A stretch of 64,000 nucleotides of DNA. Origin: an uncultured Phycisphaerales bacterium (lineage in GTDB: Bacteria > Planctomycetota > Phycisphaerae > Tepidisphaerales > Tepidisphaeraceae). The stretch is from contig CAVWVQ010000003.1 in the NCBI GenBank assembly GCA_963758525.1, forward strand, positions 4,832,001 to 4,896,000, read 5' to 3'. Below the pieces are notes generated by a model that did no database searches, was not told the origin of the DNA, and saw only the letters and a list, made by a program, of their open reading frames with translations. The position numbers and the translations under genes were made by a program. Below, one piece after another: positions 1-64,000 of the stretch (the stretch's first letter is position 1; the number at the start of each line of letters is the position of its first letter).

Positions 1-46
1 CCCGGAGACAATCCCCGACGCGATCGCAAAATACGCCGCCGCCCGG

Positions 47-1234
47 TTGTCCGTGGTGCCGATCGACAGTTCGACGAAACGCCCGAAGATGTCGTTGCTG
101 CCACGGGACAAGGACGATAAGCCGACATGGAGACCCTTCAGTAACGAGATTGCTGGACCGGAGTGGCTCAAGCGCTGGGCTGAAAGCGGCGTCGACGCTA
201 TTGCAGTCGTCGGCGGTCAAGTTTCGGGGGGGCTGTGCATCCTAGACTTCGACGTCCCGCGCTTTTATGAAGCGTGGAAAAAAGCAGTCGGTGAGATGGC
301 GAAGGGCTTACCGACTCAGCGCACAGGCGGCGGCGGTTATCAGGTGTTCTACCGCTGCCCAAATGCTTGCGGCAACGAGAAGCTCGCATGGGCTCCCGAT
401 GACACTGAGGAAAGTGGTCGGACCATCGCTATCGAAACGCGCGGCGAGGGCGGATACGCCGTTGTGCCGCCGTCGTTGCATCCTAGTGGCAATTATTACG
501 AGATCATTTCTGGCAATCTGACCAATGTCCCGACCATTACGCAGGATCGAGCGGATGCGCTGATTAAGGCTGCTCGTGATCTCGACGAGATGCCACATAC
601 GGCGCAGCAACTTAAAAAAATCGCAACTCAGGCGCGCAATGAGCACAAGAAGAGTCGTAGTCACGAAAAAGGGACGGGGGTCATCGACAAATACGACGAC
701 GCCCATACCGTCGACGAGTTGCTGACGAAGCACGACTACACGCTCGGGTCGAGCGGCCGCTATATCCGACCCGGCGGAAACAGCGAATCTGTCTGGCTGG
801 TTGACGGATGGTCGTGCCATTTTTCGACAAACGACCCCCTGAACGACGGCAAATTTGGTGCAGGGAAGTGTGGCGTTCACAGTCCGTTCGGCCTCTACTG
901 TGAACTCGACCATGCCGGCGACGTCAATGCGGCGGTAAAAGCCGCAGCGAAGGAGCTGGGAATCGCGCACAAACCTGGCAAGCATCCAAATGATGAAGTG
1001 CATCTCGATGTCGGCGACCCTACGAATCCGATCCGTCTGGTTCTGCAGTTCGACGTGTGTCGCGGCGACAACGGTTCTGTGCGGGGGCGCGTCACCGTCA
1101 AACGTGACGGTCAGCTGCTGCACGAGGACCATCTCGATTTGAGCTCGGCGCAACGCCGCGCGCAATTTAGCAAGGCGGTGGCGGCGAAATGCGAAAACAC
1201 CGAAGGCGAGGAGGGCAATACAGATGGAAAATAA
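47..1234 (+). CDS. Bifunctional DNA primase/polymerase (Prim-Pol, AEP superfamily) protein; true start may lie upstream of the window
   Basis: Motifs LCILDFD (DxD), RTGGGGYQVFY and IETRGEGGYAVVPPSLH typical of Prim-Pol domains. Confidence 0.8.
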   Translation: MSVVPIDSSTKRPKMSLLPRDKDDKPTWRPFSNEIAGPEWLKRWAESGVDAIAVVGGQVSGGLCILDFDVPRFYEAWKKAVGEMAKGLPTQRTGGGGYQVFYRCPNACGNEKLAWAPDDTEESGRTIAIETRGEGGYAVVPPSLHPSGNYYEIISGNLTNVPTITQDRADALIKAARDLDEMPHTAQQLKKIATQARNEHKKSRSHEKGTGVIDKYDDAHTVDELLTKHDYTLGSSGRYIRPGGNSESVWLVDGWSCHFSTNDPLNDGKFGAGKCGVHSPFGLYCELDHAGDVNAAVKAAAKELGIAHKPGKHPNDEVHLDVGDPTNPIRLVLQFDVCRGDNGSVRGRVTVKRDGQLLHEDHLDLSSAQRRAQFSKAVAAKCENTEGEEGNTDGK

Positions 1235-2549
1235 CGAAGCCATACGCAAGGCCGTGGATCAGGCGTTGCTCTCCAAGGTGCAGAAGGTTCGTGAGAAATC
1301 GACCGAAGAGCCAGAAAATGCCGCCGAGGGGAACCACCAGGCCCTGCTCGACGAAATGCCGGAGGAAGTTCGCCGCGAAGCCGAAGAGATGCTCGACGCC
1401 CCAGACCTGCTGATGCGCATCGTCGATGACATCGCGCGGCTGCGCGTCGCTGGCGAGAAAACGGTCGCGATGACGCTGTATCTGATTGGTGTTTCGCGAC
1501 TTTTGTCCAAACCGCTCAACGGTCGCATTCATGGGCATACTTCGACTGGCAAGTCATTTCTGTCGGAGCAGGTGTCGCGTCTGTTTCCTCCCGAGGCGAT
1601 CATCCTCGCCAACCGAATTACGCCACAGGCGCTCTACCACATGCGGCCGGGCAGCTTGAAGCACCGTTGGGTCGTGTGCGGCGAGCGGTCGAGACTGGAG
1701 AACGACGAGACTGCTGAAGCGACGCGTGCACTCAGGGAGATGCAATCGAGCGGCAAGCTGTCGCTGCTGATCACCGTGAAAATAGGCGATCATCTGGAAA
1801 CGGTTTTGATCGAACAGGAGGGCCCGATCGCGTACACCGAGTCGACGACTTTGTCGCGCGTCTTTGGCGAGGACGAGAATCGCAGCTTGAATCTCGCCTC
1901 CGATGAGCGGCCGGAGCAGACGCGCCGAATCGTCATGGCGGCAACAAGATCCTTGATGGACACGAGTGACGTGGACGCGATTGTCCTGCGGCACCACGCA
2001 ATACAGAGACTACTTGCAATAGCCGCACGCCGAATCGTGATCCCCTATGCTGAAGCACTGGGTCAACAGTTTCCAACTCAGCGCCCCGAATCTCGCCGTG
2101 CGATTACCCACGTAACATCCATGATCCAGGCCGTCACCTTGCTCCATCATCGCCAGCGCGAAACGGACGAAGACGGAGCATTCGTGGCCACGGCGGAGGA
2201 CTATCGGATCGCCCGCTTCCTGCTTAATGGCCCGATGACGCGCGCGATTGGCGGAGCCGTCAGCGACAGTGCACAGCGTCTTATGCAGCGGTTGCGGCAC
2301 AGGACGCCCACGAAAGACTTCACAACCTCGGAGGTTTATGCGAAGGAGAGATTCTCCGATCACGCTATCCGGGGATGGCTTTCCGAGCTGGCACATGCGG
2401 GCTTACTTCGGATCGTCGAAGAGGGCGGCAAGGGAAAAAGCTATAAGTACCAGATCGCCTCTGTTGGCCCATCGGAGACACACGATGGGAAGACGCTAGA
2501 GTCGCAACCGTCACTTTTGCCTGCGGTGGAGGACATCGCCTGTCACTGA
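1224..2549 (+). CDS. P-loop NTPase, putative replicative helicase partner of the PrimPol, with a C-terminal winged-helix-like region
   Basis: Walker A GHTSTGKS; start overlaps the PrimPol end; C-terminal FSDHAIRGWLSELAHAGLL resembles wHTH. Confidence 0.65.
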   Translation: MENNEAIRKAVDQALLSKVQKVREKSTEEPENAAEGNHQALLDEMPEEVRREAEEMLDAPDLLMRIVDDIARLRVAGEKTVAMTLYLIGVSRLLSKPLNGRIHGHTSTGKSFLSEQVSRLFPPEAIILANRITPQALYHMRPGSLKHRWVVCGERSRLENDETAEATRALREMQSSGKLSLLITVKIGDHLETVLIEQEGPIAYTESTTLSRVFGEDENRSLNLASDERPEQTRRIVMAATRSLMDTSDVDAIVLRHHAIQRLLAIAARRIVIPYAEALGQQFPTQRPESRRAITHVTSMIQAVTLLHHRQRETDEDGAFVATAEDYRIARFLLNGPMTRAIGGAVSDSAQRLMQRLRHRTPTKDFTTSEVYAKERFSDHAIRGWLSELAHAGLLRIVEEGGKGKSYKYQIASVGPSETHDGKTLESQPSLLPAVEDIACH

Positions 2550-2638
2550 GTCTCCGGGGGCGAAAGTTCCACGCGGAATGTATCAGGAAGTTGCGATCCG
2601 ACTGAACTGCGCGGCCAGAAAATATCGAGGTACAATTA

Positions 2639-2893
2639 ATGTTGACCGACAACGACCTTCTCAAAATTTTCGACGACGACCGCAAGCCCGGTGAAGCCTG
2701 GCGTGTGCCAGAGAAATCCGCCACGAATAAGAAAAAGAAAAAAGTGGTTGAGGAGCCCAACGCCGATGACGCCAAGACGACGGCGTGCAAGAAGGATGAT
2801 TGTGATGACGCCGAGGGCAGCCCGCCTGCGCGTACCACGAGCGTGACGAAACCCACTCGACGGCCGCGGAAGCCGACGCCGGACTATCTGTGA
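2639..2893 (+). CDS. Small lysine/aspartate-rich hypothetical protein of the integrative element
   Basis: 84-aa ORF with GAGG RBS-like sequence upstream, co-oriented between the ATPase and the integrase. Confidence 0.4.
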   Translation: MLTDNDLLKIFDDDRKPGEAWRVPEKSATNKKKKKVVEEPNADDAKTTACKKDDCDDAEGSPPARTTSVTKPTRRPRKPTPDYL

Positions 2894-3035
2894 CGGCGCT
2901 GTCTGGACGAGATCATGATGGTACGCGGACACTCGAACAAGTTCAGTAGACCGCCGTGCGGCTGGGCTGGACGACTTGAAGAACAGAACGGCGGCTCTCA
3001 GGAGTGCGTCGTATAATCAACGAAGAAAGGTAAAG

Positions 3036-4352
3036 ATGGCAAGCATTGGTTGTGACAAGAACGCGCATAAGAGAATTCTGTTTGTCGCCGATGACGGGAC
3101 GCGGAAGACGATCCGGCTGGGCCGGGCGTCGATACCGCAAGCTGAAACCGCAAAGCAGCATATCGAGGAACTGATCTCCGCTGTGAAGTTTCAGCGCTCC
3201 CCCGAAGACCTGACAACGAAGTGGGTCGCAAAGCTAAACGACGTTTTGCACGCCCGGATAGCAGCCGTCGGTCTGGTGAAGGCACGCAACGCGATTGCGA
3301 CTCCTCATGCGCTGGGCGGATTCTTTGACCGATACATCGCGGATCGCACAGACTCCAAGCCGCGCACGATCATCAATTTGAAACAAGCACGCGACGACCT
3401 GGTGAACTTCTTCGGAGAATCAAAGGACCTGCGCGACGTGACCGAGGGTGATGCCGAGCAGTTCTGGCGCTGGATGCGGCGGGCCGAGGCGGACGGCGGC
3501 AGGGGATTGGGCATAAATACCGCCCGGCGGATCATCGGCAGAGCAAAACAGCTATTCCGGTTCGCCATCAAAAAGCGGCTGTTCACCGCCAACCCGTTCG
3601 AAGGGATGGAGTGCCACGTCAGGGGCAACGCGGATCGTGCGTTCTATATCACCCGGGAAACGGCGGATAAGGTGCTCGCAGAGTGCCCCGATGCCGAATG
3701 GCGTCTGATCTTCGCCCTGAGCCGCTACGGTGGCTTGCGGTGCCCGTCTGAGCATCTGGCGCTACGCTGGGGTGACGTAGATTGGGGTGGTAACCGCATG
3801 ACGGTGCATTCCCCGAAGACGGAGCATATCGAAGGAAAGGAAACCCGGATCGTGCCCCTGTTCCCGGAACTGCGGAAGTACCTCTATGAAGCTTATGGAC
3901 TGGCGCCCGAGGGAGCGCTGTACGTCATCAACAGCTACCGCGATGGGAACAAAAACTTCCGCACGCGCTTCGAGCGTATCATCAGGCGAGCCGGACTCAC
4001 ACCCTGGCCGAAACTCTTCCACAATTTGAGGGCGACTCGGCAGACGGAACTGGAGGAAATCTTCCCGAGTCACGTCGTCTGCCAGTGGATTGGAAACAGT
4101 GAAGACGTTGCCCGGAAGCACTACCTGCAGGTGACCGACACGCATTTTGCGAGGGCAATCGCGGAGCCGGCGGGAAGCGCGGCACAGAATGCGGCACAGC
4201 AGGCAGTCGCAACGGGCGGCAATGTGCCGCATTGTGTGCCGCCTGTCGTGGGTGCTGTCGCAAATACAGCGGATCACGGGGTTTGCGGAGACGATCTATA
4301 CCCCCAAGGGGAGTCGAACCCCTGTATGCAGACTGAGAATCTGCTGTCCTAG
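3036..4352 (+). CDS. Tyrosine recombinase / phage-type integrase
   Basis: Catalytic motifs GGLRCPSE (R), SPKT (K), FHNLRATR (HxxR), KHYLQ (Y); ATG at 3036 preceded by AAAGG and TATAAT; adjacent to tRNA 3' end. Confidence 0.92.
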   Translation: MASIGCDKNAHKRILFVADDGTRKTIRLGRASIPQAETAKQHIEELISAVKFQRSPEDLTTKWVAKLNDVLHARIAAVGLVKARNAIATPHALGGFFDRYIADRTDSKPRTIINLKQARDDLVNFFGESKDLRDVTEGDAEQFWRWMRRAEADGGRGLGINTARRIIGRAKQLFRFAIKKRLFTANPFEGMECHVRGNADRAFYITRETADKVLAECPDAEWRLIFALSRYGGLRCPSEHLALRWGDVDWGGNRMTVHSPKTEHIEGKETRIVPLFPELRKYLYEAYGLAPEGALYVINSYRDGNKNFRTRFERIIRRAGLTPWPKLFHNLRATRQTELEEIFPSHVVCQWIGNSEDVARKHYLQVTDTHFARAIAEPAGSAAQNAAQQAVATGGNVPHCVPPVVGAVANTADHGVCGDDLYPQGESNPCMQTENLLS

Positions 4353-4371
4353 GCCACTAGACGATGGGGGC
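4299..4371 (-). tRNA. tRNA-Glu (anticodon CTC), CCA not encoded
   Basis: Reverse complement GCCCCCATCGTCTAGTGGCCTAGGACAGCAGATTCTCAGTCTGCATACAGGGGTTCGACTCCCCTTGGGGGTA folds as a cloverleaf with anticodon arm GCAGA-TTCTCAG-TCTGC and GTTCGA T-loop. Confidence 0.95.
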
Positions 4372-4476
4372 GTCAGCAGGCGGGGTAATTATCGGGGGGA
4401 GCAGCGGGGGCGTCAAGAAGGGCCGGGCGAAAGTCCGAAGCAGGGCGTGGCGTTCGAAAGTGGCGATCGGCTTCGG

Positions 4477-4544
4477 GTAGGGCGGGATTCATCCCGCCGA
4501 TTTGTTGGCCGGCCCAGGAAACGGCGGGATGAATCCCGCCCTAC
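4477..4544. repeat. GTAG-family REP doublet (GTAGGGCGGGATTCATCCCGCC ... GGCGGGATGAATCCCGCCCTAC)
   Basis: Inverted pair of palindromic units; same unit recurs at 27984-28052 and 38444-38465. Confidence 0.85.
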
Positions 4545-4599
4545 GATCGCAAAACCGCAATCGCTGGACTAAAAGTTACCGCCGCGAATGACGATCAGC

Positions 4600-5265
<666 letters not shown>

Positions 5266-5303
5266 TCTCGCCTCCAGCTCGGGGCATTATACTCCGCGCG
5301 ATC

Positions 5304-6089
5304 ATGCTCATCCTGCTGACCAACGACGATGGAATTCACGCTCCCGGACTTCTGGCGATGTATCGCGAACTGACGCGGCTGGGGGAGGTGCACGTGGTGG
5401 CGCCCGAAACGGTGCAAAGCGCCACCGGGCATGGGATCACGCTCAGCGTGCCGCTGCTGACGACGCGGGTGCGGGTGGCCGACGAGTTCACCGGCACGGC
5501 GGTGGGGGGCCGGCCGGCGGATTGCGTGAAGCTGGCGGTGGCGAAGCTGCTGCCGCGAGCGCCGGATCTGGTGGTCAGCGGAATCAACAGCGGAGCGAAC
5601 GTGGGGATCAATGTCATCTACAGCGGAACGGTGGCGGCCGCGATCGAAGCGGCGTTTCTGGGGCTGCCGAGCATCGCGCTGTCGCTGTATCTGCGATCGG
5701 AGATACCGATCGACTACGCGCGAACGGCGATGCTTTCCCGGCAAATCGTCGAACAATCACTGGCGGCGGGTCTGCGCGGGGGGCAGTGCGTGACGGTGAA
5801 TCTGCCGCCATTGCGGCCGGGGGAAATGCCGACGGGCGTGCGCGTTGTCAGGCAATGCGTGCGCGGATGGGTCGATACGTATGACCAGCGGTCGGATCCC
5901 CGCGGCCGGGCCTACTTCTGGAACAGCAGTGTGTTTACGCTCGGTGAGACGGAAGCGGATACGGATGTTGCTGCGCTGCGCGATGGGTACGTGACGATTA
6001 CGCCGTTGCAGTTTGACCTGACGCAGTATGCGATGCTGCGGGAGTGGAAGGAACGGGAGTGGGCGGTAACGGAAGAAGGCACGAAGTGA
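5304..6089 (+). CDS. surE: 5'/3'-nucleotidase SurE
   Basis: ILLTNDDGIHAPG, SGINSGAN, YSGTVAAA motifs. Confidence 0.95.
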   Translation: MLILLTNDDGIHAPGLLAMYRELTRLGEVHVVAPETVQSATGHGITLSVPLLTTRVRVADEFTGTAVGGRPADCVKLAVAKLLPRAPDLVVSGINSGANVGINVIYSGTVAAAIEAAFLGLPSIALSLYLRSEIPIDYARTAMLSRQIVEQSLAAGLRGGQCVTVNLPPLRPGEMPTGVRVVRQCVRGWVDTYDQRSDPRGRAYFWNSSVFTLGETEADTDVAALRDGYVTITPLQFDLTQYAMLREWKEREWAVTEEGTK

Positions 6090-6147
6090 GGGAAGGGGAG
6101 CGGCAGAGTTGTCACTTCATATCAAGCGGATTTGGGGGAGGGAGGGA

Positions 6148-6186
6148 ATTGCAAAATGATCATTGCAAAATGAAAATTGCAAATTG
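6148..6186. repeat. AT-rich short tandem repeat, ATTGCAAAATG core, 14-bp period, 3 copies
   Basis: attgcaaaatgatc-attgcaaaatgaaa-attgcaaattg read directly. Confidence 0.7.
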
Positions 6187-6418
6187 GGGAGAGGCTCGCG
6201 CGGGATGTGACGCGCCTTTGCTGAACCGCGCGCGGCTCCTTCGTGAGCGGCGGAAGCGGCTGCGCCATGATGGTAGGCAATCCTACAGCACAGCCCTTGG
6301 GGGCCGCGTCTCGAGGGTGTGATTCCACAGCCACAGCCGGGTGTGCCACGAAGAATCACGCGTTGCTGGCTTGGGATTTATTTTTGCACGTTAGCCGCGC
6401 AGGCTCCCAGAGGCGCTG

Positions 6419-9400
6419 TCACTTGGCGGCCTTGCGGCGTTTAACGGCGGGCAGAATTGGCACTTGAGAGAAGGTCAGGCCGCTGACCACCTGGCCGGTA
6501 GTGACCCTCAGCGTATAGACGCCGCGAGCACGCGGCGCCAACTTGAATCCCTTGCGCTTCACGATCTGAACGGTTTCCTGGGCACCCGCCAGCAGCCCGT
6601 TGAAGGCGAATGTGCCGTCGGCGTCGGTGGATTCCACCTCTCTGGTTGCTTTCCCATGCTTTGGATGCTGGGTCAGAATGACCTCAAAGCCGGCGGGTGA
6701 AGCCCCGTTCACGGCTACGACGCCGTTGATCGCCGCCGACTGGGTGAGGGCGAAGTCGGGGATCGTGACGGTTTGGCCGGCTCCGACCGTGACGGGCGCC
6801 GTTGGGGCAGCGGTCTGTCGCGTGCCAGGGGGTACCACCTCACGAACCGTTCGCGGAGCCGCCGGTCCCACGCCGGTGATGGTGTAGTTGCCGTTCGCGT
6901 CTGTCGTTGCGGAAGGATCGTTCGCCTCGTAACGGCCGCTGCCATTGACATCGACGTAGACCACCTGGCCGGCAAAGCCGGGCTCGCCGGCGTCCAGGAC
7001 GCCGTTGCCGTTGCGGTCGTTGAACACCGTGCCGCTGATGGCGCCGGCGTTGCGCGTGACACCGAACCCCGCGATTGTCACCGTCTGTCCGGCGCCAACG
7101 GTCACGGGCGCCAACCGCGCACTGGTTTCGTACGTTCCCGAGGAGACCAGCTCGTGAACGGTATAGGGTACGCCGGGAGTCAACCCCGCGATGGTGTAGT
7201 CACCATTGGCGTCTGTCGTCGCGGAAGGATCAGGCGCCTTGTATTGGCCGCTTCCATCCAGGTCGATATAGACCAACTCGCCCGCCAGGCCAGGTTCTCC
7301 GGCGTCTAAGACGCCGTTGCCGTTGAGGTCATTGAAGACCGTCCCGCTGATGGCTCCCGGGGCCACGGTCGTCCCAAAATCAGCGACGGTCAGCGTCTGC
7401 CCCACGGTGACCATCACCGGAGCTGACGGCGCAGTCGTTTCCCGCGTCCCGGCCGGGACCACCTCGCGAATGGCGTAGGGTACGCCGGGAGTCAGGCTGT
7501 TGATGGTGTAGTTGCCGTTGGCATCTGTTCGGGCGGAAGGATCGGTGGTCTCGTACGCGCCGCTTCCATCCAGGTCGACGTAGACGAGCTGATTCGCCAA
7601 GCCGGGCTCCCCGGGGTCCAATACGCCGTTGCCGTTGAGATCATTAAAGACCGTGCCGCTGATGGCGCCGGCATACAGGGTTGTCGCGAAATCGGCGATG
7701 GTCAGTGTCTGTCCTGCTATGACCGTCACGGGCGCCGAAGGCGCAGCGGTCTCCCTTCTTCCCAGTGGAACCACCTCGCGGACGGTGAACGGCGTGCCGG
7801 GCGCGAGGTCGGCGATGGTGTAGTTGCCGTTCGCATCCGTCGTCGCGGAGGGATCGGTTGTCTCGTATTGGCCGCTCCCATCGAGATCGATGTAGACGAC
7901 CTGGCCCGCGAAACCGGGTTCACCGGCGTCCAGCACGCCGTTGCCGTTGAGGTCATTGAAGACTGTTCCGGTGATGGAGCCGGAGTTCACGGTTGTGCCG
8001 AAATCGGCGATGGTGACGGTCTGTCCCGCCGAGACGGTGACGGAGCCCATTGGGGCCGTGGTTTCGCGTGTTCCAGCCGGGACCACCTCGCGAACGGTGT
8101 AGGGAACTCCCGCAGTCAGGCCGGTAATGGTGTAGTTGCCGTTGGCATCGGTCGTCGCTGAAGGATCGGCGGTCTTGAATTGGTCGCTTCCGTCCAAATC
8201 GACGTAGACGACCTGGCCTGCCAAGCCAGGCTCGCCGGCATCCAACACGCCGTTAGCGTTGAGATCATCGAAGACCTTGCCGCTGATGGCGCCTGGGCTT
8301 TGGGCTACGCCGAAATCGGCGATGGTGACTGTTTGACCCGCGGAGACGGTCACCGGCCCTGATGGTGCAGTGGTTTCCCGCGATCCGGGCTGCAGCACCT
8401 CACGCACGGTGTACGGCGTCCCGGGCGTCACGCCATTGATGATGTAGTTGCCATTCGCATCGGTCGTCGCGGACGGATCGGCGCTCTCATACTGGCCGCT
8501 CCCATTCAGATCGACGTAGACCATCTGGCCCGCCAGACCCAACTCGCCGGCGTCCAGCGCGCCGTTGCCGTTGACGTCATTGAAGACTGTCCCCTTTATA
8601 GAGCCTGAGGTCTGGGTGGTCTGCGGCGTTGTGACCGTGGCGGTGGTGTAGGTGTAACGCGTGTTCCCCTGGGCGTCGGTGATCTTCGCGCAGACCCAAT
8701 AGGCGCCCGGCGTGACACCTGCCGCGGAAAGCGTGGCTGCGCCGCCCGTGGCGACGGGGGCTTCGGCAAGGTTGGATGTGCCCAACGTCGCGGCGAAATT
8801 GTTGTTGTAGGGATTGCGATCGGTGTCGAGATAGAAAGTAATCGTGTCGGCGCTGTCGCGGTCCTGGTGAATATAACTGATGTCGAGTGAATTGCCGCTG
8901 GCCGTGGCCGCGAGGTCGGTGGCGTTGGCCCACTGGTTTCCCACCTGCCCGGCGGCGGTGCGCGCGCCGGTGCCTCCGGATGCCGCCCAAACGCCGCTCA
9001 ACGGCCGGGCCGCGCCGATGAGATTAGAATAGATCCATCCGGTTTCCGTGCGCGGCGGCATCGTCGGCGTGTTGCCGTACCAGTCGCTGTAGATGGGACC
9101 TTCGCCGCCATAGGTTGCGGTGGGATCGATCGTGCCGATGTAATATCCCGAAGGGGCAAGATGCGGAGTCGAGTAGCCCGCATCGTCAGTGTCGATCCAA
9201 TAGACGTTGAGGTTGTAAGCGCCGTCGATGGGGTCGCCGTCGTTGATCTGGCTTGCGCTTCCGTCATTTCGCCAGTAATTGTCGACGAATGCCACGTTGT
9301 CGAAAATGGTCGATGGCGGATCACCCTGCGCGGCGATCGGATCCGGATCGAGATCTGTCTCCTGGTCAACCCAGACACCGGCCTGGCCGAGAGTCTTGGA

Positions 9401-9862
9401 AACACCGTCCATGATTGCGGTGCCCCGGCTGACCCCGATTTCGTGAATCGGCAGCGAAGCGAGCTGGATGCCGTCCACCGGTGTGTTCAGCATGTAATTG
9501 GCGATCACCGACCCGATGTACGTGGAGGAATAAATTGGATTTGCGCTGATGTTGTAATAGTCGATGACAACGATGATCTCGCCGCTGCTGCTGGTCTGCG
9601 GGGTGCCGGTGCCGCTCACATGTTGAATGCTCGGAACCAGGTTCTCGGTGGCGGGATCTTCGTTAATCGAAAGAACATATTGCGGCACCTGAGCCGGTCC
9701 GCCCAACTGATTGGTGACGGTTTCGGCAAGTGATTGAATCCACCCGTTGGTGCCCCCGAGTCTTCCGGTGGCTTCGAGAATAACGCCCGCGAACAGCGTG
9801 CGATTCTCCAACGCTTCCATAACGAATGACGGACGCATGTACTCCATTCTTCGCGACGGCAT
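6419..9862 (-). CDS. Planctomycete extracellular protein: LEPR-XLL-type motif, putative alpha/beta-hydrolase-like domain, six SdrD-B-like repeats
   Basis: N-terminal EALENRTLFA; six ~104-aa repeats G(A/S)ISGTVFNDLNGNGVLDAGEPG...ATTDANGNY; IGVSRG (GxSxG). Confidence 0.85.
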   Translation of the reverse strand: MPSRRMEYMRPSFVMEALENRTLFAGVILEATGRLGGTNGWIQSLAETVTNQLGGPAQVPQYVLSINEDPATENLVPSIQHVSGTGTPQTSSSGEIIVVIDYYNISANPIYSSTYIGSVIANYMLNTPVDGIQLASLPIHEIGVSRGTAIMDGVSKTLGQAGVWVDQETDLDPDPIAAQGDPPSTIFDNVAFVDNYWRNDGSASQINDGDPIDGAYNLNVYWIDTDDAGYSTPHLAPSGYYIGTIDPTATYGGEGPIYSDWYGNTPTMPPRTETGWIYSNLIGAARPLSGVWAASGGTGARTAAGQVGNQWANATDLAATASGNSLDISYIHQDRDSADTITFYLDTDRNPYNNNFAATLGTSNLAEAPVATGGAATLSAAGVTPGAYWVCAKITDAQGNTRYTYTTATVTTPQTTQTSGSIKGTVFNDVNGNGALDAGELGLAGQMVYVDLNGSGQYESADPSATTDANGNYIINGVTPGTPYTVREVLQPGSRETTAPSGPVTVSAGQTVTIADFGVAQSPGAISGKVFDDLNANGVLDAGEPGLAGQVVYVDLDGSDQFKTADPSATTDANGNYTITGLTAGVPYTVREVVPAGTRETTAPMGSVTVSAGQTVTIADFGTTVNSGSITGTVFNDLNGNGVLDAGEPGFAGQVVYIDLDGSGQYETTDPSATTDANGNYTIADLAPGTPFTVREVVPLGRRETAAPSAPVTVIAGQTLTIADFATTLYAGAISGTVFNDLNGNGVLDPGEPGLANQLVYVDLDGSGAYETTDPSARTDANGNYTINSLTPGVPYAIREVVPAGTRETTAPSAPVMVTVGQTLTVADFGTTVAPGAISGTVFNDLNGNGVLDAGEPGLAGELVYIDLDGSGQYKAPDPSATTDANGDYTIAGLTPGVPYTVHELVSSGTYETSARLAPVTVGAGQTVTIAGFGVTRNAGAISGTVFNDRNGNGVLDAGEPGFAGQVVYVDVNGSGRYEANDPSATTDANGNYTITGVGPAAPRTVREVVPPGTRQTAAPTAPVTVGAGQTVTIPDFALTQSAAINGVVAVNGASPAGFEVILTQHPKHGKATREVESTDADGTFAFNGLLAGAQETVQIVKRKGFKLAPRARGVYTLRVTTGQVVSGLTFSQVPILPAVKRRKAAK

Positions 9863-10269
9863 GCCGCCCGCAATCGAAGCGAGCGGTCATCGACCGAACA
9901 ACATTAGTCGCCGTACACGAGACGAAATTTGCGTCAGCAAAGATGCCTGAATGACTCTTCGGCCTCAGTCTTCTGCGGCCAGCCAAGTCGATCAGGCTGC
10001 CGACGCTAGCGCCCACGGCAATGAACTTTCGAGAGTGTATCTAACTCAAGTCATCCCTTCCCTGCAAGCCACGAAATTCCTCATGAAACAGCGGGCTGGC
10101 GTGCCAAAAAACCAACGTGCTGTCCCATCACGGTTTGCGTTCAAATCAGCCTTGACGGCGCACGATGGGAGCCGAGGCGACTGCGAGCTCATGCAGCTTT
10201 TTGGATGAAGGCCAAGGGGAACATGGGGGTGATGTAGCTTCTGTTCGCTTCCCTGTTATCTTTTGCGAC

Positions 10270-10962
10270 ATGAATCCGAAGCAGCGGGCGGCCGAGGCGG
10301 CGATGGGTTTTCTTCACAGCGGAATGGTGATCGGGCTGGGCACCGGATCAACCGCCGACTTCTTTCTGCAGGCCCTCGGCAACGCGTTGAAAACAGGACG
10401 ACTGCACGATGTTGTCGGCGTTGCGACGTCGCGACAATCGGAGCGACGCTCGCGGGAGCTCAACATTCCGCTCAGCACGCTTGCGGAGTCTCCAAGACTG
10501 GACGTGACAGTTGACGGCGCGGACGAAGTCGATCCGCAACTGGATTTAATCAAAGGCCTCGGCGGTGCGCTGCTGCGTGAGAAAATCGTCGCGCAGAATT
10601 CCAAACGGCTGATCATCATCGCCGACGCGAGCAAGAGCGTGCAAAAGCTGGGGACCAAGTCGCCGCTGCCGGTGGAGGTGGCGCAATTTGCCCACGAGAC
10701 CCAGGAGACTTTTCTCAAAAGCCTGGGAGCAATTCCGGTGTTGCGCCGCAGTCCGGACGGCTCGATCTTCGTGACGGATAACGGCAACTACATTTATGAC
10801 TGCCGGTTTACGGCGGGGATCGACGATCCGCGCCAGTTGTCGATCGCACTGCGCAAGCGGGCGGGAATCGTCGAAAGCGGACTGTTTTTAGGGATCGCGA
10901 CAGTGGCGCTGGTTGCCGACGACGACAACGTGGAAGTGAGAAACAGACGAAAACCCGAGTGA
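10270..10962 (+). CDS. rpiA: Ribose-5-phosphate isomerase A
   Basis: GLGTGST, DGADEVD, LIKGLGGALLREK motifs. Confidence 0.96.
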   Translation: MNPKQRAAEAAMGFLHSGMVIGLGTGSTADFFLQALGNALKTGRLHDVVGVATSRQSERRSRELNIPLSTLAESPRLDVTVDGADEVDPQLDLIKGLGGALLREKIVAQNSKRLIIIADASKSVQKLGTKSPLPVEVAQFAHETQETFLKSLGAIPVLRRSPDGSIFVTDNGNYIYDCRFTAGIDDPRQLSIALRKRAGIVESGLFLGIATVALVADDDNVEVRNRRKPE

Positions 10963-11125
10963 CGAAATCCGGTGGCTTGCCCCCGAAGCCCATCGCGAAC
11001 TTTCGTCAGGCTGCTGACCAGCAAATCGCCCAAATTGTGCTTCGTCGGCTTCCGCATGAATCGGTCCTTTCATCTACTGCAACTGGGTGCCTACCGCACA
11101 TCTTCCAGGGTCTGCCAAGCTTTCG

Positions 11126-12388
11126 TCACGCTCGCTTGACGACGATCGCGCTGTTCTTGCTTCCAAACGCGATGCAGTTGCACAGGGCGGCCCGGACCTG
11201 CGCCGGCCGCGCTTCGTGCGGAATGTAATCCAGATCGCAGGCGGGGTCGTGATTTTGGAGATTGATCGTGGGGTGTAGGTATCCGCAGTGCATGCCGAGA
11301 ATCGTCGCCGCAAGCCCGGCTGCGCCGCAGCGCCCTGGGGATGGCCGATCATTGATTTGGTGGAGCTCATGGGGATGGACCGCGCGAGCGGGCCGAAGCA
11401 TTTCTTGATGGCGGCGGTTTCCATGCGGTCGTTGAGCTCAGTGCTGGTGCCGTGCAGATTGACGTAGTCGATGTCAGTTGTTGAAAGGGAAGCGTCGGCC
11501 AGTGCGAGCTCGATCGCGCGAACGGGTTCGAGCACGTCGGGGGCGATCTGGACCCGATGGTAGGCGTCGCAAGTTGACGCGTAGCCGGCCAGCTCCGCAA
11601 GGGCGGGCGCGCCCCGCCGAGCCGCGTGGTCGGCGTCCTCGAGCACAAACATCCAGGCGCCCTCGCCCAGCACAAATCCATCGCGATCGGCGGAGAAGGG
11701 GCGCGATGACTGGCGCGGATCATCCCATTGGCGCGTGGAGACGACGCGAAGCTTCTCGAAGGCGGTGAGAATGCCGTGCGAAATGATCGCATCCGCTCCG
11801 CCGGCAAGCATCATGGGGATAATGCCGGCGCGGATGAGCAGCGACGCGTAGCCCAGCGCGTCGGTGCTGCTGGTGCATCCCGTGGAGAGGACGTGCGACG
11901 GACCGCGAAGTCCCAGGGCGATGGAGAGTTCGCTGGAGAGGTTGCCGTGGGTGCCGGCAGTGATGGAAAAGAGGGAGCCTTTGCCCTGGGTGTGAAAGAG
12001 GCGGTATTGCTCCTCGACAAAGGCCTGCCCGCCGCCGCCGGTCCCCAGGGCAACGCCGATTGCGCTGAGCGTCGTGGTCGTCGCTGGAGATGTTGAGCCC
12101 GGCGCATTCCATCGCTTCCCTGGATGCGGCAAGCGCGAGGGGAATGATTCGCGGTACGCGGCGCAGTTCGGCGGGTTCGAGCACGGTGGTGGGATCAAAA
12201 TCGAGAATCTGCCCGACCGCAGTTGTTCGCAGACCGGCTGTGTCAATTCCCGCAGGGCGAACCAGGCCGCTGCGCCCGGCCCGGCAGGCCGCTCCAAAGT
12301 TCGCCCGGCCCACACCGTTGGGGCTGACCACCCCCATACCGGTGATGACGACGCGGGGACGATGGTGCGCTGATCCCGCAATTGGCAT
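11126..12388 (-). CDS. FabF-like beta-ketoacyl-ACP synthase; frameshifts near 12062 and 11330 (probably sequencing indels)
   Basis: RVVITGMGVVSP, STGCTSS (Cys), NLHGTST and KSMIGH (His), CIAFGSKN spread over three frames. Confidence 0.85.
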
Positions 12389-12472
12389 GGCATGCGATTG
12401 TAGGACGCCGCTCGGGAGAGGAGCCGGAGAAAGAAAAAAGGGGATTTACTTCAAATGTCTTGAGGAGCGCTC

Positions 12473-12498
12473 GTAGCCGCGGATGTACATCCGCGGCT
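12473..12498. repeat. GTAG-family REP, second type (GTAGCCGCGGATGTACATCCGCGGCT)
   Basis: Palindrome; near-identical copy at 52606-52631. Confidence 0.7.
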
Positions 12499-12530
12499 TC
12501 TTTACAATCGGAGGGGCTGCCCTGCGCCAA

Positions 12531-13292
12531 TCACGCGTGCAACTGCGGACTGCGGCTCCAGGCGGTGACGATCGGAGGCTCGTCAGCACTGACAACGCCG
12601 ACCGTCTTTATCACGTTGAGCTGGGCGGCGAAGTCGATGTCCTCTTCCAGGCCGGCTTCGATCAGATTGAGTCCGCCTCGGGTGAATCGCAAGGTGGCAG
12701 GCAGCGCGTGGCGACTTTCGCCAAAGAGTCGCTCGGCGATTTGTGCGCAGTCGGATTCATAGTCGACTGCAGCAAGCTGTTTAAGCGAGGCGATCACCGC
12801 ACCAGCGCCCAGAACATCTTCCATTGCAATCGCGCCGTTCGTGCCTGCGCACAGCAGCGTGACGGGGCGATTGTCCAACGTCAGGCATTCGGCGACGGAC
12901 GCGGCGTTCACCAGCGCGCCGGCATAGATGCGAGCCGCGCCGGCGGTGGCAAGGATGGCGCGCGTGCCGTTGGTCGTGCTCATCAGCACTTCGCGACCGG
13001 CGTGGAGCGACGGCTGAAATGCGCCGGGGCTGTTTCCCAGGTCGAACCCGGGCGGGGGGAGACAGCGTGCTTCGCCACAGAGCAGCGCTGTCGGGTGTTT
13101 GTGACGGGCGGCGGCTGCGTCCGCCGTTGAGGAATAGATGCGGATCGATTGGACGCGAGCGTGCAGTGCGGCATTGATCGTGGTGGTCGCTCGCAGAACA
13201 TCAAAAACGACCACCGCGCGGCCCATGAGTTGGCGGGGGCTTAAATTGGAGGGAAGGAAGCAGACGTCAATTGGCAGAGCGGTTGTCGCCAT
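12531..13292 (-). CDS. comB: 2-phosphosulfolactate phosphatase
   Basis: VVFDVLRATTT, FDLGNSP, STTNGTRA, EDVLGAG motifs. Confidence 0.9.
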   Translation of the reverse strand: MATTALPIDVCFLPSNLSPRQLMGRAVVVFDVLRATTTINAALHARVQSIRIYSSTADAAAARHKHPTALLCGEARCLPPPGFDLGNSPGAFQPSLHAGREVLMSTTNGTRAILATAGAARIYAGALVNAASVAECLTLDNRPVTLLCAGTNGAIAMEDVLGAGAVIASLKQLAAVDYESDCAQIAERLFGESRHALPATLRFTRGGLNLIEAGLEEDIDFAAQLNVIKTVGVVSADEPPIVTAWSRSPQLHA

Positions 13293-13372
13293 AAAAGAAT
13301 CCGGCAGGTGAAATCGGTGTTCACCTGCCGGCATGTTGTATCAGATTTTATTGGCGTCTCGCCGCTGGGCTC

Positions 13373-13600
13373 TTACGTCCGATTGGCATTGGCAAGGATA
13401 CTCCCCGGGCGAGCAAAGCGTTCCCAAGTCTCGCCATGGCATTTTGGACAGAGTCGCGGCGGGGTGACCACGCTTTCCGGCTCAAATCCGCAGCAGCGAC
13501 ATTGAACTTGGAACATGGCGGCGGGACGATCCAAAACCGGGTGAGGCTCGTAGGTCGCAAACTGCCCTTCGGCGGCGAATCGATCCATGCTAATCGACAT
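13373..13600 (-). CDS. Small zinc-ribbon (rubredoxin-like) protein, 75 aa
   Basis: CRCCG...CPKCHG; AAGGAG RBS before ATG at 13600. Confidence 0.65.
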   Translation of the reverse strand: MSISMDRFAAEGQFATYEPHPVLDRPAAMFQVQCRCCGFEPESVVTPPRLCPKCHGETWERFARPGSILANANRT

Positions 13601-13657
13601 ATAAATCTCCTTCATTCCAACAGTTGCAGAAGAAACGCCCGTACTTTTGTGGGGTAA

Positions 13658-13673
13658 AGCAAGAGGCGTACCA
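13658..13673 (-). promoter_or_regulatory. Putative sigma54 (-24/-12) promoter for the zinc-ribbon gene
   Basis: Minus strand TGGTACGCCTCTTGCT with exact GG-N10-GC spacing, ~60 bp upstream of the ATG. Confidence 0.7.
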
Positions 13674-13805
13674 GCACCGGAGGACGATGGGCGCTCTGCC
13701 GCCGTGGCGTGTTGGAACTCAGCAGTCTCAGGGGAAATCTGACGGGCACGAGGACTGCGCCTTGCCGCGACAGTGTGTCGCGTTGGCGGAGTTGCCGTCA
13801 CTGTG

Positions 13806-15203
13806 TCAGGCCTGCGGGATATTCTCTGCGATGGTGCCGGTCACGCGACCTTCCATCGCATACTGGCGAAGCTTGCGCTGCAACGTGCGCACGGAGATAC
13901 CCAGCCGATCGGCGGCGTGCGTTCGATTGCCATTGCACTGACCCAGCGCCTTGGTAATGGCGAGTTTCTCCAATTCCTCCATGGTGAGCCCGGTCGGAAT
14001 CTCGCTGGGTTTGCTGTTGGCCATCGCCCCGGCGGCAATCTGCTCGGGCAGGTCATTTTCCGTCAGAGTGTCGCCGTCTCCGAGCACCATCATGCTCTCC
14101 AGCACGTTGCGCAATTCCCGAACATTGCCCGGCCAGCGAAAGGCTTGGAGCCTGCGCATTACCTCGGCGGAGATGCGGCGCGGGGTCGTGTGCTTTTGTT
14201 CGGTGATCTCGCGAAGGAAATGCTCGACCAGAATCGGGATGTCGTCAGGGCGCTGGCGCAATGCGGGAAGCGTGATCGTCACCACGTTCAGGCGGTAGAA
14301 AAGGTCTTCCCGGAACGTGCCGGCTTCAACCATCTTCCGCAGATCGCGGCTGGTGGCCGTCAGCACACGCACGTCAACCTTGCGGTCTTCGGCTCCGCCG
14401 ACGGGCGTGAGCGTCAGGGTTTCGAGGACGCGCAACAGTTTGGCCTGCAGTCCCAGCTCGAAGTCGCCGATTTCATCGATGAACAGAGTCCCGCCATCGG
14501 CCTGCTCAAATCGGCCCATGCGTCTGTCAGTAGCGCCGGTGAAAGCGCCGCGAACGTGGCCAAACAGCTCGCTTTCAACCAATGTCGCGGGAACGGCAGC
14601 ACAGTTGACCGCAACGAACGGTCCTTTTTTCCGGCTGCTGTTGTGGTGGAGCGCTTGGGCGACGAGCTCCTTGCCGGTGCCGCTCTCGCCGAGAATGAGG
14701 ACCGTGCTGTCCACGGGCGCGGCCCGCTGAATCTTGGCGAACACATCCTTCATGGGCTTGGATTCGCCGATAATTTTATCGAGGCCGAACTTTTGATCGA
14801 GGCGGCGGCGGAGGTTGTCGATCTCCTTGTCCTTTTGCTGGGTCTCAACCGCTCGGCGGACCAGGACAGCCAGCTCGTCGGCATTGATCGGCTTGGTAAC
14901 GTAGTCATACGCGCCGGCCTTGATCGCCTCCACGGCGCTGTTCACGCTGCTGTGTCCGGTCACGAGAATAAACTGCGTTTCAGGCCGTCGCTTCTTCCAA
15001 AGCTGCAGCAGATCGATCCCGCTGACATCGCCCATCTGCAGATCGCTCAGCACGACATCAATGTTCTCATCAATGTAGCCGATGGCTTTGTCCGCGTTCT
15101 CAGCGCCCAGAACGGTGAATCCCTCCGACTTGAGAAGGGCACTGACCGCCCGCCTTTCGGTCTCATGATCTTCCACGACTAGAATGCGGCCGGCACTTGC
15201 CAT
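13806..15203 (-). CDS. NtrC-family sigma54-dependent response regulator (REC-AAA+-HTH)
   Basis: Receiver domain, GESGTGKE, GAFTGA, LFIDEIG, WPGNVREL, Fis-type HTH. Confidence 0.96.
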   Translation of the reverse strand: MASAGRILVVEDHETERRAVSALLKSEGFTVLGAENADKAIGYIDENIDVVLSDLQMGDVSGIDLLQLWKKRRPETQFILVTGHSSVNSAVEAIKAGAYDYVTKPINADELAVLVRRAVETQQKDKEIDNLRRRLDQKFGLDKIIGESKPMKDVFAKIQRAAPVDSTVLILGESGTGKELVAQALHHNSSRKKGPFVAVNCAAVPATLVESELFGHVRGAFTGATDRRMGRFEQADGGTLFIDEIGDFELGLQAKLLRVLETLTLTPVGGAEDRKVDVRVLTATSRDLRKMVEAGTFREDLFYRLNVVTITLPALRQRPDDIPILVEHFLREITEQKHTTPRRISAEVMRRLQAFRWPGNVRELRNVLESMMVLGDGDTLTENDLPEQIAAGAMANSKPSEIPTGLTMEELEKLAITKALGQCNGNRTHAADRLGISVRTLQRKLRQYAMEGRVTGTIAENIPQA

Positions 15204-15322
15204 CGTTCCTCTTCTCGGGGGCGGCAAAATTGCCGTCCGGGACACAAAGTCATACCACAGAAGCTTCGTGGCCCACAACGTGCAATTTACGCTGCGGCGC
15301 CAGTGGTTAGAATCAGCGTGAC

Positions 15323-16978
15323 GTGTTCAAACGATTCCGGCGGCTGGAAATCTCGCTTGCCGCAAAATGCCAGATCCTGTTCGGTGCGGCGGTGATCCTC
15401 ATCATCGGCGCGGCGCTGGCAGTTCCGTGGCGGCGGATGGAGCAACTGACCGGCGAACTGAACGGTCGCGCCGCGGCGGCACTGGCCGACAACGCGCTGC
15501 TGGAGCATGCCCTGATTCAGCGGACACCGTGGCCGCACGTCGATCTGACGACCCAGCCTTATTCTCCACCCGAGCCGCATGAGATTCGGCCTGCCGGGGT
15601 TGTCCCGCGGCTGATCGCGATCGATGCGCCGGATTCGACACCGCTCACTAAGTTTGAGCAACGCTCGCTGGGTTATTTCCGACGCCATCCCGAGTCGGAA
15701 TCCCGCTCGGCTTATTCAGATGACAATCAGCGCTACTTTTACGCACGCCCCGTCTACCTGGGCCATGGATGCATCGCGTGTCATTCCTCAAAGGCTTCCA
15801 CCACCGCGCCGACAGGGACGACCCTGCCGGCCGAGGCGCGCGATCTGCTTCCGCCGGTCGATCACTCCGAGTTGGTGGGAATGGTCAGCATCGACATCAC
15901 CAACCGCATTCCGCAGAATCAGCTTCTGCTCAATCGCGTCTTCATCATGGTCGCGGGACTGGTGGGCGGAACGCTGGCGATTCTCTGCTTCTACCTGATC
16001 ACGACGCGGCTGATTCTACAACCCGTCCGCGTGCTTCAGGAGACGGCCCAGCGCGTCAGCGAGGGCGATCTGAACATTCGTTCCGATATCAGCACCGGCG
16101 ACGAATTTCAGCAGTTGTCCGAGACGTTCAACGCCATGCTTGCGAATCTGAATGAAACGACCGACCAACTGCGGTCGATCAACACCGGGTTGGATCTGAA
16201 GATCGGGCAGTTGGCCGAGGCAAACGTCGCGCTGTACGAGTCGAACCGGCTCAAGAGCGAATTTCTCGCCAATGTGAGCCATGAACTGCGCACGCCGCTC
16301 AATTCGATCTTGGGGTTTGCAGATCTGCTGAAAGACGCGCTGAGCGGCGCCGCCGACGCGAAGCCGTCACGTTATGTTCACAACATTCTGCAAAGCGGGC
16401 GGGCACTCCTCGAACTGATCAACGACCTGCTGGACCTGGCGAAAATCGAGGCCGGGAGAATGGAGATTCGCTCCGAGCCATTGTCGGTCGGCGATCTGTT
16501 TGAGGGCCTGGAGAACATTCTCAAGCCGCTGTGCGAGCCGCGCCAACTGGTGATTGATACTGCCGTCGCCAACAACGTGCCGATCCTGCAGACTGATCCT
16601 GGCAAGCTGCAGCAGGTGCTCTACAACTTTCTGTCCAATGCCATCAAATTTTCCCCCAATGGTTCGGTCATCGACTTGGTCGCTGTGCGCGAAGGAGAGC
16701 AGCACGTTCGGATTTCGGTGACCGATCGCGGGCCGGGAATCGCGATGGACAAGCAGCAGCTCATTTTCGAGAAGTTTCGGCAGGTCGACGCTTCCGTGAC
16801 GCGCACGCACAGCGGCAGCGGATTGGGCCTGGCGATCTCCAAGGAACTGACGGCAATGATGGGCGGAACGATCGGCGTTCGCAGCGCCGCAGGCGAAGGT
16901 GCGACGTTCTGGATTGTTCTGCCGCTCAGGATTCAGCCCAGCGTGCTGGATGTGCGCGGGCGCATGGTGCTGAGCTGA
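15323..16978 (+). CDS. Membrane sensor histidine kinase with CxxCH-containing sensor domain and HAMP
   Basis: Two TM segments, CIACH in the extracytoplasmic domain, H-box SHELRTPL, N/G1/G2 boxes. Confidence 0.93.
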   Translation: MFKRFRRLEISLAAKCQILFGAAVILIIGAALAVPWRRMEQLTGELNGRAAAALADNALLEHALIQRTPWPHVDLTTQPYSPPEPHEIRPAGVVPRLIAIDAPDSTPLTKFEQRSLGYFRRHPESESRSAYSDDNQRYFYARPVYLGHGCIACHSSKASTTAPTGTTLPAEARDLLPPVDHSELVGMVSIDITNRIPQNQLLLNRVFIMVAGLVGGTLAILCFYLITTRLILQPVRVLQETAQRVSEGDLNIRSDISTGDEFQQLSETFNAMLANLNETTDQLRSINTGLDLKIGQLAEANVALYESNRLKSEFLANVSHELRTPLNSILGFADLLKDALSGAADAKPSRYVHNILQSGRALLELINDLLDLAKIEAGRMEIRSEPLSVGDLFEGLENILKPLCEPRQLVIDTAVANNVPILQTDPGKLQQVLYNFLSNAIKFSPNGSVIDLVAVREGEQHVRISVTDRGPGIAMDKQQLIFEKFRQVDASVTRTHSGSGLGLAISKELTAMMGGTIGVRSAAGEGATFWIVLPLRIQPSVLDVRGRMVLS

Positions 16979-17079
16979 CAGTCTGGTGATTGGAACGTGA
17001 CGGGACGGGGTAGCGAAACGTGAAGCCGTGACCGGGGGTGATCGCGGGGCGTGCGCGAATTTCCGGAGTGACTTCTTGC

Positions 17080-17195
17080 CTCCTCCTCTCATACCCGGGG
17101 GAGGACCTAGGTGGGGGGAGATCGTTCATTTGACGCGGCCCGCCGAACGGACGAACCCCCACCCCAACCCTCCCCCAGAGTACTAAGGGAGTGGG
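17080..17195. repeat. Degenerate palindromic intergenic repeat of the CCCTCACCCTAACCCTCTCCC family
   Basis: cccccaccccaaccctcccccagagtac resembles the better-preserved copies at 61346-61463 and 61626-61664. Confidence 0.55.
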
Positions 17196-17346
17196 CAAGA
17201 GCGGGATATCGCCGCGAACAGGTTGTACCCGGAAATTCGCGCACCCCGAGATCGCGCGATCATGCGCTTTCTCTTCACGTTTCACGTCTTCACGCGTCAC
17301 GTTTTGAGTCCGGCCTCTTCGTCACGTTCCAATCACCCATCACCAG

Positions 17347-18222
17347 CTACCCCAGCATTCCCGAGGTCGCCGAAACGAGCTTATCGAGATTTTCGCGGGT
17401 GGCGGCGACGACGTCGGGATTGATCTGCAATGACTCGAGATCTTGAGGCTCCATCGGCTGATGGAGCGCCGTGAGGTTGAAGCCGTGCGTTGAATGGCAG
17501 CAAAGCGTGTCCGCGACGTAAACAAGGTTGACGAGCATGCGGTTTGGATCGTCCAACTCCGTCGGCCGATGATGATAGCCCACCACCAACTGGCACGGAC
17601 GGGGGAATCGCCAATGCTCGGCCAACGCCATGCCCAGCGCCTGGTGGTCGTTTCCGATTAAGTGCGTCTCAAGCTGGCAGAAGTTGCTGCCGGCGTCGGC
17701 GGCAGCCGTCTCGCATACCTGGCGGAGCATTTCGGGCGCGGTCTGCAGCGAGATCAGAATGCCGACATCGTGAATCATTCCCGCGAGAAATGCTTCGTCG
17801 CCGAGTGGGAGCTTCATGCGAATCGCCAGATCGCGGGCGGTCACCGCCACCGCAAGGCTGTGCGTCCAGATGTCTCTGGCAGTGAAATTGCGTCCAAGCT
17901 TCGCGCCGCGAAACAGTTGGCCAAGACTGGCGGCGACGGCGATGTTCTTCACGGCGTTGAGCCCAAGCATCACGATCGCCCGTTCGATCGAGCCGATCTG
18001 CCCCGATAATCCGTAGAACGCGCTGTTCACCACCTTCAGAATGCGCGTGACCAGAGCGGGATCGTGCGAGACGATGCGATTGAGCTGACTGGCGCTGCTG
18101 CGGGGATCTTCCACCGTCGCGATGATCCGATTCGTCACCTCCGGCAGTGTCGCGAGCGAGCTGACCGACTTGACGATCTCCTGCGGGGTCTTGTGCGGGC
18201 GTACGGCGGTGGCAACGCTCAT
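17347..18222 (-). CDS. HDOD domain protein
   Basis: LATLPEV, DPALVTRILKVVNSAFYG, AGMIHDVG, WRFP motifs. Confidence 0.92.
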   Translation of the reverse strand: MSVATAVRPHKTPQEIVKSVSSLATLPEVTNRIIATVEDPRSSASQLNRIVSHDPALVTRILKVVNSAFYGLSGQIGSIERAIVMLGLNAVKNIAVAASLGQLFRGAKLGRNFTARDIWTHSLAVAVTARDLAIRMKLPLGDEAFLAGMIHDVGILISLQTAPEMLRQVCETAAADAGSNFCQLETHLIGNDHQALGMALAEHWRFPRPCQLVVGYHHRPTELDDPNRMLVNLVYVADTLCCHSTHGFNLTALHQPMEPQDLESLQINPDVVAATRENLDKLVSATSGMLG

Positions 18223-18270
18223 TCGGATTAATCCTTGCTGCCGGAAGTATCGAGCGGATAAGGGAAAGGC

Positions 18271-19428
18271 TTAATACGAGATGAGTTTCCGGACGTGGCG
18301 ATTCAACTCAATGTGGGCCAGATGCCCGGCAATCGCTTTTCCTGCGTTCCCGCTGCCATAGGGATTTCGCGTCCCAAAACGATGCGGATGGCCGTTATTC
18401 CAGATCTCCGCGGCCGCGCGCTCGACGGCCTGCGGCGCTCGAACATGCACTACGTTGTCGCCCCGCTCCCGCCCGTGTTGGCGCGATCCGACGTCAATCA
18501 CGGGCGTTCCGAAACTGCCCGCCTCGATGATCCCGCTCGAGCTGTTGCCCACCAGCATCGCGGCATCACGCAGCAGGCCAAGATACAACATCCGCGGCAG
18601 GTCTTTGCAGAAGTGCCAGCCCGCTTGTCGCGACCGCTCCGCCTGTCGCCAGCAAGCGACGATCCCGTCGGCCCCGGGGTCGTTATTCGGATAGACCACC
18701 ATCATCTGCTCCACGCCCGCCCGCTGCACGGCACTCAGCAGCATCTCCGCCGCCAGACGCTCCGCGCCGGATTCCGACGTGGCCGGGTGCTGCACCACCA
18801 GCGCATAGCCGCGGCGTCGCAGCGCCGGAAATCGCTTCGCCACCACCTTCCACGGCTCGGCCTCGTGGAGATCGTCCAGCCCCGGCGAGCCGACGCGATG
18901 AATTCGCCAGCGATCTTCGCCGAGTTGCATCAGGCGTTGTGCGCTGCCCGCCGTGGCCGGAAAGTGCACATGAGTGAGTTTGCTGATCGCGTGACGCAGC
19001 GAGTCGTCCACCAGCCCCAGCGCACGATCCCCGCCATGCACGTGCGCGACAATGCGCCCGCCGATGTGCGCAGCCGACGCCGCGGCAAACGCTTCCACGC
19101 GGTCCCCGACGACCAGCACGATATCGCTTTTCAAATTTTCGAACTCCGCCGCGAGTCGGGCCATCACACGGCCAGTCTCGATGGCTGTTGCGGATTGCAA
19201 AACACTCTTTCGCCATGGAACGATGCAGTCGATATGCCAGCCACCGTCGCGAATCGCGTCGACGGAGTGTCCGCGCGTTCGATCGAGGTGCATGCCGGTG
19301 ACGATCAGTTGAAGGCGCAGCGAGGGAATTTTTTCAATCGCAAGGAGTGTCGAGCGCATCAGCCCGAACTCGGCACGGGTGCCGGTGACGAAGCAGACGT
19401 TACGAGGAGATCTGATCGGGGATGGCAT
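18271..19428 (-). CDS. neuC: UDP-N-acetylglucosamine 2-epimerase (hydrolysing)
   Basis: VTGTRAEFG, GDRVE, HVHGGD, GNSSSGIIEA motifs. Confidence 0.9.
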   Translation of the reverse strand: MPSPIRSPRNVCFVTGTRAEFGLMRSTLLAIEKIPSLRLQLIVTGMHLDRTRGHSVDAIRDGGWHIDCIVPWRKSVLQSATAIETGRVMARLAAEFENLKSDIVLVVGDRVEAFAAASAAHIGGRIVAHVHGGDRALGLVDDSLRHAISKLTHVHFPATAGSAQRLMQLGEDRWRIHRVGSPGLDDLHEAEPWKVVAKRFPALRRRGYALVVQHPATSESGAERLAAEMLLSAVQRAGVEQMMVVYPNNDPGADGIVACWRQAERSRQAGWHFCKDLPRMLYLGLLRDAAMLVGNSSSGIIEAGSFGTPVIDVGSRQHGRERGDNVVHVRAPQAVERAAAEIWNNGHPHRFGTRNPYGSGNAGKAIAGHLAHIELNRHVRKLISY

Positions 19429-19448
19429 TTGTGCCCGCGGCTTTCCCC

Positions 19449-19570
19449 GTGGCACGGGCATCCTGCCCGTGCTGGGTGCGTCAAAAGTAGTCCGACTCAA
19501 GCTCCGAAGAGCTGCTATCCACGTCTTTCTTCCCGCCACGCAACCGGCATGGGCAGGATGCCGATGCCAC
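19449..19570. repeat. GTGG-type REP doublet between neuB and neuC
   Basis: GTGGCACGGGCATCCTGCCCGTG ... CATGGGCAGGATGCCGATGCCAC inverted pair. Confidence 0.75.
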
Positions 19571-19588
19571 GGATGCCACGGGGACGCT

Positions 19589-20656
19589 TCAGGCGGATCG
19601 GCGCGACTCTTGTGGCGCGATCATCTGCCATTCGAGTAGCGTTCCGGCCGAAAGATCGCGCACGGCGCGTCGCCCAATCACTTCTTCAATCAATGCGGCG
19701 GAGATCCCGGTTCCGGGACGTTGAACGGTGATGTCTTCCCGGCGAATCTTCTGTCCCGCCGCGACTTGCGCCTGCAATACCAAACTCTGCCGGCTGACGC
19801 TCCGCACGTCTTCTTCGCACGGAAGCACGCGCTTGCCGCCCGATCCCAGCATCGTTTCCGTCTGGCGAATGAGTTCGACGTAGGTGGCAAATTGTTCGGG
19901 GTCGCTGCTCGCGGCGTGATCGGGCCCCTGCGCCTGGCAGTCGTAGGTGAGATGGCGTTCCACGAACCGCGCCCCGGCCGCAACAGCCAGCGCGCCGCCA
20001 AACGCGTCGGTGGTGTGATCGGAGTAGCCGATCTGCACTTGATATCGCTCCCGCAGCTCACCGATCCAATGCAAATGGGCGTCGCGAGCTTCCGTTGGAT
20101 AGCTGCTCACGCAATGCAGCAGCGCAAAGGGAATTCGCCAGTCGCCAAGCCAGCGCATCGTCGTGTCAATCTCTTCCAGCGTCGCGGCGCCCGTCGAGAG
20201 CAGCAGCGGAATCGAGAGATTCGCCGCGCTGTGCAGCAGCACGCGGTTCACCAGGTCGGGCGAAGCGATTTTGACGGCTGCCATGCCGAGTGATGCAAGC
20301 GTTTTGATATCTCCGGGCGAGAAGGGCGTTGCCAGCGGCACAAGGCCGCGCGATCGGATGTGCGAGGTAATCGTGTGCAACGCGTCGTGCGACAGTTCAT
20401 ACCCTCGAAGCATCTTCGCCGGATCTCGCGGCACGCCGGCGCGCGACTGGTATTCCGCAAGCCGGCAGGAGCGATGCATCAAAGTGTCGGCGCGAAAGAT
20501 TTGCAGCTTCACCGCGTCAGCGCCGCATTCGGCGGCAAGATCCACCAGTTCCAGCGCGCGGTCGAGTGAGCCGTCATGATTGACCCCGATCTCGGCGATG
20601 ATGAGCACCGGGTGGTCGTTGCCGATCGATTTCTCACCGATACACAGGTTTGTCAT
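19589..20656 (-). CDS. neuB: N-acetylneuraminate / nonulosonic acid synthase with SAF domain
   Basis: IIAEIGVNHDG, AVKLQ, LLHCVSSYP, GYSDHT, GPDH motifs. Confidence 0.93.
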   Translation of the reverse strand: MTNLCIGEKSIGNDHPVLIIAEIGVNHDGSLDRALELVDLAAECGADAVKLQIFRADTLMHRSCRLAEYQSRAGVPRDPAKMLRGYELSHDALHTITSHIRSRGLVPLATPFSPGDIKTLASLGMAAVKIASPDLVNRVLLHSAANLSIPLLLSTGAATLEEIDTTMRWLGDWRIPFALLHCVSSYPTEARDAHLHWIGELRERYQVQIGYSDHTTDAFGGALAVAAGARFVERHLTYDCQAQGPDHAASSDPEQFATYVELIRQTETMLGSGGKRVLPCEEDVRSVSRQSLVLQAQVAAGQKIRREDITVQRPGTGISAALIEEVIGRRAVRDLSAGTLLEWQMIAPQESRRSA

Positions 20657-21386
20657 GACGCCATCCTGATCCAGTCGCGCTCGGACCGTGAGTCCCGCAA
20701 GACCGCCTCGGCCCAATAGAGGTCGCGAACGTGATCCACTTCGACGGTCGCGCCCATTTCCACACGGATGCCGCGACGGTCGATCCCAAAGAACGCGTGC
20801 GGATCGGCAGGATTATCGTTTCCCTTCAACATCGAAGCACGCGATACCGCGACAACCGCGCCGTCGTGAAGGAACACCGGAGACAGATCCTGGCGGCGAT
20901 GGATACTCCCCGCGTGAAGCGGCTTCACGACATCGCCATCCATTTCGTGCATCCACGCGGGATGCCATTTGCCGACGGGGCAGAACGAGCGAACCGAATC
21001 GCAGCCGGTTGCCCTCAGTGTCTGCAAGGCGCCATCGATCGCGCCTTGCGGCGCACGGGAACATTGCCGTAGAGAACCACCAGGGCATCCGCCCGAAAGC
21101 CGCTGCGCGATTCGACCGTCTGCATGGCGTGCAGCATGGCGTCCTGCACCGACGCATCTGCCGTCGCCAGATGCGCGGGCCGGGCGATCGTCTCCAATCC
21201 CGCGGCCGCGGCGAGCCGACGGACCTCGGCGCAGTCGCTGGAAACAACCACCCGCGAAAGCGATCGCGCCGCCCGCGCATGGTCGAACGTGTAGGAAATG
21301 ACCGGACGGCCCAGCAGCGGGAGCAGATGCTTGCCGGCCAGGCCCTGGCTCCCCGCGCGGGCGAGGATGACGGCGAGAGTGTTCAT
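20653..21386 (-). CDS. neuA: Acylneuraminate cytidylyltransferase; frameshift near 21050
   Basis: ILARAGSQGLAGK motif, then C-terminal RRQDL..., VEVDHVRDL in another frame; ATGA overlaps with both neighbours. Confidence 0.85.
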
Positions 21387-23002
21387 GGTCGATGCCATTC
21401 GTTGCAGGTCGCGCACAGCGGGTGCGCGGCCCATTGTTTTTGTTGATGGTCGCTTCGGAGGTTTGCCAGCCCGGTGGTCCAGACCGCGGAAATCGAGTCG
21501 GTTGCGACATGGCCGAGAGTTTGAGCCGCAACAAGATCCTCCTCGCAGGAGACGATTCGGCCATCACTGAGGATGGTGATGCGCGACGCCAGACGCGAAC
21601 ACGTGCGCCGGCCGGGAGGCGTCATGTCGGCGACGCCGCTGTCGGCGATCAGCCCGCCGAACGTGCTGGGTCCGCGAAGGACGGCGCAGTTGAGCGCTTT
21701 GAGCCACTGGTCGTACCAGGCTTCCATCTCAGCGATGTTCTGCCGGCACTTGGTAAAAACCGGAACGATGATCGGAACGCCGTCGCCGCGACGCTGGCGC
21801 TGCCCCACGAAAGCCCGGATGTTTTCCAGGACGCGGGCATACGCGTCCAGCCCCATCACTTCGAAGTAGGTCGCGTCGGTGATCGCCGGCAAATGGACGG
21901 AAATAATGTCTGCCGGTCCCATGGCGAGGCTTGCGATACGGTCTCGATTTTCCCCGAGCAAATCAGTTTCAACGTGAAGAGCCCGAATACCTGCCGATCT
22001 TGCGGCATCGAGAATTTCAAACAGCTCGCGATGCAATAGCGGATCGCCCGCGCCGGCGAAGGTGACGCGGACATCGTCGGCCTGCGCAAGCTGTTGGAAA
22101 ATCGCGCGGGCTGTTGCAAGCGGGAGATCGGGCCGGCTGAACCCGCCGACGCGCGCCGGCGAGAAAATGGGATTGCTGGCGCGGCGCGTGTTCAACTCCA
22201 TCACCACTTCGCGCGGAAGCGAGTCGGTCCAATTGCACGTGCTGACGCGCTGAACGATCTCCATCGCTCCGGCGATCTGCAGTTGCCCGTTGAGGCACGC
22301 GGTCGCGTATTCCGTCCGGGCAATCTGCCGATCCGAATCGAGCACAAAACGCTCCACGGTTCGGGCGATGGCAGGAGGAACGGCAAGACAGGCGTCGGTG
22401 CCGATCATCTCGCGACTCACATGATCGGGAATGTAATGCAGGAGCCGTCCGGCATGCAGTTTCGTCGCGGCCAGGCGCTTCAGCAGGGGGATGCGAAGCA
22501 GCGCGCCGCACAAGCCCGGCGCCGCCGCGGAGAAGATGATCTCCTGGTCGCGATGCGCATCGGCATGAGCAATCAGCTCGTCCGCCAGCATCGGATCGAC
22601 CAGAGCCGCCGCCGGGTCAATGAGCAGCACGCCTTCGCTTTCCACCCGCGCCGCAAGCTCCAGCACCCACGGGGCATAAAAGCCGATGTCAAACGCGCAG
22701 GTTCCCAGCAATCCTCCGCGCCAACCGTCGGCCCAGCGCCGCGATGCGGAAACGGCCTCGATCTGACTGATGCGCGAGCGCGGTCCCTTGGCGAGGACAA
22801 ACGCGCCGATCTCGTCGGCGATGCCCGCAATGCGCGGAAGCTGATCCTCCCAGCAGAGCACCGCCGCCGATGAAAGCTGCCGGCTCATCGAGAGCCGGCG
22901 CAGCGTCCATTCAACGACCGGCAGATCGCGAAACAGCCGCGTGCCGCTGTGCCGATCCGGACCTTCGTGCAGGAGCGAGACAATAGCGGAAATGTTGCTC
23001 AC
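21383..23002 (-). CDS. Cytidylyltransferase-like / degenerate radical SAM / SPASM fusion protein
   Basis: GTG start overlaps the maf stop; SpsF-like N-terminus; ELNTRRASNPIFSP in place of CxxxCxxC; AGDPLLH; SPASM CSRL...SCEED...CATCNEW. Confidence 0.75.
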   Translation of the reverse strand: MSNISAIVSLLHEGPDRHSGTRLFRDLPVVEWTLRRLSMSRQLSSAAVLCWEDQLPRIAGIADEIGAFVLAKGPRSRISQIEAVSASRRWADGWRGGLLGTCAFDIGFYAPWVLELAARVESEGVLLIDPAAALVDPMLADELIAHADAHRDQEIIFSAAAPGLCGALLRIPLLKRLAATKLHAGRLLHYIPDHVSREMIGTDACLAVPPAIARTVERFVLDSDRQIARTEYATACLNGQLQIAGAMEIVQRVSTCNWTDSLPREVVMELNTRRASNPIFSPARVGGFSRPDLPLATARAIFQQLAQADDVRVTFAGAGDPLLHRELFEILDAARSAGIRALHVETDLLGENRDRIASLAMGPADIISVHLPAITDATYFEVMGLDAYARVLENIRAFVGQRQRRGDGVPIIVPVFTKCRQNIAEMEAWYDQWLKALNCAVLRGPSTFGGLIADSGVADMTPPGRRTCSRLASRITILSDGRIVSCEEDLVAAQTLGHVATDSISAVWTTGLANLRSDHQQKQWAAHPLCATCNEWHRP

Positions 23003-24924
23003 GCCGCCTCCTTGAGAGACGCCGCCAGATTCGCAGTCACGTCGTCCATCAGCTTCTGAAAGTCGCGGGCGGCCTGCATGACGCCCAGCACATTTTCGAT
23101 GTCGCGCTCGACCTGCAGCCGCTGGCGATCCCTTCCGCAAACGCGCGAGGCCGCGATTTTCCGGTCGGCTTCGAACCGCTTGAGCTCTGTCGGTTGCGTG
23201 AGCTGGGTCACCAGGTCGTAGCATCTGCCAAGATCGTTCATCCGCTGGCGCAGCGCGTCGATCGCCGCAATCGCGCGATTGACGCGCGGCTGCGAGTCGA
23301 GATGGTCGCGAATCTCCTTGAGCAGCGGCAGCGTCTGCTCGCTGATCGACTCGATGGCGGCGGCTTCCTCCCTGCGTTTTGCGAGTGAACTGGCGCAGGC
23401 TGCAAGCCGGGTCCAGCTCAGTCCGGGATGGGGCGGGGCGGAGCCGGTCAATTCGCGCCGGCAAAAACGATCGCGTGCTTCAACGAGCGTCATCGGCGTG
23501 CAGCCCGCTTTGGCGGCGCCCCCTTCGGTGGCATCGATGATGCGCATGCGCGTCTTGAGGAAATCGCGCTCGAACTGCTGGAGGTAGCTGAAGAGCCGCT
23601 CTTCGGTGTACATCGGGCGGCCCTGATAATCGGTGATCTTGCGCAGGATGAATCGCTCGCGAACGATTTGGTCCCACTGCTTCATCTCGACGGAGCAGAA
23701 TCGCGACAGTTCCGGCCGCCAGACGTCTTCGTAACTGGTTCCGGGGGCGTAGCAGAGGCCGTCGCTGAAGCCCAGATCCTGGCCGACGAAGATGATCGGG
23801 TCGCACCCCATGTACTCGGCGAGGTAGTAGGCCAGATGCGCCACCGTCGCCCCGGGCGGAATCACCGCATGTTGCAGATTCATCTCATGAAGGAGACCTT
23901 CGGCGAAGTCGTTCCCAAGCACCGACAACGGGCCGGGGTTCAGTTCGAAAATGGCGTTGTTCGCCTTGGGCTCGGCAACCAGCTCGGTCTTGAGGTGAGC
24001 CGGAAGTTTCTCGAAGAAGCGCGTGCAGATTTCATGATAGTCCAGCGACGTCACGAACTGCGGCTCGATCCCCATCTCCAGTAGCGGTTGCAGAGTCGTC
24101 TGCACCGCCACGATCACCGCCCGGCCCTGCAGGTCTTTGAGCAGGTGTTTGTTTTTTCGCAGCGACGGCCCAGCCGAGACAATGATCGCCGGGTCCCCTT
24201 TGTGGCAGTCGCACAGGCGGGCGAGGGAGGGAGAGGCGGCGTACCAGCCGACGTTTTTCGCGATGTTCTCGGCGGTGCGCCGACTGTTGAGCACCAGCGT
24301 GTTCATGCTGGTTTGCCTGAACGAGGCAAACTCCTCCAGCCAGATCCGGACCTGCTCATAGAACGGCCCGGCCGTCTGCTGGCTGGGCGCATGGACGATC
24401 GTTTCGACCCCGACCGACAGCAGCGCGGTGTGCGGATTGAGGCGGGTGAGTAGTTCGGATTTGTCCAGCGACGTGAAGAAGAATAGCCGGCGGCTGTCGA
24501 GCAAGCGCGACAGATCGCGCGACTCCAGCGCCGTCCGCAGCAGACGCAGATCCGCTTCGAATATGCAGAAGATTGCTTCGTCGCCGGCTCGCTCGAACAG
24601 GGCCTCGACGTGATAACCGAGCCCGAAGCCGAGCACGAAATAGGCTGCCTTCCCGGCTGCATCGATCGGATCGACCAGCTTCGCGGCGTCTGCGACTGGA
24701 TCGAATCGGCTGTGAAGATAGATCCGCCCTCCGTCGGACCTGGCGATCGCGACAGTTGGAGGCCCCGATTTTGAAGGTTCGGTCGGATAACCGCCCGGCT
24801 CGGGCAACGCTTCTATCAGCGCCGCCAGCCTCGGCTCATTCACCCACAGCGAAGCAAGATTCGCCAGATAGGGCGCATCTTGCGGAAGGATGAATCGGGT
24901 TGAATCGTCACTGCTTGCGGTCAT
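22999..24924 (-). CDS. Motility-associated factor (Maf, DUF115) glycosyltransferase
   Basis: YLHSRFDP, GFGLGYH, IIVSAGPSL, GATVAHLAYYLAEYMGCDPIIFVGQDL, IIDATEGGA. Confidence 0.88.
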   Translation of the reverse strand: MTASSDDSTRFILPQDAPYLANLASLWVNEPRLAALIEALPEPGGYPTEPSKSGPPTVAIARSDGGRIYLHSRFDPVADAAKLVDPIDAAGKAAYFVLGFGLGYHVEALFERAGDEAIFCIFEADLRLLRTALESRDLSRLLDSRRLFFFTSLDKSELLTRLNPHTALLSVGVETIVHAPSQQTAGPFYEQVRIWLEEFASFRQTSMNTLVLNSRRTAENIAKNVGWYAASPSLARLCDCHKGDPAIIVSAGPSLRKNKHLLKDLQGRAVIVAVQTTLQPLLEMGIEPQFVTSLDYHEICTRFFEKLPAHLKTELVAEPKANNAIFELNPGPLSVLGNDFAEGLLHEMNLQHAVIPPGATVAHLAYYLAEYMGCDPIIFVGQDLGFSDGLCYAPGTSYEDVWRPELSRFCSVEMKQWDQIVRERFILRKITDYQGRPMYTEERLFSYLQQFERDFLKTRMRIIDATEGGAAKAGCTPMTLVEARDRFCRRELTGSAPPHPGLSWTRLAACASSLAKRREEAAAIESISEQTLPLLKEIRDHLDSQPRVNRAIAAIDALRQRMNDLGRCYDLVTQLTQPTELKRFEADRKIAASRVCGRDRQRLQVERDIENVLGVMQAARDFQKLMDDVTANLAASLKEAA

Positions 24925-25008
24925 TGGCGCACAGGGGTAGCGTTACCCAGTCTTGTTTATCGGACGTGGGGGCGGGAAATAGTGAGTGGTTCCCTTCTTG
25001 GGAGCAGA

Positions 25009-25292
25009 ATGCGGATCGAGCAACTGATTTGGCCAGCAGAAAGGGTTGAACACATCGCCCGGCATGGCGTGACGCCTGAAGAAGTCGAAGAAGCGTGCTT
25101 CGGAGCACCCTTCGTACGCAGAGGAAAATCCCGGGTGAAAATCCGGTATATTATGTTCTGGGACAAAGTGATGCTGGTCGTTGCCTCTTCTGCGTCGTGA
25201 TCGGCTTCCCCGATGGCAACGGATATCCGGTGACCGCGCGGGAAATGACCAAGAATGAGAAGCGTCGCTACCGCAAATGGAAAAACGGATGA
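25009..25292 (+). CDS. BrnT-family type II toxin; frameshift near 25130
   Basis: HIARHGVTPEEVEE followed in another frame by YYVLGQSDAGR...PVTAREM. Confidence 0.8.
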
Positions 25293-25573
25293 AGAAGATC
25301 AAACTGCCAAAAACCGATTCTATCCAGAAGTTGGCCCAGTTCTGGGATACCCATGACCTGACCAGCTTCGAAGATGAGTTGGAGGAACTCAAGAGGCCAG
25401 TTTTCGCGCGTGTGGCTCCTACTCTCGAAATTAAGCTGTCTCTGGACGCCCGCGAAACCAAGGCGCTTGAACAAATCGCTCATGCCAGCGGTCTGTCAAT
25501 TGAAGAACTGGTTCGCACATGGGTGCAAAAGAAATTGCCCGTCCGGGCAATTGATTATCGAAGACAATCATGA
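25277..25573 (+). CDS. CopG/BrnA-like antitoxin
   Basis: LPKTDSIQKLAQFWDTHDLT and C-terminal RHH-like segment; overlaps the toxin end. Confidence 0.75.
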   Translation: MEKRMKKIKLPKTDSIQKLAQFWDTHDLTSFEDELEELKRPVFARVAPTLEIKLSLDARETKALEQIAHASGLSIEELVRTWVQKKLPVRAIDYRRQS

Positions 25574-25623
25574 CGCGGAGCACAACCGCGCACGTCCAAA
25601 TCCACACGATTAAGATTGGCGAT

Positions 25624-26219
25624 ATGAGCGGGGACCTTCTTTTCGATACTCCCTGGTGGCTGCCGGTGCTGATCGTGGCGATCGGTACCTTCGTTTTTGT
25701 CAGCGGAAATCGAAGACAGCAGTCCGGGACGCGCAACGCCGGGGCCGGCATTATTCTCCTTGCGATCCTGATCGTTCTCATGACGATTTTCGTCGACACT
25801 CCCAAAAAAATCGCGCGCCGGGAGTCGCGGCAGCTGGTTCAGGCAGCCGTTGATGGAGACTGGACGACGTTCCAGTCGTTGCTGGCGCCCGACGCGAGCC
25901 TGCGCATGCTGACGTCGCCGACGCTCTATGCCGATGCAAAGGAATTGACCGCTGCCGCCAGGATCGGAACGCAGCGCGTCCACCTCAGGGAAGCCCACAT
26001 TCGCTCGCTGGAAGTGACCGAAAGCGCTTCATTGGTAACCGCCACGCTCGCGATCCTGACCGAGCAGGATGACGCCGCTGCCCCGGTGATTCAGAGCACC
26101 TGGCAGTTTGATTTCGAGCAAACGGGAGGCGCTGGCGCATTCACGAGGTCCGGGCGATTCAGATCGGGGAGATGAGCGGAGACAACGCGGAGGAGTTTAT
26201 GCCGAAGGTGGGGAAGTGA
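25624..26219 (+). CDS. Membrane protein with two TM helices and an NTF2/SnoaL-like C-terminal domain; frameshift near 26130
   Basis: Hydrophobic segments; continuation WRIHEVRAIQIG in a shifted frame. Confidence 0.55.
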
Positions 26220-26221
26220 AG

Positions 26222-26371
26222 GGGAAGGGGGGAAAGGCACCAAGGCACGCAGGCACGCAGGCACGAAGGGGAGGAAAAGTTTGATCGCGTCACATGGCTC
26301 AGCACAAAAATCCCCTTCCTTCCCTACGTGCCTTCGTGCCTATGTGCCTTCGTGCCTTTCCCCCGCTTCCC
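26222..26371. repeat. Inverted arrays of AGGCACGA-like octamer repeats forming a long hairpin
   Basis: Four octamer units at 26235-26266 mirrored by four reverse-complement units at ~26325-26357, with complementary flanks. Confidence 0.8.
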
Positions 26372-26482
26372 GTCGTGCCGTTCCCCGCCACTCGTTCCAA
26401 TAACCATTGACCCGCCCGACATGTTGATCGGCTTCCCTGCTGCGCGTACCATCCGGCGCTCTTGCGAAGAACGAGGAGACGA

Positions 26483-27223
26483 ATGGCGACATCGGATTCA
26501 AAAATGGAAGAACTTGCCCGGCTTCAGGTCGGGGGGAACGTAATGTATCCGCCTGCGGTCGGATATCCGACCCGCGGACCGGTGGCGATGCCGATGGCAA
26601 TGCCCGGACCGGGTGGCGGCGGCGGCTACAACCGCTATCGGGAGATGACGCTCGAGGAAATGCTCCTCGAAAACCGCGTCGTCTTTCTGATTGGCGAGAT
26701 CAATCATGTCACCGCCTCGCGAGTCATCATGCAGATTCTTTATCTGCAGAGCGTGAAGCGCGATCAGGACATCAACCTGTACATCAACAGCCCCGGCGGT
26801 GTCGTCGACGACACGCTGGCGATGTATGACATCATGCGGTTTGTGACGTGTGACATTGCCACCTATTGCATCGGCCGGGCCGAGAGCGGCGGGGCGATCG
26901 TCTTCATGGCGGGCAAGAAGGGAAAGCGATACATCCTTCCCAACGCCAAGGTGATGATCCATCAGCCGTTTGGCGGAGTGTACGGACAGACCGCCGACAT
27001 CGAGATCCAGGCCGAAGAGATCCTTAAGACCAAGAACAACCTGATCGACATCATCTCCAAATGCACGGGACAGTCGACCGATCGCGTCCGCGAAGACAGT
27101 GAGCGCGATCGGTTCTTCGACGCCAAGCAGGCGGTCGAGTACGGCATTTGCGACGAAGTGATCGGGGAGGAGTCCGCGGCGAAGGTTGCTGAGGCGGCGG
27201 CGGACGCAACCAAACCCAAGTAA
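26483..27223 (+). CDS. clpP: ATP-dependent Clp protease proteolytic subunit, paralog 1
   Basis: YINSPGG, GRAESGG (Ser), MIHQP (His), ERDRFF (Asp). Confidence 0.93.
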   Translation: MATSDSKMEELARLQVGGNVMYPPAVGYPTRGPVAMPMAMPGPGGGGGYNRYREMTLEEMLLENRVVFLIGEINHVTASRVIMQILYLQSVKRDQDINLYINSPGGVVDDTLAMYDIMRFVTCDIATYCIGRAESGGAIVFMAGKKGKRYILPNAKVMIHQPFGGVYGQTADIEIQAEEILKTKNNLIDIISKCTGQSTDRVREDSERDRFFDAKQAVEYGICDEVIGEESAAKVAEAAADATKPK

Positions 27224-27301
27224 ACTCCAGCGGGACCTGGGGCAACCCTTGATGATTGCCTGCGAAGGAACGGCGCTCTTCTTACTGCGGCGGCGTAAAA
27301 A

Positions 27302-27949
27302 ATGCAGAATACACTGATCCCCATCGTTATCGAAAAATCCGGTCGCGGAGAACGCGCGTATGACATTTACTCGCGATTGCTCAAGGACCGAATCATTATC
27401 CTCGGCGGTCCCGTCACCGACGACTCGGCGAACGCGATTATCGCGCAGATGCTGTTTCTCTCGAACGACGATCCGAAGAACGACATTCAGTTCTACATCA
27501 ACTCGCCGGGCGGCAGCGTCTCGGCGGGGCTTGGAATCATCGACACGATGCGATTCCTCCGCTGCGACGTTGCCACCACCTGCATCGGCATGGCCGCAAG
27601 CATGGGCGCGTGTCTGCTGGCGGCGGGTACCAAGGGGAAGCGCTCCGTGCTGGAAAATTCGCAGGTCATGCTGCATCAGCCGCTCATTGGCGGCGTGCTG
27701 CAGGGACCGGCCACCGATCTGGGCATCGAAGCGCAGCATATGATCCGGCTGCGCAACCGTCTGTACAAACTGATGTCTGACTTCACCGGCAAATCCGCCG
27801 ACACCATTCACCGCGACTTCGACCGCAATAAATGGCTGTTTGCCGATGAAGCAGTTGCGTACGGCGTTGCCGATCGCGTGATGAACCAGGCCCCGGATGC
27901 CGCGCCGCGTCCCGTGTCCGAGGGCGGCGAAGAAGAAAAGGTCTCGTGA
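27302..27949 (+). CDS. clpP: ATP-dependent Clp protease proteolytic subunit, paralog 2
   Basis: [36 protein letters not shown]. Confidence 0.96.
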
Positions 27950-27983
27950 GCCGTGCGATAGCAATCGCGCAGAACGGTCTGCG

Positions 27984-28052
27984 GTAGGGCGGGATTGATC
28001 CCGCCGTGGGCTGAGGTCTTGCGGAAAATCGGCGGGATGAATCCCGCCCTAC
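27984..28052. repeat. GTAG-family REP doublet downstream of clpP
   Basis: Same unit as 4477-4544. Confidence 0.85.
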
Positions 28053-28074
28053 TCATGCACTGGCGCTGTAATTC

Positions 28075-28725
28075 ATGCGCTTAATCTCCTCCACCCTGGC
28101 GCTGACGCTGATCGGCGCAACGTTAGCGATCAGTAGCGCGGGCTGCGGCACGCCAAATCAGGCCAACATCGCGCTGCGCAAGCAAAACCAGCAGCTTCAA
28201 ATCGAACTCGATCAACTCCGCAAGCAGCAGGCGATGGCCGCCCAGCAGATCGCGGGATTGCAGGCTCGCGACCTCACCGAGCCGACGCTGCCGCCGGAAC
28301 AGCTCGCGAAACTGGTCACAACGCATGGCATCCGCCTGGGCCGCCTGACCGGCGGCGAGGACATCGACCCCGACAAGCCGGGCGACGAGGGATTGAAAGT
28401 GTTCGTTATTCCGTACGATGATTCCGGCCAGGAGATCAAGGCCGCGGGCACGATCAGCGTTGAGGCGTTCGATCTCGCCGCGAAGGACCCGCGGCTGGGG
28501 AAATGGGACTTTACTCTCGAACAGGCAAAGCAAAACTGGTACGGCCAGTTCCTGGTGGACTATTATTATGCGGTGGTCTGCCCCTGGCAGACGGTTCCGC
28601 GGCACGCGGATGTGACGATCAAAGTGACATTCGTGGATGAACTGACGAAGCTGCCGTTTACGACGCAGAAGGTGGTGCGTGTGATGCTGCCTCCCACCCC
28701 GACGAGCCAGCCGTCGGCGCAGTGA
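28075..28725 (+). CDS. Putative lipoprotein with coiled coil
   Basis: Signal peptide ending SAGC (lipobox-like); Gln-rich coiled coil. Confidence 0.65.
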   Translation: MRLISSTLALTLIGATLAISSAGCGTPNQANIALRKQNQQLQIELDQLRKQQAMAAQQIAGLQARDLTEPTLPPEQLAKLVTTHGIRLGRLTGGEDIDPDKPGDEGLKVFVIPYDDSGQEIKAAGTISVEAFDLAAKDPRLGKWDFTLEQAKQNWYGQFLVDYYYAVVCPWQTVPRHADVTIKVTFVDELTKLPFTTQKVVRVMLPPTPTSQPSAQ

Positions 28726-28786
28726 GTCGCCGGTGGGGTCCTAGGCTTCGCTGGAAGCCTGCACCGCAAAAAAGGCGTAACGTGTT

Positions 28787-29437
28787 ATGGACGATGATCG
28801 CCCGATCGATCGCCGGCGATTTTTCCGTGAAGGATTGCGCGGGCTGCTGCGTCCCCTTTCCTCGGCGGTGCGCCCGCTGGAGAATATCGCCCATCAGATC
28901 GGCAAGCTCGATCCCCCGGCCGCTCCCATCGTTTCGCGGAAATCCGCTGCTCCTGTCGTTGAATACTGGCTGCGTCCGCCCGGCGCGCTGGAAGAGAAGG
29001 AATTGCGCGATACTTGCAGCCGGTGCGGCGACTGCGTTCGAGCTTGCCCGGTGAACGCGATCCAGATTGATGCCAGCGGCGAGCAGGGTGCAGGGTTGCC
29101 GTACATTGATGCCAGCACGTCGGCGTGCGTGGTGTGCGATGAATTGGCCTGCATGAACAAATGTCCGACCGGAGCATTGCGGCTCGTGCCGCGCGAAGAA
29201 ATCAACATGGGGACCGCGTTCGTACGCGAGGCAACATGTCTCCGTACGGTCGGGCAGGACTGCACGATCTGCGTCGATCATTGCCCGATGGGCTCGGCCG
29301 CGCTTGGATTGCTTGACGGCCGCGTCCGCGTGATTGAAGACGGCTGCACCGGCTGCGGCCGTTGCGAGCATGAGTGCCCGACGCAGCCAAAGAGCATCGT
29401 CGTCGAACCGCGATCGAAGCGGATTTCGCTGATTTAA
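28787..29437 (+). CDS. MauM/NapG-family 4Fe-4S ferredoxin
   Basis: RRRFF, LRPPGA, four Cys-cluster motifs (CSRCGDCVRACP etc.). Confidence 0.9.
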   Translation: MDDDRPIDRRRFFREGLRGLLRPLSSAVRPLENIAHQIGKLDPPAAPIVSRKSAAPVVEYWLRPPGALEEKELRDTCSRCGDCVRACPVNAIQIDASGEQGAGLPYIDASTSACVVCDELACMNKCPTGALRLVPREEINMGTAFVREATCLRTVGQDCTICVDHCPMGSAALGLLDGRVRVIEDGCTGCGRCEHECPTQPKSIVVEPRSKRISLI

Positions 29438-29615
29438 CTGATTTAACTGGTTATTATTGAGGAGCGGCGATGCGAAGCCGCGAGCGGCGGACGGGGCGCC
29501 GCCCGGCTTGCCGCTTCGCATCACGGATCACCAATCAACGTCTAATATTGCCAAGGTGACCAGTCTCCCTCAGAGCAACTTTTCCCCTCCGCTGGTACTC
29601 CAGCGGAGGGGAAAA

Positions 29616-30383
29616 TCACCGATTCGCGTACATCAGATTCCGCATGCCGATCCAGTATGTATAGAACAGATAGATTGCCGCGACGATCGCTGTCGCCCCC
29701 AGCGTGTAGATATAGTGCAGGTCATGCGACGCGGCATCAATGTACCGGCGTTGCACCAGCTCGTGGAACCCCAACACAACGAGACAGGTCACGATTGCGA
29801 CCGGCAGATAGTGGGCCGCGTGATACCGCAGCGCCCGGCGCACGACCGGCAGCGGCATTCGCAAGCCGCGGTAGGTTGCCTCCCAGTGCGTGAGACGTGC
29901 GGCGATGAGGGTGACGCCGGCGAGCGTGACAAATGTCAGGATGGCCAACAGCACACAACTCACGCCCCACGGGAAAACCCTGGGACGCCCCGTCAACGTC
30001 AGCAGCCATTCGAAATGCACCGCGCCGGCCGCGCCAAGGAGCAGCGAAGCGATGGCGCCGTGGATCAGCGCGAAGCTTCCGGAGCGATCTTCCGGCACAT
30101 GAATCGCAAGGGAGCGGAAGAATTGCGAGGGAACGAAGATCACCTGCAATGTCGTCGCGAGGAACGCCCGCCAGTCGCGCGTCAGGGTCTGCTCCCACGC
30201 CGATGGCGCCCGCAGGGAGGGGCTGCTCTCGGCGATCAGCCCGCCGCACTCGGGGCAACGCCCGTCGGGCGGCAGGTTATTGAGAACGTAACCACATTGC
30301 TCGCAAAGGAGATCCAGCTCAGAAGGGCTCATTGACGCACGCGACATCAGGATATGGTATGATACCTGCCAGCGGAAAGTCAC
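29616..30383 (-). CDS. Zinc-ribbon membrane protein
   Basis: CEQCGY...CPECG followed by several TM helices. Confidence 0.7.
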   Translation of the reverse strand: MTFRWQVSYHILMSRASMSPSELDLLCEQCGYVLNNLPPDGRCPECGGLIAESSPSLRAPSAWEQTLTRDWRAFLATTLQVIFVPSQFFRSLAIHVPEDRSGSFALIHGAIASLLLGAAGAVHFEWLLTLTGRPRVFPWGVSCVLLAILTFVTLAGVTLIAARLTHWEATYRGLRMPLPVVRRALRYHAAHYLPVAIVTCLVVLGFHELVQRRYIDAASHDLHYIYTLGATAIVAAIYLFYTYWIGMRNLMYANR

Positions 30384-30413
30384 TTTGCGACGCCCGGTTG
30401 AACCGGAGCTGAC

Positions 30414-31037
30414 ATGTCAGGAACGCGATCTACATTGCGAGCAGCCATCACCGGCATCTGTGTTGTCGTCTCGACGATGGCGGGGTGCGAGAAATCCCCG
30501 GCGCCTGCGCCGGTTGCTGCCGTTGTCGCGACGCCAGCGTCGCAGCCCGCGACGGCGCCCGCCACCGAACCGGCGACTCAGCCGGCCCTGACCTCACTGC
30601 TGATCAATCAACTGTTCAGACAATTTCCCGGCGCCCGCCTGCGCATTGAGACGGCTGACGACCATGTCACCGCGATCCTCTACAGTTCCGATCCTCCCGC
30701 GGCAATCAACGACGACTACACCGGCAACAGCTACTACCTGAAGATGCCGCTCGAAGATGTGAAGAACCCAGCCGCCATCGACGGCGCCCAATGGCGGTTT
30801 AAATCCATCAGCAGCGATCGTTCCGACAGCAACGACGGAATCTTCCTGAACGGCTTCCGCCATCAGTTGCAGCCGATCGACCTGCTCGTTCGCTTCGAAT
30901 CCGCCGGCTCCCGCATTCGCGTTCGTCTCGCCGGGGAGTTTATGGACTACGACAATTCTGCCCCGCATCAGCCGGGAATGCTGACGACCGTCAGCGGAGA
31001 GATCCTCGCCGAAGTTGACGCTTTACAGAAGCAGTAG
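30414..31037 (+). CDS. Putative lipoprotein
   Basis: Signal peptide ending MAGC; Pro/Ala/Thr-rich linker (ATQP). Confidence 0.65.
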   Translation: MSGTRSTLRAAITGICVVVSTMAGCEKSPAPAPVAAVVATPASQPATAPATEPATQPALTSLLINQLFRQFPGARLRIETADDHVTAILYSSDPPAAINDDYTGNSYYLKMPLEDVKNPAAIDGAQWRFKSISSDRSDSNDGIFLNGFRHQLQPIDLLVRFESAGSRIRVRLAGEFMDYDNSAPHQPGMLTTVSGEILAEVDALQKQ

Positions 31038-31382
31038 AATTCCATTAGCCGCCCGGTCCCCAGCGAACAGCAGCAGCAGCGCCAGGAGGATCAGCCAGAC
31101 GCCCCAGGAGGGTTTTCCGGGCCGTCGAGGCCGCGTGTTGTGCAGTTTGTCGCTGAGACGCCGACTGCGTTCGGCCAGCAGCCCGCATGCGGGGCAGGCC
31201 TGGTCATTTGTGATCCCGCGCAGGTCGTAGCCGCAACGATAGCACTCATCAGGGGAGCTGATTCTCGGCGGTTGACACGCGCTAAGGATATTCTGGATGA
31301 GCCGGTGCGCGAAGTGGTGGTGTTCGTCGGGTACAAGCCGGTTCCCTCGGTGGGAGTCTTCTTCGCCTGCTGCGCAAAGCAT
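31023..31382 (-). pseudogene. Possible truncated zinc-ribbon membrane protein
   Basis: CYRCGYDLRG...CPACG plus a single TM segment, then ends overlapping the convergent gene. Confidence 0.4.
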
Positions 31383-31441
31383 ATCTATCGCGACTTGCGC
31401 CCGCGGCGAGTCTCGCGGATGTCGTTGCTTAAGAGACAGCC

Positions 31442-32158
31442 CTAAGCAACTGGACTAACGATATTAGTCCCGCTCCGCGCGGCGTTCGCTAATTGTCCGA
31501 TGGCCGACTGAAAGCGGCGAAAAGACTTACAGCGTTGTCCAACGACCTCCAAGTTCACCTTCGCTGCGAGAACTGCCTGATCCAGGGACTGGTCGTAGCC
31601 AGGGATGAGCTGACACAACACGCGCTTGGCGCCTCTCTTGGCTTCGATATCTATTGATGGCGCTTTTGCATCGGTTGGAACGCTGCCGCGCCCACCGGCG
31701 AGCATCTCACCTTGAAGACTTTCCACTCCGGCCACCAACCACGCTTCAAACTCCTTCATGGCAAAAACTACCGCGAGGGAGAAGGCGTCGCCCGTGCGCA
31801 ATGCGCGAGCCTCTTCTGCAAGCATCGCCGCGACGCGATAGGCACAAAACTCGGTCGAGTTGTAACGCGTTGCATGACCTTTCCAGGTTTGAGGAACTCG
31901 GTCCGCATCGCCGTCAAGCACCAACAGCACTGCTCCGATGTTTCTTCGGGTTTTGCCCGCAGCCTGCAACCAACGGCGCCAATCCGCGCAGTTGTTCTTC
32001 ACTAAGGCTCCGATTCCTCTGACCCTGAAGGGTTCAGCGCTATCAACGGACAGCGCGTCCTCGGCACCCCTCTGTGCAAGAACCCTGCGCGCGAGAGCAG
32101 GAATCGCCGCCTGGTCTCCCTTTCCTTCCACAAAAAGAACGAGTCGTCGAGGCAACAA
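31442..32158 (-). CDS. DUF4276-family (TOPRIM-like) protein
   Basis: LFVEGKGD, VLDGD, KEFEAWL, CKSFRRF motifs; start codon approximate. Confidence 0.8.
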   Translation of the reverse strand: MLPRRLVLFVEGKGDQAAIPALARRVLAQRGAEDALSVDSAEPFRVRGIGALVKNNCADWRRWLQAAGKTRRNIGAVLLVLDGDADRVPQTWKGHATRYNSTEFCAYRVAAMLAEEARALRTGDAFSLAVVFAMKEFEAWLVAGVESLQGEMLAGGRGSVPTDAKAPSIDIEAKRGAKRVLCQLIPGYDQSLDQAVLAAKVNLEVVGQRCKSFRRFQSAIGQLANAARSGTNIVSPVA

Positions 32159-32171
32159 TGCGGCTCCCCTT

Positions 32172-33326
32172 TTACGCCGAGATTTCTCTCGCGCGGGCAA
32201 TATCCACCGTAAGCAGCTCTCCGGGTTCGAGCAGTCGAGCGCGGACCGCATCCGCCTGATCGGGATCAAGCGGCCCGATCTTAGTCAGCTGGCTCTGGTC
32301 GAGCTCCACAACTCGAAGTTGCTCAGGTGCGAAGCCATCCAACAGATCCGGACTCTGTGTTGTCAGAAGCACCTGTCCGCGAGCGGCCGACGGCGCACTG
32401 CCAAACTCCTCGGCGAGGTTACGAAGTGCGCCAGGATAGATGCCGTTCTCGGGCTCTTCAAACATCAGCACCTGCTTCGGGGGCGTTTGATAAAGGGCCA
32501 ACAAATGCGCGTAGTAACGTCTGAAGCCGTCTGATTCCTGCGATAAGTCGAGCCCAATCCGTCTATCTCCCAGCCTGTGTGCCACTACGACGTGTTTGGG
32601 CTGAATTACGGAATCGAGCTCAAGCGAATCCACGGTTGGATTAATCTGCTTCACTCGAGCAAGAATTTGCCAACGCGCCAATTGGTTGCGTAGATCCTGA
32701 GTAATATCGCGAATAACTTCCAAATAATTGCTCGCGGTGTCATCTAACCCGTTGAACTTTACCTTCGCGTTTCCGAACAGCCCTCCGTCGTGCGAAGCTT
32801 GTGTAAACACATTCGCAGGAAAATCGTGCCAACCAATACCGCTAGTCCAAGCTGTATACGCGAGGACCGCTTCGCTGAGAGTCGGGAACGACTTGAGAAA
32901 GATTGCCGGTGTGGTCCGTGGCGCGGGGCCCTCCCCGGGCCATGTAATCCAATTTTCTCCATTTCGATCAAAGATGACGTCCTGCCCAAGCAAAAGCCGC
33001 TCAGCATTCACGAACACATTCGATGGGTTTTGCAGATGGACCTTCCAGGAAACGTCGTAGGTAAAGCTCGCCAAATACCCGGGAATCGAAAAGCGAACGG
33101 AAAAAGAAAGCGGAGCGGGAACACCGAACGGCCATATCCGTGACCAGCCGCCCTCATGGCTAATTGCCGCGTCGGGCTGCAACAAAAAGTTCCGAAGGAA
33201 TCGGATGGCCCGCAGAAAATTAGATTTGCCAACCCCGCTACGACCGATCAGCACTGTGACAGGTGATAGGTCCACGCTGACCTCGCCAATGCTCTTGAAG
33301 TTTCGAATCTCAATGTGCTGAATCAT
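32172..33326 (-). CDS. AAA_21-type (ABC-like) ATPase
   Basis: IRNFKSI, Walker A GRSGVGKS, ESDGFRR signature, Walker B MFEEPENG, LTTQSP. Confidence 0.9.
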   Translation of the reverse strand: MIQHIEIRNFKSIGEVSVDLSPVTVLIGRSGVGKSNFLRAIRFLRNFLLQPDAAISHEGGWSRIWPFGVPAPLSFSVRFSIPGYLASFTYDVSWKVHLQNPSNVFVNAERLLLGQDVIFDRNGENWITWPGEGPAPRTTPAIFLKSFPTLSEAVLAYTAWTSGIGWHDFPANVFTQASHDGGLFGNAKVKFNGLDDTASNYLEVIRDITQDLRNQLARWQILARVKQINPTVDSLELDSVIQPKHVVVAHRLGDRRIGLDLSQESDGFRRYYAHLLALYQTPPKQVLMFEEPENGIYPGALRNLAEEFGSAPSAARGQVLLTTQSPDLLDGFAPEQLRVVELDQSQLTKIGPLDPDQADAVRARLLEPGELLTVDIARAREISA

Positions 33327-33526
33327 TAGCAACTCGTTGCCGCGCGCCACGTTGTTATCGGCTGAGGCAGCGTAGGTTCGCTAAGATAACCGCCGTTGTC
33401 ACGCGAAAGAAGAGATTCTTGCACTCGCGGGTCCCGTCACTTGTGTGGCTTGCGAACCGTGACGCAGGGCATGTACGAAAGCACAATAAATCCAGCCAGT
33501 GCCCCTCCCGCACCGCGCGAGCGGCC

Positions 33527-35407
33527 TTATCCCTTTTTCCCATAATTCCGGTCACGCGGCGCAACAAGGCTCGTATCAACTGGGCCATAGGTGATGATGG
33601 CCGACTGGGTTTCGGCGTCGAACGTGGCGAGGGTGGTTTTGAGAAAATTGGGATCGTCGCGGGTGGGAAACTCCGGCTTGTAATGGGCGCCGCGCGATTC
33701 GTTGCGCATCAGAGCGCCTTTCAGAATCGCCTCGGCTACGAGAATCATGTCGCGGGTGGCGCGGGCGAAGGAGAGATTCTGATTGGTCCACATGCCGGTG
33801 TCGGAGAGCTTGACGCGCTGGAAGCGGGCCTTCCATTGCTGGCATTGATCCAAAGCTTTTTGCAGCCGGTCGTTGTAGCGGACGACGGTGCAGAAATCGG
33901 TCATCCATTTGCCCATTTCCTGCCAGAGGAGGTAGGGATTTTCGTCGCCGTCGTTCTTCAGGAGCCAGTCCTGCTTATCGGTTTCCTGCTTCACGATCGT
34001 GTCGTAGGCGATTTGCGGGACGTCGGCAGCCGCGATGGCGGCAACGTCGTGGATGTAATTGCGGATGCATGAGCCGCCGAAGAGTCCGTCGAAGATGCAC
34101 GAGAGCAGCGAGTTGGCCCCGAGGCGGTTGGCGCCGTGATAGGCGAAGGAGACCTCGCCCATGGCGTAGAGGCCGGGGATGTTGGTCATCATGTTGCCAG
34201 GCGCGCCGGCCTTGAGGCCGCCGGTTTTTTCATCTTTGACGAAACCGGCCCAGAGGCCGCCCATGCTGTAGTGAACGGCGGGGAAAATTTTCATCGGCTC
34301 GGCAAGCGGATCGGTGCCGACGAACTTCTCGTAGATCTCCAGAATGCCTTCGAGTTTCTCCAACACTCGCTCGCGCCCGATGGCTTCGACGGTGTCGTGC
34401 AGGTCGAGATAGACCATGTTTCCGCCGGCAACTCCGAATCCGTCGAGGCAGACCTGGAAGATTTCGCGCGTGGCAATGTCGCGCGGAACGAGGTTGCCGT
34501 ATTTGGGATAGCGTTCCTCGAGAACGTAATAGCGCTCGCCGTCGGGAATGTCGTTGGGAGGCGTTGCCGGGCGCGGGTGCGGCTTCCACTTTCCGTTATC
34601 CTTGATCGCGGGCACCCAGACGCGCCCGCCTTCGCCGCGGGCGGATTCGCTGATCAGGCGGCATTTGTCCTCCCCGGGAATCGCGGTGGGGTGGACCTGG
34701 ATGAACTCGGGGTTGCCGTACTTGGCGCCGGCCTGATAGCAGCGGGAAGCAGCGCCGCCGGTGCAGATGACAGACATGGTGCTCTTGCCGAAGATCAATC
34801 CGCAGCCGCCGGTGGCCATGACGACGGCGTCGCCGCGGAAGGCGCGAATTTGCATCGTCCGCATGTCCTGCGCGACGATGCCGACGCATTGATTTTCGTG
34901 GATCACCGGCCAGAGAAATTCCCAGAACTCATACTTGGTGACGCGCCCCTCGGCTTCCCATCGGCGTGTTTGCTCATCGAGCGCGTAGAGCAGTTGCTGG
35001 CCTGTCGTCGCGCCGGCGAAGAAGGTGCGCTTGAACAGGGAGCCGCCGAATAGACGCAGGGCTCGCTGCCCTTCGTGGGTGCGGTTGAATGGAACGCCCA
35101 TGCGATCGAGCAGATCGATGATCCGCGGCGCCCACTCGCACATTTCCTTGACCGGCGGCTGATCCGCCAGGAAGTCGCCGCCGAGCGCCGTTTCGTCGAA
35201 GTGCTGCCATTCGCTGTAGCCCTGCTGACGCGCGATATCGTTGCAGGCGTTGATCCCGCCTTCGGCGCAGACGCTGTGGCTGCGCTTGACGGGAACCATG
35301 GAGATCAGATCGACGTCGACACCCGCCTCGGCGAGCTTGATCGTGCACGCCAATCCCGCGAGCCCGCCGCCTACAACGATCACACGTTTCTTACCAGATG
35401 ATGCCAT
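33527..35407 (-). CDS. sdhA: Succinate dehydrogenase / fumarate reductase flavoprotein subunit
   Basis: GGGLAG, RSHSVCAEGG, QVHPT, SESARGEG, HYSMGG, HGANRLG, ESRGAH. Confidence 0.96.
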   Translation of the reverse strand: MASSGKKRVIVVGGGLAGLACTIKLAEAGVDVDLISMVPVKRSHSVCAEGGINACNDIARQQGYSEWQHFDETALGGDFLADQPPVKEMCEWAPRIIDLLDRMGVPFNRTHEGQRALRLFGGSLFKRTFFAGATTGQQLLYALDEQTRRWEAEGRVTKYEFWEFLWPVIHENQCVGIVAQDMRTMQIRAFRGDAVVMATGGCGLIFGKSTMSVICTGGAASRCYQAGAKYGNPEFIQVHPTAIPGEDKCRLISESARGEGGRVWVPAIKDNGKWKPHPRPATPPNDIPDGERYYVLEERYPKYGNLVPRDIATREIFQVCLDGFGVAGGNMVYLDLHDTVEAIGRERVLEKLEGILEIYEKFVGTDPLAEPMKIFPAVHYSMGGLWAGFVKDEKTGGLKAGAPGNMMTNIPGLYAMGEVSFAYHGANRLGANSLLSCIFDGLFGGSCIRNYIHDVAAIAAADVPQIAYDTIVKQETDKQDWLLKNDGDENPYLLWQEMGKWMTDFCTVVRYNDRLQKALDQCQQWKARFQRVKLSDTGMWTNQNLSFARATRDMILVAEAILKGALMRNESRGAHYKPEFPTRDDPNFLKTTLATFDAETQSAIITYGPVDTSLVAPRDRNYGKKG

Positions 35408-35464
35408 GTTCTTCTTTCAATCAGGCGGCGGTAACGAGCAGCTTGTTCATGGTGTTTGCGTGAA

Positions 35465-36166
35465 TTAATGCAATGCAACGATCATCTTCTGATCGGAAAT
35501 GGCCGCGAAGAGGGCGGTCATCCCGCATGCGAGCGTAAACGCAAAGAGCCCGGTGCAAACCCAGCCCCAGCGCTTTTGCGAGGCGGCGCTGACGGTCAGG
35601 CCCCAGGTGATGCCAGCCGTCCAGAATCCGTTGGCCAGGTGATAGCATGATGCGAGGATGCCGAGCGGATAGACGACATAAGCGACCGACCAGTTGACGT
35701 TGATATGGCGAACGACGGTCATCGTCGCGTGGTCGGGGTCAAACCATAGCGCGTGCCCTAGCAAGCCCTTCATGCCCAAAATATGAAACACGATGAAGAG
35801 CGCGATGATGATGGCGCTGACGCGCTGAAAGAGATAGAACCAGTTTTTGCCGAACTGATAGTTATTGTTGTTGGGCTGACCGGTCATCGTGATCCAGATG
35901 CCGTAAATCGTGTGGTAGAGAATCGGCAGATAGATGAATGTCCATTCGACGGCAAAGAGGAACGGCAGGGCGTGAATCTTGTCGACCTGCTTCTGGAAGA
36001 TATCCACGGGAGAAGTTCCCTGGATGAGCGTCGCGTTCACCAGCAGATGAATGACGATATACCCGCCAAAGACGATTCCGGTGAGCGAATGGAGTCGTCG
36101 GAGGAGGAAGTGATGTCGTCCGCCGATCGTGGGGACGGTGAAGTCGGTGGCGGTCGCCGTTGTCAA
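35465..36166 (-). CDS. sdhC: Succinate dehydrogenase cytochrome b558 subunit
   Basis: LRRLHSLTG, five TM helices with His ligands, YHLANGFWT; directly upstream of sdhA. Confidence 0.92.
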   Translation of the reverse strand: MTTATATDFTVPTIGGRHHFLLRRLHSLTGIVFGGYIVIHLLVNATLIQGTSPVDIFQKQVDKIHALPFLFAVEWTFIYLPILYHTIYGIWITMTGQPNNNNYQFGKNWFYLFQRVSAIIIALFIVFHILGMKGLLGHALWFDPDHATMTVVRHINVNWSVAYVVYPLGILASCYHLANGFWTAGITWGLTVSAASQKRWGWVCTGLFAFTLACGMTALFAAISDQKMIVALH

Positions 36167-36230
36167 AGCGGAAGTCCTTTCATCGATGCGGGATTATAAG
36201 GCCGGTCGTCAGCAGCATGCAAAGCTGACA

Positions 36231-36953
36231 TCATCCGGCGGCGTTGCCGGCCGGAGGCAACACGTCGGGGGTCCCCGGAATGGGGCAAAGATGAGGAATG
36301 ACTCCCTCATTTGCAAGTTGTTCGAGCGACACTGCGGACGAGAGGTCGAAAGTCCCGATCGACGTTCGCCTCAAGGCGGTGAGATGGCCGCCGACGTTGA
36401 GCTTTTGGCCGATGTCGCGCCCCAACGCGCGGATGTACGTTCCGCGTCCGCAACGCACGCGGATGCTCAGCAACGGCCAATAGTACGAGAGCATTTCGAT
36501 CGAATCGATGTGGACGATGCGCGCCGAAAGTTTTGGCGCCCGGCCGGCGCGTGCCAGCGCATATGCGCGGCGGCCACCGACCTTGAGCGCGCTAAAGGCA
36601 GGCGGTTGCTGGAGCACCTCGCCGACGAAATGCGGCAGCGCGATTTGTATTGCCTCAGCGCCAACCGGCTTTGCATCGGGCCACGGAACCGGTTCTGAAT
36701 CCACGTCATCTGTCGGAGTCGTTGACCCGAGGTGGACGACGGCATCGTAGGTTTTGGACAGCCCCATCAGTTGTTGACAGCTTCGGGTCGCCTTGCCGAC
36801 CAGCACCAGGAGCACGCCGGTGGCAAACGGATCGAGCGTGCCGGCATGACCCACTTTGACGTTTTCCGCGAACAGATTCTTGATTTTGCTGACGGCCCGC
36901 GCCGAGGTCAGGCCGGCGGGCTTGTCGAGATTGATGATCCCTTGCGGTGTCAT
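36231..36953 (-). CDS. truB: tRNA pseudouridine(55) synthase, short form
   Basis: LDKPAG, GHAGTLDPFATG, PPAFSALK, GTYIRAL motifs. Confidence 0.93.
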   Translation of the reverse strand: MTPQGIINLDKPAGLTSARAVSKIKNLFAENVKVGHAGTLDPFATGVLLVLVGKATRSCQQLMGLSKTYDAVVHLGSTTPTDDVDSEPVPWPDAKPVGAEAIQIALPHFVGEVLQQPPAFSALKVGGRRAYALARAGRAPKLSARIVHIDSIEMLSYYWPLLSIRVRCGRGTYIRALGRDIGQKLNVGGHLTALRRTSIGTFDLSSAVSLEQLANEGVIPHLCPIPGTPDVLPPAGNAAG

Positions 36954-37025
36954 GCGCAGTCCATTTGAATTGAGCATTGAGCGGGAGACCGAAACGATGT
37001 ACCTTGTGGCATCTTGTAACCTGCA

Positions 37026-37772
37026 ATGGTCTGGGACAAACCACGCATACTGCAATCATTGCGCAAGCTCCACAAGAGCGGCGCGTCGCTTTCTTACAAC
37101 CGGATGGCCGAGTCAAATCAGGCGCTGGTTTCCGCCGCGGCGTATCACTTCAGTTCTTATCGCAAGGCAGTCGAGCGCGCCGGGATCGATTATGCGACGG
37201 TCATTCGCCGTCCCTGCTGGGACCGTGCGATGATTATCAAGCTCATCAAAGCCGCGAAGCGAGGCGGCGAAGACCTTCATTGGTCCGCGGTCACCAAGCG
37301 CCGCGACGACCTGGGCCGCGCCGCCTTTGCGGCGCTGCAGCCGCGGCTGTTTGGAAGCTGGGATCGCGCTTTGACCGCGTCCGGACTGGATGCCGACGAC
37401 ATCAGCCGCTATCGGCGGTGGGACAAAGATTCGATCGTTTATGAGTTGCGATCGCGTTCGCGCGAGCATGAGCCGTTGAACAGCGGCGCGTTGCAGTCAA
37501 GCGATCCGGGTCTGCACGCGGCAAGCGTGCGCCATTTCGGGAGCTACGACGACGCGCTGCGCGCCGCCCGCCTGGACCCGCAAAAGGTTCGCCAGAGAAG
37601 ATCGTGGCAGAAGACCGATGTGATCCAGGCATTGCGCGCGATTCGGCGCGGCGGATCCCAGGTGTCCGACTCAGCGGTCCGCAAGGACCATCCCGCGTTG
37701 TACGGCGCAGCCATTCGGCTTTTCGGGAGCTTCACCGCCGCCCGCGGCGCGGCGGGGATGAAACTGAAGTAG
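37026..37772 (+). CDS. Basic protein made of four ~61-aa helical repeats (homing-endonuclease-associated-repeat-like)
   Basis: Four copies of W(D/Q)xxx(I/V)..L...AA...F(G/S)S(W/Y/F)xxA..A(G/R). Confidence 0.7.
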   Translation: MVWDKPRILQSLRKLHKSGASLSYNRMAESNQALVSAAAYHFSSYRKAVERAGIDYATVIRRPCWDRAMIIKLIKAAKRGGEDLHWSAVTKRRDDLGRAAFAALQPRLFGSWDRALTASGLDADDISRYRRWDKDSIVYELRSRSREHEPLNSGALQSSDPGLHAASVRHFGSYDDALRAARLDPQKVRQRRSWQKTDVIQALRAIRRGGSQVSDSAVRKDHPALYGAAIRLFGSFTAARGAAGMKLK

Positions 37773-37775
37773 GGG

Positions 37776-38447
37776 ATGCCCGAACTCTTACGATCGAACT
37801 CTTTGTCCCAAGACGATCCGAAACATCGAAGCTCGTTCGCGATAATCAGCATCGGCTGGATAGTCCTTTTTGTCGGAGCGTTGTGCTTCGACCGCGCCGT
37901 CGCCCAATGGGTCGCAGCTCATCATCCGATCGACAAGCACAACTGGCTGGTCGTGATCTTGAAGCTGCCGGGGGTTTACTGGACGACGCTTGCCATCGCC
38001 GGCTTGCTCGCGGCGTTTCATCCGCAGCGATTGCGAGCGGCGGTGCTTCCGCTGGCGTCGGGAGCGATGGGGGGCCTCGCGTATCTGATCATCAAGTGGG
38101 TTGCGGGACGGCGTCGTCCGATCATCCTGATCGCACCGTTTCATTTCGAACCGTTCATCGGCGGGTGGAAGGGACTGTTTAGCCAGCCGGCGCTTTGCTT
38201 TCCGTCGGGGCATGCCTGTCTATCGTTTGCGACGGCCCTGTCGCTGACGATCCTCATGCCACGCTGGCGCGGGGTGTGGTTTCTCATCGCGTTCGCAGTT
38301 GCAATAGAGCGCGTCCTGGAAAACGCGCATTACGTCAGCGACGTGGTGGCGGGCGCCGGCCTTGGAACGCTTTGCGTCCTGCTCACTTACGATTTGCTCG
38401 AGCGGCGCTGGCCGGTTGATGACAAACTGCGCCGAGGATTCGAGTAG
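37776..38447 (+). CDS. PAP2-family membrane phosphatase
   Basis: KWVAGRRRP, FPSGH, ERVLENAHYVSDV motifs. Confidence 0.9.
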   Translation: MPELLRSNSLSQDDPKHRSSFAIISIGWIVLFVGALCFDRAVAQWVAAHHPIDKHNWLVVILKLPGVYWTTLAIAGLLAAFHPQRLRAAVLPLASGAMGGLAYLIIKWVAGRRRPIILIAPFHFEPFIGGWKGLFSQPALCFPSGHACLSFATALSLTILMPRWRGVWFLIAFAVAIERVLENAHYVSDVVAGAGLGTLCVLLTYDLLERRWPVDDKLRRGFE

Positions 38448-38600
38448 GGCGGGATTCATCCCGCCATGATCCCGCGGGCTACGCGCGCGGGTTCGCAACC
38501 AACATCGTTGCAAGATTTCCCGTCCGCAATTGGGCTTCATGCACCGGCTTGTCGCACCCGGCGAGAATGATCGCGGCCAGACAGATCAGCATCAGACGCA

Positions 38601-39864
38601 TCAATAGCTCCGTGGTAAAAGTGAATTCGTGAACCGCAGTGACAACTCCAACGCGATGCAGAGCCGATCGCGCAGTGTTCCCTGTTCGAAATGCTGGCGC
38701 AGCACGCGCTGGGCGTCAAGCCCCATTGCGCAGCGAAGAAACGTCTCTCGCCCTCAAACGACAGATGGCATTGACCGCGCCGTCGACGTCGCCGTGGGCG
38801 ACGTGGATTCCGATCTCATTGGCTTCGAGCAGGTCGGCGATATGCGACGTCTTTGGTCCGAGGTAGAGAATTGGACGGGCGACGGTCATGGCGCCGTAGA
38901 TTTTGCAGGGGTGAATGATGCCGACCATCGGATCGCCCAGCGCGACCACATGAACATCGGCGGCGGAAAGCGAGTCGCCCAGTTCGTTCAACGGCTGATA
39001 GGGGAGTGAGATCACGTTGGCGAGCTGATGATCGGCAATGACGCGTTCGATCTCGCGCTTGCCGCTGCCGCCGCCGACGAAGAGGAAGACGATTTGCGCT
39101 TCGCCGCGCAGGCGGACGGCGGCGTGGAGAAGCGTAGTCAGCGGATTGGACGGACTGTGATTGCCGCTGTACATGACAACGAACTTGCCGTTCAGTCCGT
39201 AGCGCGCTCGAAAGGCATTGGCGGCGCCCGTCGCTGGAACCCGAATTTGTTCCTCGTGCGGCCAGGGAGGCAGCACCAGCAATTGCCCGGGCAATGCGAC
39301 GCGCGATCGAAGCCGCTCGGCCATAAAGCGATCGAGCGCGATGACCAGCGCGGATTCGCGCAGGATGAAGCGGTTCACGCTTTCCAGGAACTCGGCGGTC
39401 ATCCCTGCCGGTGAGATCTTGCCAAGCGCAATAAGCTGGTCCGGATTCAGATCCATGGCCCAGTACGCGATTGGGATGTCGCGGATGAGGTGAACCAGAG
39501 CCGCGATGACGCCGATCAGCGGCGGCGAGGTGCTGAAGAAAATGCCGTCGATCCGGCGCGTGAACAGTCCGGCGCAGAGGCACTGAAGCATGAACAAAAA
39601 TGTTCCGGCAACGCGACGCGGAATCGACGATTTTCCGAAGGAGGCGAATCCGAAGCGGCGGACTTCGACGCCGTGCAGATCCTCGCGGCGGGGATACGAT
39701 CGCGTCGGGTCTTCGTAGCCGCGCGCCGACGCGTAGACGATCACGCGGTGGCCGCGACGCGCCATCGCAACTGCCACGTCGGCAACGTATTGTCCGACCG
39801 CGGCCGGATCCGGCACGAAGGTCTGACTGAAGATGAGAAGCGTATGGCGGCGAGCCGGCCGCAT
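38601..39864 (-). CDS. GT4 glycosyltransferase (WcaI-like); frameshift near 38730
   Basis: SQTFVPD, STSPP, MDLNPD, YSGNH, HPCKIYG; C-terminus continues MGLDAQRVL in a shifted frame. Confidence 0.85.
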
Positions 39865-39939
39865 GCCTGGATCTCCTGTCAAGCAATAGTTTCTCAAGGG
39901 ATTCGCTGCGAATTGTCGCGGCCGGTATACTAAGCGATT

Positions 39940-40593
39940 GTGCCAGATGGGGGCAGAGCTGGTTTGAGAATGGATCGCATGCCTGCTCCCGAGTCACGAA
40001 GCGCGCTACCCGCCGACTCAGTTGTGCCGTCACTTCGCGCCACCGACGCCGACGCCCAATTGCAGATCCGCAGTCCCTGGACTGCCCGTCAGAAAATCGC
40101 TCGCGTCGGGTGGATGCTCGTTCGCGGATCGCTGTTCCGCTGGTCGTTTCACAACTGGTACGCATGGCGGCGATTTTTGCTCCGCAGCTTCGGCGCCCGC
40201 GTCGGCAATGACGCCCGGCTCCGTCCGACCGTCATGATCGAAATCCCCTGGAATCTGGAATTGGGCGATCACTGCAGGGTAGGCGATCACGCGATTCTCT
40301 ACTCGTTGGGAACGATTCGCATCGGCCGACTCGCGGTGATCAGCCAGTACGCGCACCTCTGCGCCGGGACGCATGACTACACCCTGCGCAGCTTTCCGCT
40401 GAGGCTGATGCCAATCACGATTGGGGAAGAGGCATGGATCGCTGCGGACGCGTTCATCGGACCGGGGATCCGCGTGGGCGACAGGGCGGTCGTCGGTGCG
40501 CGCGCGGTGGTTGTGAAGGATGTAGCCGCATCACAGGTCGTAGCGGGAAATCCGGCGCGATTCGTCAGCATGCGGGAGATTCGCGAAGGGTGA
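39940..40593 (+). CDS. wcaF: WcaF-like acetyltransferase (hexapeptide repeat); start uncertain
   Basis: WRRFLLRSFGA, IPWNL, LCAGTHDY, AGNPA. Confidence 0.85.
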   Translation: MPDGGRAGLRMDRMPAPESRSALPADSVVPSLRATDADAQLQIRSPWTARQKIARVGWMLVRGSLFRWSFHNWYAWRRFLLRSFGARVGNDARLRPTVMIEIPWNLELGDHCRVGDHAILYSLGTIRIGRLAVISQYAHLCAGTHDYTLRSFPLRLMPITIGEEAWIAADAFIGPGIRVGDRAVVGARAVVVKDVAASQVVAGNPARFVSMREIREG

Positions 40594-40595
40594 GT

Positions 40596-41540
40596 CTATG
40601 CCTTGCGATTCGCGTCATACCACGCGATCGTCTCGGCCAGCCCGTCTTCCAGCGTCGTGCGGGCTTCGAAACCGAGCGCCTTTTTCGCGGCGCTGACGTC
40701 GAGGCAGCGCCGGGGCTGTCCGTCGGGCTTGGTTGGATCCCAGACGATCTTTCCTTTGAACTGGCTGATGCGCGCCACCAGCTCGGTCAGGTCTTTGATC
40801 GTGATCTCGCGCCCGTTGCCAAGATTGAGCGGCTCGGGGGAATCATATTTTTCCATGGCGCTGACGATGGCCTCCGCACAATCCTTCACGTAGAGAAATT
40901 CCCGGCTGGCGCTGCCGGTGCCCCAGGCGCTGATCGTCGCATCGCCGCGATCGCGGGCTTCGACGCATTTCCGCACGAGAGCGGGGATGACGTGCGAAGT
41001 GTGCAGATCAAAATTATCGCGCGGGCCGTAGAGATTGACGGGGAGCAGATAGATCGCGTCGAGGCCATACTGCTGGCGATACGCCTGACACATCACCATC
41101 AGCGCTTTCTTCGCCACGCCGTAGGGAGCGTTGGTTTCTTCGGGATACCCGTTCCAGATGTCGGCTTCCTTGAAAGGGACGGGGGTGAATTTCGGGTAGG
41201 CGCAGATGGTGCCCACCTGCACGAACTTCTTGAGGTTTACCTTGCGAGCCTGCTCGATCAGGTGAATCCCCATCGTCGCATTGGCGTAGAAATATCGGCC
41301 CGGGTTGTCGCGGTTGGCCCCGATGCCGCCCACTTCCGCGGCCAAGTGCAGCACGATTTGCGGCTTGGCGTCTTTATACAGCCGCTCAACGTCCGTTTCA
41401 TGCGTCAGGTCATATTCCTTGCGGCGGGGGACGAAGATCTTCTCGTAGCCGCGTGCTTTGAGCTTCTCGATGACGAAGCTTCCGAGAAATCCCGCGCCAC
41501 CTGTGACGACGATCGAATCGTTTGTTGAAATCGACATCAT
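40596..41540 (-). CDS. fcl: GDP-L-fucose synthase
   Basis: [38 protein letters not shown]. Confidence 0.93.
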
Positions 41541-41635
41541 AAGACGACTTTCCGCCGGCTGATTCGCGCCGCGCAGCGGAGTGATTCGAATGGATCCGCC
41601 GAGTGACCCGCCAAACAGGGAAGAAAACTGCGGAC

Positions 41636-42676
41636 TTACGCGGGTATCGGGCGTTTCTTGTCGTGCTCCACGATCAGGCGTTCCCGGCGAGCCAGAGCCC
41701 AGTCCGATTCGGTCATCATTTTCGCAAGCGCCTCAAACCCGACGCGCGGTTTCCAGCCGAGGGTCGTCCGAACTTTGGTCGGGTCACCCAGCAGCAGATC
41801 GACCTCGGCGGGACGGAAGTAGCGTTGATCGACTTCGACGTATTTTTGCCAATCCAGCCCGAGTTGGCCGAACACCTTGTCGAGAAACTCGCGAACGCTG
41901 TGTGTTTCGCCGGTGGCGAGCACATAGTCATCGGGCGTGTCGTGCTGAAGCATCATCCACATCCCCTCGACGTAGTCGCCGGCAAACCCCCAGTCGCGCT
42001 TGGCATCCAGATTGCCCAGGTAAAGCTTTTCCTGCAGGCCTTCTTTGATGCGAGTGGCGGCGCGGGTGATTTTTCGCGTGACGAACGTTTCGCCGCGGCG
42101 CGGGCTCTCATGATTGAAGAGAATGCCGTTGCAGGCAAACATGTTGTACGACTCGCGATAGTTCACGGTCTGCCAGAAGCTGTAGACTTTCGCACAGGCG
42201 TAGGGGCTGCGGGGATAAAAAGGCGTTGTTTCCTTTTGCGGCGTTTCAACCACCTTGCCGTACTGTTCGCTGCTGGACGCCTGGTAGAACTTGATCGGCA
42301 GCCCGGTATCGCGGATCGCCTCAAGAAGATTCATGGTGCCTAGCGCATCGGTCTGCACGGTGTAGACCGGCTGATCGAAGCTGACACGGACGTGCGACTG
42401 CGCGCCGAGGTTATAGACCTCGTCAGGCTTCACTCGCGAGAGAATTTCGCGCAGACCGGTGCCGTCAACCAAATCTCCATAGTGGAGAAAGACGCGGGCG
42501 GTAGGGCTGTGCGGATCGACGTACAGATGCTCGATCCGCGCGGTATTGAACGAGCTGGACCGCCGGACGATCCCGTGAACGTCATACCCCTTGCCGAGCA
42601 GGAACTCAGCCAGATAAGAACCGTCTTGGCCGGTGATTCCGGTAATGAGTGCCTTGCGGCGTGTTTCAGATCGCAT
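41636..42676 (-). CDS. gmd: GDP-mannose 4,6-dehydratase
   Basis: [35 protein letters not shown]. Confidence 0.97.
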
Positions 42677-42719
42677 AGTGAAGTTTCCTGGGCTCAAAGC
42701 TGGCGCATCCTCGACAAGC

Positions 42720-42746
42720 TTATCGGCTCGCGAGCTAAAAAGATTA
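42720..42746 (-). promoter_or_regulatory. Putative sigma28 (FliA-type) promoter upstream of gmd
   Basis: Minus strand TAAT-N15-GCCGATAA versus consensus TAAA-N15-GCCGATAA. Confidence 0.55.
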
Positions 42747-42857
42747 ACACCTCACCCGCATTGCGGAAAGGCAAACATCCTCTTACCCTCGCGCTTTGGC
42801 GCTGCCAAGACCGAATTCCCTGCTAAAATACCGCGTTTGGCCGAGCCGGGCAATTTC

Positions 42858-43226
42858 ATGCTGTCATCGCTCAGAAATACATTTTTTGCCATCGTCATGC
42901 TCACGCTGGCAGGCGGAATCGCCCGCGCCGCCGTCGCGCCACCCTTTTATTCCGCGGTCGGCACCGCATTAACTCCGGAGGTCGGCGTGGTGAATACCGG
43001 CATCTTGCAGGATGCAAAGGGCATCGTCAGCGCCGATCACAAATACGTCACGATTACCATGGGCGGAACCAGCGCCGGCCTGCTGGCCCTGCAGGAGTTT
43101 AGTTTTCAGCAGGGCGGGATTGCTGCAGCCGACTCCAACGTCGATAGACTCGCAGCCGCGCAGGGCGCTCCGATGCCAGTCGTCGTAACGATCCTCGATC
43201 GAACCGGGATTACCCGCGTCGACTAA
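42858..43226 (+). CDS. Small secreted hypothetical protein
   Basis: Signal peptide ending ARA-A; co-oriented just upstream of the large AsmA-like gene. Confidence 0.55.
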   Translation: MLSSLRNTFFAIVMLTLAGGIARAAVAPPFYSAVGTALTPEVGVVNTGILQDAKGIVSADHKYVTITMGGTSAGLLALQEFSFQQGGIAAADSNVDRLAAAQGAPMPVVVTILDRTGITRVD

Positions 43227-43240
43227 ACCAAACCACACAG

Positions 43241-46200
43241 ATGGACAACCAGATGAATGAGAACGATCCGACTCCGATTCCCCCCGCCTCGGCAGCGCCG
43301 TCAGTCACTCCGTCCGCGCCCGGCGTCACGTCGACCGAAGCGAAGCCTCCCGCAAAGAAAAAACGCCGGCTCTGGCTCAAAATTGTCGGCGCACTCGTTG
43401 TCCTTCTGATTCTGCTCGTGCTGCTGATTCCGACGATCGCCAGCACCGGAATGGTACGGTCGATCGTTGTTGGAAAAATCAACGATCAACTCAACGGCAA
43501 GCTCGATATCGCGGACTGGTCGCTTGGGTGGACCAGCGGCGTTCGAATTGAAGGCTTGAAAGTCGTCGATGCCGACGGGAAAGAGGTTCTGTCTCTGAAA
43601 AGTCTCGACGCGCCGGTTTCGTTGATCGGACTGGCACGGGGAAACTATGACCTGCATCAAGTGGTGATCGACGGGCTGGATTTTCATGCTGTTCGGGAAA
43701 CTGACGGCACTCTCAACTTCGCAAAGCTAGCCAAGACGTCGCCATCGAAGGGCGGCGGGTCTCCCAACCCTCCAGCGAACGAAAATAAACCATCCGAGCC
43801 GGCAAATAGGCCGGAGTCCGGCAGCGCTCCACCCGCGTCCGCGCGGCCGGGCGAAACGAAGCTCCCTGACTTGCGTGGCGAAATTGTCCTGAAGAATTGC
43901 ACCGGCACGATCGACGATCTGCAGGCGAAGACGACCACGCAGCTCACGTCGCTCGAAGCGGACGTCAAAATTCCCGATATCAATCAGCCGATTGAAGACT
44001 CGCTCGACGCTACGCTTGATAACGGCAAGGGCGCGGCCGGCAAAATCTCGGCCAGCGGTAAGCTGCTTCTGGTCAAGAACAATGTGCTGCTCACCGATCC
44101 CGCGCAATTCATCCGCGAAGCGGACATCGACCAGAAAGCGACGCTCTCCGGTTTTGATCTCGCGACGATCGCGCCGTTCCTCGGCCGCGACTCAGGGATC
44201 AACGAAATTGCCGGCATTAGCGATGGCGAAGTGACGATCCGCTTCAAGCCGTCCAGCGACGCCGACATCAGCGCGATGCTGCATCTGGCCAAGCTCGCCG
44301 TTAGCGGCGAGGCGCTGAAAGGCGACACCTTTGCCGCGCAGAGCCTGGACGTGCAGGCCAATCACATCGCGCTGACGGTGCCGGCCGACGCGAAGGGTTT
44401 CGACGCCGCGCGTATTCGCACCGGCCCAACCGACGGCTCCGGGCCGGTCGCCATCACGCTTCTGCAGGACGGCGGATCGAAGTCGACAATCACCTTTTTT
44501 GCCGACGTGTCGCAAAGCGCACTCGGCCGGCTTGCAAAGAACCTTGCTCCCGGAGACTCCGGCACGCTCCGCGCGGCGGTCGATCTCGATCTCGCGCATC
44601 TGGCGACGAGCATGCCTCATTTGTTTGATCTGCAGCATGGATTGACGCTCAAGAGCGGCCGGCTGACCGAAGGGACCGCCGTCGATCTCACGCCCGACAA
44701 GCTCGCGCTGCACCAGACGGTTTCCGTCAGTGGGGTGGCAGGTCACAACAGCGCAACGAATTCCGATGTAGCGCTTGAGCCGATCGATCTGAGCGTGAAC
44801 GCGAACAGCCTGGGTGGTGGGGGGCCGCTGCCGGACGTGCGAAGCCTGAAGCTGAATCTAAGCAGTGGATTTGCGAATGCAACGGCCCAGGCCGACAGCA
44901 TCGACGACCTGGGCGCGGAGCTGCATGCGACGCTTCAGCAGGCTCAAAGCGAACTGGGGCAGATCATTGACTTCGGCAAGCTTCAGCTGGCGGGAAGTCT
45001 GGATGTGGCAGTCAGCTCCAAGGGAAACCTGCTTGGCGGTGCTTCCGCCGGCCCGGCGCATACCGCCGCGCTCGACGTGCATGGCACGCTGAAGGACTTG
45101 CGAGTCACGGGCGAAGGACGTCAGCCCGTCAGCGAGCCGCTGATGCAGTTTGCCGTCACCGGGCAACTGCATGGCAGCGACCAGCAACCGATCGAGCAGC
45201 TAAACGCGCTGGACGTGACGGCAATGGCCGGCGACGCGCAGCATCCGACGCTCGATACGCATCTCACCGCGGGACTGACGTTTCAAAAGCACGCCGGCGT
45301 CAAGCCGGAGGAAACATCCACGGCGATGGTGCTCGAGCAGGCGGTGATCCAGAAGCTCAATATCGATCTCGCCCAGGTGCAGCAGCAGTTCGGAGGGCTG
45401 ATTCCCGCGCTCTCCAACGTCCGGATCGGTGCAGGGATGGTGATTGTGGGTGGTTCAGTCAAACGCGCCGGAGCCATCACTCACAGCACCATTCAGGCGT
45501 TCGTGCAAAACCTCGATTTGCAGCAGCTTCCCGACGCCAAATCCGGCCGAGGCCCCGTCCCGCTCCTCAGCGGGTACACGCTGCGCATGCTGGCCGACGG
45601 ATCGCTCACCAACGATTCAGGCGGCTCTAATTTCAACCTGGCGACACTGGAAATGAGCGACAATCAGAAGCTGCTGACGGTCCAGAAGACCGACGCCCAG
45701 GTGCAGCTCACCACAGGCAGCGGAGCGAACGCCAAAAGTGTCGGCCTGCTGGATATGGTGCAGAAGGCTGATGCGTCCATCTCGATTGCGCTGTCGAAGC
45801 TCAGCGCAATATCGAACGCGATGTCGCCCGCCGGGGAGTCGAAGGTCGCCGCTGCCGGCGGAGCGCCGCCTGCGGCCCCCAAGCCAAAACCGTTGATCAC
45901 GGCAGGCAGCGCGACGGTGACGCTCAGCGTTACGCGAGCCAACGGACAGTTGAGGATCGTCCCCAGGGTGAATGTTTCCAACGATCTTGCAGTCGCCGCT
46001 GGGGATCAGAGCCAGGTGGTTGGGCCGATCGATTTCGCCACTGACATCGCCGTGACCCCGGCAAATGTGCCGCTTTCGAATGACCCGTCCGCACCCGCGC
46101 CGACCTTGCTCGACCAGATCAAGCAGCTTGATATCGCCGATCTGTCGGCGCACGCGGCTGGATCCGAGATCACGCTCAAACAGCCGTTGCACATCACCGA

Positions 46201-47809
46201 CGTTGCCGGGCTCACGCGATTGATACCCTCAACGCAGCCGACCGCCGTCGCCGCAGGGCCGGCGCCATCGCTTAGCGCTGCGCTGTTGATCAAGGGAGAT
46301 ATCGCGCCGATCACCCATCTGCTGGAGACACTCGACGCGGCCGCCGCCGGGTCGGAATACCCTTATACCGGAGCATTTCAGCTCGACGAAACCGTCGGAA
46401 CTGCCGACGGGAACATGACCATCAATGGTCAGGGGGATGTCACTCAATTCGCTCTTCACAATGGGAGTGCCGTCACCTTTTCGGAATCGGATATCCACCT
46501 CGCCAATGACGTCGGTTTGGAGTCCGGCGGCAAGAATCTGAAAATCGGCAACGTTTCGCTGGAGATGCAGAGCAGCAAGGCGCTGAGCCTGGCCGTCAAG
46601 GGTGAGCTGCTCGATCTGGCCACGCAGCGGACGTTTCAAAACGTCACCGCCGATCTGACGTACGACGCTGCGCCGTTGTGGAAGATCGTTCTGCCGTTGC
46701 TTTCAAAGGATTCGCAGGAGCAGTTCAAGGATGCGGTGGTTTCCGGGAAGTTCACCAAACAGTTCGCGGTGACCGGCAGTTTTCCAGCCGAGGGAGCGTT
46801 CAACGATCGCATCAAAAACCTCTCGGCCTCGGGCGGCCTGGAGCTGGGCGTCTTCCAGGGTCAGGGGATCGATCTGCAAAAGCTCAATGTCCCCATTTTC
46901 ATGAAGAACGGGAAAATCTTCATCGCCAATTCCGACAAGCCCGGCGACTACGCGCCGCCGGCATCGATGAACGGAGGCACCCTCTCGCTGAGCGGCGTGA
47001 TGCTTGACCTCAGCGATCCGCATCGAACCGCGTCGCTAAACCCCAATTCGCAGGTCATGAAAAATGTCGGCCTGAATACCGCGCTGTCACATCTCCTCGG
47101 CAAGAATTTCGGCAACTTCCTCTTTGCCAATGCCGGCGGGTCGACCGGATTGATGAACGTCATGGTTGAGAAGTGCGATCAGGTTCCCACCGATGACACG
47201 ATGAAGCAGAATGTCCCCTCGAACAAGGGAATGCTCGCGATGGACGTGTCGATCCAGGACCTGTCCCTGACGGGCGGAACGCTGGGAAAAGTGCTCGAGG
47301 GGATTGGACCGGTCGTGCAGGTCTTCTCCAAGGGCCAGGGGGTCGCCACCGGCAGCATCAAGGGAAGCGTCAAGAACTATAAGATAACGCTCGCCCACGG
47401 CATCACCACGCACGATATGACCATCACGCTTGGCGAGCACCAACGCTCCATGCACCTGGCCAGCACGGTCGATCTCCTCAAATTGCAGTTGAAAGACACG
47501 GTCCTCACCCTCCCCGTCTCGCTCTTCGGAATGAGCGACGATCAGTGGCCCAATGGCATCAACCTCGCTCTCACCGGGTCGGTCGCTTCGCCCAAGTTCG
47601 ATGCCGTCGCCGCGGTACAGAAGAGCGTGATCGGCAAAGGCAATCCCCTGGACCTGATCAAGAACGCGATCGGCGGAAAAAAGAAGAAGAAGGGTTCATC
47701 GGATTCGTCCGGCGGGAACAATGACATCAACAATGCCGTCAACGGACTTGAGGGTTTGCTTGGCGGCAAGAAGAAAAACACGCCCCCGGCGACGCAGCCG
47801 GGCGAGTGA
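43241..47809 (+). CDS. Large AsmA-like envelope protein, 1522 aa
   Basis: Basic patch and single N-terminal TM anchor, WSLGWTSG, long beta-rich body, C-terminal LALTGSVASPK. Confidence 0.65.
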   Translation: MDNQMNENDPTPIPPASAAPSVTPSAPGVTSTEAKPPAKKKRRLWLKIVGALVVLLILLVLLIPTIASTGMVRSIVVGKINDQLNGKLDIADWSLGWTSGVRIEGLKVVDADGKEVLSLKSLDAPVSLIGLARGNYDLHQVVIDGLDFHAVRETDGTLNFAKLAKTSPSKGGGSPNPPANENKPSEPANRPESGSAPPASARPGETKLPDLRGEIVLKNCTGTIDDLQAKTTTQLTSLEADVKIPDINQPIEDSLDATLDNGKGAAGKISASGKLLLVKNNVLLTDPAQFIREADIDQKATLSGFDLATIAPFLGRDSGINEIAGISDGEVTIRFKPSSDADISAMLHLAKLAVSGEALKGDTFAAQSLDVQANHIALTVPADAKGFDAARIRTGPTDGSGPVAITLLQDGGSKSTITFFADVSQSALGRLAKNLAPGDSGTLRAAVDLDLAHLATSMPHLFDLQHGLTLKSGRLTEGTAVDLTPDKLALHQTVSVSGVAGHNSATNSDVALEPIDLSVNANSLGGGGPLPDVRSLKLNLSSGFANATAQADSIDDLGAELHATLQQAQSELGQIIDFGKLQLAGSLDVAVSSKGNLLGGASAGPAHTAALDVHGTLKDLRVTGEGRQPVSEPLMQFAVTGQLHGSDQQPIEQLNALDVTAMAGDAQHPTLDTHLTAGLTFQKHAGVKPEETSTAMVLEQAVIQKLNIDLAQVQQQFGGLIPALSNVRIGAGMVIVGGSVKRAGAITHSTIQAFVQNLDLQQLPDAKSGRGPVPLLSGYTLRMLADGSLTNDSGGSNFNLATLEMSDNQKLLTVQKTDAQVQLTTGSGANAKSVGLLDMVQKADASISIALSKLSAISNAMSPAGESKVAAAGGAPPAAPKPKPLITAGSATVTLSVTRANGQLRIVPRVNVSNDLAVAAGDQSQVVGPIDFATDIAVTPANVPLSNDPSAPAPTLLDQIKQLDIADLSAHAAGSEITLKQPLHITDVAGLTRLIPSTQPTAVAAGPAPSLSAALLIKGDIAPITHLLETLDAAAAGSEYPYTGAFQLDETVGTADGNMTINGQGDVTQFALHNGSAVTFSESDIHLANDVGLESGGKNLKIGNVSLEMQSSKALSLAVKGELLDLATQRTFQNVTADLTYDAAPLWKIVLPLLSKDSQEQFKDAVVSGKFTKQFAVTGSFPAEGAFNDRIKNLSASGGLELGVFQGQGIDLQKLNVPIFMKNGKIFIANSDKPGDYAPPASMNGGTLSLSGVMLDLSDPHRTASLNPNSQVMKNVGLNTALSHLLGKNFGNFLFANAGGSTGLMNVMVEKCDQVPTDDTMKQNVPSNKGMLAMDVSIQDLSLTGGTLGKVLEGIGPVVQVFSKGQGVATGSIKGSVKNYKITLAHGITTHDMTITLGEHQRSMHLASTVDLLKLQLKDTVLTLPVSLFGMSDDQWPNGINLALTGSVASPKFDAVAAVQKSVIGKGNPLDLIKNAIGGKKKKKGSSDSSGGNNDINNAVNGLEGLLGGKKKNTPPATQPGE

Positions 47810-47821
47810 GGTTCAGCGCAT

Positions 47822-48054
47822 GTGAGGGTGTCAGGGTGTCAGGGTTCAGGGTTCAGGGTTCAGGAGAAGAGGCGATAGACGGATCGCCCAGCATCGACGC
47901 TCTAGCCCAGTTCAGTAGCCGCCCTTCCGTATTCCCTGAACCCTGAACCCTGAACCCTGTTCCGTATTCCCTGAACCCTGAACCCCGACACCCTGAACCC
48001 CGGCACCCTGAACCCTGAACCCTGAACCCCGACACCCTGAACCCTGACCCTCAC
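47822..48054. repeat. Inverted heptamer tandem-repeat arrays (AGGGTTC)n ... (CCCTGAA)n
   Basis: About 5 units at 47825-47864 and more than 12 complementary units at 47933-48054. Confidence 0.9.
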
Positions 48055-48221
48055 GTCGTCCCATAAACGACAAGCACTTACGCTTCGCGCGATTCGAGGC
48101 GCTTTCATCTCACTTGCCGCGTCAACGAACCGATGGTAAGTTCCGACGCCTTGCTTGGGGCCGGCTTCGCCCGGTCCGATACATTCTGAACTCAATACCC
48201 CCGACCCGGGAGGAGATCTTC

Positions 48222-49451
<1,230 letters not shown>

Positions 49452-49661
49452 AGTCGGTTCTCGCGCCAGTCACAACGAGTAACCATGAACGAAGCCCGGA
49501 GAGCAATCTCCGGGCTTCTTTCTGCGCCCGCATCTGCCGCTTCGCTATCTGATACATCTGATACCTTGAGGGTTGGAAGAATAATCCAACGCCTTCGCGA
49601 CCAAAAGCCGGAAAACTGACATAGGTCAGCGAATGACGATCGGTTCTGATATAATCGCGCC

Positions 49662-49930
49662 ATGGGTAAAGTCTCAGCACGCTCTCGAGCCCCTCATGCA
49701 AAGTCTGCTGAGTCATTCTCGTCGCTTCTCACGCGGCGACGCCGCATTCTTGACGAACTGGCGGAACTCGATCTTCAGCTCGCGCGCGCCGGAACAAGAT
49801 CGGATCGCAGGCCGGCGCCACCGAGATAGAGAAACTAGGTCGGGCCGGCGCGTTGCTTGCCGCCACGGTTTGGCCGGAAGACGATTTTTCGGATTGGCGG
49901 AAGCCAAATGCACAACCCGCGCCGCGATGA
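49662..49930 (+). CDS. Putative antitoxin upstream of mazF; probably frameshifted near 49800-49825
   Basis: ATG 6 nt after TATAAT; shifted frame gives acidic WPEDDFSDW tail overlapping the toxin start. Confidence 0.4.
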
Positions 49931-50234
49931 AGTGTGGTGGGCAGAACTTCCAGAGACTGGCACGCGTCCTGTGCTCATTTTAACCCGCGCGAAGATGGTT
50001 AGCCGGCTGGCGAACGTAACGGTCGCTCCCTTAACGACTACCGTGCGAAGCGTTGCCACTGAAGTTGAATTGGACCCGTCAAGGCATGGTGTCCCGGCCC
50101 GTTGCGCAATCTCACTCGATAATATTCTTACGATTCCAAGGAGTTCGCTCCTCGAAAAGATTGCCACGCTTGATGCCCGGACCATGGATCTGCTGTGTGA
50201 AGCAATCCGCATTGCGCTTGACCTTCCACGCTGA
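49908..50234 (+). CDS. mazF: PemK/MazF-family endoribonuclease toxin
   Basis: RRDEVWWAEL, RPVLIL, VAPLTT, ISLDNI motifs. Confidence 0.88.
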   Translation: MHNPRRDEVWWAELPETGTRPVLILTRAKMVSRLANVTVAPLTTTVRSVATEVELDPSRHGVPARCAISLDNILTIPRSSLLEKIATLDARTMDLLCEAIRIALDLPR

Positions 50235-50384
50235 GCTTCTGCTTGTGATGGCAAGCTTACGGCCGATTCAGATTGGACTAGTCTCATTCTCCGCGCTATC
50301 GTTTTGTACGCGTGAGGCATGTTGCCCACGCGATCTTTTCTAATCCCCGCCGAGCGCGATTGCCTTGGCGAGAAGGAGTTGAAT

Positions 50385-50864
50385 ATGTGCGGCACTTCCT
50401 GGGCTCGTCGCCCACACTGCGGTCCCTTTCATTCCGGTTTTTCCCGTAACCCCGAGGCTCATGCCTGGGGTGGAGGGTGGTTCATGCGTCATGGTCACGA
50501 TGACGAGGGTTTTGGCCGATCCGGCCCGTTTGGCATCCGCCGGCCGTTGAGGTTTCTGGCTCACAAGCTCGATCTCAACGAACAGCAGATCACGCAATTG
50601 GCACGCATTCTTGACGAGCTCAAGACCGAGCGCGCTCAGGCGGAAGTAGATGATCGCCGATCTCTTTCCGACTTTGCCGACGCACTGGGCGGCGAAGCGT
50701 TTGATGCGGTGAAAGCCGCCGCTGCCGGCGATCGACGCACGACCAGCGCAACCCGTCTCCGCGACGCCGTCGTGCGCGCGTTGCAGCAGATTCACGCGCT
50801 GCTGAACCCAGATCAGCGCGGCCGACTCGCGTACCTGATTCGCGCCGGCGTGCTTTCGCTGTAA
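50385..50864 (+). CDS. Spy/CpxP-like (LTXXQ) helical protein
   Basis: LDLNEQQ and LLNPDQR motifs; AAGGAG RBS. Confidence 0.7.
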   Translation: MCGTSWARRPHCGPFHSGFSRNPEAHAWGGGWFMRHGHDDEGFGRSGPFGIRRPLRFLAHKLDLNEQQITQLARILDELKTERAQAEVDDRRSLSDFADALGGEAFDAVKAAAAGDRRTTSATRLRDAVVRALQQIHALLNPDQRGRLAYLIRAGVLSL

Positions 50865-50896
50865 CGGTTCGACCTGTTGTCATCGTTTGATTGTTT

Positions 50897-51014
50897 CCCC
50901 CCCGGGTTAGCCGCGACGCGCAGCGGAGCGTTTGGGAGCGCTCCTTGGACATTGATCCGGAGAACAAAGCGTGCTCCGAAACGCTCCGCTGCGCGTCGCG
51001 GCTAGCCGGGGGGG
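50897..51014. repeat. Long inverted repeat (REP/MITE-like hairpin, ~43-bp arms)
   Basis: TAGCCGCGACGCGCAGCGGAGCGTTT ... AAACGCTCCGCTGCGCGTCGCGGCTA flanked by C7 and G7. Confidence 0.85.
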
Positions 51015-51104
51015 ATCCCGTTTAAAATTGCTCCGCTCTGAATCGTTACCAGTCACGAGCTGATATCGCTATTCCTGCAGCTGTCGTTGAGCCGATAAAA
51101 CCAA

Positions 51105-51854
51105 ATGAGGTCGGCCGTCATGTTGCGAGAGTTAATAGCGTTGCTGCCCGAATCGCTGGGTGAATGCTCATTGAGTGTCGCCATCGGAGGGGCCGTCATC
51201 GGCGCGGGCTTTTGGCTCGCTGGGGCGCGTTTTAGCCGTTCGCTCGTAACGCTCATTGCCGTCGCGATCGGGACGAGCGTCGGCATGCGCCTGCCGAACT
51301 GGCTCGGATGGAGCATCGACGGGATGGCCGTCGGTGTTGGAGGGGCCGTGGTCCTTGGTGTCAGCGGATATCTGCTGCATCGCACCTGGATCGGGTTGTA
51401 CCTCAGCTTGCTCTTGACGCTCTGGGCGGTCGCCGGCTCATGGACCGTCCTTATGCGATCGCAAACGTTGATTCCGTTATCGGTCGATTGGAAAACTGGC
51501 ATGGTTGCGGCCTTCGAGTCGATGTGGAATCAGTTGCCGACGACGCTGGTGCACGCTGTCGCGATTGCCGCAGGCGCGGGTTTGCTCGCAGGAGTGAGTA
51601 TGACGATTTTCTGGCCCAGACTGAGCCGGGTGACAACCTGGAGTCTTGCCGGGGTCACGCTGCTGCTGACCATGCTCGGCGCGGCTGAGCAGACGACGCA
51701 TTCAAACTGGGTGACGGCGATCAAACTGAATGACGCCTCGCAGGCATCGGCTCTGTTCGGACTGGTCCTGATCGGGGGACTGATTCAGTGGTGTTTGACG
51801 TCGCGTGCTCACCAAAGCACCGCGACGAGAACGCCGCTGCCGATGGACGATTGA
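51105..51854 (+). CDS. Multi-pass membrane protein (DUF4203-like)
   Basis: About seven Gly-rich TM helices. Confidence 0.6.
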   Translation: MRSAVMLRELIALLPESLGECSLSVAIGGAVIGAGFWLAGARFSRSLVTLIAVAIGTSVGMRLPNWLGWSIDGMAVGVGGAVVLGVSGYLLHRTWIGLYLSLLLTLWAVAGSWTVLMRSQTLIPLSVDWKTGMVAAFESMWNQLPTTLVHAVAIAAGAGLLAGVSMTIFWPRLSRVTTWSLAGVTLLLTMLGAAEQTTHSNWVTAIKLNDASQASALFGLVLIGGLIQWCLTSRAHQSTATRTPLPMDD

Positions 51855-51865
51855 GAGGTAAGAAC

Positions 51866-52546
51866 GTGGCTCAAGAATCTGAAGCATCTTCGACTGTCGC
51901 TGGCGGGAGCTCGTGGTTGCACTATCTGACGCACTGGCCGGCCCAGCATGATCTGCTCAACACCTGCCATGACATGGCGCCCGGAGTTGCGGCACTGCTG
52001 GTGCTGCTCGGGGTGGTCTACCTGCTCTTCGGTTTCAATATCTACAAAGGACTGGTGATCCTCAACGCTGCCGTCCTCGGCGCGGCGCTGGGGGCGGCCC
52101 TGGGCGAAAGCAACCACATTGAGGTGCCGCTGGCGATTGTCGGCAGCTTCGCCTCCGCCGCCATCACCTGGCCGCTGATGAAGTGGGCCGTGGCCGTGAT
52201 GGGCGGGCTTTTCGGCGCAGTCTTGGGCGCCAGCATCTGGCGACTGTGCAATCTCGATCCGCAATTCGCCTGGGCGGGCGCCGCCACCGGCATGGTCACC
52301 CTCGGCCTGCTTTCATTCATCCTCTTCCGCGGGTGCATCATGATGTACACGAGCCTTCAGGGCTCTTCGATGCTCATCTTCGGCATCATCTCCCTGCTCT
52401 CGCGGCACGAGAGCATCCTCCGCACCATCAGCGAGAACATCAATCTGCGCCCGCTGCTCCTGCCGATCACCATCTTCATCCCCGCCATCGTCGGCCTGAT
52501 TTACCAGCAGCACAACGGCGGAAGCGTCGGGCCGCAAAAACACTAG
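51866..52546 (+). CDS. Multi-pass membrane protein (DUF4203-like)
   Basis: LLFGFNIYK, TSLQGS, LIYQQ pattern; GAGG RBS before GTG. Confidence 0.65.
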   Translation: MAQESEASSTVAGGSSWLHYLTHWPAQHDLLNTCHDMAPGVAALLVLLGVVYLLFGFNIYKGLVILNAAVLGAALGAALGESNHIEVPLAIVGSFASAAITWPLMKWAVAVMGGLFGAVLGASIWRLCNLDPQFAWAGAATGMVTLGLLSFILFRGCIMMYTSLQGSSMLIFGIISLLSRHESILRTISENINLRPLLLPITIFIPAIVGLIYQQHNGGSVGPQKH

Positions 52547-52789
52547 ATGAGTTGCGATCCAGCGATTCTGAAGGCTCCCGCGCTTCAATCACCGCAGCAG
52601 CCCCTGTAGCCGCTGATGTACATCCGCGGCTGCTTTGTGTTGCAGTAAGCACGGCCCCCAGGCTGTCAATCTTGCAGTTTCCCGCGCGCCACATCCGCCA
52701 ATGGCAGCAGGCACCTTTGGGGCGGCGGCGAGCGGCTTGCGCAACGCGTTCTTTTGCAATACGTTACTGCAGGCTACATCGCCCCGGAC

Positions 52790-52805
52790 TGGCCCCACCT
52801 TTGCA
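52790..52805 (+). promoter_or_regulatory. Putative sigma54 promoter upstream of clpB
   Basis: TGGCCCCACCTTTGCA with GG-N10-GC spacing, 50 bp before the ATG. Confidence 0.6.
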
Positions 52806-52854
52806 ATGAAGCCTCGCGGCGTGGGATGCGCTGACGTCCTGCGCTGGAGGCATC

Positions 52855-55508
52855 ATGCGTTTCGATAAATTCACACTCAAGGCTCAGGAAGCGGTGCAGG
52901 GCGCTCAGGAACTGGCCCAGCAACGCAATCACGCCGAGATTTTGCCGATTCATTTGCTCGCCGCGTTGCTCAACGAAACAGAAGGAGTGATGCGGCCCCT
53001 GTTGCAGAAGATCGGTGCCGACCCGGGCCGGATCGCACAGGCGGTTGACTCGGAACTGGATCGTCTGCCCAGCGCCACGGGAACGCAGCTCGGAATGGCG
53101 CGGGCTGCGCAGGATGTCTTCACGCAGGCGCAGAAGGAAGCGGATCGGCTGAAAGACGAATACGTTTCCACGGAGCATCTGCTCTTATCACTCACTCAGA
53201 CCAAGAGTTCGGCGCGAGATATTCTTTCGTCGAACTCCGTTGACCATGCGGCAATCCTTGGAGCCCTCAAAGACATTCGCGGCGGGCAGCGCGTCACCGA
53301 CCAAAATCCCGAAGACAAATATCAGGCATTGCAGCGCTATGGACGCGATTTGGTGGAAATGGCCCGATTGGGAAAAATCGACCCGGTCATCGGGCGCGAC
53401 GACGAAATCCGCCGCACGATGCAGGTGCTGGCACGGCGAACCAAAAACAATCCCGTGCTGATCGGCGAGCCTGGAGTGGGGAAGACCGCGATTGTCGAAG
53501 GCCTCGCCATTCGCATGCTCAACGGGGACGTGCCGACGGTGCTCAAGAACAAGCGGGTCATCGCGCTGGATATGGGAGCATTGATCGCCGGCGCCAAATT
53601 CCGCGGCGAGTTCGAGGATCGGCTCAAGGCCGTCATCAAAGAGGTGACGCAGAGTGACGGCAACGTAATTCTCTTCATCGATGAATTGCATACGGTCGTC
53701 GGCGCCGGAAAGGCCGAGGGCTCGATGGACGCCGGCAACCTGCTCAAGCCGGCGCTGTGCGCGGCGAGCTCCGCACCATCGGCGCCACGACGCTCGATGA
53801 ATATCAGAAGCACATCAGCAAGGACGCGGCTCTGGAGCGCCGATTCCAGCCGATCACCGTCGACCAGCCGAGCGTCGAAGACACCATCGCGATCCTGCGC
53901 GGCTTGAAGCAGCGCTACGAATCGCACCATGGCGTCCGCATCACTGACAGCGCCATCGTCTCGGCGGCGGTATTGTCGGATCGATACATCACCGAGCGCT
54001 TTCTGCCCGACAAGGCAATCGACCTCATCGACGAAGCGGCTTCCCGTCTGCGCATCGAGAACGATTCGATGCCCGCCGAGCTGGACGAAATTCGCCGGCG
54101 GATGATGCAATTGCAGATCGAGCTGGAAGCGCTGCGTAAGGAAAAAGATCCCGCTTCACGCCAACAGGCCGCAAAGGCAGAGAGAGAACTTGCCGAACTG
54201 CAGGAGAAGAACACCGCTCTCAGCGCCCGCTGGGAGAGCGAGAAAGGGGCGATGGACGCCATCAAGCAGTTGCAGGGGCAGCTCGATTCGAAGCAGACAG
54301 AGCTGGAGAACGCCCAGCGGTCCGGCAACTGGGAAGTGGCGGCGCGCATCCAATATGGCGAGCTTCGCGACATCAAATCGCGCATTGAACAGGCCGAGCA
54401 AAGGCTCCATGCGCTGCAGTCGGACGGCAACTCGCTGGTCCGTGATGAAGTGACTCCCGAGGAAATCGCCGGCGTTGTCTCCCGCTGGACCGGCGTTCCC
54501 GTCACTCGCATGCTCGAGGGAGAGCGCGAGAAACTCCTCAAGATGGAGGATCGGCTTGCTCATCGCGTGATCGGCCAGGAGACGGCGGTTCGCGCTGTCT
54601 CCGATGCGGTGCGCCGCAATCGCGCGGGGTTGGGCGATCCCAATCGACCGATCGGTTCGTTCATGTTTCTCGGCCCGACCGGCGTTGGCAAAACAGAATT
54701 GTGCAAGGCGCTTGCCGAGTTTCTGTTCGACGACGACAACGCGATGGTCCGGATCGACATGAGCGAGTTCATGGAGCAGCACTCCGTCGCTCGCCTGATC
54801 GGCGCGCCGCCCGGCTACGTGGGCTACGAAGAGGGCGGGCGACTGACGGAAGCGGTTCGTCGCCGGCCGTATGCGGTGATCCTCTTCGACGAAATCGAAA
54901 AGGCGCATCGCGACGTGTTCAACGTCCTGCTGCAGGTGCTGGATGACGGGCGGCTCACCGACGGCCAGGGCCGAACGGTCAATTTCAAGAACACCGTCAT
55001 TGTCATGACGAGCAACATCGGCTCGACTGAGATTCAGAAGCTGGCAACCCGCGAGGCGCCGGAATGGGAAGTTGAAGCCGCGGTCAAAGACCTGCTCAAG
55101 CAGCAGTTCCGCCCGGAGTTTCTCAACCGCATTGACGAAGTGATTCTCTTCCACAGTCTCAATAAGGAGCAACTCACCAAGATTGTCGACGTGCAGCTCG
55201 AGTCGCTTCGTAAACGGCTGGCGCAGCGAAACCTGAGCCTCTCAATCAGCGAATCGGCAAAGCGGCGATTGGCCGAAGAAGGGTACGATCCAACGTACGG
55301 CGCCAGGCCGTTGAAGCGGGTGATCCAGCAGCAGATTGAGAACCCGCTGGCATCCAAAATTCTCAACGGAGATTTCGCCGAGGGGTCGACGGTTTCAATC
55401 GATGCGAAGGACTCGGGTGCCTTTACCTTCTCGGTATTGCCGGCTCAGCACGACAAAGCCGAACCGGAACCGGCGGGGCATCGCCGTGTGAATCACGCGA
55501 CGACGTAG
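52855..55508 (+). CDS. clpB: Chaperone ClpB; frameshift near 53757
   Basis: Clp N-domain, GEPGVGKT, M-domain coiled coil, [25 protein letters not shown] junction is broken. Confidence 0.95.
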
Positions 55509-55562
55509 CATAGCCGTCTCGGCTGTGGCTTTGGGAAATCACAGCCGAGACGGCCGTGCTAC
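55505..55562. repeat. REP doublet overlapping the clpB stop codon
   Basis: GTAGCATAGCCGTCTCGGCTGTG ... CACAGCCGAGACGGCCGTGCTAC. Confidence 0.8.
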
Positions 55563-55681
55563 GGGACATTCGCCGTCCGTTCGCCCCGAAATCACGGCAC
55601 TCCGTAGATGGCACTGGGATTTGGATTGGTCGGCGGAAATCCGAGCCTTCGCAGTACTTCTGACTCGGCGTGACAGACGGA

Positions 55682-56074
55682 TTATTGATCGTCCGAACGA
55701 GGTGGCGCATCCGCCCGCGGCGGTACATCCGATGCAATCGATTCCCCCTTGGTTTCCCCCGCCTCGGTCTTCACTTTTCCCAGAATCTGGGCCGCCGATT
55801 CGATAAACAGCCGGCCACCGAGATTGATCGCGTCGCCGGCGACGATGCCGGTGACAATGACCTTGGCGCGCTCATGAACGGTGAGGTTGCCGCTAACGCT
55901 GCCGAAGATGTGTACCCGGCCGTCGCGTTCGACGTCGAGGTTGCCGTAGATCACGCCGCGAAGATAAAACTTGGAGCCCCTGATGGCACGCACGTTTCCC
56001 GCGATCGATCCCCAAAGCGTTACCGGCTCATCGATCGTCGCGTCTCCCAGTAGATGATGCATCTCATTCCGCAT
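55682..56074 (-). CDS. Bactofilin-like (polymer-forming) beta-helical protein
   Basis: Repeating (I/V)xGx(I/V)xGN(L/V) pattern. Confidence 0.6.
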   Translation of the reverse strand: MRNEMHHLLGDATIDEPVTLWGSIAGNVRAIRGSKFYLRGVIYGNLDVERDGRVHIFGSVSGNLTVHERAKVIVTGIVAGDAINLGGRLFIESAAQILGKVKTEAGETKGESIASDVPPRADAPPRSDDQ

Positions 56075-56102
56075 GAGGCCCAGATGTGGTGGAACAAGGG
56101 AC

Positions 56103-56936
56103 CTAAGGCCCCACCCCGGTTACGTTGACTTGCATCTCCGACTCGCCCAACGCGAATCTGAGGCCGCGGCTGCTCCGCGCCTGAATCATCAGCAGCAGAA
56201 TGATTGCCAGCGTTGGGAAGCCGATGAAGCGCGCCCATTTGAGTGATGCGAACAACGTGTTGGTGGTCGGGAAGTCATAGTCGCGCGCGAGTTCGGGCCA
56301 GGTGTAGAGCACGCCGGGGATTCGTACGTCGGGCATCGCGTTGGCAACCGAGCTGGGCGCACTTTCGGCTGCCCCCGCATCGATCAGCGCGGCGGCCGCC
56401 GATGCGTCGGTGGCGATCACTTCGCCGGAGACGTGCCCGCGCCAATCGCGCTGCAGACGGATCGTGCGCAGCTCGCCGTTCAACAGCGACTGCCACGGAA
56501 TCAACATCGCCATCAAGACCACGCACCAGACAAAAGCGGACGTGACGTGTGTTACCCCAACCAGTCTTCCGACCAGCATGATGGTCACGATGAGCAACAG
56601 CATCACGGCCAGCACCAGCACCAGGGTGATGCAGCAAAAATCGGTGGCGCCAACCAGGAAGCGAACGGCCGGAGCGGCCAGACGCTGCCCCGTGGTTGGC
56701 TCCGCGGGGGTCGGCTGAATCAGCGCGACCTGCGTGGTGGATGTGGAGCCGCCTGCCGACTCAATCGTTGCCGTCAGATGCACGGCAGTGACAAAGCGAG
56801 CGACCAGAAAGATGGCAATCTGCAGCAGCAGCAAAAGCAGAAGCAACAGAAACACGCAATTCTTCGCCCGCCGCGCCACCAGCATGGCATCGGCATAATC
56901 CGCGGCAACGGCCAGCGGCGCGGTCTGTGTAATCAT
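56103..56936 (-). CDS. Hypothetical membrane protein (about four TM helices)
   Basis: Hydrophobic segments in a long ORF. Confidence 0.6.
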   Translation of the reverse strand: MITQTAPLAVAADYADAMLVARRAKNCVFLLLLLLLLLQIAIFLVARFVTAVHLTATIESAGGSTSTTQVALIQPTPAEPTTGQRLAAPAVRFLVGATDFCCITLVLVLAVMLLLIVTIMLVGRLVGVTHVTSAFVWCVVLMAMLIPWQSLLNGELRTIRLQRDWRGHVSGEVIATDASAAAALIDAGAAESAPSSVANAMPDVRIPGVLYTWPELARDYDFPTTNTLFASLKWARFIGFPTLAIILLLMIQARSSRGLRFALGESEMQVNVTGVGP

Positions 56937-57159
56937 GCGGCGTATCCTTTCCTGATCGTCTTCTTCCGTAGTTAACGTAAATACGCCGGCTTCGCAATTC
57001 GGCAAATCGCATTGGCAGCCGCGGCGCGCACGAACTCCAGGCCAGGTTCATTCAAGGCAACACCGTGCCTTCTGCGACGCTCGCATCGCTCGCACTTCAT
57101 CCGATCACGGATTGATCGATTGACGAATGCCCACGCCGGTCTTCAATCACAACGCGATT

Positions 57160-58143
57160 TCATCCGGCAAGTGCCTTTCGAACCACCGCTCGCATCTTCT
57201 CAATTCCCTCCTTCGCCACCTTCACCGGACTCCGTTTCCAATAATCGCGGTTGAACAGTTCCAGCGAGAGATGTCCGCGGAAGCCGGCGTCTCTCATGTT
57301 GCGGAGTATGTCCGAAAGCGGGGCGATTCCGTCGCCGGGGAAGACTCGATGGGCGTCGGTGATCGTCTCGCGCGGCGGATTCGCGGGGTAGTCGTTCATG
57401 TGAATGACATGAACCGCGGCGGCCGAGAGCAAACGCAGACCGTTTGGATCGGAGCCGCCTTTGTAGAGGTGGTAGACATCGGGAAGAATGCAGGCTTTGG
57501 GATGGCCGCTGTCGATGGCGATCATCGCCGCTTCGCTCAGCTTGCGCAGGTTTTTGGACGGTCCCCAGAATTCCGCCTCGGGGATGACGCCCATCTGATC
57601 GCCCAGATCGCAGATCGCGCGGTATCGCTTCGCCGCGTCGAGGAGACTGATTTGGGGATCCTTGGTTCCGTTCGCGCCCACTGGCGGGGCAGCGATGCGT
57701 TTCCCGCCGATTTGGGCGACGGTGTCCATGTCCCGCTTCATCTGCTCCAGACCCTTCGCGCGGGCCGAGTCGTCGTCGACGATCCAAGGCGCAAAGCCGA
57801 TGGCGCTCTCGACAGTCATTCCCAGATCGGCAATGCGCTTGCCCAGATCCTTGAGCGAACCGCCTGACTTTCCATACGCATCGAGTTCGCGAAGCCACGG
57901 CTCGATTGCCCCAAACCCGGCTTCGGCGGCGATCTCCACGACTTTGACGATGCCGAGGTTCTGACCGCTGATGGTGCTGGTGTTCAGGCAATACCCGAAT
58001 GGTTCGTCCGCTGGGCGCGTGGATGGACTGTTCTGCGCCTGGACGTCCGCGCCGCCAATGGATGTCCCCGCGGCAACCGCGCCGGCGATGAGGAACTGTC
58101 TTCTCGAAGTGCAACTGTTGGAGTTCGGGAAGTTGGGCATCAT
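57160..58143 (-). CDS. Tat-exported sugar phosphate isomerase/epimerase (xylose isomerase-like TIM barrel)
   Basis: SRRQFL Tat motif, LNTSTI, DVYHL, IHMND, RVFPGDG, SLELFN. Confidence 0.88.
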   Translation of the reverse strand: MMPNFPNSNSCTSRRQFLIAGAVAAGTSIGGADVQAQNSPSTRPADEPFGYCLNTSTISGQNLGIVKVVEIAAEAGFGAIEPWLRELDAYGKSGGSLKDLGKRIADLGMTVESAIGFAPWIVDDDSARAKGLEQMKRDMDTVAQIGGKRIAAPPVGANGTKDPQISLLDAAKRYRAICDLGDQMGVIPEAEFWGPSKNLRKLSEAAMIAIDSGHPKACILPDVYHLYKGGSDPNGLRLLSAAAVHVIHMNDYPANPPRETITDAHRVFPGDGIAPLSDILRNMRDAGFRGHLSLELFNRDYWKRSPVKVAKEGIEKMRAVVRKALAG

Positions 58144-58314
58144 ACCTCTGGTTCGAGTGTTCTAACGAGCGGGTAGCGTAACCATTGCACGGGCGTGCGC
58201 GAATTTCCGGGGAGCGTCTTCTTCGCCTATTCGCGTACCGGGTGCTTGCAAATGCTCGCGGGCAATCCAACAATCCTGTTTTGCACAAAAGGTACCAGAC
58301 CGGAGTTTCCCCCC

Positions 58315-58743
58315 ATGGCTGAATTGCATATCGACACCGATTGGAAAAAGCAGGCGCAGGAAGAAAAGAAGAAGCTGGCGGAGCAGGCGCAGAAGCGCGC
58401 CGCCGAGACACAGGGGCCGCTTGCGGCTTCTCCAGCAGGCGCGGGCGGTAGGCCCGGTGCAGGACCCACAGGGAAGCGCGGCGCCCGGGAGCTCCCCGAG
58501 GCGAGCTTCACGACGGTCGTGCAAGGCGTCGTCACGCAGGCGCTGTATTACATGGGAGGCCTGGCGATGCAGGGCGCCGAACCTACCGTTAATCTGGACA
58601 TGGCCAAACATCAGTTGGATACGCTGGCGGTGCTCGAGGCCAAGACAAAGAACAACCTCACGCCCGAGGAGCAGAAAATGCTCGACGAGGCGATGTATGA
58701 GGCGCAGATGCGCTTCGTGGGAATCGCGTCGGAATATGTCTGA
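58315..58743 (+). CDS. DUF1844 domain protein
   Basis: HIDTDWK, LPEASF, AKHQLDTL..L..KTKNNLT.EE. Confidence 0.8.
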   Translation: MAELHIDTDWKKQAQEEKKKLAEQAQKRAAETQGPLAASPAGAGGRPGAGPTGKRGARELPEASFTTVVQGVVTQALYYMGGLAMQGAEPTVNLDMAKHQLDTLAVLEAKTKNNLTPEEQKMLDEAMYEAQMRFVGIASEYV

Positions 58744-58787
58744 CGAGGTGCGTTAGAGCAGATTTTCCGCTTGGAGTGGCGGCCATT

Positions 58788-58842
58788 GTGGTGCGGGCTT
58801 CCAGCCTGCTGCTCAGAGGCAGGCTGGAAGCCTGCAGCACAC
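58788..58842. repeat. REP doublet (GCGGGCTTCCAGCCTGC family)
   Basis: GTGGTGCGGGCTTCCAGCCTGC ... GCAGGCTGGAAGCCTGC; half copy near 28750. Confidence 0.7.
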
Positions 58843-58875
58843 CGCCACATCAGTCATCAAAATGCTGCAGGCGCA

Positions 58876-61325
58876 ATGAATTCTATGAAAGCTCTCGCCT
58901 TTTTGCTCCCTCTTTTTTCGTTGGCTCTGCTCACATCGGCTGGCGAGCAAGATCTGAAGCTCTGGTACGACAAGCCCGCAACGAATTGGAACGAGGCGTT
59001 GCCGATCGGCAACGGACGACTCGGCGCGATGGTGTTTGGTGAAACAGCCGGCGAGCATCTTCAACTCAACGAAGACACGCTGGTTTCCGGTTATCCCGGG
59101 TATCGCGACCTTCACCTCGATATCCGCAAGGACTTCCCTGGGGTCACCGAGCTGATCTCCCGCCGGGAATTCGCCGAGGCCGGCGACGTGATCACGAAGA
59201 ATTGGCTGGGCTCCGCATGGGCATGCTACCAGCCGCTGGGTGATCTGTTCGTCGACTTTGACGAGAAGGGACATGCGGAGAAGTACACGCGCGAGCTCGA
59301 TCTCCAGAATTCAATTTGCAGGGTCCGGTACGAAGTCGGTGGAGTGACATTCACTCGCGAAATCTTCGCGAGTCATCCCGACCAGGCCATTGTGCTCCGG
59401 CTTTCCGCGGATAAGCCGGGGAAGTTAAACTTTCGCGTTCGACTGACCTCGCCGCATCCGGTCACGGTCCAGGCAGACTCTTCGCAGCTTACGATGAAGG
59501 GACAACTTCCCGGGCTGGTGGTGCGTCGCACGCTCGACTGGATCGAGAAGAAAGGGGACACGTGGAAGTATCCGCAACTCTGGGACAAGAAAGGGAAGCG
59601 GCTGCCAAATGCGAGTCAGGTGATCTACGACGGCCGTGGCTTATTCTTCGACGCTCGCCTGAAGATCGCGGCATCTGGTGGCAAGGTGTCGGCGGAGAAA
59701 GACGCGCTGGCCGTCAGCGGCGCGGATGAGGCGGTCATCGTCTACAGCGCTGCCTCAAGCTATGGCGGGTTTCAGCAGCCGCAGATCGACGCTTCTCAAA
59801 AGGCAGATGGTTTCCTTCAGAGTGCGGCAAAGCTCGATTACTCCGAGCTGTTGAACCGGCACGTTGCGGACTACCACAGCTTGTTCAATCGCGTCGCACT
59901 GGACCTGGGCAAACAAACTGATTTGCCCACGGACGAGCGGCTGAACAAGCCGGATCCGTCGCTGGCGGCCTTGTATTTTCAGTTCGGCAGGTACTTGATG
60001 ATCTCCGGTTCACGGCCGGGCGGGCAGCCGTTGAACCTGCAGGGGATTTGGAATGACCAGGTGGTTGCGCCGTGGGCGTGCCAGTATACGCTCAACATCA
60101 ATCTCGAGATGAACTACTGGCCGGCGGAAGAGTGCAATCTTTCTGAATGCACTGAGCCGTTGTTGCGGATGATTGGGGAGCTTGCCGTCAACGGTCGTAA
60201 GGTCGCGCATGACATGTACGGCAGGCGCGGCTGGGTCGTGCATCACAACACGACTCTCTGGCGCGATTGTGAACCGGTGGACAACGTCGCCCAGGTCGCC
60301 TTCTGGCCGATGGGGAGCGGCTGGCTCTGCCAGCATCTTTTCGAGCATTATCGCTTTACGGACGATCGAAGTTTTCTGCAGAATCAGGCGTATCCGCTGA
60401 TGAAAGACGCCAGCCTTTTTTATCTCGACTGGCTCGTGGATAACGGCAAAGGCCAACTCGTCACGCCGATCAGCAGCTCCCCTGAAAACCAATTCTTCTA
60501 CACCGATTCCAAAGGGAAGAAGACGCGCGGCAGCATCAGCGCGGGAAGCTCAATGGACATGGAGATCATTCATGATCTTTTCGCCAACACGCTTCAGTCA
60601 GCCGAGATCCTCGATACCGACGCCGATTTTCGCGCCAGCTCGCGGGCGCGCTGGGGAAACTGCTGCCGCTTCAGATTGGCTCGGGGGGCCAGCTTCAGGA
60701 GTGGCAGGAAGACTTTGCCCAGACCGATCCGCAGCATCGCCACGTCTCCCATCTCTTTGCCCTCTATCCCGGCGATCAGATCACGGTGAAGACGCCCGAT
60801 CTGTTTAACGCCGCCCGCGCTTCCCTCCTGGCGCGGGGCGATGTTGGCACCGGCTGGTCGCTGGGATGGAAGATCAATCTGTGGGCACGCCTGCTCGACG
60901 GCGACCACGCCGCCCTGATTCTTGCGAATCAGCTCAGCGTACCGGGGAGCCATGGCTCCACGTTTGAATCGGGAGGCGGAACTTACCCCAATCTCTTTGA
61001 CGCTCATCCACCGTTTCAGATCGACGGGAACTTCGGCGGCACCGCCGGGATCACGGAGATGCTCCTCCAGTCACAAGAGCAAGAAAACGACAAGCAGAGT
61101 TCTCCTGCGTTGCCACCGTCCTACATTGTGGCGATTCTTCCCGCATTACCCTCGTCATGGCCGAACGGATCTGTGACAGGCCTGCAGGCCAGAGGCGGCC
61201 TGTCAGTGGACATCGCGTGGAAGAACGGCAAGGTCGTCTCGTATCGCATTTCCGCAAAGACGCCGCGGAAGGTGAAAGCTCGAATCAACGGGGTGGTGCA
61301 GGAGGTGATGGCGGAGCAGAGCTGA
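58876..61325 (+). CDS. GH95 alpha-L-fucosidase; frameshift near 60645
   Basis: EALPIGNGRLGAM, QFGRYLMIS, NLQGIW, NINLEMNYW, HPPFQIDGNFG. Confidence 0.92.
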
Positions 61326-61345
61326 CTTCCCCGGCTGCGTCTTGC

Positions 61346-61463
61346 CCCCTCGCCCGGTACTCCGGGAGAGGGCGGGGGTGAGGGTGATTTTCCGATCCTC
61401 CAGCGCCGCTGGTGCTCGAAATCACCCTCACCCTAACCCTCTCCCGGAGTACCGGGCGAGGGG
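61346..61463. repeat. Long palindromic intergenic repeat, with a partial second copy at 61626-61664
   Basis: CCCCTCGCCCGGTACTCCGGGAGAGGG...GTGAGGGTGATTT / AAATCACCCTCAC...CCCTCTCCCGGAGTACCGGGCGAGGGG. Confidence 0.85.
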
Positions 61464-61729
61464 ACCAGAGGCGGTCATTCCGTTTGCGCAGTGCTCTCGG
61501 TGCAATGCGCAACCCGCGATGGCAGCTGTGGAACTGACATCTTCATCAGGCCAGGGCTTGGGTGGAGACGGACTTAATTGCCCGAAGGTGAATCGTGCCC
61601 GAAGCTCTGCCTCTCACGAACCAGCCCCCACCCTAACCCTCCCCCGGAGTACCAAGGGAGGGGAAGATGCCGCCGAAGCGTTCCGCACCCGCTTTTCACG
61701 AGCGGTGTCGGATTCGCCTTCCTCCGAAA

Positions 61730-64000
61730 TCATGGGTGACTGGTAAATTGCCGTGCCCATTCCATCGTGGTGATGATATTGATCGCCCATTGCGCGACGC
61801 CCGGCGTGTTGACGCCATGAATCTCCCGTACCGGTTCGGGAACAACCGAACCCTCAATCAAAGCGGGAGTTGCGGGAAATCGCTCTTGGCCATCCTGTTT
61901 TAAGCTGGCGAGAAGAAGATTCCATGCCTGGCTCTTCAGAGCGGGGTCGTGCAATAGATTCGCTGCGTAGGCGCACATTCGCATCTTTGTGTAGCCCTTC
62001 CATTTTGGGTTGGTTGCCCAATTGGTGCAGAGGAGGTTCCAGGCCTTCTCAAACGACGGACAGGGGATCAGATTGATCAGATCCATCGCAATTTGATCGC
62101 CGCCAAAGAGGTCGAGGAACTCGCCAGCGGGATTGTTGGGTGCGCCGATATCGAAAAGTTGCTTGGTGTGCGAGTCGTAGCGAAAGGCCTGAAACGTGAC
62201 GAACTCCTGCGGCATCGATCCGATGCACTTCATTCCGGTCAGCACATAGTCGCGATATTGCACGTTGCCGGTGCGTTCCCATTCGGTCATCCAGTTGCTG
62301 GCAAATGCGAGCCAGTCGGGACCGACGCGCACCAGTGGCGTGGTTCCCCGCGTGACCTCTTTTCGCAGCGGCTGGATGCGATCCACCGTTTGATCGACGT
62401 CCAGAGTTTCGCGCATCAAGTCGCCGGTTCGTTCATCGGTGGTGAGGTAATAAAAGAAACGCTTCAGGAAGGATTCGCTGATGCGCGCTTCCTGGCGCCG
62501 CATCCCCAGTGGCTCACGTTATGGCGCGATCCAAGACCAACGAACCGCCCCATGTGATAGACGTCGACTTCGCTGGTGTTGCGCGTCATCGCCTCGGCGA
62601 ATCGAAACGCATCCGCGCTCCCCGTGCGCAGGAAAGTAAACCAGAGCCAGGCGTTGGGCATCAGTTCAGTGTTGTTCCAGGCGTGTCCGCCAATGTCGTA
62701 CATCCATTCGTGGCGAAGATCGTCGTAGGTCCGCATGACGTCCCCGAAGTCCCAGAATCCGTACCAGCGGCGACGCTCCACTTCTCCGCGGAAGAACTCT
62801 AACGCCCGCTTGAGTTGCTCCTCGGCGGTCGCGCAATCGGCGGAGGAGCCGTCGGGAAGACTCCATACGCCCAAGGTGCGAGTTGAATGGTAGTACTCAG
62901 GGTCACAGACGAGCAGGGGAGGTTCGTTGGCGGTCTTTGCCAGGAGCGCGAGCGCAGCATTTTCGGGCGTCTCGGTCAGCGCCCACAGCACAAGCTCATT
63001 GGTGTTGGCCACGCCGGTCGGAGTGCTGAAGCCTTCGGTGAAGTCTTCGTAGGAAATTTTCCCATCGTGGCCGATCGTGTCGTAATGGCGCAGGTCCATC
63101 GCCGGTGCGTCGGGGGACCAGAACCAGACATTCAGTTCGCCCGCCGGCTTCGTAGCGCCGTTGATCTCGAGTGCGGAAGGGAACTTCTGCCAGAACCGTC
63201 GCACACCAACGGCGAGCCCGCCGGACACATCGCCGAGAAAAACGCATCCCTTTGCGCGGCTGCCATGGAACACCGGGAGCCAGGAGCTGGGCGTACCGGT
63301 GCGCTTGTGGAGCGCGAAGGAGTCGGGGGCGAGTTGGGAAAGGTTAAAGCCATCCCAAACCGCGACAGACTCAAACGCCGCCTTGTTCTTTTCGCCGAGC
63401 GCGTCGAGATTCGCAATCCGTTTTCCCGCGAGCTGGTCCGCATTCATCGCCCGCGCGCCCTTCACCAGCGCCTCGCGATACCCCGGGCTCATCCGAACCG
63501 GCTCCCCCCAGACGCCGTCGTCGTCGGCGGCAAAACGGATGTGCCGGTTCTGCATTTCCTCGCGAAACGGCACGGTGAATGCCATTCCCAGCCCGCGGAT
63601 AAAGTCCATTCGAGCGTCGCCGTCAAAGACGAAGGAGTGCACGATCTTGATCGAGTTGAGCCCCGCGGTGAAGTACAGGCGAACGGTGAACGGCAGCCAT
63701 TGCCGCGCGGGGTCGGAGGAGGCGTGCATTCCTTCGAGCTTGATCACTGCCCGGACCGGTCCGCTCTGTTCGACGGTCACTTTTTGCAACAGGCTCGTGA
63801 AGGCTTCCTGACGCACCCAACCTTCGGCTTCCTTGGAACGATCTTCGCGAATTGCGATGAGTCGGCCGTTACGCCCGATCTCTCGTCCGTCGATCGACAG
63901 CGAAGCGATCAGGTTGCTGCCCGCGCGGGATGGTGCAGAGCAGCCGGCCGGTCGAGATGTCGATCGAGCCCGTCGTCTCCTTCACCTGAACCGGTGACGT
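61730..64000 (-). CDS. YetA / PL26-like exo-rhamnogalacturonan lyase family protein; 5' end outside window; frameshift near 62490 and probably near 63940
   Basis: GPVRAVIK, MDLRHYD, WYGFWDFGD, AWNNTE, GLGSRHNVSHWG / EARIS motifs. Confidence 0.75.

Follow-up and report, generated by a model that had tools for sequence, protein, structure and literature searches.

The known family closest to the gene described here is NCBIfam TIGR04321, the 'spiro-SPASM protein' family, which is uncharacterised and has a three-part layout (cytidylyltransferase-like, (pseudo-)SAM and SPASM) with frequent cysteine loss. Maf enzymes expressed alone are often inactive. In the GlfM–Maf-2 system, a tripartite route of flagellin glycosylation, GlfM is needed and is cis-encoded downstream of maf; it promotes the binding of flagellin and is predicted to fold as a four-helix bundle, and split and fused forms are proposed to interconvert (Unay, Kint and Viollier; 10.1101/2023.12.03.569772). 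The spiro-SPASM gene annotated in Treponema pallidum, TPANIC_0284, does not adjoin the maf genes of that species (PMC8525777).

We analysed a window of 64,000 nucleotides from an uncultured Phycisphaerales bacterium, in which a spiro-SPASM-like gene, here called X, is placed between maf and neuA (Table 1). Like GlfM, X is a cis-encoded candidate accessory downstream of maf, with split and fused forms; unlike GlfM, its model is an alpha/beta protein with two enzyme folds and no four-helix bundle, which sets the two apart by fold. No link of an X-type gene to Maf appeared in the literature that we searched.

Table 1. Features of the maf–X–neuABC locus, in positions of the window
Feature	Position	Strand	Details
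maf	22999..24924	minus	641 aa; Maf/DUF115 flagellin nonulosonate glycosyltransferase homologue
gene X (spiro-SPASM-like double pseudo-enzyme)	21383..23002	minus	539 aa, GTG start
N-terminal SpsF-type cytidylyltransferase-like domain	22223..23002	minus	residues 1-260
RxWxxxWRGG motif, family-specific	22712..22741	minus	residues 88-97
pseudo-radical-SAM partial barrel	21653..22222	minus	residues 261-450
lost triad site ELNTRRASNPIFSP	22157..22198	minus	residues 269-282
Twitch-type cysteines C468/C486/C530/C533	21404..21601	minus	PF13186 above cut-off; one predicted auxiliary [4Fe-4S] cluster
neuA, CMP-nonulosonate synthetase	20653..21386	minus	PF02348
neuB/legI-type nonulosonate synthase	19589..20656	minus	355 aa; PF03102 + SAF
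neuC/legG-type hydrolysing 2-epimerase	18271..19461	minus	TIGR03568 above cut-off
HDOD-domain gene after neuC	17347..18222	minus	PF08668

An earlier note on this DNA described maf, X, neuA and neuB as joined by start–stop overlaps with neuC next, and all three junctions are indeed readable in the sequence, as GCG-TGA/GTG (maf/X), CCA-TGA/ATG (X/neuA) and TCA-TGA/ATG (neuA/neuB). The genes neuB and neuC do not overlap; the open reading frame of neuC spans 19539-18271, with a likely start at 19428-19461. The HDOD gene is present in at least 6 of 20 relatives' loci, counted among the neighbouring genes that were scanned, and no RNA holder is listed for the locus. The earlier note overlooked a 1-nt frameshift in neuA, which the reading frames place near 21050-21065. 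To judge by sequence comparison this is probably an assembly error: all 18 relatives checked have neuA in a single frame, an additional base follows 21049 in a near-identical contig (a single contig, at depth 2.4), and further genes of the same assembly are split (fabF, fumC and a DegT gene).

In a profile search, the maf product matches PF01973 (E = 1e-38), PF20157 weakly and, below its cut-off, the PseD model NF050051 (E = 6e-21); the model of a fused orthologue matches the Maf structure 5MU5 (E = 7e-18). A Maf/DUF115 gene, a nonulosonate pathway and flagellins are all present in the genome of the window, with three flagellins remaining once a fourth flagellin-domain match was recognized as FlgL. 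Maf likely places sialic-acid-like sugars on flagellin.

The model of X (AF2; pLDDT 93, pTM 0.93) predicts an SpsF-type cytidylyltransferase followed by a BtrN-like barrel and a one-cluster Twitch tail. Its best NCBIfam match is TIGR04321 (E = 2e-34), at 119 bits (118.9) against a cut-off of 250. The profile matches 25 of 25 aligned X members, the best member tested reaching 201 bits; relatives span profile positions ~75 to 507, an ESM Atlas cluster named spiro-SPASM scores 0.97, and the cut-off of 250 is passed by none of 151 phylum genomes. X has the three-part architecture of TIGR04321 but scores below its cut-off. By these profile matches, the architecture is one already catalogued as TIGR04321; what distinguishes X is that it would form a Planctomycetota branch, tightly tied to maf–neuABC and sometimes fused to Maf. 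A search of a plasmid collection with the X family returned only four partial matches, to other radical-SAM genes.

The N-terminal domain shares its fold, and a late R-x-x-x-D motif, with SpsF, KdsB and NeuA (predicted model; Z 20.8, 15.3 and 15.1 against 6OEW, 6IFD and 9FTB), 6OEW being the best structural match and a CMP-Neu5Ac synthetase scoring 15.3. Unlike those enzymes, it has an eroded nucleotide-binding loop and first metal-binding Asp and has gained a WRGG insert, so that the earlier description of an SpsF-like N terminus with eroded motifs holds: comparison with 6OEW and residue counts show that the ARxxSxRLxxK loop and the GDxP aspartate of active CMP-nonulosonate synthetases (SpsF, NeuA and KdsB) are absent from X. 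D136, R218 and D222 are retained, both here and in 136-142 of 150 cluster representatives. W94 of the insert is found in 144 of these 150 and G96 in 140, and 41 of 43 Maf fusions carry [W/F]RGG. Mean identity is 55-56% for each of the three parts of X and 81% in the WRGG stretch; the parts are about equally conserved, and therefore X is maintained as a whole.

A radical-SAM fold, as first read from the sequence, is also what the predicted model gives: the top Foldseek match of the barrel is BtrN (4M7T, E = 1e-11), and its closest folds are the sugar-acting radical-SAM enzymes BtrN, DesII, BlsE and SpeY. X shares with BtrN (4M7T, 4M7S) a barrel plus Twitch fold and four auxiliary cysteines; unlike the BtrN radical-SAM/Twitch sugar dehydrogenases, it has an extra N-terminal domain and no CxxxCxxC. 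The GAGDP motif (GGE-type) is retained at residues 317-321; of the 150 representatives, 142 have G317 and 148 have G319. The keeping of this motif, together with T346 and D365, might reflect some remaining function in ligand binding or catalysis and speaks against a non-catalytic protein.

All three radical-SAM cysteines are gone, R274, P278 and S281 aligning at the positions of those of BtrN. By alignment, homologues do not retain the motif either: CxxxCxxC is kept in 0 of the 120 closest sequences (the window protein and 119 homologues) and is intact in 2 of the 150 representatives. A pattern search gave six CxxxCxxC matches among these 150, only two of which sit at the radical-SAM position, and no consistent substitute residue set was seen across them. 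On these alignments the loss is old and conserved, in line with the earlier proposal of a conserved pseudo-enzyme, and X, having no CxxxCxxC, would therefore have no SAM-cleaving cluster. That the cysteines were lost by decay confined to this genome, or only seem lost through a sequencing error, is next to impossible: the assembly does have indel errors, one of them probably in neighbouring neuA, but the X reading frame is unbroken, and all 120 close sequences and 148 of the 150 distant ones show the loss, counts that refute this explanation.

The four cysteines of the tail, which the earlier note had called SPASM-type, are all present, but they make a one-cluster Twitch type rather than a two-cluster SPASM, because they align with the four auxiliary-cluster cysteines of BtrN. 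All four are retained in 131 of 137 representatives that span the region.

Linkage to maf is conserved, with maf directly upstream of X in 19 of 19 same-family loci. A full X gene occurs in 23 of 151 genomes of the phylum sample. All 23 have flagellin, against 73 of 151 in the background, and all 23 have Maf, adjacent in 15 and elsewhere in 8; the 8 genomes in which X does not adjoin maf are an observation against a subunit, as is the separate position of TPANIC_0284 in T. pallidum. In the closest Maf clade, 24 of 24 genomes have X (free in 22, fused in 2), and the Maf of that clade is absent in five relatives without X; the tree left out L061, L062, L063, L071, L072, L073, L024 and most close homologues. 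Full X was not found in eight genomes bearing more distant Mafs, and therefore it is not a general requirement of Mafs. These co-occurrence counts overstate independence because the genomes are related. In one relative with an intact triad (G110), the same genes directly follow fliC–fliD–fliS.

Maf and X lie in one reading frame in 43 of 43 long matches examined, a biased set in which the N-terminal domain is retained in all 43 and the terminal CxxC in 1; the barrel, too, is more decayed in most of these fusions. The predicted model of one natural fusion (1109 aa) is a single folded unit with a pTM of 0.83 across a low-confidence linker, a value obtained without a control and for a different, more degenerate member than the X of the window. 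An apparent fusion at L061 (G069) was rejected, as its Maf is in another frame and the two are adjacent genes.

The earlier note recorded no dehydratase or aminotransferase genes in the operon. This is true of the operon, but they are present elsewhere in the genome: 4,6-dehydratase, aminotransferase and acetyltransferase genes are dispersed outside it, and with the hydrolysing epimerase, synthase and CMP-synthetase every gene type of a possible legionaminic-acid-type pathway is present. That the operon itself has no pse/leg genes weighs little, because such genes are dispersed here and cluster with neu genes in deeper relatives (G110 and G045). For the same reasons a legionaminic-type donor sugar is more likely than Neu5Ac. 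NeuB scores 317 bits with TIGR03569 and 228 bits with PseI, both below cut-off, and its best matches do not assign it to a Neu, Leg or Pse type. A flagellin-specific dehydratase was rejected as unproven: adjacency to a flagellin gene was seen in G000 and G003 alone, and relatives that lack flagella also have orthologues. Some relatives' clusters also hold tailoring genes (methyltransferase, GNAT and B12-radical-SAM).

We consider X, which lacks the cysteine triad and the larger part of a cytidylyltransferase active site, likely to be an undescribed helper subunit of Maf and, on balance, probably a non-catalytic one, likely binding or channelling CMP-sugar. Its ancestor would have joined an SpsF-type CMP-nonulosonate synthetase to a BtrN-like radical-SAM/Twitch sugar enzyme; several losses of the radical chemistry would have followed, with CMP activation left to NeuA. 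The degenerate N-terminal domain, with its WRGG insert, may dock on Maf and bind CMP-sugar or CMP, so that the donor, presumably a legionaminic-type sugar rather than Neu5Ac, would pass from NeuA to Maf, or Maf would be stabilized; the Twitch cluster would be mainly structural in free X.

X might instead still be an enzyme that tailors the CMP-nonulosonate or a precursor by non-radical chemistry in its barrel pocket, possibly with SAM and the Twitch cluster. The GGE-type motif, T346, D365 and K418/R are kept in most of the 150 representatives, as are the Twitch cysteines in those that span them, the nearest folds act on sugars, and tailoring genes occur in some relatives' clusters. We nevertheless regard this as unlikely: most fusions decay the barrel and lose the Twitch cluster while keeping the N-terminal domain, and the triad was replaced by no consistent residue set across the family. 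The earlier suggestion that X makes an undescribed nonulosonic acid obtained no support. The same fusions bear on the idea that the Twitch cluster makes X an Fe–S sensor, of redox state (as in that note) or of oxygen, by which Maf or NeuA would be gated. Nearly all free-standing members keep the four cysteines, but such a sensor is improbable, and disfavoured as a core role, because the terminal CxxC is gone in 42 of the 43 Maf fusions (the biased set); it is also missing from one free-standing member (L027).

Similarly poor odds attach to catalysis by the N-terminal domain, which might still act, through an atypical active site, as a nucleotidyltransferase or CMP-sugar hydrolase, so that X would be a second enzyme for activation or proofreading. 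In favour of this reading are the retained D136, R218 and D222, the closest fold, a Leptospira cytidylyltransferase, and X loci that have no adjacent neuA (L043 and L051); against it, the QARMGSTRLPGK-type loop and TGDCP aspartate of 6OEW are not retained, and the gene after X encodes a NeuA whose loop is intact in 18 of 19 same-family loci.

If X is a Maf subunit, the locus points to a second Maf helper, unrelated to GlfM and made from two dead enzymes, and hints at a role for the spiro-SPASM family, a member of which even T. pallidum, with its small genome, retains and transcribes. The natural forms (triad-intact, triad-less and Maf-fused) offer a series for the change from radical-SAM enzyme to pseudo-enzyme. 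More tentatively, and less likely than not, a whole Maf clade in Planctomycetota, and perhaps in spirochaetes, could be an obligate two-subunit flagellin glycosyltransferase, the double pseudo-enzyme subunit of which lost radical chemistry several times and channels labile CMP-nonulosonate from NeuA to Maf. If so, the spiro-SPASM family would gain a function, a radical-SAM enzyme would have been recycled as a glycosyltransferase subunit, and the few triad-intact members would show which radical reaction the ancestor carried out on a nonulosonic acid.

The earlier note described maf, X (the 539-aa gene), neuA, neuB and neuC as one operon, and this five-gene layout stands, on the minus strand. 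Start and stop codons overlap by 4 nt at the maf/X, X/neuA and neuA/neuB junctions; in the reading frames of the window, neuB and neuC are separated by a gap, with no overlap. A frameshift at ~21050-21065 in neuA is likely an assembly error, because the gene is a single frame in 18/18 relatives, a 250-nt contig (a single contig of depth 2.4, with five other differences) has an extra base after 21049, and other genes are split too (fabF-like, fumC and DegT), pointing to indel errors across the long-contig assembly. The operon may have a sixth member, an HDOD-domain gene 3' of neuC that several relatives, some of them from other families, also have close to the cluster. On the other side, 5' of maf, two short frames look by eye like a BrnT-like toxin and a CopG-like antitoxin; the first is apparently broken.

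Coordinates of the features discussed (window positions unless a locus is named; L numbers, fetched loci; G000, source genome)
Feature	Position	Strand	Remark
X	23002-21383	-	single unbroken ORF, 539 aa
HDOD-domain gene	17347-18222	-	3' of neuC
BrnT-like and CopG-like frames	24990-25500	+	5' of maf
fabF-like gene	11074-12393	-	frameshift-split
fumC gene	L096:5138-6615		frameshift-split
DegT gene	L110:8911-10154		frameshift-split
PglF-like 4,6-dehydratase	L096:7182-10203 = G000:C3:3745181-3748202		sole one in genome; directly 3' of flagellin gene
~200-aa gene, source genome	L110:7025-7624 = G000:C3:451024-451623	-	
~200-aa gene homologues	L060:9260-9865, L078:3771-4382, L076:12367-13011, L074:11407-12003		
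Two Maf genes flanking X (G074)	L074:6316-11362		
Split maf-X pair and fused copy (G068)	L062:8019-11519 with L079		
B12-dependent radical-SAM gene and neuD	L025:4849-8171		among neuA, neuB, neuC

Pfam scores X over the cut-off for SPASM and under it for Radical_SAM. In NCBIfam it matches the 'spiro-SPASM protein' family TIGR04321 best, at 119 bits (E 2e-34) versus a cut-off of 250; all 25 aligned members match this family too, and none of the eight members tested passes its cut-off. TIGR04321 is described as a family with a three-part layout and frequent cysteine loss. NCBIfam also catalogues a 'pseudo-SAM/SPASM' family (TIGR04347), and SPASM proteins without the triad (the CxxxCxxC radical-SAM cysteines) are therefore an already catalogued idea. 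The AF2 model of X (pLDDT 93, pTM 0.93) has BtrN as its top Foldseek match (E 1e-11). In VIA-align, the N-domain superposes over 218 residues on 6OEW, a cytidylyltransferase from Leptospira (Z 20.8, rmsd 2.9), ahead of CMP-Neu5Ac synthetase (Z 15.3), and SuiB (Z 21.2) and BtrN (Z 20.5) tie for the C-half. The ESM Atlas matches comprise clusters from Planctomycetota, a spiro-SPASM cluster from spirochaetes (0.97), a cluster combining CTP_transf_3, radical SAM and SPASM (0.95) and, as leads under 0.9, two Maf plus radical-SAM clusters.

Aligned to BtrN, the stretch ELNTRRASNPIFSP places R274, P278 and S281 at the three radical-SAM cysteine positions, and C468, C486, C530 and C533 (the Twitch set) match the auxiliary-cluster cysteines. 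The triad is missing in 120/120 sequences, X and its 119 best homologues (the best 120 of 499 matches). Of the 150 best representatives (clustered at 50% identity), 131 show zero cysteines across the 14 columns that follow E269, and 2 have the full triad. The Twitch positions are covered in 137, and 131 of these keep all four cysteines; T346, D365 and the GGxG(D/E)P motif persist in most of the 150. The N-domain differs from 6OEW in that neither its QARMGSTRLPGK loop nor the TGDCP aspartate is retained in the family; D136, R218 and D222 are kept in 136-142 of the 150, and a RxWxxxWRGG stretch is close to invariant. X averages 55-56% identity with close homologues across each of its three parts, rising to 81% within the WRGG stretch. 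Judged from sequence, both domains look catalytically worn down. In a FastTree phylogeny of the family (176 rows, triad columns removed, five free-standing radical-SAM proteins as outgroup), two triad-intact lineages lie separate from each other, each inside triad-less groups, with weak support at the deep forks; if the triad was never regained, it would have been lost several times.

In same-family loci, maf is directly 5' of X in 19/19, with neuA following in 18 and neuB in 17 (two loci end early); close homologues come from sources named Tepidisphaeraceae, Humisphaera and Phycisphaerales. X is present in 32/40 relatives, all 32 with flagellin, which is missing in 5 of the 8 relatives scored as lacking X (including G026, matched on the C-half only). 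The unpublished genome G004 supplies one row of the 40-relative and same-family-locus counts, and no claim hangs on it alone. An even phylum sample of 151 genomes gave 35 profile matches, of which 23 span the N-domain and 12, restricted to the C-half, were excluded. Flagellin is found in 23/23 full-X genomes versus 73/151 of the whole sample (nominal Fisher p 7e-9, overstated because the genomes are kin). Maf likewise occurs in all 23, next to X in 15 and elsewhere in 8. The closest Maf clade has X in 24/24 genomes, two of them as fusions. Counting against the link, no full X was found in eight genomes, 72-94% complete, whose Mafs are more distant. In G110, whose X is triad-intact, the gene order is flgL-fliW-fliC-fliD-fliS-small gene-maf-X-neuA-neuB-neuC-methyltransferase-GNAT-dehydratase-aminotransferase. 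Two Maf genes flank X in G074, and G068 has a split maf-X pair plus a second, fused copy with terminal cysteines. A conserved ~200-aa gene lies directly 5' of maf in four deep-branching relatives and elsewhere in the source genome; it falls with DUF8042/TP0873_N clusters (ESM Atlas 0.93) and is a candidate flagellin-binding factor like GlfM, the accessory protein of Maf-2.

With the joint region of one Maf-X fusion as query, 41 long proteins were returned; together with two from the representatives search, Maf precedes X in 43/43. The triad is present in 0 of these, the terminal CxxC (C530/C533) in 1 and [W/F]RGG in 41, a set biased because the query fusion itself is without the tail; the separate fusion in G068 retains it. 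The modelled 1109-aa fusion of G039 (pLDDT 88, pTM 0.83; linker 639-647 of low confidence) matches both the Maf structure 5MU5 and the cytidylyltransferase 6OEW. As Maf is ~58% of the chain, this pTM may mean that Maf and X sit in a fixed position relative to each other.

The donor sugar is probably of the legionaminic type, with Neu5Ac a serious but lesser candidate. CMP-Neu5Ac is the product expected from NeuABC alone; by NCBIfam, NeuB fits the NeuB model better than PseI, under cut-off for both, and NeuC is a hydrolysing-type enzyme. Neu5Ac transfer is possible for Maf enzymes (10.1101/2020.06.03.131540). The one PglF-like dehydratase of the source genome is closer to WlaL (E 3e-76) than to the inverting enzyme (3e-33) and is a short form (~410-440 aa versus ~670 aa in other families); its adjacency to flagellin is seen in the source genome and G003 only. 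The source genome also has a NeuD/PglB acetyltransferase and three DegT aminotransferase loci, one gene sharing 46-51% identity with the aminotransferases of G110 and G045, where dehydratase and aminotransferase cluster with neuC. The three flagellins are 25-28% Ser+Thr in their central regions. In one relative the neuA, neuB and neuC genes are interrupted by a B12-dependent radical-SAM gene and neuD, which suggests sugar tailoring particular to that lineage.

The full texts searched, with coverage that mostly omits subscription papers, describe no function for an X-type protein and do not contain 'spiro-SPASM'. In PMC8525777, Treponema pallidum TPANIC_0284, annotated spiro-SPASM, is transcribed and lies near TPANIC_0288, a gene classed under surface-polysaccharide synthesis, and away from maf, DUF115 and spsE genes. 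That X performs tailoring is unlikely, and a redox sensor, or an enzyme retaining residual transferase activity, is in each case slightly less likely still. X is most likely a non-catalytic subunit of Maf, because its degenerate CMP-sugar-synthetase domain is never lost, and the Fe-S tail would become dispensable after tethering to Maf. The simplest use of the degenerate N-domain, we infer, would be to keep CMP-sugar, or CMP, in place between the two enzymes NeuA and Maf. X is real and conserved, its architecture is already catalogued, and Maf helpers have a known precedent in GlfM, described in the preprint 10.1101/2023.12.03.569772.
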